Virus record (IMG/VR): IMGVR_UViG_3300017747_003119
Coordinates: 1 to 33,666 of that record
Origin: a virus
Taxonomy: Duplodnaviria; Caudoviricetes
Length of the DNA: 33,666 nt
Reading direction: 5' to 3' (one strand)
Shown: positions 1 through 33,666 of the stretch, one piece after another
Position numbering within the stretch: the first letter of the stretch is position 1
How the letters are laid out: every line of letters starts with the position of its first letter
Made by a program: the position numbers and the translations under genes
The notes under the pieces: model-generated
The model's database searches: none
What the model saw: the letters and a program-made list of their open reading frames with translations, nothing else
Told to the model about the DNA's origin: nothing

Positions 1-642
1 ATCAACGACGACCTCGGCGCGTTCGACGACATCCGCACGCGGCTCGGCGGCGGCGCGGCGATGAAGTTCAACGACGTGTTTTGGGCGGCCTTTATGGGCA
101 ACCTGGGCACGTTGTTCACCTCGGGGCGCGGCAACTACATCACGGGTGCGACCACGAACCTCGGCACCGATGGCGTCGGCTTGGCGCTCGCCCTCAAGGC
201 GTTCCGCCAACTCAAGACTCCGGCGGCCGATGGCGCGAAGAAGGTCGGCGGCGGTTCGACCGTCGGCGGTCGCCCGGCGATTTTGCTCGTCTCGCCGGAA
301 CTCGAAGGAACGGCCGACAAGCTGTTCATGGGCGAGAAACTCAACGTCGGCAGCGGCCCCGGCGAGGACAACATCTATCGCGGCAAGTATCGCCCGGTGG
401 TGTCGCCGTGGATCAGCGACTCGGCCGTGACGGGTTACACCGCGACCGGCTGGGGCTTGTTCCGCACGCCGACGATGTTGGCCCCGATGGCGGTCAGCTT
501 TCTCAACGGTGTCGAGACTCCGACCATCGAATCGGCTGCGGCCGACTTCGACGAACTCGGCTACAGCTTCCGGGGCTACCACGACTTCGGCGTGGACATC
601 GCCGAGTACCTCGCGGGCGTCTGGTCGAAGGGTGCGGCGTAA
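1..642 (+). CDS. Major capsid protein, C-terminal part (Mu gpT-like family); 5' end outside window
   Basis: Frame is open from base 1 and reads INDDLGAFDDIRTRLG before the listed ORF. INDDLGAF and the C-terminal FLNG.E.P.IE...DFD..G...R.YHDFG pattern are typical of gpT-like capsid proteins. It precedes a DUF2190-like gene. Confidence 0.88.
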   Translation: MNDDLGAFDDIRTRLGGGAAMKFNDVFWAAFMGNLGTLFTSGRGNYITGATTNLGTDGVGLALALKAFRQLKTPAADGAKKVGGGSTVGGRPAILLVSPELEGTADKLFMGEKLNVGSGPGEDNIYRGKYRPVVSPWISDSAVTGYTATGWGLFRTPTMLAPMAVSFLNGVETPTIESAAADFDELGYSFRGYHDFGVDIAEYLAGVWSKGAA

Positions 643-695
643 GCCCCGCCCGGTTCGTTTCGCAACTCAACTTTCATTTTTCATAGGTGAACGAA

Positions 696-1382
696 ATGGC
701 TCAGACTCCTGCCTCGAAATATCAGTGCGACGGCACGATGGATCACACGCCCGCCGCAGCCGTTACGGCCGGCGACGTGGTGTTCGTCAACGATACCTGC
801 GGCATCGCTCCGCGCGACATCGCGGCCAACGCTCTCGGTTGCCTGGATATCGAGGGCGTGTACCTTGTGCCCAAGGTCACGGGCGCGATTTCCAAGGGGG
901 ATCGTGTTTACTGGAATGCCACGGGCAACCCGGCCGCCGGCGACAACGACGGCACCGGCGCGGCTGCGGCGACCGCGCTCGGCAAGTATATGGGCATCGC
1001 CTATGCGGCGGCGCTCTCCGGCGATTACTACGTGGCGGTCGGCTTGAACCAGCCGAGCGACGACGAACTGCCGGGCGCTTCGACTGCTGCGGCGGGTAGC
1101 TCGACCTCCGATGCCGGTGCGCTTCCGGCCGGTACGTCGCGGTTCTATCCGACCACGGCCGCCGACGACACCAAGGGCGTCAAGATCAACGCTGCCGATC
1201 AAGTGACCGGCCGCAAGCTCTACATCGGAAACGGTGTGAGCAACAAGATTCTGAAGGTCTACGGGCCGACGGGTGCCGTGATCAACGGCGCGGCCGCCGA
1301 CGCAGCCTTCAGTTCGGCCAGCGGCGCAGGTGTGACGATCATCTGCCTCAGCGGCTCCGGTAACACGTGGCTCGCGTTCTAA
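696..1382 (+). CDS. DUF2190-like capsid decoration/cement protein with extra C-terminal domain
   Basis: N-terminus (DHTPAAAVTAGDVV..GIA..DIAANALG.L..EGVY..PK.....KGDRVYWN) matches the DUF2190 pattern. Located directly after the capsid gene, with about 100 aa of extension. Confidence 0.75.
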   Translation: MAQTPASKYQCDGTMDHTPAAAVTAGDVVFVNDTCGIAPRDIAANALGCLDIEGVYLVPKVTGAISKGDRVYWNATGNPAAGDNDGTGAAAATALGKYMGIAYAAALSGDYYVAVGLNQPSDDELPGASTAAAGSSTSDAGALPAGTSRFYPTTAADDTKGVKINAADQVTGRKLYIGNGVSNKILKVYGPTGAVINGAAADAAFSSASGAGVTIICLSGSGNTWLAF

Positions 1383-1394
1383 GCAAGGCCGCAC

Positions 1395-2312
1395 ATGGCA
1401 AACCTCCTCGCCTCCGGCGCAGCGTGGCAAGCGGGCAAGCTCAAAGCGAGCGAGTCCGTTTCGGTCACGCTCCGCCGGGCGGGAAGCTCGGACGCCGTAA
1501 TCTCCGCCGTGCCGGTGATTACGCGCGTCGGGCAAGAGTTCGGCGAAGGTTCATCGCTGCGGACGGAAACGCGCGACTGGCTGGTCGTCACGGCGGATTA
1601 CCTGATCGACGGCGTTGCGGCTCGACCGCAGGACGGCGACCAGATCATCGAGACGGTCGGCTATGTCACGCGGACCTATGCGGTTCGGCTCGGCGCAGGC
1701 GAGTCGTGTGCGCGAGCGATGGACGGCGCCCGAGCGATGTGGCGGCTGCATACGAAGCTAGTCGCGAAAGCGGCTAGTGCGACGGCCGGAACGGGGCCGA
1801 GCGGGCTGTTGTATTCGGGAGCCTCTTGGCAATCGGGACAACTGACCGCGAATGCTTCGGTGCTCGTCACGTTGCGGCGCTCGGGCTACTCAGACGTTAC
1901 GGACGTGCCGGCCACGGTCGGGACGACGGCGATCGAGCAAGAGATGGAAGATGGCAGTTCGCTGCGGATTGATTCGCACGACTTCCTGATTGCGACGAGT
2001 GCCTATCAGTTCGGCGGCGTGGTCGTCGAGCCGGCGGACGGCGACATCGTGATCGAGACGGTTGCGGGAATCGAGCGGCAGTATCAGTTGAGGCCGTTCG
2101 CGGGCGAAGCCTGTGCGCGGCCGATGGATCAGTTTCGTTTGCGGTGGCGTTGCCACACGAAGCTGATCGAGTCGAGCGAAGATCCGGTCGCCGATACGTG
2201 GCCGACGGAGAACCAGTTGCGGGCGTTGCTCGGGCTGTTCCCGATCGTCGGCGACACGTGGGACGAGAACGAAATCCGACACATGGCGGGCCTTGTTTCC
2301 CTCGGTAGCTAA
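1395..2312 (+). CDS. Head-tail joining (head closure-like) protein with internally duplicated domain
   Basis: Neck position. Two similar ~120 aa units, each with P.DGD..IETV and a W.LHTKL/WRCHTKL ending. Confidence 0.65.
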   Translation: MANLLASGAAWQAGKLKASESVSVTLRRAGSSDAVISAVPVITRVGQEFGEGSSLRTETRDWLVVTADYLIDGVAARPQDGDQIIETVGYVTRTYAVRLGAGESCARAMDGARAMWRLHTKLVAKAASATAGTGPSGLLYSGASWQSGQLTANASVLVTLRRSGYSDVTDVPATVGTTAIEQEMEDGSSLRIDSHDFLIATSAYQFGGVVVEPADGDIVIETVAGIERQYQLRPFAGEACARPMDQFRLRWRCHTKLIESSEDPVADTWPTENQLRALLGLFPIVGDTWDENEIRHMAGLVSLGS

Positions 2313-2759
2313 ATGGCAGCGATCCTTACCCAAATCGCCGACGCGGTGAAGACCGAGCTAAATACAAAGCTCGCCGGGTGGGGCTTCACGGGCATTACCG
2401 CAACGCGGAAGAACACCGCCAAGTTCACGCTCGAAACGTGCTCGACGCTACAAGTGACCGTGCTGCCGATCGTGTCGCCGGTCGTGATTCTCGACCGCGA
2501 TCAGTTGCGATGGGATTGCGTCGTCGATGTGGACATTCGCAAGCAGACCGGCGACGACGCGGACACCGAAGACGAGATGGTCGAACTTGCCGAATACATC
2601 GCCGCGCATTTCCTGCAAACGTACCGCAGCGCCAATTTCAAAGTGCTGACGGCCGAACCTTCCGTCACGGTCCCCTCGGAGCAACTCCAAGAGGCGGGCC
2701 TGTTCGCCGTCGCGGTGCGGCTCACGATCAAGGCGACCTCCAGCGGGGAGGCGGCCTGA
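2313..2759 (+). CDS. Putative tail terminator / neck protein
   Basis: Position, 148 aa size and N-terminal helix ILTQIADAVKTELN typical of tail-completion proteins. Confidence 0.55.
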   Translation: MAAILTQIADAVKTELNTKLAGWGFTGITATRKNTAKFTLETCSTLQVTVLPIVSPVVILDRDQLRWDCVVDVDIRKQTGDDADTEDEMVELAEYIAAHFLQTYRSANFKVLTAEPSVTVPSEQLQEAGLFAVAVRLTIKATSSGEAA

Positions 2760-3343
2760 TGGCTCTCGATATCAACACGAAAACGCGGGTGTTTCTGGAT
2801 CGCGCGGAGTTCGCTGCGGCAGTCGGCAAGGCCACGGCTCAGGCGATGTATCGCGCCGGCTACGTCGTGCGCAACTACGCCCGAAACTCCATGAAGATGC
2901 GCAAGGGGCCGTCGCCCGCCGGCACGCCTCCGCACGCGCACGGCAAGAAGCGAGGCAAGGCCGGAGAGAAAAGCACCGGGCGCGGCCCGCTACTCAAAAA
3001 GTTCCTGTTTTCGGAATACGACCTCGCGGCCAAGACGATGGTGATCGGCCCGACGAAGCTACCCGGCAGCAAGTTTCGCGTGCCGCAGTTGCAAGAGTTC
3101 GGCGGCCACACGGTTCGCAAAACCAAGATCATCATTCCGAGCGAGCGGAAGCCGAGCACGCCCGCGCAGCGCGAGGCATACAACCAAGCCATCCGCTCCG
3201 GCAAGCGACCCGCGCCGATTAAAGCGAAGGTGCAATACAAGAAGGAGCACATCGTGCTCCCTGCGCGCCCGTACATGCGCCCGACGCTCACGGCCAACAT
3301 GCCGCAATTTCCCTCCCTCTACGCCAATACCGTCAAACCATAG
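2759..3343 (+). CDS. Putative tail completion protein (HK97 gp10-like/virion morphogenesis)
   Basis: ATG overlaps the upstream TGA. Basic protein with S.(A/P)G.PP, QEFGG and a terminal RPYMRP motif. Confidence 0.65.
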   Translation: MALDINTKTRVFLDRAEFAAAVGKATAQAMYRAGYVVRNYARNSMKMRKGPSPAGTPPHAHGKKRGKAGEKSTGRGPLLKKFLFSEYDLAAKTMVIGPTKLPGSKFRVPQLQEFGGHTVRKTKIIIPSERKPSTPAQREAYNQAIRSGKRPAPIKAKVQYKKEHIVLPARPYMRPTLTANMPQFPSLYANTVKP

Positions 3344-3352
3344 GGGCACATC

Positions 3353-3811
3353 ATGGCTCAAGACCTTTCCAGCGTGCCGCTCGGGCGCAACGCCAGCATC
3401 AACCGCAACACCGGCGCGGCATTCGGAACCGTGACCTGGGTGGCAATTCCGAACATCCAAGACGTGACGATCTCCAGCGAGCGAGCCAAGGGGGACGTGT
3501 CCGTTCGCGGCGTCGAGTTCAAGCAATACGTCATGGGTCAGCGTGACATCGAGGTCACGTTCTCCTTGGTGCTCGTCAAAGGTGACGCGGGCTACGAAGC
3601 CTTGCGTGCCGCACATATCGCCGGAACACCGATTCAATTGGCGGTGCTCGACGAAGCGGCTTCGGTCAACGGAGCGTACGGACTCAATGCCGATTGGCAC
3701 GTTCCCGGCTTTTCGCAAGGGCAGCCGGTGGACGACGGTATCAAGTTCGACGTGAAGCTCTGCATGGCGAAGACCGTGAACGCTCCGGCGGCCATCACGA
3801 TCTCGGCCTAA
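3353..3811 (+). CDS. Major tail tube protein
   Basis: 152 aa, beta-rich, W..I..IQDVT motif, located upstream of the chaperone and tape measure genes. Confidence 0.7.
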   Translation: MAQDLSSVPLGRNASINRNTGAAFGTVTWVAIPNIQDVTISSERAKGDVSVRGVEFKQYVMGQRDIEVTFSLVLVKGDAGYEALRAAHIAGTPIQLAVLDEAASVNGAYGLNADWHVPGFSQGQPVDDGIKFDVKLCMAKTVNAPAAITISA

Positions 3812-3831
3812 TCGCCTGACAAACCTGGAGG

Positions 3832-4329
3832 GTGAACATGGCAACGGTAGTATTTCCCGACGGCATTTCGGTGCGCGGTACGGCGATTCTCGCCAACGTC
3901 TCGCTGCCGGCTAGCGTCGTATCAAACGCGAACGTCGCGACGGGTGCGGCGATCGCCACGGACAAGCTGCGGCATAAGCACCGCAAGACCTACGCGCAAA
4001 GCGGCACGGCCGCAAGCGTGACGATTCCGATTCATCACGTCATCGGGGCGACGGCCGACAACCTTAGCTGCAAGGCGGGCAGCATCGCCATTGCGGTCGG
4101 TGCGGCCACGGTCACGATCGACCTGAAGAAAAACGGCACGACCGTGTTAACCGGCGTGACGACGCTCGACACCGGCAACACGGCGCGAGTCGGCGAGGCT
4201 CTCGGCGTCAACGTGTTCTCCGCCGTCACGGGCGACCTGTACGAACTGGTCATCACGGCCACGGCAGGCGGCGGCACGTTGCCGACCGGCTTGTTCGTGG
4301 AATTCGAGATCGACGAGGACGAAAGCTAA
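3832..4329 (+). CDS. Putative virion structural / tail decoration protein
   Basis: GGAGG RBS. Ala/Thr/Gly-rich with NANVATGAAIATDKL and TIDLKKNGTTVL segments seen in virion proteins. Confidence 0.45.
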   Translation: MNMATVVFPDGISVRGTAILANVSLPASVVSNANVATGAAIATDKLRHKHRKTYAQSGTAASVTIPIHHVIGATADNLSCKAGSIAIAVGAATVTIDLKKNGTTVLTGVTTLDTGNTARVGEALGVNVFSAVTGDLYELVITATAGGGTLPTGLFVEFEIDEDES

Positions 4330-4850
4330 TGCCCGCCTTCCGCGATGCCAAGGGGCGTAAGTGGTCGATCGAGATCGACGTCGGCACCATCAAGCGGGTG
4401 CGCGACCTGACCGGCTTTGAGTTGTTGGCGATCGTCGAGCACGACGGCGCGGCGCTCGACAAACTCCGCGATGATGTCGTGCTGCTGGTCAACGTGCTCT
4501 ATGCCATCTGCGAGCCGCAGGCGAACGCTTACGGCCCTTGGTGGCGCAGGTTGCTCGGCATCGGGCGCGGCATCAGCGACGAAGAGTTCGGCCGCGGCTT
4601 GCGGGGCGACTGCATCGAGCGGGCCTGGGAATTGATCATCGAAGGGATGGCCCGTTTTTTTCCCGAGGGCCGTCGCCTGCTGTTGCTGGCGGCGGCGATC
4701 CAAGCGGGCTTTCGGATCAAGGCGGACGAAGCGACGAAGCGAAGCCTGCTCGGCCTAGAACAGCAGCCGACGTCTGGCGGGAGTTGCTCGCCTTGGCGGG
4801 TTCTGTCGGCGTGTCGCCTTGGTCGTACACATGGGGCGAACTCTCGCTGA
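4329..4850 (+). CDS. Tail assembly chaperone (gpG analog)
   Basis: Between tail tube and tape measure. Begins F.D.KGR.W.I and contains the T7 slippery run at 4655-4661. Confidence 0.75.
   Translation: MPAFRDAKGRKWSIEIDVGTIKRVRDLTGFELLAIVEHDGAALDKLRDDVVLLVNVLYAICEPQANAYGPWWRRLLGIGRGISDEEFGRGLRGDCIERAWELIIEGMARFFPEGRRLLLLAAAIQAGFRIKADEATKRSLLGLEQQPTSGGSCSPWRVLSACRLGRTHGANSR
4655..4661 (+). promoter_or_regulatory. -1 programmed ribosomal frameshift slippery heptamer T TTT TTT
   Basis: CGT TTT TTT CCC in the chaperone frame fits X XXY YYZ, at the canonical G/GT position. Confidence 0.75.
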
Positions 4851-5065
4851 TGGAGGAAGGGCGCGACGCGGCGCAATGGTGGCACACGGCTGGGCTGATG
4901 TCGCTGGTCGCGGGCTTCGGCGGAGTGAAGAAATCCCCGGCCGAACTGCATCCCTACGAAGTGCAACGACTCAAGAAGGTTCTAGAACGACCGGAAATCC
5001 AACAAGCATTGGACGCCGGAAACAAAGCGGCGTGGCGAGCCTTGGTTCAACAAGTCGTGCGGTGA
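4655..5065 (+). CDS. Tail assembly chaperone frameshift extension (gpGT analog, -1 frame)
   Basis: The -1 frame stays open from the slippery site to TGA 5065, just before the tape measure gene, and encodes GVSPWSYTWGELSLMEEGR..WWHTA..ELHPY. Confidence 0.72.
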   Translation, partial: FFSRGPSPAVAGGGDPSGLSDQGGRSDEAKPARPRTAADVWRELLALAGSVGVSPWSYTWGELSLMEEGRDAAQWWHTAGLMSLVAGFGGVKKSPAELHPYEVQRLKKVLERPEIQQALDAGNKAAWRALVQQVVR

Positions 5066-5068
5066 GTT

Positions 5069-6397
5069 ATGGGCGCTAAAGAAGTCCGTGCAGGCGGGGC
5101 TTACGTCGAAGTTTCGACGAAGGACAAGACGGCCGGCGGCTTAGATGCGATCAAGACCAAGCTCAAAAGCTTCGCGTCCACAATCAACCGAGTCGGCGGC
5201 GTCGCGGTTGCAGGCGCAGCGGCGGCGATCACTGCGGCCACGATGAAGGCGATCAACGCCGGAGCGGCGATCAACGATCTTGCCCAGCGATACGGCATCT
5301 CCGCGCAGGCGGTACAGGCACTCAGCTACGCGGCCGAGCAATCGGGCACAGACCTGGGCACGGTCATTACCGGGCTGAAGAACTTGCAAAAGGGCATCGG
5401 CGGCGGCACGCTCGGCGACGAGTTGTCGCAGCTCGGCCTATCTCTTGCCGATCTTCGCGGCAAGTCGCCCGAAGAGCAACTCGCGATGGTTGCCGCAGCA
5501 TTCGGCAAGATCACCGACCAAGAGAAGAAAATGGCGATCGCGATGAAACTATTCGGCAAGAGCGGATCGGACTTGGTGCCCATGCTACACGCCGGAGCCG
5601 ATGGCGCGGCGGCGATGATGAAGGCGTTTAACGAGTCCGGCATGGCGATGGGAGACGAAGCCGTTAAGCAGGCGGCCGAGTTGGATGATCAGATCAACAA
5701 ACTTGGCATGCGATTCGAGTCTCTTGGGGTTCAACTTGGCACGGCGCTGATTCCGACGCTGCAAAAGCTGATCGACATGATTCCGAGCCCGTCCGCAGAA
5801 TACGGCGCGGCGGGCCTTCAGGATTTAATCGAAGGCGGCAACTCGAATCTGCGGGGGGTTATTCAACGCAGCAACGCGAAGGCGACGGCAACTGCCCAAC
5901 GGGCCTATGACGAAGCGATGGAGGGTAAGCGGATCTCCGAAGAACGTCGGCTGGCGCGAGAAGCCGGAGCCGCTTATCAGACTCCAATGGAGTTGGATGG
6001 GAAGCTAACCGAACTGATTGCACGCTCCGACATGCTCGACAAGGCGCGGGCGAACTCGCGCGAGGCGTTCAAGGGCGCAGGCGAGTCGCTGAAGATTTTC
6101 GACGGCGTAATCAAGGAATGGAACCGCATCGGCCGCAGCGTCGACCGGGAGCAAAACAAAGAACACATCCGCGAACAACGCGGACTGCAAGCCGATCTCG
6201 CCGACGTCAACAGGCAGATCGCGGCCGAGATGGGCAAGACCGTCTCTTTCGGATCGTTCGACAAGCGAGACCTGATGGGCGGCGTGTTCAACGACATCGG
6301 GCACCAGCAACTCAAAGAACTGCGCGAGTCGAAGAAGCTGCTCGAAAAACAACTCGCCGCTTTGATGAAACTGAAACCCGGCTTGCCGGTGGGGTAA
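5069..6397 (+). CDS. Tail tape measure protein (short, 442 aa)
   Basis: Starts VRAGGAYVE. Helical and Ala-rich, with LA.RYGISA..VQALSYAAEQSG and AMKLFGKSG..L.P.L motifs. Confidence 0.9.
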   Translation: MGAKEVRAGGAYVEVSTKDKTAGGLDAIKTKLKSFASTINRVGGVAVAGAAAAITAATMKAINAGAAINDLAQRYGISAQAVQALSYAAEQSGTDLGTVITGLKNLQKGIGGGTLGDELSQLGLSLADLRGKSPEEQLAMVAAAFGKITDQEKKMAIAMKLFGKSGSDLVPMLHAGADGAAAMMKAFNESGMAMGDEAVKQAAELDDQINKLGMRFESLGVQLGTALIPTLQKLIDMIPSPSAEYGAAGLQDLIEGGNSNLRGVIQRSNAKATATAQRAYDEAMEGKRISEERRLAREAGAAYQTPMELDGKLTELIARSDMLDKARANSREAFKGAGESLKIFDGVIKEWNRIGRSVDREQNKEHIREQRGLQADLADVNRQIAAEMGKTVSFGSFDKRDLMGGVFNDIGHQQLKELRESKKLLEKQLAALMKLKPGLPVG

Positions 6398-6400
6398 TCA

Positions 6401-7270
6401 ATGGCCGGACGCGCGGAACGACGCTTTGAGGATTTGACCGGCAGTAAGACGCCGGAGGGGCAGTCGCGCGAAGTCGCTTACGTCGTGCTCGAAGCAAGCA
6501 CGATGGACGAGGCTCTCATCTATCTCGACCGCGATGCAAGCCTGACCGATGGCGTGCTTGTCCGCGCCGGCTTCAACGGCATCACGCGGCTGAATGACGA
6601 TACTTGGTCGGCGACCGTCTCCTATGTCCCCTTCGTCGGCGGCTTGCCGGACCCGACGGAGTTTCCCGGCCGCTCCGGTAGCTTTCAATTCGAGACGGGC
6701 GGCGGTCGGCGCACGGTTCTGCGGAACATCTCGACCCGGCAAGTGACGAGCCGCAGCGTGTACGCGGTGCCGTACACGGCCGATGAACTCGGCCCGTTCA
6801 TCAATGCCAACGAAGACGGCATCGACGGCGTGGAAATCGAGTCGTCGGTTTTTCGGTTCTCCGTGTCGAAAGCCTTCTCGCCGGCCGAACTCGCGCCGGG
6901 CTATATCGCGACGCTGTATGACTACACGAACTGCATTAACTCGTCGGCCGTCACGGTCAACATCGACGGCATAACGCTTACGTTTGCGATCGGCGAGTTG
7001 CTGTTCCTCGGCGCGAATGGCACACGCGACGACGACGGGCTTTGGAAGATCACCTACAACTTCGCGGCGATGAAGAATCTGCCGGCCAGCGCGATCACGG
7101 TGAACAGCGACCTGACGGCGTTTAGCTCGCCTGTGCTCGGCTGGTCGTACCTGGAAATCCGCACGTTCTCGACAACTGAAGGCGACCCGCCGATTCCGGT
7201 GCGCAAACCGAAGGCCGCGATCGAGCACGTCGTCTACGACTCCCGTGACCTCAACCAGCTAGGCGTCTAG
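6401..7270 (+). CDS. Putative distal tail / tail tip protein
   Basis: Immediately after the tape measure gene. Beta-rich with GE.LFLG and W.ITYNF motifs. Confidence 0.55.
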   Translation: MAGRAERRFEDLTGSKTPEGQSREVAYVVLEASTMDEALIYLDRDASLTDGVLVRAGFNGITRLNDDTWSATVSYVPFVGGLPDPTEFPGRSGSFQFETGGGRRTVLRNISTRQVTSRSVYAVPYTADELGPFINANEDGIDGVEIESSVFRFSVSKAFSPAELAPGYIATLYDYTNCINSSAVTVNIDGITLTFAIGELLFLGANGTRDDDGLWKITYNFAAMKNLPASAITVNSDLTAFSSPVLGWSYLEIRTFSTTEGDPPIPVRKPKAAIEHVVYDSRDLNQLGV

Positions 7271-7271
7271 C

Positions 7272-8111
7272 GTGAATCTTTCCAGCCGCCCGAAATTCAA
7301 CAAAGGCGACCAACTCAGCGAGTTCCCGGGCCCGGCGTGGAACGAACTGATGGATATGCTCGAATGGTATCGTCGCACGATTCCATTCGGCCGCGACACG
7401 AAGCGCGAATCGCCCCGCTACCGCCGCTGCAACACGATCAGAATCAAGAACGCCACGGAGTCGAACCTTGCCGTCGGCGCAATCGTCGCGATCAACGGCA
7501 GCATCTACGACCCAGCCGAATCCGATCAACTCGACGCCTTCCGCACGGAGCCGATTTTCGTCGGATCATCACCGGAGTTCCCCGAAGATATCGGCCGGTT
7601 CGCCGTGCTGTTGCAGCCGCTCGCGGCGGATGAGATCGGCGATGCCGCGATTGAGGGTATCGTCGCCTGCAAGGTCAAGATGGACTTCCAAGGCCGCCGC
7701 TTCGCCGATATCGCGTTCGACGGCGTGACCCCGACGGCGCACCTCGTCGGCAACGAATGCGGCGGCGCGGAAATCCTCTACATCGAGGACATGAACGAAG
7801 CGGCTGAAGATTGGACGGCTGGCGTCAAGGCAGCTCTAGTTCGCGTCGGCAGCTTCAACGACCCCGATCTTATCGTTAGCTGGGACGGCGATCTTGAGTA
7901 CGGCATTGAGAAAGAGGCTTACGTTCACGAAGCAGGTGGCCCGACCGAGCGAACGATTCCGCTGTACGGCTCGATCATTGGCGGATTTAGCGGGCAGCTA
8001 CTTGGGATCGCGTCGCCGGGCGAAATGGCCTGGGCGCACTTCCATCGGGAAAGCGGCATCTTTGAACTCGGCGCAAATACTCGGATGTTTGAGTCGATTA
8101 ATGATCCGTAA
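7272..8111 (+). CDS. Putative tail tip / baseplate-associated protein
   Basis: Last gene of the structural operon, with WN...D, IKNATES.L and FAVLLQPL...IG.A.I.G segments. Confidence 0.45.
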   Translation: MNLSSRPKFNKGDQLSEFPGPAWNELMDMLEWYRRTIPFGRDTKRESPRYRRCNTIRIKNATESNLAVGAIVAINGSIYDPAESDQLDAFRTEPIFVGSSPEFPEDIGRFAVLLQPLAADEIGDAAIEGIVACKVKMDFQGRRFADIAFDGVTPTAHLVGNECGGAEILYIEDMNEAAEDWTAGVKAALVRVGSFNDPDLIVSWDGDLEYGIEKEAYVHEAGGPTERTIPLYGSIIGGFSGQLLGIASPGEMAWAHFHRESGIFELGANTRMFESINDP

Positions 8112-8119
8112 GGGTGCGG

Positions 8120-8551
8120 CTATCGCCCGCGCACGATCGCCCCAAACAACGCAAGCCCGATGCCCGTGATGACGCCGATCAATTGGTTGTGCATCAGGCC
8201 GAGGTTATTGACCCGGCCGCCGGCTTCAGTTGCAACCGACGTATCGACCAGGAATAGAAAGAAGCACGCGATGCAGCCGCCGACGATGCGGAAGTATGCA
8301 CCCGCGCAAACCGCGCCGCAACTATTGCATCCCGAGTTCCCGCCAAACGACGACGCTCGCCGATTCGGTGCCGTGCCGGGAAAACAATCTTGCGTCCGCC
8401 TAACGATGCCGATATAAGGATGGCATGAACGTAACCAAACTACAAACGGAATACGTGGGCGTTTCTCGCGCGGCAAAGATTCTCGGCGTGACACCAGGCC
8501 GAATTCGGCAGCTAGTCGGAAACTACGAAAAAAACATTCTGCCGGCCGCAA
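8120..8551 (-). CDS. Small membrane protein (start uncertain, possibly a remnant)
   Basis: Two hydrophobic segments flank DTSV....RVNNLGLM. The listed 5' part overlaps the HTH gene, so the true start is unclear. Confidence 0.4.
   Translation of the reverse strand: MRPAECFFRSFRLAAEFGLVSRRESLPREKRPRIPFVVWLRSCHPYIGIVRRTQDCFPGTAPNRRASSFGGNSGCNSCGAVCAGAYFRIVGGCIACFFLFLVDTSVATEAGGRVNNLGLMHNQLIGVITGIGLALFGAIVRGR
8390..8418 (+). promoter_or_regulatory. Putative sigma70 promoter of HTH gene
   Basis: TTGCGT-17 nt-TATAAG, 6 nt upstream of ATG 8425. Confidence 0.4.
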
Positions 8552-8637
8552 AGCTGGGTCAAAAAGAATGGATGATTCGAGTATCCGACATAGCTAAATA
8601 CGCAAAAAAACACGGTGTTTTTGCGAACTTCAGTTAG
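8425..8637 (+). CDS. Helix-turn-helix DNA-binding protein (HTH_17/excisionase-like)
   Basis: VSRAAKILGVTPGRIRQLV...LPA.KLG..WMI...DI pattern. Confidence 0.8.
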   Translation: MNVTKLQTEYVGVSRAAKILGVTPGRIRQLVGNYEKNILPAAKLGQKEWMIRVSDIAKYAKKHGVFANFS

Positions 8638-8675
8638 TCGCCAGAAACTGCTTTCAAAATTTTTTCTTAAGTCTA

Positions 8676-8703
8676 TTGACTAACGAAAACGATAGTCTAG
8701 GAT
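8676..8703 (+). promoter_or_regulatory. Putative early promoter
   Basis: TTGACT-16 nt-TAGGAT preceded by an AT-rich tract (aaaattttttcttaa) in an otherwise GC-rich genome. Confidence 0.55.
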
Positions 8704-8857
8704 ACGCCAAGTTCATTGAAGGACATCGACCGCGAACGGATCGCAGCCGGGCGAGGTAACGGAACGCCGAACTAGCACCGCCTTTGCGTGTGCTCAACCC
8801 CCAGCCGCAGCGCGGTACATAGCTACTGCTATGCCCTGATTTTTGAACGGAGTCGAA

Positions 8858-9694
8858 ATGTCGGAAGTCACAAGCACAATCCACGGCCAGTTACCCTGCA
8901 AGGTCCACGAAGCGGCGAACATCTTTCCAATGATGTCGCCGGATGAATTCGATGGCCTGAAGAAAGACATCGCGGAGCACGGCGTCAAAGACAAGATCGT
9001 CTTTTGGGACGGCCGCTTGCTCGACGGCCGCAACCGGCTATCCGCGATGATCGCACTCGGCATTGATTGGGAGCCGCATCGCCGCGACTTGAAGATTGCC
9101 GAAGACCCGGTGGCGTATGTGATCAGTCACAACTTGCATCGTCGTCATCTTGACACATCGCAACGTGCGATGGTCGCCGCAAAGTTGCGGCCACTCTATG
9201 AGCAGCAAGCGAAGGACCGACAGAAGATCCGAAAGGGCAGGCAAGCGGGCGCAGAGGCAACTATGGAAAATTTGCCACAGTTGGATTCATCGAGCGCCCG
9301 TGATGCCGCAGGCGAAGCCCTCAACGTCTCAGGCAAAACGGTTGATGCCGCAACTGTCGTCCTCGAAACCGGCAACAAAGAACTCATCTCGCTGGTCGAG
9401 CAGGGCGAAGTCGCCGTTAGCGCCGTCGCCAAGCAATTGAAAGACGATCAGGCGAGCGCCGCTGAGATTGTTGAGCGCATTAAGTCGGGCGAAGCCGCCG
9501 CGCCGAAGTCAAGCGGCCCGACGCAGTGGGACCGCTGGGAATCGCTGAACGAAAAGGCTCGCTCGTTCTTCGATCAACTCGTTGCCGAACGTCGCGAGAA
9601 TGACAAGAGCAACGCGGTTTTGAGTCTGTATGAGCAGCTAGAGTCCGCAGTTCGGGCGTATCGAAAATCAGTTTCACGAAATCGCGGAGTTTAG
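8858..9694 (+). CDS. ParB N-terminal domain protein
   Basis: HEAANIFPMM...EF..LK.DI..HG....I......LLDGRNR..A and VISHNLHRRHL..SQRAM motifs, followed by an HTH-like ARD.AGE.LNVSGKTV segment. Confidence 0.8.
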   Translation: MSEVTSTIHGQLPCKVHEAANIFPMMSPDEFDGLKKDIAEHGVKDKIVFWDGRLLDGRNRLSAMIALGIDWEPHRRDLKIAEDPVAYVISHNLHRRHLDTSQRAMVAAKLRPLYEQQAKDRQKIRKGRQAGAEATMENLPQLDSSSARDAAGEALNVSGKTVDAATVVLETGNKELISLVEQGEVAVSAVAKQLKDDQASAAEIVERIKSGEAAAPKSSGPTQWDRWESLNEKARSFFDQLVAERRENDKSNAVLSLYEQLESAVRAYRKSVSRNRGV

Positions 9695-9696
9695 TC

Positions 9697-10554
9697 ATGG
9701 CATGGCAAATGATCGGAAAGCCGACAACGCAGGTCGCGGATCATCAGTTGGTCGAGCGGTTCGCAACAATGACTCGCTTCGGTGGAGATCGCAAGCTCAA
9801 TAAGGGGCGATGCGAACGACTTCGCACGCTGCTTGACGAAGGCAAGTTTCGCACGTGCGCATGGGCAACGTGTCATTGTCGCGCCGACGGCAAGGACTAC
9901 CGCATCAACGGACAGCACACGTCGCACGTCCTGTCGGAGTTCAACGGTTCGCTTCCGGCCGTGTTCGTTACGGTCGAGCGATACGAAGCCGACACGCTCG
10001 AAGACGTCGCGGAGTTGTTCGCAACCTTTGACCCGCGATGGTCAACTCGCACAACGGCCGACACGAACAATGCTTTCGCACATGCAATCCCGGCTTTGGC
10101 CGAAGTCAATCCGCGTGCGATCGACTTGGCGGCCTCCGGCATGGCTCTTTATTTCGGCGGCGGCTCGCGCCATCGCGTGACGCAAGAGCAGCGCGGCCGA
10201 AGCATCGCGAAGAATACGACGTTTGTGCTGTGGCTCAACGGAATCGACATTTGCACGCAGGCGACAAAGCGATTCATGGCGCGGTCGGCGGTCGCTGCGG
10301 CGATGTATGCCTGCCACTCCCAAGACCAAGAGGCTGCGACCGAATTCTGGACGGCCGTGAGAAACGCGAGCGAGCCGGACGCCTGCCACCCAACGCGCAT
10401 GCTTGAGCGATATCTGATCGGCGCGAAGGGTAGGACCGACGACCGCGAAATCTTCGCCAAGTGCGTCAATGCTTGGAATGCTTGGCGTCGCGGGACGGTC
10501 ACGCTCAAGGTTCTGAAGTGGTTCCCTGAGTCGCCGCGCCCCGAAGCCATCTAA
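9697..10554 (+). CDS. ParB-superfamily (DGQH-like motif) protein
   Basis: DRKL.......L...L..G.F and INGQHTS resemble the DGQHR motif region. TFD....R motif follows. Confidence 0.5.
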   Translation: MAWQMIGKPTTQVADHQLVERFATMTRFGGDRKLNKGRCERLRTLLDEGKFRTCAWATCHCRADGKDYRINGQHTSHVLSEFNGSLPAVFVTVERYEADTLEDVAELFATFDPRWSTRTTADTNNAFAHAIPALAEVNPRAIDLAASGMALYFGGGSRHRVTQEQRGRSIAKNTTFVLWLNGIDICTQATKRFMARSAVAAAMYACHSQDQEAATEFWTAVRNASEPDACHPTRMLERYLIGAKGRTDDREIFAKCVNAWNAWRRGTVTLKVLKWFPESPRPEAI

Positions 10555-10594
10555 CCCGCACTCTTCTCCCGCCGGCTCGTCGCCAGCGGAGTCC

Positions 10595-10637
10595 CTCTCG
10601 GGCGGTCGATCCCCACGGCCGGCCGCTCGGGAGTTTT
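10595..10637 (+). terminator. Putative intrinsic terminator/attenuator hairpin
   Basis: 14-bp stem CTCTCGGGCGGTCG / CGGCCGCTCGGGAG, whose three non-Watson-Crick positions are all G-U, followed by TTTT. Confidence 0.45.
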
Positions 10638-10658
10638 CACTCAAGCACGGATGCAACC

Positions 10659-11030
10659 ATGCCACTAGCACGAACAACAGACGGCCCGGCAAGTCACCGC
10701 GCCGCCGCAACGATCCCCTGCGACGAGAAAGACAAGAACAAACCGACGCCCGAGCTACTCGCCGCCGTGCTGATGTGCTTGCCGACTCATGACGATTGGA
10801 ACCAACCGCAGATCGAAGCCCTGATGCGATCCACTCCGGCAGGCATTCGTCCCGACAACGGCGAGCGCTGGAGCGATCAACGAGTACGCGGCTGCCTCAA
10901 GTGGCTGGAGACGCAAGGCCGCACGGAGATTGCAGACGACGGCGGACGTTATACGAGGTTTCGCTGTGTCGCTCCGAAGCCGAGCGAGTCGCAGCCGGAA
11001 GTGAAGGCCATTCAAACATCGATGTTCTAA
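10659..11030 (+). CDS. Hypothetical protein, possible winged-helix
   Basis: ART.D...SH.AA N-terminus and a SDQRVRGCLKWLE..G helix. Confidence 0.5.
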   Translation: MPLARTTDGPASHRAAATIPCDEKDKNKPTPELLAAVLMCLPTHDDWNQPQIEALMRSTPAGIRPDNGERWSDQRVRGCLKWLETQGRTEIADDGGRYTRFRCVAPKPSESQPEVKAIQTSMF

Positions 11031-11040
11031 GGAGCGACCA

Positions 11041-11148
11041 ATGGACGACAACCGCCCGGCAATCTGGTTCATCGCGTTCGTGGTCGCCTCGGCGGTGGTG
11101 CTCATCGCGGTGACGTGCAAGGCAATGGAAGCGATGCAGGGACTGTAG
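11041..11148 (+). CDS. Small single-TM protein (35 aa, not in ORF track)
   Basis: AAGGAG RBS, then MDDNRPAIWFIAFVVASAVVLIAVTCKAMEAMQGL. Confidence 0.55.
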   Translation: MDDNRPAIWFIAFVVASAVVLIAVTCKAMEAMQGL

Positions 11149-11233
11149 GAGACGCGGCGAAGATGCCGCTGGACATCAAGGACGCAGGCTCGGCGGGCTG
11201 ACGGAAGGCCCGGCCGAGAAGGAGACGCAGGAT
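11125..11233 (+). ncRNA. Candidate CsrA-binding GGA-repeat RNA element
   Basis: Eight GGA motifs in about 106 nt, several in hairpin loops. csrA homolog lies about 2 kb downstream. Confidence 0.4.
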
Positions 11234-11609
11234 GGGCACGAACTATTACCTACATCAAAACGTTTGCGAACATTGCAAGCGATCCGACGAGCCGGTTCAT
11301 ATCGGCAAATCTTCGGGCGGCTGGTCTTTTAGCTTTCGCGGCTATCGATCGGAGCACGATCCGCTCGGCGCGATTACGTCAGAGGCCGATTGGCGGCGCG
11401 TGATCACGGAAGGCGACGGGCAGATATTAAACGAGTACGGCGACCGCATCGGCGTGATTGAGTTCTGGCAGATGATCGAAGCAAAGAAGATTGAGCCAAA
11501 CAACCATACGACCTACTGCCGGAATGATGCGCAGCACAGCGACCACGGCTACAGGTTCTGCGACTACGACGACGCCGGAAATTCGTTCACGTTTTCGGAC
11601 TTCAGTTAA
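11232..11609 (+). CDS. Conserved phage hypothetical protein
   Basis: MGTNYY..C..C...HIGKSSGGW.F...I.NEYG...DFS pattern familiar from phage ORFs. Strong RBS. Confidence 0.7.
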   Translation: MGTNYYLHQNVCEHCKRSDEPVHIGKSSGGWSFSFRGYRSEHDPLGAITSEADWRRVITEGDGQILNEYGDRIGVIEFWQMIEAKKIEPNNHTTYCRNDAQHSDHGYRFCDYDDAGNSFTFSDFS

Positions 11610-11620
11610 GGAACAATTAC

Positions 11621-11803
11621 ATGGCACGGACTGCCAGATACGAAATCGCCCCTACGCAAGTCGGCTACGTCGTAATCGACAACCTAACAAGCATGCGAGT
11701 TCGCGGCCCCTTCGATGGCCCGACCGGACGCAAGGTAGCGGCGGAGGCTCGCGACAAGCTGGAACGCGAAGCCGAGGCTAAGCGAGCGCGGGGTGCGAGA
11801 TGA
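11621..11803 (+). CDS. Hypothetical protein
   Basis: AAGGAA RBS. Stop overlaps the next start (ATGA). Confidence 0.6.
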   Translation: MARTARYEIAPTQVGYVVIDNLTSMRVRGPFDGPTGRKVAAEARDKLEREAEAKRARGAR

Positions 11804-12006
11804 ACCGCATCCAGCCGACCGAAACGGCACTACACACGGTCGCCCTGATCAAAGGCGACGAGCGGTATTTGTTCGTGTTCGACGACACGCAAGAGCCGGA
11901 AGTGCTGCGAGTGTTCGGCCGTTTTGCCAGTAATCCGACGCTTTCGTTTACGTGGTACGACGCGGCCGTGTTGAGTCAGAAGATTCGCGAAAGGAGGAAC
12001 GTATGA
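11800..12006 (+). CDS. Small protein resembling a planctomycete-conserved hypothetical
   Basis: ALIKGDERYLFVFDD....VLRVFGRFASNP.LSFTWYDAAVLSQKIR, recalled from planctomycete genomes and not verified by search. Confidence 0.7.
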   Translation: MNRIQPTETALHTVALIKGDERYLFVFDDTQEPEVLRVFGRFASNPTLSFTWYDAAVLSQKIRERRNV

Positions 12007-12269
12007 GCGCAACCAACTGCCGAACCGATTGCACGGCCCTCAAGTGCGAACATTGCGGCGCAACCGGCGTCGCGATGGAAACTCCCATCCACGGCGTGAC
12101 GATGCGATTCGCCACCTTTGCGTGCGGCTCGGAGTCGTCTGAAAAGCTGATCAACGGCGAGTGGCAGCAAGGCGGCACGATTCGCGGTTCGCTGTGTCGC
12201 AAGAACTGCGGCGAAGTGGACAAGCCGACCGAGATGCCGGACCTGCGAAGTTGGAAGCGAAGGGGATGA
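12003..12269 (+). CDS. Cys-rich hypothetical protein
   Basis: AGGAGG RBS, ATGA coupling, CxxC motifs. Confidence 0.55.
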   Translation: MSATNCRTDCTALKCEHCGATGVAMETPIHGVTMRFATFACGSESSEKLINGEWQQGGTIRGSLCRKNCGEVDKPTEMPDLRSWKRRG

Positions 12270-12315
12270 TGCGTGCGGCTTTTGCCGCGGCGGAACAACT
12301 AAGGGGAGAGAGCTG

Positions 12316-12531
12316 ATGTTGAGCAAAGAGAACTATCCGATGTACGCGGCTTCATACGGCGTGAGCGTGTGCGGCCTGACTACTCGCGAACTGTTCGCCG
12401 CGATGGCGATGCAAGGGCTGTGTGCGTGCCAGGGTGCTTACGAGGAATGGACTGTAGAGCAAAAGGCGGCAGCGGCCGTGAGGCAAGCCGACGCCCTGAT
12501 CGCCGAACTCAACAAGCCGAAGGGAGCGTGA
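12316..12531 (+). CDS. Conserved phage hypothetical protein
   Basis: GLTTRELFAAMAMQGL...AVRQADALIAEL motif, common in phage early genes. Confidence 0.75.
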   Translation: MLSKENYPMYAASYGVSVCGLTTRELFAAMAMQGLCACQGAYEEWTVEQKAAAAVRQADALIAELNKPKGA

Positions 12532-12535
12532 TGCG

Positions 12536-12904
12536 ATGAGCGAATTCAAGGGAACGCCGGGGCCGTATGAGTTTGTGCCGATCGATAAGTTCCCTTTCGG
12601 CTACGAGATCAAGGCGGGCGACGACACGCTGGCAAGTCAAGATTCTGCGGCATGGGCGAGCGGTCAAAAGACTCGCGAGGACAATCTCATGGGGATCGGG
12701 TTCCCACCTGGGGAGCGAGCGGAAGTTGTCGCGGCGATCGCGAAGCAGGAATCCAACGGCAAGCTGTTTGCCGCGTCGTTCGACTTGCTCGAAGCCTGTC
12801 AGATTGCCCGCGAGTGGTTCAACGCGAACTGCGCGATGACGGCAAGAGAGAGCAAGTTCACCGTCGGCTCGCTCGACGCCGCGATTCGCAAGGCCACGTC
12901 ATGA
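12536..12904 (+). CDS. Conserved phage hypothetical protein
   Basis: MSEFKGTPGP...N..L.AA..DLLEA...AAI.KA family pattern. Confidence 0.7.
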   Translation: MSEFKGTPGPYEFVPIDKFPFGYEIKAGDDTLASQDSAAWASGQKTREDNLMGIGFPPGERAEVVAAIAKQESNGKLFAASFDLLEACQIAREWFNANCAMTARESKFTVGSLDAAIRKATS

Positions 12905-12990
12905 CCGACCGCACCGCATCCCGCCTGTTCGTTACCGCCGTCGTCGTGATCGGCTGCGGGCTGGCGATTTGGGCTTTTTTGAAAGGATGA
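12901..12990 (+). CDS. Small single-TM peptide (29 aa)
   Basis: ATGA coupling. MTDRTASRLFVTAVVVIGCGLAIWAFLKG. Confidence 0.45.
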   Translation: MTDRTASRLFVTAVVVIGCGLAIWAFLKG

Positions 12991-12994
12991 CACG

Positions 12995-13222
12995 ATGAGA
13001 AAGATTATTGACTCGAAGCGCGAAGCCGCATTAGTAGACGCCCTCAGCGCCATGCACGACCAAGCGGCGGCACTCGAAGAACCGCTCGCCAAGATCGTCG
13101 CGGCCCTGCGTGATTTCGAGGCGCACGACGATGTGGAAGTGTTCGACACGTTTCTGGCCTATGCCCGCGACTTGACGCAAGAGTCGCTGTCGATGGCGCA
13201 GGCGATTGAGAATCGCGAGTAG
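12995..13222 (+). CDS. Hypothetical helical protein
   Basis: AAGGA RBS, fits operon packing. Confidence 0.55.
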   Translation: MRKIIDSKREAALVDALSAMHDQAAALEEPLAKIVAALRDFEAHDDVEVFDTFLAYARDLTQESLSMAQAIENRE

Positions 13223-13258
13223 TTACGAAACGGCACGAAGCCACCAAGGAGCAACGGA

Positions 13259-13462
13259 ATGCTAGCCCTCACAGTCAAGACAGGTCACTCAGTTCAAATC
13301 GGAAACACAACCGTGCATGTCGTGCGACTGAAAGATAACGGCGTCGTGCTGGCGATCGACGCGCCGCCGAATGTGCCGATCGTTCGAGACGATGCCAAAA
13401 GCAGGGAGCCGAAACATTTGATCGACGCGGAAAAACTTAACCAAGCAACAGGGAGCGAGTGA
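13259..13462 (+). CDS. csrA: Carbon storage regulator CsrA/RsmA-family RNA-binding protein
   Basis: MLALTVKTGHSVQIG..TVHVV.....V.LAIDAP.NVPIVR aligns with the CsrA pattern MLILTR..GE...IG....V.V......VRIG..AP..V.V.R. Confidence 0.85.
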   Translation: MLALTVKTGHSVQIGNTTVHVVRLKDNGVVLAIDAPPNVPIVRDDAKSREPKHLIDAEKLNQATGSE

Positions 13463-14370
13463 ACATGGAGACCGCAACCGAAGAAACGAGCGTCTCGAAA
13501 CTACCGGCCGTAAGTTACGACATCTCGGCGGAGCGGCTCGCCGAATTGGAGGCCGAGTGCGCGACGCTCGACCCGACCAAGGGGACGAAGGCATACGACG
13601 AGGCCCGCGTTGTGCTGCGAAAGCTCGTCACGACCCGCACGGCGATGGACAAGAAGCGGAAGGAACTCAAGGCCGATTCGCTCGCCTGGGGCCGGCTTGT
13701 CGATTCCGAATATAAGAAGTGGGAAACGAAGCTGTTGGCGATCGAGGAACCCGTCGCCGCGAAGATCAAAGCCGTGGACGACGCAAAGGAGAATGCTCGC
13801 CGGGCCAAGGAAGAGGCCGAACGCAAGGCACTCGAAGCCGAACTGGAAGCCAAGCGAGCGGCCGAAGCGGCTGCACGGAAGGCCGAGCAAGACCGCATCG
13901 CCGAAGCAAACCGCGTTGAAGCCGAACGACTCGCCGCGATCGCCGCCGAGCAAGCCGCGAAGCAAAAGGAAATCGACGAGGCGAACGCGAAGATCAAGGC
14001 CGAGCAGGCGGCGGCTCAAAAGCTGATCGACGACCAACTGGCCGAGATCGCCGCAGCTAAGCGGAAGCAGGAGCAGGTCGAGCGCGAAGCCGCGATCAAG
14101 GCCCAAGCCGAGAAGGACGCCGCCGAGCGGATCGAGCGGGAGCGGATTGCGGCCGAAGAACGCAAGGCCGCGCAAGAGCGGGCGGACGCGATCGAGAAGG
14201 CTCGCATCGAAGCGGCCCGGCCGGATGTGGAGAAGATCAATTCATTGGCGTTCGCACTTTGCACGATCACGCTTCCGCAGGTCAGCACGGAAAAGGCATT
14301 GTTCTTTGTCGCGCAACTTCGTGCCGACATCGCCGAGATCGTCGAACGCTGCAAGGGGTTCAAAGCATGA
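13459..14370 (+). CDS. Coiled-coil phage protein
   Basis: E/K/A/R-rich, with R...DKKRKELK...L..GR.VD motif. Precedes the recombination genes. Confidence 0.7.
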   Translation: MNMETATEETSVSKLPAVSYDISAERLAELEAECATLDPTKGTKAYDEARVVLRKLVTTRTAMDKKRKELKADSLAWGRLVDSEYKKWETKLLAIEEPVAAKIKAVDDAKENARRAKEEAERKALEAELEAKRAAEAAARKAEQDRIAEANRVEAERLAAIAAEQAAKQKEIDEANAKIKAEQAAAQKLIDDQLAEIAAAKRKQEQVEREAAIKAQAEKDAAERIERERIAAEERKAAQERADAIEKARIEAARPDVEKINSLAFALCTITLPQVSTEKALFFVAQLRADIAEIVERCKGFKA

Positions 14371-15227
14371 CCGCAATCCCCGCCCCGCAATTTTGGGAAC
14401 TCGGCAACGCCGCCTATCACGCCGACACAACCGCGATCAGCAACAGCGGCCTAAAGCTCGTGATTCAAAACCCGGCTTTGTATTACTACCAAAAGCTATC
14501 TGGCCTTTACACGCCGAAGCCCAAGAAGCATTTCGAGGAAGGCACGGCCCTGGATGAAGCGATCTTGCGGCCGTCGAAGTACGTCGGCGAGCACGTGATT
14601 CATTACCCGCAATCCTGTCTCACGGCAAACGGCGCGAAGCATTCGGCGAAGTGCAAGGAATTCGAGGAAGCAAACCCCGGCAAGGTTTGCGTGAAAGAGT
14701 CCGATGAGTTGTGTCGCTGGATTCACGCGATTCGGATGCACAAGTCGGCACGCTCGCTACTCGAAGCGGATTGCACGTATCAAGCGACGATCGCTTGGCA
14801 CGATCAAGAGTTCGGCGTGAACCGGCGATCGCGATTCGACTGCCTGCACAAAGACGGCGCACTGATTATTGATCTAAAGACGACCGGCACCGACGCTTCG
14901 CCGCGACAGTGCGCGAGCGAGTGCGCCAAGTGGGGCTATCACCGGCAAGCGGCGTTCTACCAAGACGCAGTAGAGGCGATGTACGGCGAGCGCGTGCCGT
15001 TCGTGTTTATCTTCGTCGCCAAAGAGCCGCCCTATCGAGTCGAGACGTTCGAGCTTGACGACGAGTTTTTAAGGATCGGCCGCGACCAGAACGCAAAGGG
15101 CTTGCGGACCTACGCCAAGTGCTTGAAGTCGGGAGTCTGGCAACCCGAGACGCATGGCCGAATTATGAAGCTGTCCGCACCGCGACATCTGCGGTGGGAC
15201 AACCAATGGGATTTTGACGGCAACTAA
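14367..15227 (+). CDS. RecE/exonuclease VIII-like PD-(D/E)XK exonuclease (DUF3799-like)
   Basis: YHAD..AISNSGLK, GTA, RFD, IIDLKTT, GYHRQAAFY and FVFIFVAKEPPY motifs. Confidence 0.88.
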   Translation: MTAIPAPQFWELGNAAYHADTTAISNSGLKLVIQNPALYYYQKLSGLYTPKPKKHFEEGTALDEAILRPSKYVGEHVIHYPQSCLTANGAKHSAKCKEFEEANPGKVCVKESDELCRWIHAIRMHKSARSLLEADCTYQATIAWHDQEFGVNRRSRFDCLHKDGALIIDLKTTGTDASPRQCASECAKWGYHRQAAFYQDAVEAMYGERVPFVFIFVAKEPPYRVETFELDDEFLRIGRDQNAKGLRTYAKCLKSGVWQPETHGRIMKLSAPRHLRWDNQWDFDGN

Positions 15228-15239
15228 CTGGGAGTATTT

Positions 15240-16142
15240 ATGGGAACCGCAATCGCCGAACAACCGAAGCAAAGCGCCGCCGACAAGGTCATCACCTACG
15301 TTCCGCTCGGCGGCAAAACGTCGGTCGAGTTGACCATGACGATGGTTAAGAAGTTCCTTTGCGTGCCGACTCGGCAAGGCAACATCGCATCGGACTCGGA
15401 CATCGTGAAGTTCATGATGCTCTGCAAAGCCCGCGAGCTTGATCCGTGGGTCGGCGATGCCTACCTCGTCGGCTATGACTCCAGCGACGGCCCGGTCTTT
15501 TCTTTGATCACCGCCGCGCAAGCCTTACTGAAGCGGGCGGAAATCTCGCCCGAATACAACGGCATGGAAAGCGGTGTGATTCTCGCCGCCAAGGACGGCA
15601 CGATCACCTACCGCGACGGCGACTTAGTTCTCGACAGCGAAACGCTCGTCGGCGGCTGGGCACGTTGCCATCGCAAGGACCGCGAGCATCCGTCGTTTGA
15701 TTCCCTGAAACTCTCGACGTTCTCGACTGGCAAGAGCCGTTGGCAAAAAGACCCGGCCGGAATGATCGTCAAGTGTGCCGAGGCGTCGGCGCTTCGCAAG
15801 GCGTTCCCGACGCAACTCGGCGGCCTCTACAGCAAAGAGGAAATGGATCACCTCAGCGAAACGCGGATCGACAAGCGGAACGCCGGCAGCGTGTCGCCGA
15901 TGGTCACGGCGTCGAACCTGGATCAACTCGCCGCGAGCATCGAGAAGGAGTTCAAGACGCAGCCGACGTTGACGGCCGACGCTCCAATCCTCGCCGACCG
16001 CTTCGCCGCCTGCAAGACACACAAGGAAGCCCTGAAGCTCCGCGACGAAATCTGCGGCCCTGAATCGACCGCGACGGAAGACGAATGCACGGCCGCGCAG
16101 GAGTTGTGCGACTCTTGGGTTGCGGCCCATCCGAATGCGTGA
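15240..16142 (+). CDS. bet: Phage single-strand annealing protein (Bet/RecT family)
   Basis: FMMLCKARELDPW..DAYLVGY, LVGGWA...RKD and W.K.P..MI.KCAE..ALRKAFP motifs. Adjacent to the exonuclease. Confidence 0.9.
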   Translation: MGTAIAEQPKQSAADKVITYVPLGGKTSVELTMTMVKKFLCVPTRQGNIASDSDIVKFMMLCKARELDPWVGDAYLVGYDSSDGPVFSLITAAQALLKRAEISPEYNGMESGVILAAKDGTITYRDGDLVLDSETLVGGWARCHRKDREHPSFDSLKLSTFSTGKSRWQKDPAGMIVKCAEASALRKAFPTQLGGLYSKEEMDHLSETRIDKRNAGSVSPMVTASNLDQLAASIEKEFKTQPTLTADAPILADRFAACKTHKEALKLRDEICGPESTATEDECTAAQELCDSWVAAHPNA

Positions 16143-16161
16143 CTTTCCGCCGGGCGTTTGA

Positions 16162-16569
16162 GTGACAACCACCAAACAAGCAGAGGTCGAAATGCCCGAG
16201 ATCCAACAAGCCGACCGCGAGCGGATCGTTGAGCACCTAACGTCACTGGCCGAAGTCGTTCACAAGACATGGGGCGTCGCTGAATGCAACGGCTTCACGA
16301 TGGCGATTGACGAGATCAAACGAATGACCACCACCCCGCCCGAGCCGCGAGCGTTAACGGCGGAGGTCGTGATGAACATGCTGCCCAAGACCGACGACTA
16401 CGAAGACCATGTGACCGGGCGATACGGCTATATCACATGGAATTGGTGGGGCGGCGACAAGTTCGTGCTGCTCATTGGCTGCGAGTCCATATGCCTAGCA
16501 TCTTGGACAACCACCCGCTTCGCCGCACTCATCGCGGCGTTCGGCATCGGGGTGGGGGTGAAGTCGTGA
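16162..16569 (+). CDS. Hypothetical protein
   Basis: Operon packing, stop overlaps next GTG. Confidence 0.5.
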   Translation: MTTTKQAEVEMPEIQQADRERIVEHLTSLAEVVHKTWGVAECNGFTMAIDEIKRMTTTPPEPRALTAEVVMNMLPKTDDYEDHVTGRYGYITWNWWGGDKFVLLIGCESICLASWTTTRFAALIAAFGIGVGVKS

Positions 16570-16916
16570 AAATTAAATGCCGATGCGGAGAGCTTTTCGA
16601 CACTCTTCCTCAGTGGAAATTGCACCGCGATTCGACACCCGGGAGCCAGCATTGCGAATACGACTTGAAGGTTGAACCAACTGACGGCCTGCCAAAGGCC
16701 AAGCCGACGCCGAGCCTTCCCGACGAGTGCGTGAAGCTGCTCGACAACGGATGGAACGTCGTGTTGTTCAAGAACGGACTTGGCTCTTACTCAGCCGTCG
16801 CAACCAAAAAGCGACTGCCGGAGAGCGTTATTGACGACGGCGTAATCACCGACGACTTCACGCCGGCAAAGGCTTTGTATCGGCTCACGGAAAAGGTATT
16901 CGGGAACATCGTATGA
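16566..16916 (+). CDS. Hypothetical protein with N-terminal C2H-type Zn motif
   Basis: GTGA coupling, C.CG..F......LH. Confidence 0.5.
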   Translation: MKIKCRCGELFDTLPQWKLHRDSTPGSQHCEYDLKVEPTDGLPKAKPTPSLPDECVKLLDNGWNVVLFKNGLGSYSAVATKKRLPESVIDDGVITDDFTPAKALYRLTEKVFGNIV

Positions 16917-17140
16917 AAGGCAACCCCATGACCGACATCGACCACGCGGCGGAGCGAGTGAGGCCATGCAAGTATTGCCGCTCCGCTGTCGCCGTGAAAC
17001 TCACACCGTTTAATGCGGCCGGTGGAACAGCTTGGGTTGTTCGGTGCGGCGGGTGCGGAGCAGGGTCGGACAAGTTATGGATGAAATCAGACGCGATTAA
17101 GTCATGGAACACGCTGCACAACAAGGAGATTATTCGGTGA
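16913..17140 (+). CDS. Lar-family restriction alleviation protein
   Basis: RPCKYC....VRCGGCGA.......AIKSWN pattern. Confidence 0.7.
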   Translation: MKGNPMTDIDHAAERVRPCKYCRSAVAVKLTPFNAAGGTAWVVRCGGCGAGSDKLWMKSDAIKSWNTLHNKEIIR

Positions 17141-17940
17141 GTATTTCAACCGCACGAATTCGCCGTGAGTGCGAAGGCGGCACCTTCTGTCATGAAATGG
17201 CCTACGAGGTCTGTCGCGAGCGCGACGAACTCCAAGCCAGCTACGCCGCCCAAGCCGCCGAACTTTCCACGGCAAAAGCGGAGGCCGCAAGCCTTCGCGC
17301 ACAGCACGCCGAACTGAACGCCGAGCTTCTGGACTTGGCGCGCAGGTACGACCCGAACTGCGAGATATACGTGTACGAAGATCAGGCCAACGCGATGGAC
17401 GCCGCGCGGCAAACCGTGGAGGCGATGCAAGAACTTGCAGAGTTTCTCGGCCGCGATCCAGAGGGCTGTTTGGTCGATTGTGCCGACGAAGCCGCCGGGC
17501 GGATTGAACGTGCGGAAGACGAACTCGCGGAGTTGCGGGCGAAGCTGGAGGCGGCGGAGAGGGAACGTGATCAGGCTAACGGCTATTACGAAAAGTGTAT
17601 CGAACTGAACTCCGAGGCATCCGACAAGAACGAGCGATTGCATCGTGAAATAGCCGCCCTCCGCACCGCCGCCGCGCCGTTCGAGGATGAGCGGGTGGTC
17701 GATGAGGGGTGGCTAAAGGCAAACGGCTTTACCTTTCACGACGGACTCGGCGTTTGGCGACAAGAACTCCCGAGCCGCCGAGTGCTGGAAATAAACCTGT
17801 CGCCTTACGACCCCGGCATCTACTTCGCTCAAGACAAGCCCGGGGCACCAGTTCACGTTGTTCGCGCGACAAAGGAAGTGCCCGCCATCGGCCAACTCAA
17901 CCACCTGCTCGCCGCGCTCCGGCCGGGAGGGGTGAAGTGA
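17137..17940 (+). CDS. Coiled-coil hypothetical protein
   Basis: GTGA coupling. Heptad-rich middle and D..WLK.NGF C-terminal domain. Confidence 0.55.
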   Translation: MSISTARIRRECEGGTFCHEMAYEVCRERDELQASYAAQAAELSTAKAEAASLRAQHAELNAELLDLARRYDPNCEIYVYEDQANAMDAARQTVEAMQELAEFLGRDPEGCLVDCADEAAGRIERAEDELAELRAKLEAAERERDQANGYYEKCIELNSEASDKNERLHREIAALRTAAAPFEDERVVDEGWLKANGFTFHDGLGVWRQELPSRRVLEINLSPYDPGIYFAQDKPGAPVHVVRATKEVPAIGQLNHLLAALRPGGVK

Positions 17941-18335
17941 GCAAGCATAAGCACGACGAGCGATTTCTCGACACCGTCTATTTCGTTGAAGCGACCAGCT
18001 TCGAGTTGCAAATCCTCTGGCAGCGCAATGACGCCAAAAAGCGGCGAAATCGCGTCAAGTGGGAGGAGGATTTACGCGGCCTGTTCTTGGTGATCGGCGA
18101 CTTCTACGGACGTCCGGTAACTGTCCGTTTTTCCTTCGCGAAGCTGAACGGCAAGCGAGTCTGCTTTTACGAAGCGAGTAGTCAAGTCGTCAACTACGAA
18201 ATGGTGCGAGAGTTTCTCGAAAAAGAATGTGGCGTCAGTGGGCATTGCGATGCACAGAATTTTCACCTGTGCCTAGCTGCGGTCGAACACAACCCCCGCG
18301 AAGTCATCAAGGAAAGCGACGAGGCGACGCCGTGA
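17937..18335 (+). CDS. Hypothetical protein
   Basis: GTGA coupling, FVEATSFE..LW and FYEASSQVV segments. Confidence 0.55.
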   Translation: MSKHKHDERFLDTVYFVEATSFELQILWQRNDAKKRRNRVKWEEDLRGLFLVIGDFYGRPVTVRFSFAKLNGKRVCFYEASSQVVNYEMVREFLEKECGVSGHCDAQNFHLCLAAVEHNPREVIKESDEATP

Positions 18336-18760
18336 GAGACATCATCCGCATCGACGACTGCGACACGCGACGACCGCCGAACGACGGCGCACACGACGAC
18401 CTGCCGCCCTGCAAGAACTGCGGCCAAGACTTCGCCGAGCATCACAACGCGGAGAACGGTTGGCTGTGCCCGTATGAGTACCAGATGGATTCGGTTTACG
18501 GCTCGTTCTGCGGCGGCGACCCGCGCAACTTCTCGCCGGACTACGAATGCACGACGCCGAGAGAACTAGAGAACCATCGGAAGGCTTGCGAGGAAGCGGA
18601 GATCGCCGCGAATCCGAACCTGCCTTGCCCGAGCGGATGGGAGCGATTACCGGACGGCACGATTTGCCATGTGCTGCGATGCCCGTTCGGGCTGGGCGTG
18701 ACGACGTTTCCGCCGACGTACTACGAAACAACCAACGAAAGCGAGGCCGGAGATGAGTGA
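18332..18760 (+). CDS. Cys-rich hypothetical protein
   Basis: GTGA coupling, GGDPR.F.PD and FGLG.T segments. Confidence 0.55.
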   Translation: MRDIIRIDDCDTRRPPNDGAHDDLPPCKNCGQDFAEHHNAENGWLCPYEYQMDSVYGSFCGGDPRNFSPDYECTTPRELENHRKACEEAEIAANPNLPCPSGWERLPDGTICHVLRCPFGLGVTTFPPTYYETTNESEAGDE

Positions 18761-19088
18761 GCATAAGTACCCGCGATACGCAATGAATCGTGGCATTCGA
18801 TACCGCGTCGAGAGTCCGCTGTCTCGGCCGATGATGTTTGACTCGCGCGGAGCGCCGTCGCTTTCCTGGGCAACCGAGGCGGCTCTTGCGGCCGATCCCG
18901 ATACGACTTGGGATGACGACCCCGCCGCCGAACTCGTCGCGAAGGCGAGGGAAGCGGTGGGCGACATGCGACAGGCCGCCGGTCTGCTTCGCGCCAACTA
19001 CAACTACTTCGTTGCCGCTCGAATTGAAGAAAACGCCGACTCCCTCGCCGCCGAACTCGACGCTTACGCGAAAGGCGGTGCGAAGTGA
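18753..19088 (+). CDS. Hypothetical protein
   Basis: Operon packing. Confidence 0.5.
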   Translation: MSEHKYPRYAMNRGIRYRVESPLSRPMMFDSRGAPSLSWATEAALAADPDTTWDDDPAAELVAKAREAVGDMRQAAGLLRANYNYFVAARIEENADSLAAELDAYAKGGAK

Positions 19089-19609
19089 GCGACAAGGCAC
19101 CGGCAAATAAAGTCGAGTTCTACCGCCGTTACATGCTCGGCGAGTTCGGCAATCGGCCGCGCACTTGGGCTAGTCGTGAAGAACTTGCGACGAGCGGCTA
19201 CGAAGGTCGTGTCACGATTCGTTCTTTGGAATCCGGCGGACGCTGCCTGTTTCAAGTGCCGGTCGAACATGCCTTGAACTCAGATGGCGATTGTCGGTTT
19301 AACGAGTCGATGCCCGACGACGCCCTGTTGATCCAAGGCGAAGTGTGCTTGCGGGAAGATGGGATGTGGTTGACCTTCAGCCAAGAGCGAGGGCTCACGA
19401 TGCGCGAAGCCATGCGGCAATCAAACACAGTACGCAACATCGTCGCCCATCGGCTGCTTGAGAAGCACATGGACCCAAATAGCTACGACGATGTTATGTG
19501 CCTACTGCTGAAGTACCGAGACGCGGCCGTTGAGTTCGGCACCTACTCAGTAAAGGTCGGCAATTGTCCGCACCGCAATACCGTCATTTGGGAGGTTCGC
19601 AATTACTAA
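19085..19609 (+). CDS. Hypothetical protein, possibly enzyme-like
   Basis: Globular-looking 174 aa ORF ending VEF......G.....IWEVRNY. Confidence 0.6.
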   Translation: MSDKAPANKVEFYRRYMLGEFGNRPRTWASREELATSGYEGRVTIRSLESGGRCLFQVPVEHALNSDGDCRFNESMPDDALLIQGEVCLREDGMWLTFSQERGLTMREAMRQSNTVRNIVAHRLLEKHMDPNSYDDVMCLLLKYRDAAVEFGTYSVKVGNCPHRNTVIWEVRNY

Positions 19610-19610
19610 C

Positions 19611-20354
19611 ATGACCACCAAACCCCGCCCTAAACACCTCACCCTCCGCCCCAACGAAGTCGCTCGCTTTTTGCGGCCGAGCGGGCTGGTTGTGATGCCA
19701 CTGAAGGATCAGCCCGTCGATATCGGCGGTGGCGAGTTCCAAATGCGCGTCGGACGCAACCGATACACGACGAATCGAATCATTGAGCGGGACTTCAAAG
19801 AGCGCAAGAAGATTGCCGAGCGTGAGTATCTGCGCCCACTTGACGAGTGGCTATTGCCTCGCTGCCCCCTCGGCGGCCCCGGCGATCAGTGGGTCGGGAA
19901 AGAAAGCTACGCATTCGTTGAAGGCCAGCGCGACGAGACCGGCAAAGACGCGGATTGCATTTGGTATCGAGCCGACGGCGCATGTCGCTTCCACGATGGT
20001 TCGTTTTGGGCCGCTGGAATCGACGAGGCGAACGCGCAAGTCTGGCAATGGAAGTCCGCCGCAACCATGCCGCTCGACTTCGCCCGCATCCGCAAAACCA
20101 CAACCCGCGTCGAACTGCGGCGGGTGCGGACGATTACGGAGGCGGAGGCCAAGGAAGTCGGCGTCGAACCCGGCTGCCTTACGTGCGGCGAGAACTGCAT
20201 TGACCGTGGCGGTTGCGGTTGCTGCCGACCGGATTATCGCGATTCGTTCATTGGCGAATTCTCGACCCGTGCAAACGCCCGCTACCCCGGCGCATGGGAC
20301 CGCGACGACTACGCATGGTTTGTTTTTTACACCGACACTCTTGGAAAGGACTGA
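19611..20354 (+). CDS. ASCH-related phage protein
   Basis: CPLG.PGD....KE, WYRAD, W.S...MP..FARI...T.V..RRV..I.E.EA..G and W....W motifs. Confidence 0.6.
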   Translation: MTTKPRPKHLTLRPNEVARFLRPSGLVVMPLKDQPVDIGGGEFQMRVGRNRYTTNRIIERDFKERKKIAEREYLRPLDEWLLPRCPLGGPGDQWVGKESYAFVEGQRDETGKDADCIWYRADGACRFHDGSFWAAGIDEANAQVWQWKSAATMPLDFARIRKTTTRVELRRVRTITEAEAKEVGVEPGCLTCGENCIDRGGCGCCRPDYRDSFIGEFSTRANARYPGAWDRDDYAWFVFYTDTLGKD

Positions 20355-20358
20355 GACG

Positions 20359-20607
20359 ATGGCAAATGAAACGAAGCAGCGCACCCGTCGCCGCATGAGG
20401 CCCGTGCAAGTGAACTGCTTCATCGGTGTGCAATACGGCCTTCCGATGGAGTTCACCGCGCGAAGCCTGCGGAAGGATGTGTGGAAGTATCTGATCAACG
20501 AATACTGGGCCGAGCCGGCAACTAAGAAGCAACTCGTTAAAGCTGGCTGGAAGGTGCTGAAACTCAGGGGCCACGTGATCGTGGACGTAGCGTCATGCCG
20601 TCGCTAG
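20359..20607 (+). CDS. Hypothetical basic protein
   Basis: AAGGA RBS, ATG 20359. Confidence 0.5.
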   Translation: MANETKQRTRRRMRPVQVNCFIGVQYGLPMEFTARSLRKDVWKYLINEYWAEPATKKQLVKAGWKVLKLRGHVIVDVASCRR

Positions 20608-20677
20608 CCACCAACCCCCGCGCCCCCCCCATGACCACCCTACTCCCGCCGCCGACAGCCGAGATCGCGGAGTATCT

Positions 20678-21400
20678 ATGACTAAGCAACTGACGTTCGG
20701 AAGCTTGTTCGCGGGTATCGGCGGCTTCGATTTAGGTTTCGAGCGGGCCGGCATGGTCTGCAAGTGGCAAGTGGAGATCGATGACTATGCAAACCGAGTC
20801 CTTGAAAAGCATTGGCCCGACGTTAAGCGATACCGCGACGTGCGCGAGTGCGGAGCCGCCAACCTTGAACCCGTTGACGTTATTTGCGGCGGATTCCCTT
20901 GCGTCAACATATCGAGCCTCGGAGATCGCGCCGGAATCGAAGGCGTTGAAGATGGCAGCGGATTGTGGCGCGAAGCTATCCGAATCGTTCGCGACATACG
21001 ACCCGGCATCTTCGTCGTGGAGAACGTCGCAGAAATCACTTTTCGGGGGGCTGGCGATGTTCTCGGGGACTTGGCCGCGAGCGGGTATCTCGGTGCTTGG
21101 CAATGCCTACCGGCTGCCGCCTTTGGTGCCCCGCACTACCGGGACCGATTCTTTTGCTTGGGTGTGGATCGGCACTCCATCGGCCGCTATGGCGGTGCGA
21201 TCAAAGCGTTTTCAACGAAGTTCATCCCCGACGCCGGCGGAAGTAGCGCAGTCACTTGGCGGGCATCCGAATCCAGCGTGGATCGAATCGCTAATGGGGT
21301 TCCCTCAAGGGTGGACCGAAATCGCTGCCTCGGAAACGCCGTCGTCCCTCAAGTCGCCGAGTGGATCGGACGCCGAATCGTAGAAGCCGCGACCCCCTGA
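20678..21400 (+). CDS. DNA (cytosine-5) methyltransferase, large (alpha-like) polypeptide
   Basis: Motif I LFAGIGG, motif IV GGFPC, motif VI ENV, motif VIII PH.R.R.F and motif X LGNAVVP are present. Motif IX is absent in this frame. Confidence 0.92.
   Translation: MTKQLTFGSLFAGIGGFDLGFERAGMVCKWQVEIDDYANRVLEKHWPDVKRYRDVRECGAANLEPVDVICGGFPCVNISSLGDRAGIEGVEDGSGLWREAIRIVRDIRPGIFVVENVAEITFRGAGDVLGDLAASGYLGAWQCLPAAAFGAPHYRDRFFCLGVDRHSIGRYGGAIKAFSTKFIPDAGGSSAVTWRASESSVDRIANGVPSRVDRNRCLGNAVVPQVAEWIGRRIVEAATP
20781..21383 (+). CDS. Nested alternative-frame MTase small (beta-like) polypeptide; start could be ATG 20781, 20787 or 20952
   Basis: 200-codon open +1 frame inside the MTase, containing motif IX-like NPAWIESLMGFPQGWT. 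Confidence 0.7.
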   Translation: MTMQTESLKSIGPTLSDTATCASAEPPTLNPLTLFAADSLASTYRASEIAPESKALKMAADCGAKLSESFATYDPASSSWRTSQKSLFGGLAMFSGTWPRAGISVLGNAYRLPPLVPRTTGTDSFAWVWIGTPSAAMAVRSKRFQRSSSPTPAEVAQSLGGHPNPAWIESLMGFPQGWTEIAASETPSSLKSPSGSDAES

Positions 21401-21480
21401 ACTCCCACTCGCGGCTGTGCCGGACTGTCGCGGAGTTGCGCGTGGTGGTGGGGATTGAGAAATTTTAGGAGACGGTCGGC

Positions 21481-22239
21481 ATGAAGCCTTATTACGAAGA
21501 TACCAAGAGCGGGATTGTGATTTACCACGGGGATTGCCGGGAGGTATTGCCGACGCTGACTGCGGCGACGATGACACTCACCGATCCTCCGTATGGCATC
21601 ACGGCAAATAAGTGGGACCGCCTCGTTGATCTTGCTGAGTGGTGGCCGATGATTCGCCGGGTTTGTGCTGGGCCTGTTGTGGCGACAGCCTCGCAGCCGT
21701 TCACGTCGATGCTCGTAGCGAGCAATTACGATGAGTTCCGGCACGAATGGATATGGCGAAAGAATCGCGGCAGTAACTTTGCCAATACCGTTCGCGAGCC
21801 AATGAAGGAGCACGAATCGGTGCTGGTCTTTGCGAAATCGAAATGGACGTACAACGCGCAGCGAGAGATTCGTCGCGGCAGCGGTGCCGAGCGAGCCGAA
21901 TACAAGGTCGCATGGAATCCCGGCGGCAGTAACTATCGGGAGTTCGCACCCCGCGAAGCTGTTGAATTATCCGCCGATCGAGTGCCGTCGTCGGTCCAAG
22001 AGTTTAATACGGAAACTGGCCTTCATCCAACGCAAAAACCCTTGAAGTTATTTGCCTATCTAGTTCTGACGTACAGCAACACGGGCGACTCGATTCTCGA
22101 TCCATTCGCAGGTTCAGGCACTACGCTCCGCGCCGCAAAAGATGCAGGGCGAAAGGCGATAGGTATCGAGACGAGTGAAGCCTACTGCGAGATCGCCGCC
22201 AAACGCCTAGAGCAGCAAGTCTTGCAGTTCACCGACTAG
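21481..22239 (+). CDS. DNA adenine-N6/cytosine-N4 methyltransferase (beta class)
   Basis: GDC.EVL, DPPY, HPTQKP and ILDPFAGSGTT motifs in beta order. Confidence 0.92.
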   Translation: MKPYYEDTKSGIVIYHGDCREVLPTLTAATMTLTDPPYGITANKWDRLVDLAEWWPMIRRVCAGPVVATASQPFTSMLVASNYDEFRHEWIWRKNRGSNFANTVREPMKEHESVLVFAKSKWTYNAQREIRRGSGAERAEYKVAWNPGGSNYREFAPREAVELSADRVPSSVQEFNTETGLHPTQKPLKLFAYLVLTYSNTGDSILDPFAGSGTTLRAAKDAGRKAIGIETSEAYCEIAAKRLEQQVLQFTD

Positions 22240-22317
22240 CAACCACCTAGCCGCGAGTGATGAGTTTTGACCCTGATTTTTCGAGCGCAAACAATGGCAC
22301 GAAATGAACCGATCGTG

Positions 22318-22414
22318 TATAAAGAAAGCGGCCCGCAGAAGTGCGATCAACACCGCTGCGGGCCTGACCAATACGTCCTGGTAAGAGGAACGATCATGGC
22401 TGCTCTCAGCCTAT
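22318..22414 (+). promoter_or_regulatory. HNH leader cassette, copy 1 (-10 box, covarying hairpin, RBS hairpin)
   Basis: Similar in sequence and structure to 27455-27558. Confidence 0.6.
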
Positions 22415-22572
22415 ACGCTCGCGCATGCCGATTCAAGACGGCTATTCTTTCGCGGGAATTGTTCGCTTTTCAGGCCGTTTCACGCGCTTAGTTCCACGTT
22501 GACGTGCAGCACGGTTTGCTGCGCGCAGAGATTCACGGACGCTCCGAACGAATCGGGGATAGGGGGCACGGA

Positions 22573-23052
22573 ATGGCAACGGCATCGACAAGCCTGTATC
22601 AGCAACTTCTCAACGATCCCCGCTGGCAAAAAAAGCGGCTCGAAATCTTTAATCGAGATAACTGGCGTTGCGTGCGTTGCGGAAACGGAGCGGTGACGCT
22701 CCACGTTCATCACGCCTATTACAAACATGGCATGAACCCTTGGGACTACCCAGAGGATTCGCTTTCAACGCTTTGCGCGAACTGCCATGGTGCCGAGCAC
22801 GGCAAGACTCCGGGCGGCAATGCGTTGCAACGCAGGCCGGCCTTTCGGCCCTATCTGCCAACGCCCGAAGAGCGCAATCGCGACATTCTGAATTGGCTTA
22901 AAAACGCTCGTTTTGTTTGGTGGCTTAGGCAGCATCCTGGTCAAGAGCACGAATACGTTCACGACGATTCGCCGCCTACAGCCGAGGAGTACACAAAGTT
23001 TGACGAAGTGTCGCGAGCCTACAACGAAACCTACTCCAAGGGAGTTCGGTAG
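22573..23052 (+). CDS. HNH endonuclease
   Basis: Y..LL.DPRWQKKRLEI..RD...C..CG....LHVHH..Y.....W.Y....L.TLC..CH..EH. Confidence 0.85.
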   Translation: MATASTSLYQQLLNDPRWQKKRLEIFNRDNWRCVRCGNGAVTLHVHHAYYKHGMNPWDYPEDSLSTLCANCHGAEHGKTPGGNALQRRPAFRPYLPTPEERNRDILNWLKNARFVWWLRQHPGQEHEYVHDDSPPTAEEYTKFDEVSRAYNETYSKGVR

Positions 23053-23897
23053 TGGCACGCATCCGAACCATCAAGCCGGAGTTCTGGACGTCGGAGCAGA
23101 TCGTCGAATGCTCGCGGGACGCTCGGCTCCTGTTCATCGGCCTGTGGAACTTCTGCGACGACGGCGGCGTACACCCGGCATCGATCAAACGAATCAAGAT
23201 GGAGATTTTCCCCGGCGACGACCTGACCGCTGACGACTTGCAGAATCTCGTCGACGAACTCGTCGACAACGAACTGGTTGATGTATTCGAGTCGCAAGGC
23301 AAGACGTACTGGCACGTTGCGAGTTGGGATAAGCACCAGAAGATCGATCGCCCAAGCTACAAGTTTCCGCAATTCGTCGAACGTTCGACGAACGATCATC
23401 GAACGATCGACGATCGTTCACCCCCGGAACGGAAGGGAACGGAAACGGAAGGGAGTCTAAAGGAAACGGAAGAGGGATCGTCGAAGCCGTTCTCTGGCAA
23501 GTCGGCTTTCGCTCCTTTGACTGCCGATAGCCTGTCCGATCCCGAGCAGGTGCTTGAGTGGCTGATTGAGCAGCAGGACAAAGGCTCGCCGGTCGTTAGC
23601 AACTCACAAGCCGATGTGATCAACGTTCTGGCTGCGGCGCATCAGGTGACGCACAGCAAGTCGGCCAAGAACCCGCCGGCCGTGTTTGCATCGATCGTGG
23701 CGAAGCGGAAGTGGGGCGACGTCGGGGCGGCATCCGTAGATCGTGCTCGAAAGCAGTTGCTTGCCATAGAGGCCCGCAGCCGGCCGCCGCCTGGGGCCGG
23801 GTTTGCGGCGATCGGACTCGACATTTCCAAACTCTACACGGACGGAAGCAATGGTAACGGCAGCACAGAAGGCAGCGATACGGAAGGCGCAAGATGA
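23052..23897 (+). CDS. Phage replication initiator / replisome organizer
   Basis: MARIRTIKPEFWTSE...ARLLFIGLWNFCDD.G and W.KHQKIDRPS motifs. Directly precedes DnaB. Confidence 0.8.
   Translation: MARIRTIKPEFWTSEQIVECSRDARLLFIGLWNFCDDGGVHPASIKRIKMEIFPGDDLTADDLQNLVDELVDNELVDVFESQGKTYWHVASWDKHQKIDRPSYKFPQFVERSTNDHRTIDDRSPPERKGTETEGSLKETEEGSSKPFSGKSAFAPLTADSLSDPEQVLEWLIEQQDKGSPVVSNSQADVINVLAAAHQVTHSKSAKNPPAVFASIVAKRKWGDVGAASVDRARKQLLAIEARSRPPPGAGFAAIGLDISKLYTDGSNGNGSTEGSDTEGAR
23373..23477. repeat. Palindromes plus purine-rich repeats within the initiator gene (candidate origin)
   Basis: Perfect 20-bp palindrome TTCGTCGAACGTTCGACGAA, inverted repeat GAACGATCG-A-CGATCGTTC, then GGAA(A)C/GGAAG repeats. 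Confidence 0.5.
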
Positions 23898-25233
23898 GCC
23901 GATGCCGCACTCGACCGAGGCGGAGTCGGGCGTCATCTCCAGCGTCCTGCTGGATAGCCGAATGCTTGACGACGTTCTGTTGGTCGTAACTGCGGCGGAT
24001 TTCTTCTCAGAGGATCACCGACGAATCTTCGAGCTGATCGTCGAGCTGCACAACGCGAACAAGCCTTTCGACTTTTTGATTCTCGCGGAGAAGTTGCGGG
24101 CGATCAAAGACGCAACCGAACGGGAGCGGATGCTCGGGGTTCTGTCCGATGTCTCCGAAACGGTCCCGACTGCGGCGCATGCCGTGTGGTATGCGAAGAT
24201 CGTGCGCACCGCGTCGATCAAACGCGAGATCGTATCAACCGGCTTTCACATGCTTCGGAAGGGGCAAGACGCGGAGGACGCCGACGAGTTGCTGGCGGAA
24301 GCTGAGTCGATGATCTTCGCGCTGTCGGAGAAGCGTACCGGCCTAGACGCGGCGACGATGGGCGATGTGCTATTCGCTGCGATGGAGGGATTGGCGACAC
24401 GCTCCAAGGGCGTGCCGGCGGGAGTGAGGACCGGCATTGCTTCGCTGGATCAGCGTCACAACGGAATGCGACCCGGCGAACTGGTCATTCTTGCGGCGCG
24501 GCCGAGCATGGGTAAGACGGCGCTTGCTGTTTGCATCGCTCGAAACGCGGCGATGCAGTACGGAAAGTCCGTGCTATTCGTGTCGCTTGAAATGTCGCGG
24601 CTGGAGATCGGCGAGCGAATCTTGTGCGGTCACGGCCGCATCGACTTTCAACGATTCCGCAACGGCTGCCTACATCGGGCCGAGTCTCGCCAAGCGATTG
24701 AATCGCAAAGCGAACTTTCGGCGGCGAAGATTTGCGTGGACGATCACGCGACGCGAACCGTGTCGGAGATCGGAGCGATGGCACGCCGGCAGAAGCGGCG
24801 AATGGGCCTAGACCTACTCGTCATCGACTACCTGCAACTCGTCAGGCCCGACAACACCAAGGACCAACGGCAGGAGCAGGTGGCGAAGATCGGCCGCAGC
24901 CTCAAAGGCTTGGCGCGGGAACTGAATGTGCCGGTGCTCTGTTTGTCGCAACTCAACCGCGAGTCGGAAAAGTCCGGCGACAACAAGCCGAAACTACACC
25001 ACCTGCGGGAGTCCGGCGCTATCGAGCAAGACGCCGACGTCGTGTGGTTCATTCATCGTGAGGCGTACTACATGCCGGAAGGGCCGGACAAGGACGCGAA
25101 AATCCGCGAGGCGGAAATCATCACGGCGAAGTTCCGCAACGGTCAATGCGGACCAAGCCGAGCGACATGGCTGGGAGAGTACGGCATTTTTGAGAACGCG
25201 ACGGCAACCATAGAGGAGCACGACTTCACATGA
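23851..25233 (+). CDS. dnaB: Replicative DNA helicase
   Basis: PHS.EAE..V, Walker A AARPSMGKT, SLEMS, IDYLQL, LSQLNR and LRESGAIEQDAD motifs. Confidence 0.97.
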   Translation: MVTAAQKAAIRKAQDEPMPHSTEAESGVISSVLLDSRMLDDVLLVVTAADFFSEDHRRIFELIVELHNANKPFDFLILAEKLRAIKDATERERMLGVLSDVSETVPTAAHAVWYAKIVRTASIKREIVSTGFHMLRKGQDAEDADELLAEAESMIFALSEKRTGLDAATMGDVLFAAMEGLATRSKGVPAGVRTGIASLDQRHNGMRPGELVILAARPSMGKTALAVCIARNAAMQYGKSVLFVSLEMSRLEIGERILCGHGRIDFQRFRNGCLHRAESRQAIESQSELSAAKICVDDHATRTVSEIGAMARRQKRRMGLDLLVIDYLQLVRPDNTKDQRQEQVAKIGRSLKGLARELNVPVLCLSQLNRESEKSGDNKPKLHHLRESGAIEQDADVVWFIHREAYYMPEGPDKDAKIREAEIITAKFRNGQCGPSRATWLGEYGIFENATATIEEHDFT

Positions 25234-25592
25234 TCCAGCAAACGAAGCGCGGCCCGAAACCCGGCAGCAAACTCGCAACCTACACCGACGAGCAACTCGC
25301 GGAAGTCCGCCGCTTGATCCGGCTCGGCATGTCGTACTCGTACATCCGCAAGCACACGAAGGTGTGCGAATCGTCGGTGTGCAACATTGCGAAGGAGATG
25401 ACCGGCCAAGTTCGCAATCGGCTTACATGGTCGCCGGGCCGCAATCGCTCCAACGGGCGTTGTGCGGTGTGCAACTCGCCGAAGGTGCGAGGCGACTACG
25501 GAAGCCGCTGCGTGTTGTGCGATGCGAAGGCTGAAGCGGAACGGCAACTGGCGGCGCGGCGGAAGGAACTTCAACGAAACGGGGTGGTGTGA
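25230..25592 (+). CDS. HTH plus Zn-finger protein
   Basis: GMSYSYIRKHTKVCESSV helix-turn-helix-like segment and two CxxC motifs. Confidence 0.55.
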   Translation: MIQQTKRGPKPGSKLATYTDEQLAEVRRLIRLGMSYSYIRKHTKVCESSVCNIAKEMTGQVRNRLTWSPGRNRSNGRCAVCNSPKVRGDYGSRCVLCDAKAEAERQLAARRKELQRNGVV

Positions 25593-26110
25593 TGTGTTTC
25601 GACAACGACCACGACTGGTACGCGAGCCTAAGCGAGGACACGACGGGGCCGGCGACTGAGTCGCAACGGTGCGACGAGTGCCGTACAAAGAGCGCCATCG
25701 GCGAAACGTGCCGCCGCATTTACCAGCAAGAGCACGAAGAGTGCCGGATTTGCGAGAACGATTGCTCGGACGAATTCATTGACCGTGGCGAGATGGAAAA
25801 ACTTCTCGGCACCGAAGACGACGAGTGGGCACGATCGCAAATTGAAACGCTGCACGACCACAAGCACGATTACGGCGAGACGTACGAATACTATTGCTGC
25901 GAAGCCTGCGACAAGGTTCGCCGCGCCGTCGTGGCTCGCGAGAAGCAAGAAGGTTGCCCGAATGATTCGCAACAGCCGGCACTTGGCGAATTGTGGGAGG
26001 CGCTCGGCGAGCATGACGACCGCGCCGAATATGCCAAGCACGCTCTTGCGATGTTTCCCGAGTTAACCGGCCTGCCTTGGTTGATGCGACTACTGGAGGA
26101 GCGGGAATGA
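25589..26110 (+). CDS. Cys-rich hypothetical protein
   Basis: CDEC...I..GE and C..C motifs, coupled start. Confidence 0.55.
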   Translation: MMCFDNDHDWYASLSEDTTGPATESQRCDECRTKSAIGETCRRIYQQEHEECRICENDCSDEFIDRGEMEKLLGTEDDEWARSQIETLHDHKHDYGETYEYYCCEACDKVRRAVVAREKQEGCPNDSQQPALGELWEALGEHDDRAEYAKHALAMFPELTGLPWLMRLLEERE

Positions 26111-26250
26111 TTGATCCCGACGAAATCTACGAAGCCGACGAGCGCGAGGCGATCCGTCAGGAATCTTGCGGCGAGCCGATTGAGATCGTGAGACGGAATC
26201 CGCAGACCGGAGAATTGATTCAGGAACCAACGAAAGGGAGTGCGCGATGA
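26107..26250 (+). CDS. Small hypothetical protein (47 aa, not in ORF track)
   Basis: ATGA-coupled at both ends, GGAGG RBS. MIDPDEIYEADEREAIRQES... Confidence 0.5.
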   Translation: MIDPDEIYEADEREAIRQESCGEPIEIVRRNPQTGELIQEPTKGSAR

Positions 26251-26648
26251 GCGAGAAATTTAACCCGCCGCGAGTGTTCGAGATGACCCAAAACGGCAGC
26301 GTTTGGCGGCATGAATTCGATAACGATTCAAGTCGTATTGCGTCTCTTTGTATTTCAGGAGAGTGCATCGGACGGCGCGGCGCACTTCGTGACATTAACG
26401 AGGTGCTTCGAGACTACGCGGGCAGCGGCTGGCGCGAGATCACGCCCGCGCCTGAGCCGGTGAAGGTGGAAGAGACTCCGCTTGAGACGGCGGTTCGCAA
26501 GTTGCGCAATCAACACGACAAGTATTACTTGGACGATATCGATTGGTCGTCAAACGAAAACCGAAACGACCTGCGCGAATGGGTCAATGACTTGAAGCTT
26601 GTCGCGAGTGCCTATCTCGCCGAACACGAAAGCGACGGTGCGAAATGA
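26247..26648 (+). CDS. Hypothetical protein
   Basis: Coupled start and stop. Confidence 0.5.
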   Translation: MSEKFNPPRVFEMTQNGSVWRHEFDNDSSRIASLCISGECIGRRGALRDINEVLRDYAGSGWREITPAPEPVKVEETPLETAVRKLRNQHDKYYLDDIDWSSNENRNDLREWVNDLKLVASAYLAEHESDGAK

Positions 26649-27046
26649 GCGAGCGAGAATCGGAGACTTGGCCGAAGGCGTACCGCTGGCACCAAGACGA
26701 CGACGACGTAATCGTATTGCACGACGCAAGCGAAAAAGTGTTCTGCGGCATGGGCTTTGAGTGGTGGTATTCCAAGGTGCTGACGGAAAACGCCGATCAC
26801 TCGCAAAGCTCCGGCCGCCCGTGCTGGATTGAGATCGACCCGCCGGCGCACGCGGTCAAGCTCGTGAACGAACTCGCAACGCTCCGGCTGCAACTCGCCG
26901 AAAAGGACCGCATCATCGCCGAGTGGCGAGGAATCGCTGAGGGGATGAAGGCTGAGTTGAAACGCGAGCGCGAGCGAAGCGAGGCGCGGCGGGTGCATGT
27001 TGCGGCGTTGGCGGCGAAACTCAAGGCGGCGGGGGTGAGTGCATGA
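26645..27046 (+). CDS. Hypothetical protein with C-terminal coiled coil
   Basis: Coupled start and stop. Confidence 0.5.
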   Translation: MSERESETWPKAYRWHQDDDDVIVLHDASEKVFCGMGFEWWYSKVLTENADHSQSSGRPCWIEIDPPAHAVKLVNELATLRLQLAEKDRIIAEWRGIAEGMKAELKRERERSEARRVHVAALAAKLKAAGVSA

Positions 27047-27423
27047 GCTTTAGAACACGATTCAAAGGACCGAGAGACAACACGAAATACGGCAAGCGCC
27101 ACAAGCCTGGCGAGATGAATAAGACCGAGAGTGAGTACGCGCAGATGCTTCAGCTTCGGAAGTTGGCCGGTGAGATCGAAGAATGGCGATTCGAGTCGAT
27201 CACATTTAAGCTGGCCGACGACACTCGCTACACGCCCGACTTCGAGATTCTGTTCCCCGACGGCTCGATGGAGTACGTCGATGCGAAGGGCGGCGGGCCG
27301 ATTGATCCGAAGTCGTTGGTGAAGATCAAGTGCGCGGCCGAGCGGTTCAGTCAGTTCAAGTTCGTCATCGAGCAGAAGCTCGCCAAGAAGCACGGCGGCG
27401 GCTGGAAAAGAACGGAGTATTAG
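27043..27423 (+). CDS. PD-(D/E)XK endonuclease (DUF1064 / T7 endonuclease I-like), candidate resolvase
   Basis: MNKTE..YA..L, F.LA...RYTPDF and D.KG motifs. Confidence 0.75.
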   Translation: MSFRTRFKGPRDNTKYGKRHKPGEMNKTESEYAQMLQLRKLAGEIEEWRFESITFKLADDTRYTPDFEILFPDGSMEYVDAKGGGPIDPKSLVKIKCAAERFSQFKFVIEQKLAKKHGGGWKRTEY

Positions 27424-27454
27424 CGCAATGTGCGCTCGATCTTCTTTAGCAATC

Positions 27455-27558
27455 TGCTACAATGAAACAGCCCGCCGAAGTGCTGGAAACACGACGGCGG
27501 GCCTAACCCTTCCACTTCCTGTTTCAGAGGAGAGTGTCATGGCTACTCTACAGCCTAT
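27455..27558 (+). promoter_or_regulatory. HNH leader cassette, copy 2
   Basis: Extended -10 TGCTACAAT, hairpin GCCCGCCG..GTG-loop-CAC..CGGCGGGC, and a hairpin covering the AGGAG RBS. Confidence 0.6.
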
Positions 27559-28102
27559 TGGCCTGCCGTTTGCGCTTCAAGACGGCATCTTGTTTAAGGT
27601 GCTGGATTTTAATGAGCGATACGCCGTTTGCAGCGATGGCGTAGTTCTGGCCCGCGTTGCGCGATCCAAGCTAAGCCGCGTCCATGCTTGGGACAAATGG
27701 AAGGTGGTGAAGCCTTGGGCACATCGCTCTGGGCATCTGTACGTCAAGATTGAAGAGAAGAGTTATCAGGTGCATCGCCTTGTATTGTCGGCGTTCGCGC
27801 GGCCGAGCGACTGCGGCGAAGAATGCCGACACCTTGACGGCGACCCCAAAAACAACCGCATCGAAAATCTGCGATGGGGAACTCGCGCGGAGAATATTGC
27901 GGACAAAGCGGTTCACGGAACCGGCAATCAGGGCGCAAGGCATCCAATGGCAAAATTGACCGATGAGCAAGCTCGAATGGCTCGCGAGTTAAAGTCGCGG
28001 CTTTCAAAGAAAGGCTGTCGGGGCGTGACGACATTTCTTGCTCGCTGGTTCGGGGTGAGTCAGGGTCAAATGTCAATGATCGTCAGGGGCTTAGCTTACT
28101 AA
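27539..28102 (+). CDS. NUMOD4/HNH_3-type homing endonuclease
   Basis: YAV.SDG.V, VHRLVLSAF, CRHLDGDP.NN...NLRWGT..EN..D and AKLT.EQ motifs. Confidence 0.88.
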   Translation: MATLQPIGLPFALQDGILFKVLDFNERYAVCSDGVVLARVARSKLSRVHAWDKWKVVKPWAHRSGHLYVKIEEKSYQVHRLVLSAFARPSDCGEECRHLDGDPKNNRIENLRWGTRAENIADKAVHGTGNQGARHPMAKLTDEQARMARELKSRLSKKGCRGVTTFLARWFGVSQGQMSMIVRGLAY

Positions 28103-28179
28103 TCAAGATCACGCACGCAACCGCCGACGCGCTGTTGATTGCCGAATACGCTCGGCTGATTTATCGAGAGAGTAATTAA
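28102..28179 (+). pseudogene. Orphan C-terminal fragment of a phage RuvC-like Holliday junction resolvase
   Basis: Reads IKITHATADALLIAEYARLIYRESN*. ADALLIAEY is typical of the terminal helix of phage RuvC-like proteins. No start codon or 5' part found. Confidence 0.55.
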
Positions 28180-28216
28180 CGCGCACGAAGCGCACCAACC
28201 CGAACGGAGTCAACCA

Positions 28217-28537
28217 ATGGACGAACCGCAGAACGAGTACGAAGGCCCGAACCCGCTGGAGCGATTCGCGGAGGCGGTCAAGATTCGCGTCGAAAAGCTG
28301 GAGATCCCGCTAGCGATTGCGATGCTGCAAGCCCCGGATTTGGAGAAATACCGCTGCTACGTCAAGCGGCATCACGACCGGGGGACGTTGCGCGAACAGC
28401 GGGAACTCTTGGCACGCATCGCGCGTGAGTTGCGCCGCCGGCCGCAGGCGAGCGACGAGCAGATTGCCTTGACGCTGGATTGTGCGCCCGAGTCGGTGCG
28501 GCGCATGCGGGCTAAGCGGAGCGACGGCGCACGCTAG
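28217..28537 (+). CDS. Hypothetical protein with C-terminal HTH
   Basis: SDEQIALTLDCAPESVRRMR. GGAG RBS. Confidence 0.6.
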   Translation: MDEPQNEYEGPNPLERFAEAVKIRVEKLEIPLAIAMLQAPDLEKYRCYVKRHHDRGTLREQRELLARIARELRRRPQASDEQIALTLDCAPESVRRMRAKRSDGAR

Positions 28538-28791
28538 CCGATCGTGATCGAGTCGCGGTCGATCCGCCACGACACGCCGAAGCCTTTCGCGATGGCTTGC
28601 ATATCGGCGATCGAGACTTCGCGCAGGCCAATTTCTTTGTTGTGCCACGACGAGGCTGATAGGCCGCAGCGATCGGCCGCTTCCGCGATCGTGAGAAGCT
28701 CGCCGCGCAGCTTGCGGAGTAGCTTGCCGAGCGGCGGGAGTTCGCGAGCGGGGCGGGATGGTGCGCCTGGGCGGCGGGGTTTTGCGTTCAT
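28534..28791 (-). CDS. XRE-family HTH transcriptional regulator
   Basis: LGKLLRKLR...LT..EAA.RCGLS..SW...E.G.RE.S...M..IAK.FGV. Confidence 0.8.
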   Translation of the reverse strand: MNAKPRRPGAPSRPARELPPLGKLLRKLRGELLTIAEAADRCGLSASSWHNKEIGLREVSIADMQAIAKGFGVSWRIDRDSITIG

Positions 28792-28964
28792 TAGCTGCAC
28801 CAGTATTTACAGGCGATCGAAAGGGCTACGTCGTATTCGTAGCCGTAAAGTTCGACGAAGTGTTTCGCGTCGGCGACGGCTTCCTTGAGATACCCCGAAC
28901 GCTTGGCCTTCGCGAGTAGCTCGTTGGTTTTCGTTTCGATCCAGTCAATTTCGACGTTCATCAT
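28791..28964 (-). CDS. Small hypothetical protein (57 aa, not in ORF track)
   Basis: MMNVEIDWIETKTNELLAKAKRSGYLKEAVADAKHFVELYGYEYDVALSIACKYWCS. TAATG-coupled to the XRE gene. Confidence 0.6.
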   Translation of the reverse strand: MMNVEIDWIETKTNELLAKAKRSGYLKEAVADAKHFVELYGYEYDVALSIACKYWCS

Positions 28965-29019
28965 TTGCTTCTTGTGTTCTCGGCCGGTTGGCGGTCCCGG
29001 CCGGGTTGTGGTGGTTGTG

Positions 29020-29205
29020 TTATTGGCCGCAGATTACGTCAAGCATGGCCTTCATACCCATTTCCTGAACGATGCACGGCTTCATCCCCGAGGCGGCGAG
29101 CGATTCCATTGCGACACGGTGAAGAAGGCTTGTGTCTTTTCCGTTTGCGGCGAGAGCAATCCGAACAGACTTGCGGGCTTGGTTCATTTGTTGGGTCGTG
29201 GTCAT
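29020..29205 (-). CDS. Small hypothetical protein
   Basis: AAGGAA RBS then MTTTQQMNQARK. First gene after the leftward promoter. Confidence 0.55.
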   Translation of the reverse strand: MTTTQQMNQARKSVRIALAANGKDTSLLHRVAMESLAASGMKPCIVQEMGMKAMLDVICGQ

Positions 29206-29243
29206 CGTTTCGTTCCTTGGTTCGTTGTTCCCTTGCGTCACTG

Positions 29244-29278
29244 AGAATAGTTATCGTCGAAACGTGGACAAATAGCAA
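29244..29278 (-). promoter_or_regulatory. Putative leftward promoter
   Basis: Minus strand TTGTCC-16 nt-TATTCT (or TTGCTA-17 nt-GATAAC) in an AT-rich patch. Confidence 0.45.
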
Positions 29279-29700
29279 GAGAAATAATCCACGAATCGGC
29301 GAAAATCTTTCCGGCTTGCCGTAAGTGCTTGCCGTTTGCGGCGTTCGGCTAACGAGAAAATCCGCAGAATCCCCGGATTGGCGTTGGTCTATAGGGTTTT
29401 TTTCGGCACGCTCCAAGCTGCGCCGTTGAGCGAGGCCGATTTCGGCCCGCTTTTCGGCTTGGAGTGCCGCCCGTGGTGCCGTGCGTTACCCCGATTCAGG
29501 TGCTGAAGCTCGAAGGACTTGCGGCGGTCTACCCTGACCGCATCGAGATCGGCGATCGGAACGTCATGGACGCGATTTGCTCCGCAATGGTCCGAGGGGC
29601 GGTGGCCGAGCATTGCGGCGGCGATCAACGTGAATGCTCGCGATACGTCTGCGGCTTGTTTCAGTTGGTCGTTTCGGCTGTGCCGTCTTAGGAGTTTGCC

Positions 29701-29967
29701 GTGGAAGATCAATTCAGCACAGCGGCATCGACCTACGGCTGGGGCACGTTCGCGGCTTTGGCGGTGCTCGTCGTCGTCGGCATCGTTGCGGCGAACTGGC
29801 AAAAGATCAAAGCCTCGATACCGCAGCCGGTGGCCGATCCGATCGCGGAAGCCTTGGAACTCGCCAAGCAGCTTGACGCCCTGCATCAAAAGCTCGGCTT
29901 GTCTGGTGCCGAACGCGAATCGGCGTTGGCTGACGTGCTTGAGCGGGCGTTTAGGGGGGTTCAATGA
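29701..29967 (+). CDS. Single-TM membrane protein
   Basis: AGGAG RBS, TM segment FAALAVLVVVGIVAA. Confidence 0.65.
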   Translation: MEDQFSTAASTYGWGTFAALAVLVVVGIVAANWQKIKASIPQPVADPIAEALELAKQLDALHQKLGLSGAERESALADVLERAFRGVQ

Positions 29968-30401
29968 CCCGCGCCCAAAAGCTCATTATCGGGTTGTGCT
30001 TGCTCGTCGGCCTCGGCGTGCTGGCTCGGCCGTTTGTGCCGAGTGTGCTGCCGGGCTTCGGGCCTGTCGCTTCGGGTGCGATTCACGGCTATCTGATCCG
30101 TGAAACGGGCGATGCGACGTTCGAGACGGAGCGGACGACCGTGGCCTTACGCAACGGCGCGATTGCCGAGTACCTCGATTCCAAAGGGCACCGGCTCGAC
30201 ATTCTCGACGATGACGCGGCGGCACCGGCAGGCGGCAAGGCTCCGCAAGTCGCGAAGGCTCTGGCCGATGCGAAGCCGATCGAGCCGCCGCTGTTGATCC
30301 TGTACGACGCGACGAGCGGGCGCGTGCTGACCAAGACGCCCGCGCCGCCGAGTATGTCGGCCGATGCCATTCTCGACCAATTCAAAAAGGCGGGTGGCTG
30401 A
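29964..30401 (+). CDS. N-terminally anchored/secreted protein, possibly thioredoxin-like fold without CxxC
   Basis: Hydrophobic N-terminus, then ILDDD and P.LILYD...G.VL...P.P pattern. Coupled to the peptidase gene. Confidence 0.55.
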   Translation: MTRAQKLIIGLCLLVGLGVLARPFVPSVLPGFGPVASGAIHGYLIRETGDATFETERTTVALRNGAIAEYLDSKGHRLDILDDDAAAPAGGKAPQVAKALADAKPIEPPLLILYDATSGRVLTKTPAPPSMSADAILDQFKKAGG

Positions 30402-31213
30402 TGGACGCGAGCACGCTAGACCCGCGATTTGTCGATGCCGACTTCCGCACGTTTCCCGAGTATGTCGCGGGCGATGTTCGGCCGGAGAACATGGCCGAAC
30501 TGTGCGCGTCGATGCCTGAATTCGAGGCCGCCGCGCCGTTGATTCCGTCGAACCAGTGGAAGGAAATCGCCGACGAGACGCAGGCCAAGAAGCTCGGTCT
30601 AGAGTTCTTGATTCGCTGGGTGCTGAACCAAGGCCGCGAAGGCTCTTGCGTCGGCAACGCGGCCACGGCGCTCGTGATGATGATCCTTGCCAAGCAGTTC
30701 GGCAAGGCGGCGACCACGGCCCTGTCGGCGATATCGGTTTATAAACGCATTGGCCGGTCGCCTTCGTCCGGTGCGATGGTTTCCGATGCGTTGGACGAGG
30801 TGAAAGCCCGTGGCATTCTGCCGCTCGACACGCCGGAGAATCGGGCCAAGTTCGGCAGCATCGTCATGCCCGCGACCGGCTTCTATACGCCGTTCCCGAG
30901 CGGCTGGGAGCAAGTCGCGGCGAACTTCAAGATCGACGAGTTCTTCGTCATCCGCAGTTACGAAGGACTGATCTCCGCACTTCTCAGCGGCAATCCGGTC
31001 GTTGTTGGTCGGCAAGGTCACTCGATTTGCTACGTCGGCGTGGTGTACGTCAACGGCAAGCAGTACGTGCTGTACGTCAACTCCTGGGGCAAGTGGGGCA
31101 TGGCCGCCGGCTTGCATGATTCAGGCTTCGGCCTCGATTCGGTATCCACGATTCGGCAGGCGTCGGGCTGGGCGTTTACGGCGCGTTCGATTGTCGTTCC
31201 AGCGGCGGCTTAA
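30401..31213 (+). CDS. Papain-like C1 family cysteine peptidase
   Basis: Oxyanion Gln and catalytic Cys in NQGREGSCVG, His in GHSICYVG, Asn in VNSWG.W. Confidence 0.85.
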   Translation: MDASTLDPRFVDADFRTFPEYVAGDVRPENMAELCASMPEFEAAAPLIPSNQWKEIADETQAKKLGLEFLIRWVLNQGREGSCVGNAATALVMMILAKQFGKAATTALSAISVYKRIGRSPSSGAMVSDALDEVKARGILPLDTPENRAKFGSIVMPATGFYTPFPSGWEQVAANFKIDEFFVIRSYEGLISALLSGNPVVVGRQGHSICYVGVVYVNGKQYVLYVNSWGKWGMAAGLHDSGFGLDSVSTIRQASGWAFTARSIVVPAAA

Positions 31214-31232
31214 CTTCGGAAAGGTGGTCGTG

Positions 31233-31475
31233 ATGGAAATTGACAGCGGCATGATTGCGACCATCGGAGGGGCGATTGCAGCGACGGGCGCATCCCTGGC
31301 AGGCGGCGTGAAAGTGCTCGCCGATAAGATCGGGGCGCGGTTCGAGAAGCTCGAATTGAAGTGGGAAGAATGTAACGAAAAACATATTGAAGACCGCGAA
31401 CTTATCGGCGGAATGCGAGCGGAGCTTCAGGGCGTCAAGGCAGTCGTCGAAAAACTCACGCACAAGACGGAATGA
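31233..31475 (+). CDS. Small protein with hydrophobic N-terminus and coiled coil (holin-like candidate)
   Basis: MIATIGGAIAATGASLAGGV followed by a heptad segment. Confidence 0.45.
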   Translation: MEIDSGMIATIGGAIAATGASLAGGVKVLADKIGARFEKLELKWEECNEKHIEDRELIGGMRAELQGVKAVVEKLTHKTE

Positions 31476-31570
31476 AGGCCATGGTTGTTTGTGAAATCGT
31501 GCTGATAGCCATTGTGACGGCGGCTTCGTTTGCGATGGCAACGAGCATCTGCAACAGGTGGAAGTTTTAA
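31472..31570 (+). CDS. Small TM peptide (32 aa, not in ORF track)
   Basis: Coupled at both ends. MKAMVVCEIVLIAIVTAASFAMATSICNRWKF. Confidence 0.45.
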   Translation: MKAMVVCEIVLIAIVTAASFAMATSICNRWKF

Positions 31571-31968
31571 TGGGCACATTCCTGGCCTTCCTCGTCGCGA
31601 TCGCAAAGCTGTTCTACGCGCAGCCGTGGTCGAAGATCGCAATCTTTGGGTTGGCCGTGTTCGTCGGCGGTTGCATCTGCGGCGTTCGCATGACGCGATC
31701 CGTTGCACGCGAGCCGCGAGCGGAGCCACGGCAACCGGAGCGAGTTTATCCGCTGCGACCGTGGAAGGCTGCGGAGGCCGAGCCTGTGATTGTGGAACCC
31801 AAGCCGGAACCGGCGTTGCCCGAAGCGGTGAACCATTTTGTTGAGCCTACCAATATGGTCGAACCGAAAGCATCGGCGACGGATTGCGTCGGGGGTAACT
31901 GCTCGACTGGCTCGCGTGCAAAGGTGCAAGTGAGGCCGCAACGGCGGCGGCTGTTTGGCTGGCGGTGA
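31570..31968 (+). CDS. Two-TM membrane protein with Pro/Glu linker and C.GG.C...RRLFGWR tail
   Basis: Two hydrophobic segments. TAATG coupling. Confidence 0.55.
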   Translation: MGTFLAFLVAIAKLFYAQPWSKIAIFGLAVFVGGCICGVRMTRSVAREPRAEPRQPERVYPLRPWKAAEAEPVIVEPKPEPALPEAVNHFVEPTNMVEPKASATDCVGGNCSTGSRAKVQVRPQRRRLFGWR

Positions 31969-32001
31969 ATCGAACTAACCGGAAAAACCGGAGAGTTGCG
32001 G

Positions 32002-32316
32002 ATGAAAGAAATCACGCTGCTGCTCGCGATTTACTCGGCGGTTGCGGCTCCGACTCCCAAGGTCGAGCCGTGGCCGAAAGTCCGCATTGAAGGTCGGATC
32101 GAATTGAATGAAGGCATTCAGCTATTCGGCGAAGGTGCGAAGCGGTTCGTCCTGAACACTCCGATTAATGATTACCACATGGCATTCGCAACCACGGCCG
32201 ATTACGAAGCGACGGAGCGATTGACCGGGCAAGTCGCGGCGATCGAGGCGCATCTTGTGCGGCATGGTGGGAATGTGTTTGTGGTGCCGTTGTCGGTTGT
32301 GGCGAAAACGAAGTAA
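32002..32316 (+). CDS. Putative secreted protein
   Basis: Signal-like MKEITLLLAIYSAVAA. GGAG RBS. Confidence 0.5.
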   Translation: MKEITLLLAIYSAVAAPTPKVEPWPKVRIEGRIELNEGIQLFGEGAKRFVLNTPINDYHMAFATTADYEATERLTGQVAAIEAHLVRHGGNVFVVPLSVVAKTK

Positions 32317-32332
32317 GCAAAAGGAACACGTG

Positions 32333-32671
32333 ATGGCATTCGCAGAATTGACCGCTCAAGAACAAGCCCTCGCGACGCAACTCGACAACGAGCTAGTGCG
32401 GCCGACGCTTTTGACCGCTCGCAAGTCGATCGCCCTGATGCGGCAAGTCGTCTTGCAATACGACGCGGCGACGAAGGCCGTCATTGATCAACTCGGCGAC
32501 GACGATGTTGTGCCGTATGTCGGCACGCTGGCCGGAGCAGTGCCGGTGACCGCCGGGCAAACTCGTGCGATGATCGGAGCTTTCCGCACACTGCTTTCGT
32601 TGTGGGATACGGAAGAAGTCCGCTTGCTTCACACGGCGTTCGTCGGCGGCGTCAATATCGAGGGGCGTTAA
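32333..32671 (+). CDS. Hypothetical helical protein
   Basis: AAGGAA RBS. Directly precedes the beta-helix gene. Confidence 0.6.
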   Translation: MAFAELTAQEQALATQLDNELVRPTLLTARKSIALMRQVVLQYDAATKAVIDQLGDDDVVPYVGTLAGAVPVTAGQTRAMIGAFRTLLSLWDTEEVRLLHTAFVGGVNIEGR

Positions 32672-32674
32672 GCG

Positions 32675-33666
32675 ATGGCTCTGCCGGTCATTCTCGTTCA
32701 CAGTTCCGGTTCAGATACCGCCGCAAGCGGTGCGGGGCCTTCGACTGCGCTGACCGGCACGGCGGCATCCTACGCCACGGCGACCGTGACGCTGGACGGC
32801 TCGCCGGATCTTACGAACGTGGCGACGGACGGCTCGCACGTGCTTTACCTCGTCACATCGAGTAGCACGCGATTCTTTAAGATCACGGCCAAGGACAATT
32901 CCGCCAAGACTGTCACGGTCACGCCGAATCCGGCCGGAACATCGAGCGGCCTCACGTGGGCAATCGGCGGCAAGCGAGCGAGCATCAATAGCACTTCAAG
33001 CCGGTTGCTATTCGAGCAAGCCGCATCGGCCAATGGCGACGCCTTGCCCGGCTGGACTATCGAACTTTCGTCGGGCCACACGGAGACGATCACTTCACGG
33101 ATCACGTGGCGACGCTCGGGCGATACGACCAGCGGGCCGATTTTGTTGCGCGGCGAAGCGGGCGGAACGCGGCCGGTGCTCACGGCGAACTTCGACGATA
33201 TTTGCTTCAATGTCCGCAACGGATACCAGCAGATGCGGTTCATCGAGTTCGTGCATACCGGCACGGCGACGGCTGCAACCGCGATTGATATGGGAGGTAG
33301 CACCGGGCCGGGGGCGTTGTTTGACGACCTGAAGATGATCACGGGCTGGCGCAAGGGCTTCAATCAGGTTATCGGCTGCACGATCATCGGCTGCACGATC
33401 GGCAACACATCGAACGACGCGATCTCGAACACGAATAGCACCGACGGCACGCGGTTCATCAACAATTACATTTACTCCGCCGGCGCGGCTGGAATCGTGC
33501 TGAATGGTGCGGCCGGCGTGCAAGTCGTGACCGGCAACATCATCTCAGGCTGCACGACGCAAGGGATTCAAGACAACTGTTCTCGCGGCGATCAATCCGG
33601 CGGCGTCGTCATCGCCAATAACGACATCAACGCCTGCGGCGGTTCGACGATCAGCGGCTACGTTCG
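32675..33666 (+). CDS. Large virion protein with right-handed parallel beta-helix (tailspike-like); runs off window end, absent from ORF track
   Basis: Open from ATG 32675 (MALPVILVHSSGSDTAASGAG...). Ser/Thr/Gly-rich, with repeats GCTIGNTSNDAI / NNYIYSAGAAGI / GNIISGCTTQGI / NNDINACGG. Confidence 0.75.
   Translation, partial: MALPVILVHSSGSDTAASGAGPSTALTGTAASYATATVTLDGSPDLTNVATDGSHVLYLVTSSSTRFFKITAKDNSAKTVTVTPNPAGTSSGLTWAIGGKRASINSTSSRLLFEQAASANGDALPGWTIELSSGHTETITSRITWRRSGDTTSGPILLRGEAGGTRPVLTANFDDICFNVRNGYQQMRFIEFVHTGTATAATAIDMGGSTGPGALFDDLKMITGWRKGFNQVIGCTIIGCTIGNTSNDAISNTNSTDGTRFINNYIYSAGAAGIVLNGAAGVQVVTGNIISGCTTQGIQDNCSRGDQSGGVVIANNDINACGGSTISGYV

Follow-up and report, generated by a model that had tools for sequence, protein, structure and literature searches.

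A GGA-rich gene junction upstream of a divergent phage csrA as a candidate CsrA-responsive translation switch

The closest described parallels to the locus examined here are two CsrA-controlled leaders of Escherichia coli. In glgC (PMC7652899), a GGA in a hairpin loop tethers CsrA, which then bridges to the GGA of the Shine-Dalgarno (SD) sequence; distances of 10-63 nt allow this bridging, and those above 18 nt suit it best. In iraD, as described in PMC5574718, CsrA represses through a short open reading frame (ORF) that lies upstream. In CsrA ligands obtained by SELEX, the stem is in most cases no longer than 4 bp and the loop 6 nt, with extra loop bases lowering affinity, and CsrA homologues are not alike in the targets they select, a difference that goes beyond the GGA motif (PMC13443453). 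Phage-encoded CsrA/RsmA homologues are already known: the accessible parts of PMC8450108, PMC7366521 and PMC11879866 report a plaque-size effect for one of them, gp28 of PTXU04, and propose host manipulation, and name no phage RNA target. In literature titles and abstracts, where subscription coverage is incomplete, we found neither a phage CsrA sponge nor a tested phage CsrA operator.

Here, we analysed positions 11125-11233 of a 33.7-kb phage window (the whole stretch of DNA under study), a segment that a preliminary description had proposed to be either a phage CsrA sponge of the CsrB/RsmZ type or a multi-site cis switch. The GGA count of this element is real, but the element makes a weak sponge, and we consider that function unlikely. 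A role as a local switch of translation on the phage's mRNA is more likely than one as a CsrB-like decoy, because the element lies at a junction of small genes and combines two ribosome-binding sites (RBSs), a likely 12-codon mini-gene and one strong predicted hairpin with a CsrA motif. The switch half of the original proposal stays plausible as a candidate, resting on one ACGGA hairpin 18 nt from an SD GGA, on the recurrence of its loop at the csrA start and on an excess of ANGGA in the csrA leaders of other phages.

The phage and the anatomy of the junction

By Pfam and PHROGs, the window comprises a tail module followed by a lambdoid-like early region, in which an HTH gene (8425) and a ParB-like gene (8858) precede many small ORFs, csrA (13259), an exonuclease and RecT, methylases, a replication initiator and DnaB. 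A planctomycete is the likely host, because Pirellulales and other Planctomycetia have close homologues of a 68-aa host-type gene (11800-12006). Over the element, an identical contig exists in one freshwater run and is possibly the source of this DNA; among the matches listed, none that holds the element stretch is RNA. Judging from strand and packing only, we infer that the element and csrA share an operon, as first proposed. A weak promoter-like site (12979-13008) lies between the two, a further promoter-like site (8676-8703) lies in the early region, and a terminator-like 14-bp stem with four T (10595-10637) lies upstream of the element. Two side observations concern these signals: a CACGGATG site follows the stem at the RBS position of gene 10659 (window 10595-10658), and the site at 8676-8703 would lead into a long leader with three ANGGA sites (8676-8790), in which a stable GGA hairpin is not predicted.

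The element is not a free non-coding RNA. Its first part (11125-11148) forms the 3′ end of a 35-codon ORF (11041-11148, plus strand) for a hydrophobic, probably membrane peptide with neither Pfam nor PHROG matches, which contains GGA 11127 and GGA 11140 and whose stop overlaps the SD of the next reading frame. This SD, AGGAG (11147-11151, plus strand), holds GGA 11148, stands 11 nt before ATG 11163 and leads a 12-codon upstream mini-ORF (11163-11201, plus strand), or the stump of a lost gene, within which GGA 11171 and GGA 11180 are codon junctions. The mini-ORF is probably coding, to judge from its codon score of 3.13, a value reached by 75 of 775 true coding segments, by none of 1166 off-frame segments and by 15 of 1280 overlapping non-coding ones. 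Its last codons form the 5′ arm of a predicted hairpin (11189-11218), with the TGA at the stem/loop junction. The stem reaches to one base before the next gene's SD, and this SD and start (AAGGAG onwards, 11219-11234, plus strand) bring in GGA 11221 and GGA 11230, the latter overlapping the ATG inside a CsrB-type CAGGATG. The gene itself (11232-11609, plus strand), which we presume to be the regulated one, encodes a 125-aa conserved phage protein (phrog_12436) with invariant CxxC and H-x-GKS, to which protein P0008 is 72% identical.

Two SDs, four codon positions and a start codon therefore account for seven of the eight GGAs, the remainder being GGA 11203. This tally favours an explanation that we regard as a close rival to a cis operator and as quite possible, namely that the segment is an ordinary junction, with a duplicated or left-over RBS, a generic GC-rich hairpin and either a mini-ORF or the stump of a gene, and that its GGAs are SD letters and codon junctions unrelated to CsrA. 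The hairpin would then serve translational coupling, stabilize the mRNA or act as a pause site.

The statistics of GGA content bear on the same question. All eight GGAs stand where they had been reported (11127, 11140, 11148, 11171, 11180, 11203, 11221 and 11230), five of them in an ANGGA context, and the reported chance expectation of about two agrees with the 1.8 per 109 nt that we computed. The excess over 1.8 is nevertheless a best-window effect: in 2000 uniform random placements of the 554 GGAs, the probability that the best window holds at least 8 is 0.47, equally extreme best windows exist for 24 of the 64 trinucleotides, and dinucleotide shuffles of the element contain 6.0 GGAs on average (P = 0.18 for at least 8). 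What survives of the claimed density, which fails genome-wide, is a marginal excess among spacers, since the spacer 11149-11231, with 6 GGA in 83 nt, is the GGA-densest of the phage's 16 spacers of at least 40 nt (Poisson 0.003, about 0.05 after correction for 16 tests). Another window (23346-23549), inside the replication initiator gene, holds 9 GGA and 8 ANGGA, and is coding; these nine GGA and eight ANGGA fall at 23426-23477, in a purine-rich linker that is possibly origin-related.

In other planctomycete phages, GGA density does not track csrA. A window with at least 8 GGA occurs in 19 of the 21 other planctomycete viral records, whether csrA is present or not, which again suits an ordinary junction; in low-coding windows, the same threshold is reached in 6 of 15 csrA-positive versus 4 of 6 csrA-negative records. 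Against that explanation stand the marginal excess of the spacer 11149-11231 and the observation that none of 128 spacers of 60-110 nt in the 21 planctomycete records reaches 6 GGA, although 9 of 179 do so in other csrA-positive loci. The repeated unit AGGAGACGC is present, as had been noticed, at 11147 and 11220, and nowhere else. Its two copies coincide with the SD sites of starts 11163 and 11232 (GGA 11148 and 11221), which explain most of the repeat, and a repeat of at least 9 nt is found in 7% of 1678 windows of 110 nt.

Predicted folds and the comparison with CsrB-type RNAs

Three hairpins with GGA in or at the loop had been described, and they differ greatly in robustness. The third (11189-11218, plus strand) is predicted with an 11-bp stem, a folding energy of -19.2 kcal/mol and a 7-nt loop (11200-11206) containing ACGGAA; its GGA 11203 lies in the loop at P = 1.00 in all 5 contexts that hold it, and of the four strongest 30-nt hairpins of the plus strand, the other three are coding. 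We regard it as a candidate CsrA tether. The first forms in a context-dependent manner only, with GGA 11140 in a loop at P 0.81 and 0.63 in short contexts and at 0.00 in 161- and 261-nt folds, and the second is not formed (P 0.00 for GGA 11171), because a 5-bp hairpin at about 11154-11169 competes with it.

A CsrB- or RsmZ-like sponge would titrate the CsrA of phage or host as a small RNA of about 110 nt, made separately or by processing. Like CsrB/CsrC and RsmX/Y/Z, the element gathers several GGAs in about 110 nt, one of them in CAGGATG. Its 8 GGA per 109 nt approach the counts in the GGA-richest 109 nt of CsrB (10) and CsrC (9), its mean unpaired probability (0.53) is similar to theirs (0.56-0.57), one perfect and one near-perfect CsrB-type repeat are present, and csrA follows 2 kb downstream on the same strand. 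There are differences as well. Summed over hairpin loops, GGA amounts to 2.1 per 109 nt, compared with 3.6-3.8 in CsrB and CsrC, and the element has one robust GGA loop (two if the local metric is cut at P > 0.5), compared with 7 in CsrB and 4 in CsrC. Where CsrB and CsrC have a U run after the 3′ hairpin, the element has an SD and a start codon, and, instead of being non-coding, it shares positions with the 35-codon ORF, the mini-ORF and the 125-aa gene's start. Consensus scans, which may miss planctomycete promoters, gave no promoter or terminator match near the element, and Rfam returned nothing at the gathering score and no Csr/Rsm match at E <= 10. The independence of GGA density from csrA among planctomycete records points the same way. 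With its own promoter, a U-tract terminator and an Rfam match all absent, this half of the preliminary description fares poorly, and we judge a sponge highly improbable.

The E. coli RNAs were scored with the same measure as the element. A planctomycete mraZ-linked sponge had been considered as a positive control, but its 7 loci gave 1.7-2.8 per 250 nt against 2.4 here; since they were no clearer than this locus and left the metric uncalibrated, CsrB and CsrC were used instead.

A candidate operator before the 125-aa gene

The element may instead be a cis operator for CsrA of the glgC/iraD kind, with the mini-ORF as part of it, the possibility that we rank first and to which we give, on the modelled folds, somewhat less than even chances. 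An ACGGA in a hairpin loop stands upstream of the SD, and the second GGA, in the SD itself, follows 18 nt later (11203 to 11221), inside the 10-63 nt over which the glgC arrangement works. The likeness to the E. coli glgC leader (PMC7652899) lies in a hairpin-loop GGA closely 5′ of an SD GGA, here at 18 nt, with further GGAs upstream; the phage site differs in being intercistronic, in its longer stem and 7-nt loop, in being a candidate site and in a regulator that may be a divergent phage CsrA. With the E. coli iraD leader (PMC5574718), it has in common a short upstream ORF, GGAs around the SD of that ORF and structure near the downstream RBS, and it differs in the position of the ORF's stop, which falls within the hairpin at 30 nt from the downstream start, and in that of the downstream SD, which lies beside the stem and not in it. 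The geometry is not ideal for high affinity, and an 11-bp stem with a 7-nt loop, set against the SELEX ligands, counts against CsrA binding at 11203.

If the element is such an operator, regulation might proceed as follows. The predicted hairpin, one base before the SD, may by itself hinder loading of the 30S subunit, and a ribosome that reads the mini-ORF to its stop would melt it and so help initiation at 11232 by translational coupling. A CsrA dimer, encoded either by the phage or by one of many paralogous host genes, would hold the loop (11200-11206), cover the RBS of the 125-aa gene and, bridged from the loop to the SD, block initiation at 11232. Predicted opening costs fit coupling to the mini-ORF, with a CsrA block at loop and SD, without showing it: opening -20 to +13 around start 11232 would cost 16.8 kcal/mol, which ranks 48th of 57 starts, and this drops to 4.5 if 11185-11214 is kept unpaired, as a ribosome standing at the stop of the mini-ORF would do. 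With a footprint of -15 to +13, the cost at 11232 is an unremarkable 9.9 and the RBS is of median accessibility. As a separate observation, another ACGGA hairpin lies over or just after the start of gene 11621 (11621-11637), again 18 nt from an SD GGA (11610).

Several results from other phages speak for an ordinary junction. Strong hairpins upstream of genes (<= -15 kcal/mol) are common, with 52 in csrA-positive and 28 in csrA-negative records, and their loops show GGA no more often than GAA, AAG or GCA. A general enrichment of ANGGA hairpins near gene starts was absent both in the 15 csrA-positive planctomycete phages (26 of 227 versus 246 of 2222, p = 0.47) and in 70 other csrA-positive loci (37 of 336 versus 257 of 2500, p = 0.37); within the present window, the corresponding counts are 3 of 19 versus 8 of 120 (p = 0.17, or 0.054 at a stricter cut), and about 10% of all ANGGA sites lie in predicted loops anyway. 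An apparent ACGGA enrichment in the strong upstream hairpins (2 of 52 versus 0.09, p = 0.003) was dropped because it failed to replicate in the second set (0 of 130 in the 70 loci). On the other side, at least 6 GGA together with a non-SD ANGGA hairpin at P > 0.8, a combination chosen post hoc, occurs at 1 of 1367 other gene starts in the 70 csrA-bearing loci, and such a hairpin with any GGA count at 23 of 1367. What an ordinary junction would leave to coincidence is that one ANGGAN hexamer, the loop hexamer ACGGAA, is common to the strongest non-coding hairpin (11189-11218) and to a hairpin at the start of csrA.

On a lambdoid-type early transcript, the hairpin could also serve a different factor, for example in boxB-like antitermination or in processing by a nuclease. 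The layout has a lambdoid look, with the HTH gene, the promoter-like site at 8676-8703, the terminator-like stem at 10595-10637 and the recombination and replication genes, and the purine-rich loop, which starts with GA, may resemble boxB loops. However, the hairpin lies downstream of that terminator-like stem, no second copy of it appears in 8000-17000 among the repeats listed, and neither Pfam nor PHROGs identified an antiterminator; we judge this explanation, like the sponge, highly improbable.

Returning to the cis operator, distant homologues of the 125-aa gene lack this arrangement: 71 regions upstream of them are ordinary (mean 2.2 GGA, maximum 6), and csrA is present in none of 27 tested records with such a homologue. 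Close relatives were found neither in viral scans with the 125-aa gene, csrA and the exonuclease nor in a genome scan, and a metagenome scan returned only the window itself and one distant csrA; a CsrA profile search likewise added only distant CsrAs. At the DNA level, 11030-11260, searched against 401 Planctomycetia genomes, matched in short chance-level pieces only (best E 2.4e-5 per genome), one of these genomes carries the 125-aa family, and BLAST of the element region against 2.15 Mb of collected loci gave nothing significant. When 3.6 Mb were searched by motif for peptides like that of the mini-ORF, one unrelated-looking record resulted, and a pattern scan for ACGGA, an SD and a 125-aa gene start gave 16 matches, with 6-7 true homologues and one weak loop among them.

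The phage CsrA and the leaders of phage csrA genes

The gene at 13259 is csrA, as had been recognized (Pfam PF02599, E 5e-11, 42.7 bits over a cut-off of 27). As among the known phage homologues, csrA is no exception in this group, being encoded in 16 of the 22 viral records that bear the planctomycete-type 68-aa gene (G001-G022). The protein differs from those homologues in belonging to a small divergent subfamily (P0001-P0006) without Arg6. The sequence (13259-13462, plus strand) keeps Leu4 and the Arg44 equivalent, both invariant in the subfamily, and has Val in place of Arg6 and Arg31. Arg6 of CsrA contacts RNA, and the other phage CsrAs compared all retain it (15 of 15 and 70 of 70, the 70 having been chosen for likeness to canonical CsrA); the loss of Arg6 here counts against binding by the phage protein. 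The subfamily, which lacks Arg6 and Arg31 and has an invariant Arg23, may have altered RNA recognition; its member P0002 is 82% identical to the present CsrA. Each of five planctomycete genomes gives 8-14 CsrA matches, and by this sequence evidence the host can supply a CsrA reader.

The start of csrA itself carries an SD and a weak predicted hairpin (13247-13263, plus strand) with a 4-bp stem and an ACGGAA hexaloop over the start codon (loop P 0.86-0.90). Its fold is worth only -4.4 kcal/mol (z +0.66). In stem and loop size, it is closer to a textbook CsrA site than the flagged element is. We consider it a candidate autoregulatory operator on the strength of this model, through which CsrA would exert negative feedback on csrA. 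An extended circuit may be imagined, in which the divergent CsrA reads the ACGGAA loops at its own start and in the mini-ORF-gated leader, while the excised multi-GGA segment doubles as a threshold-setting CsrA decoy; we think this unlikely.

The comparison with other phages drew on the 21 other planctomycete viral records (15 csrA-positive and 6 csrA-negative) and on 70 further csrA-positive viral loci. From the former, G011 was left out because its csrA region is the same as that of G010, and G007 entered with the first 60 of its 172 kb only; the latter derive from the 79 loci L282-L360 after 9 near-duplicates were dropped, as was L281 (= G017), and the loss of one csrA whose start codon was missing at the match left 69 csrA starts. 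The planctomycete marker lies inside the locus in only 1 of these 79. Gene starts came from a simple caller that overlooks ORFs of fewer than 25 codons and may put a start in the wrong place.

In the 70 loci, ANGGA occurs in the loops of 11 of 673 upstream non-coding hairpins against 3.9 expected, a value reached in none of 500 permutations. In csrA's own leader, non-SD ANGGA stands at 0.73, compared with 0.35 in other SD-bearing starts (64 versus 863, p = 3e-4; p = 0.08 for a control motif), and ANGGA hairpins occur in 5 of 64 csrA leaders versus 20 of 863 other SD-bearing starts (p = 0.024). Coding positions were excluded from the leader test because Arg-Lys codons add GGA at +16. Owing to these two excesses, some phage leaders seem to carry CsrA sites, chiefly around csrA.

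Several individual loci deserve mention in their own right. In L283, the spacer directly before csrA (804-900) holds 7 GGA and two ANGGA hairpins; the csrA leaders of L308, L329 and L356 contain ANGGA hairpins, and GGA-loop terminator-like hairpins lie immediately 3′ of csrA in L311 and L304. In two csrA-positive planctomycete phages, L242 (minus strand near 8076) and L218 (plus strand near 8665), strong hairpins between genes share one 7-bp stem and contain ACGGA in the loop. Two spacers of L328 (2385-2471 and 2943-3031) are similar, with long hairpins and the same SD-proximal ending, and may form a repeated leader cassette.

The more general result thus comes from the other loci, where phage csrA leaders are enriched in ANGGA; this points to autoregulation and suggests, from sequence comparison, that autoregulation of phage csrA is widespread. 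As for the present phage, if the hairpin at 11189-11218 is an operator, it would be a compact substrate, open to test, for two questions: do phage CsrAs control the mRNAs of the phage itself, and can a CsrA still read GGA when Arg6 is missing?
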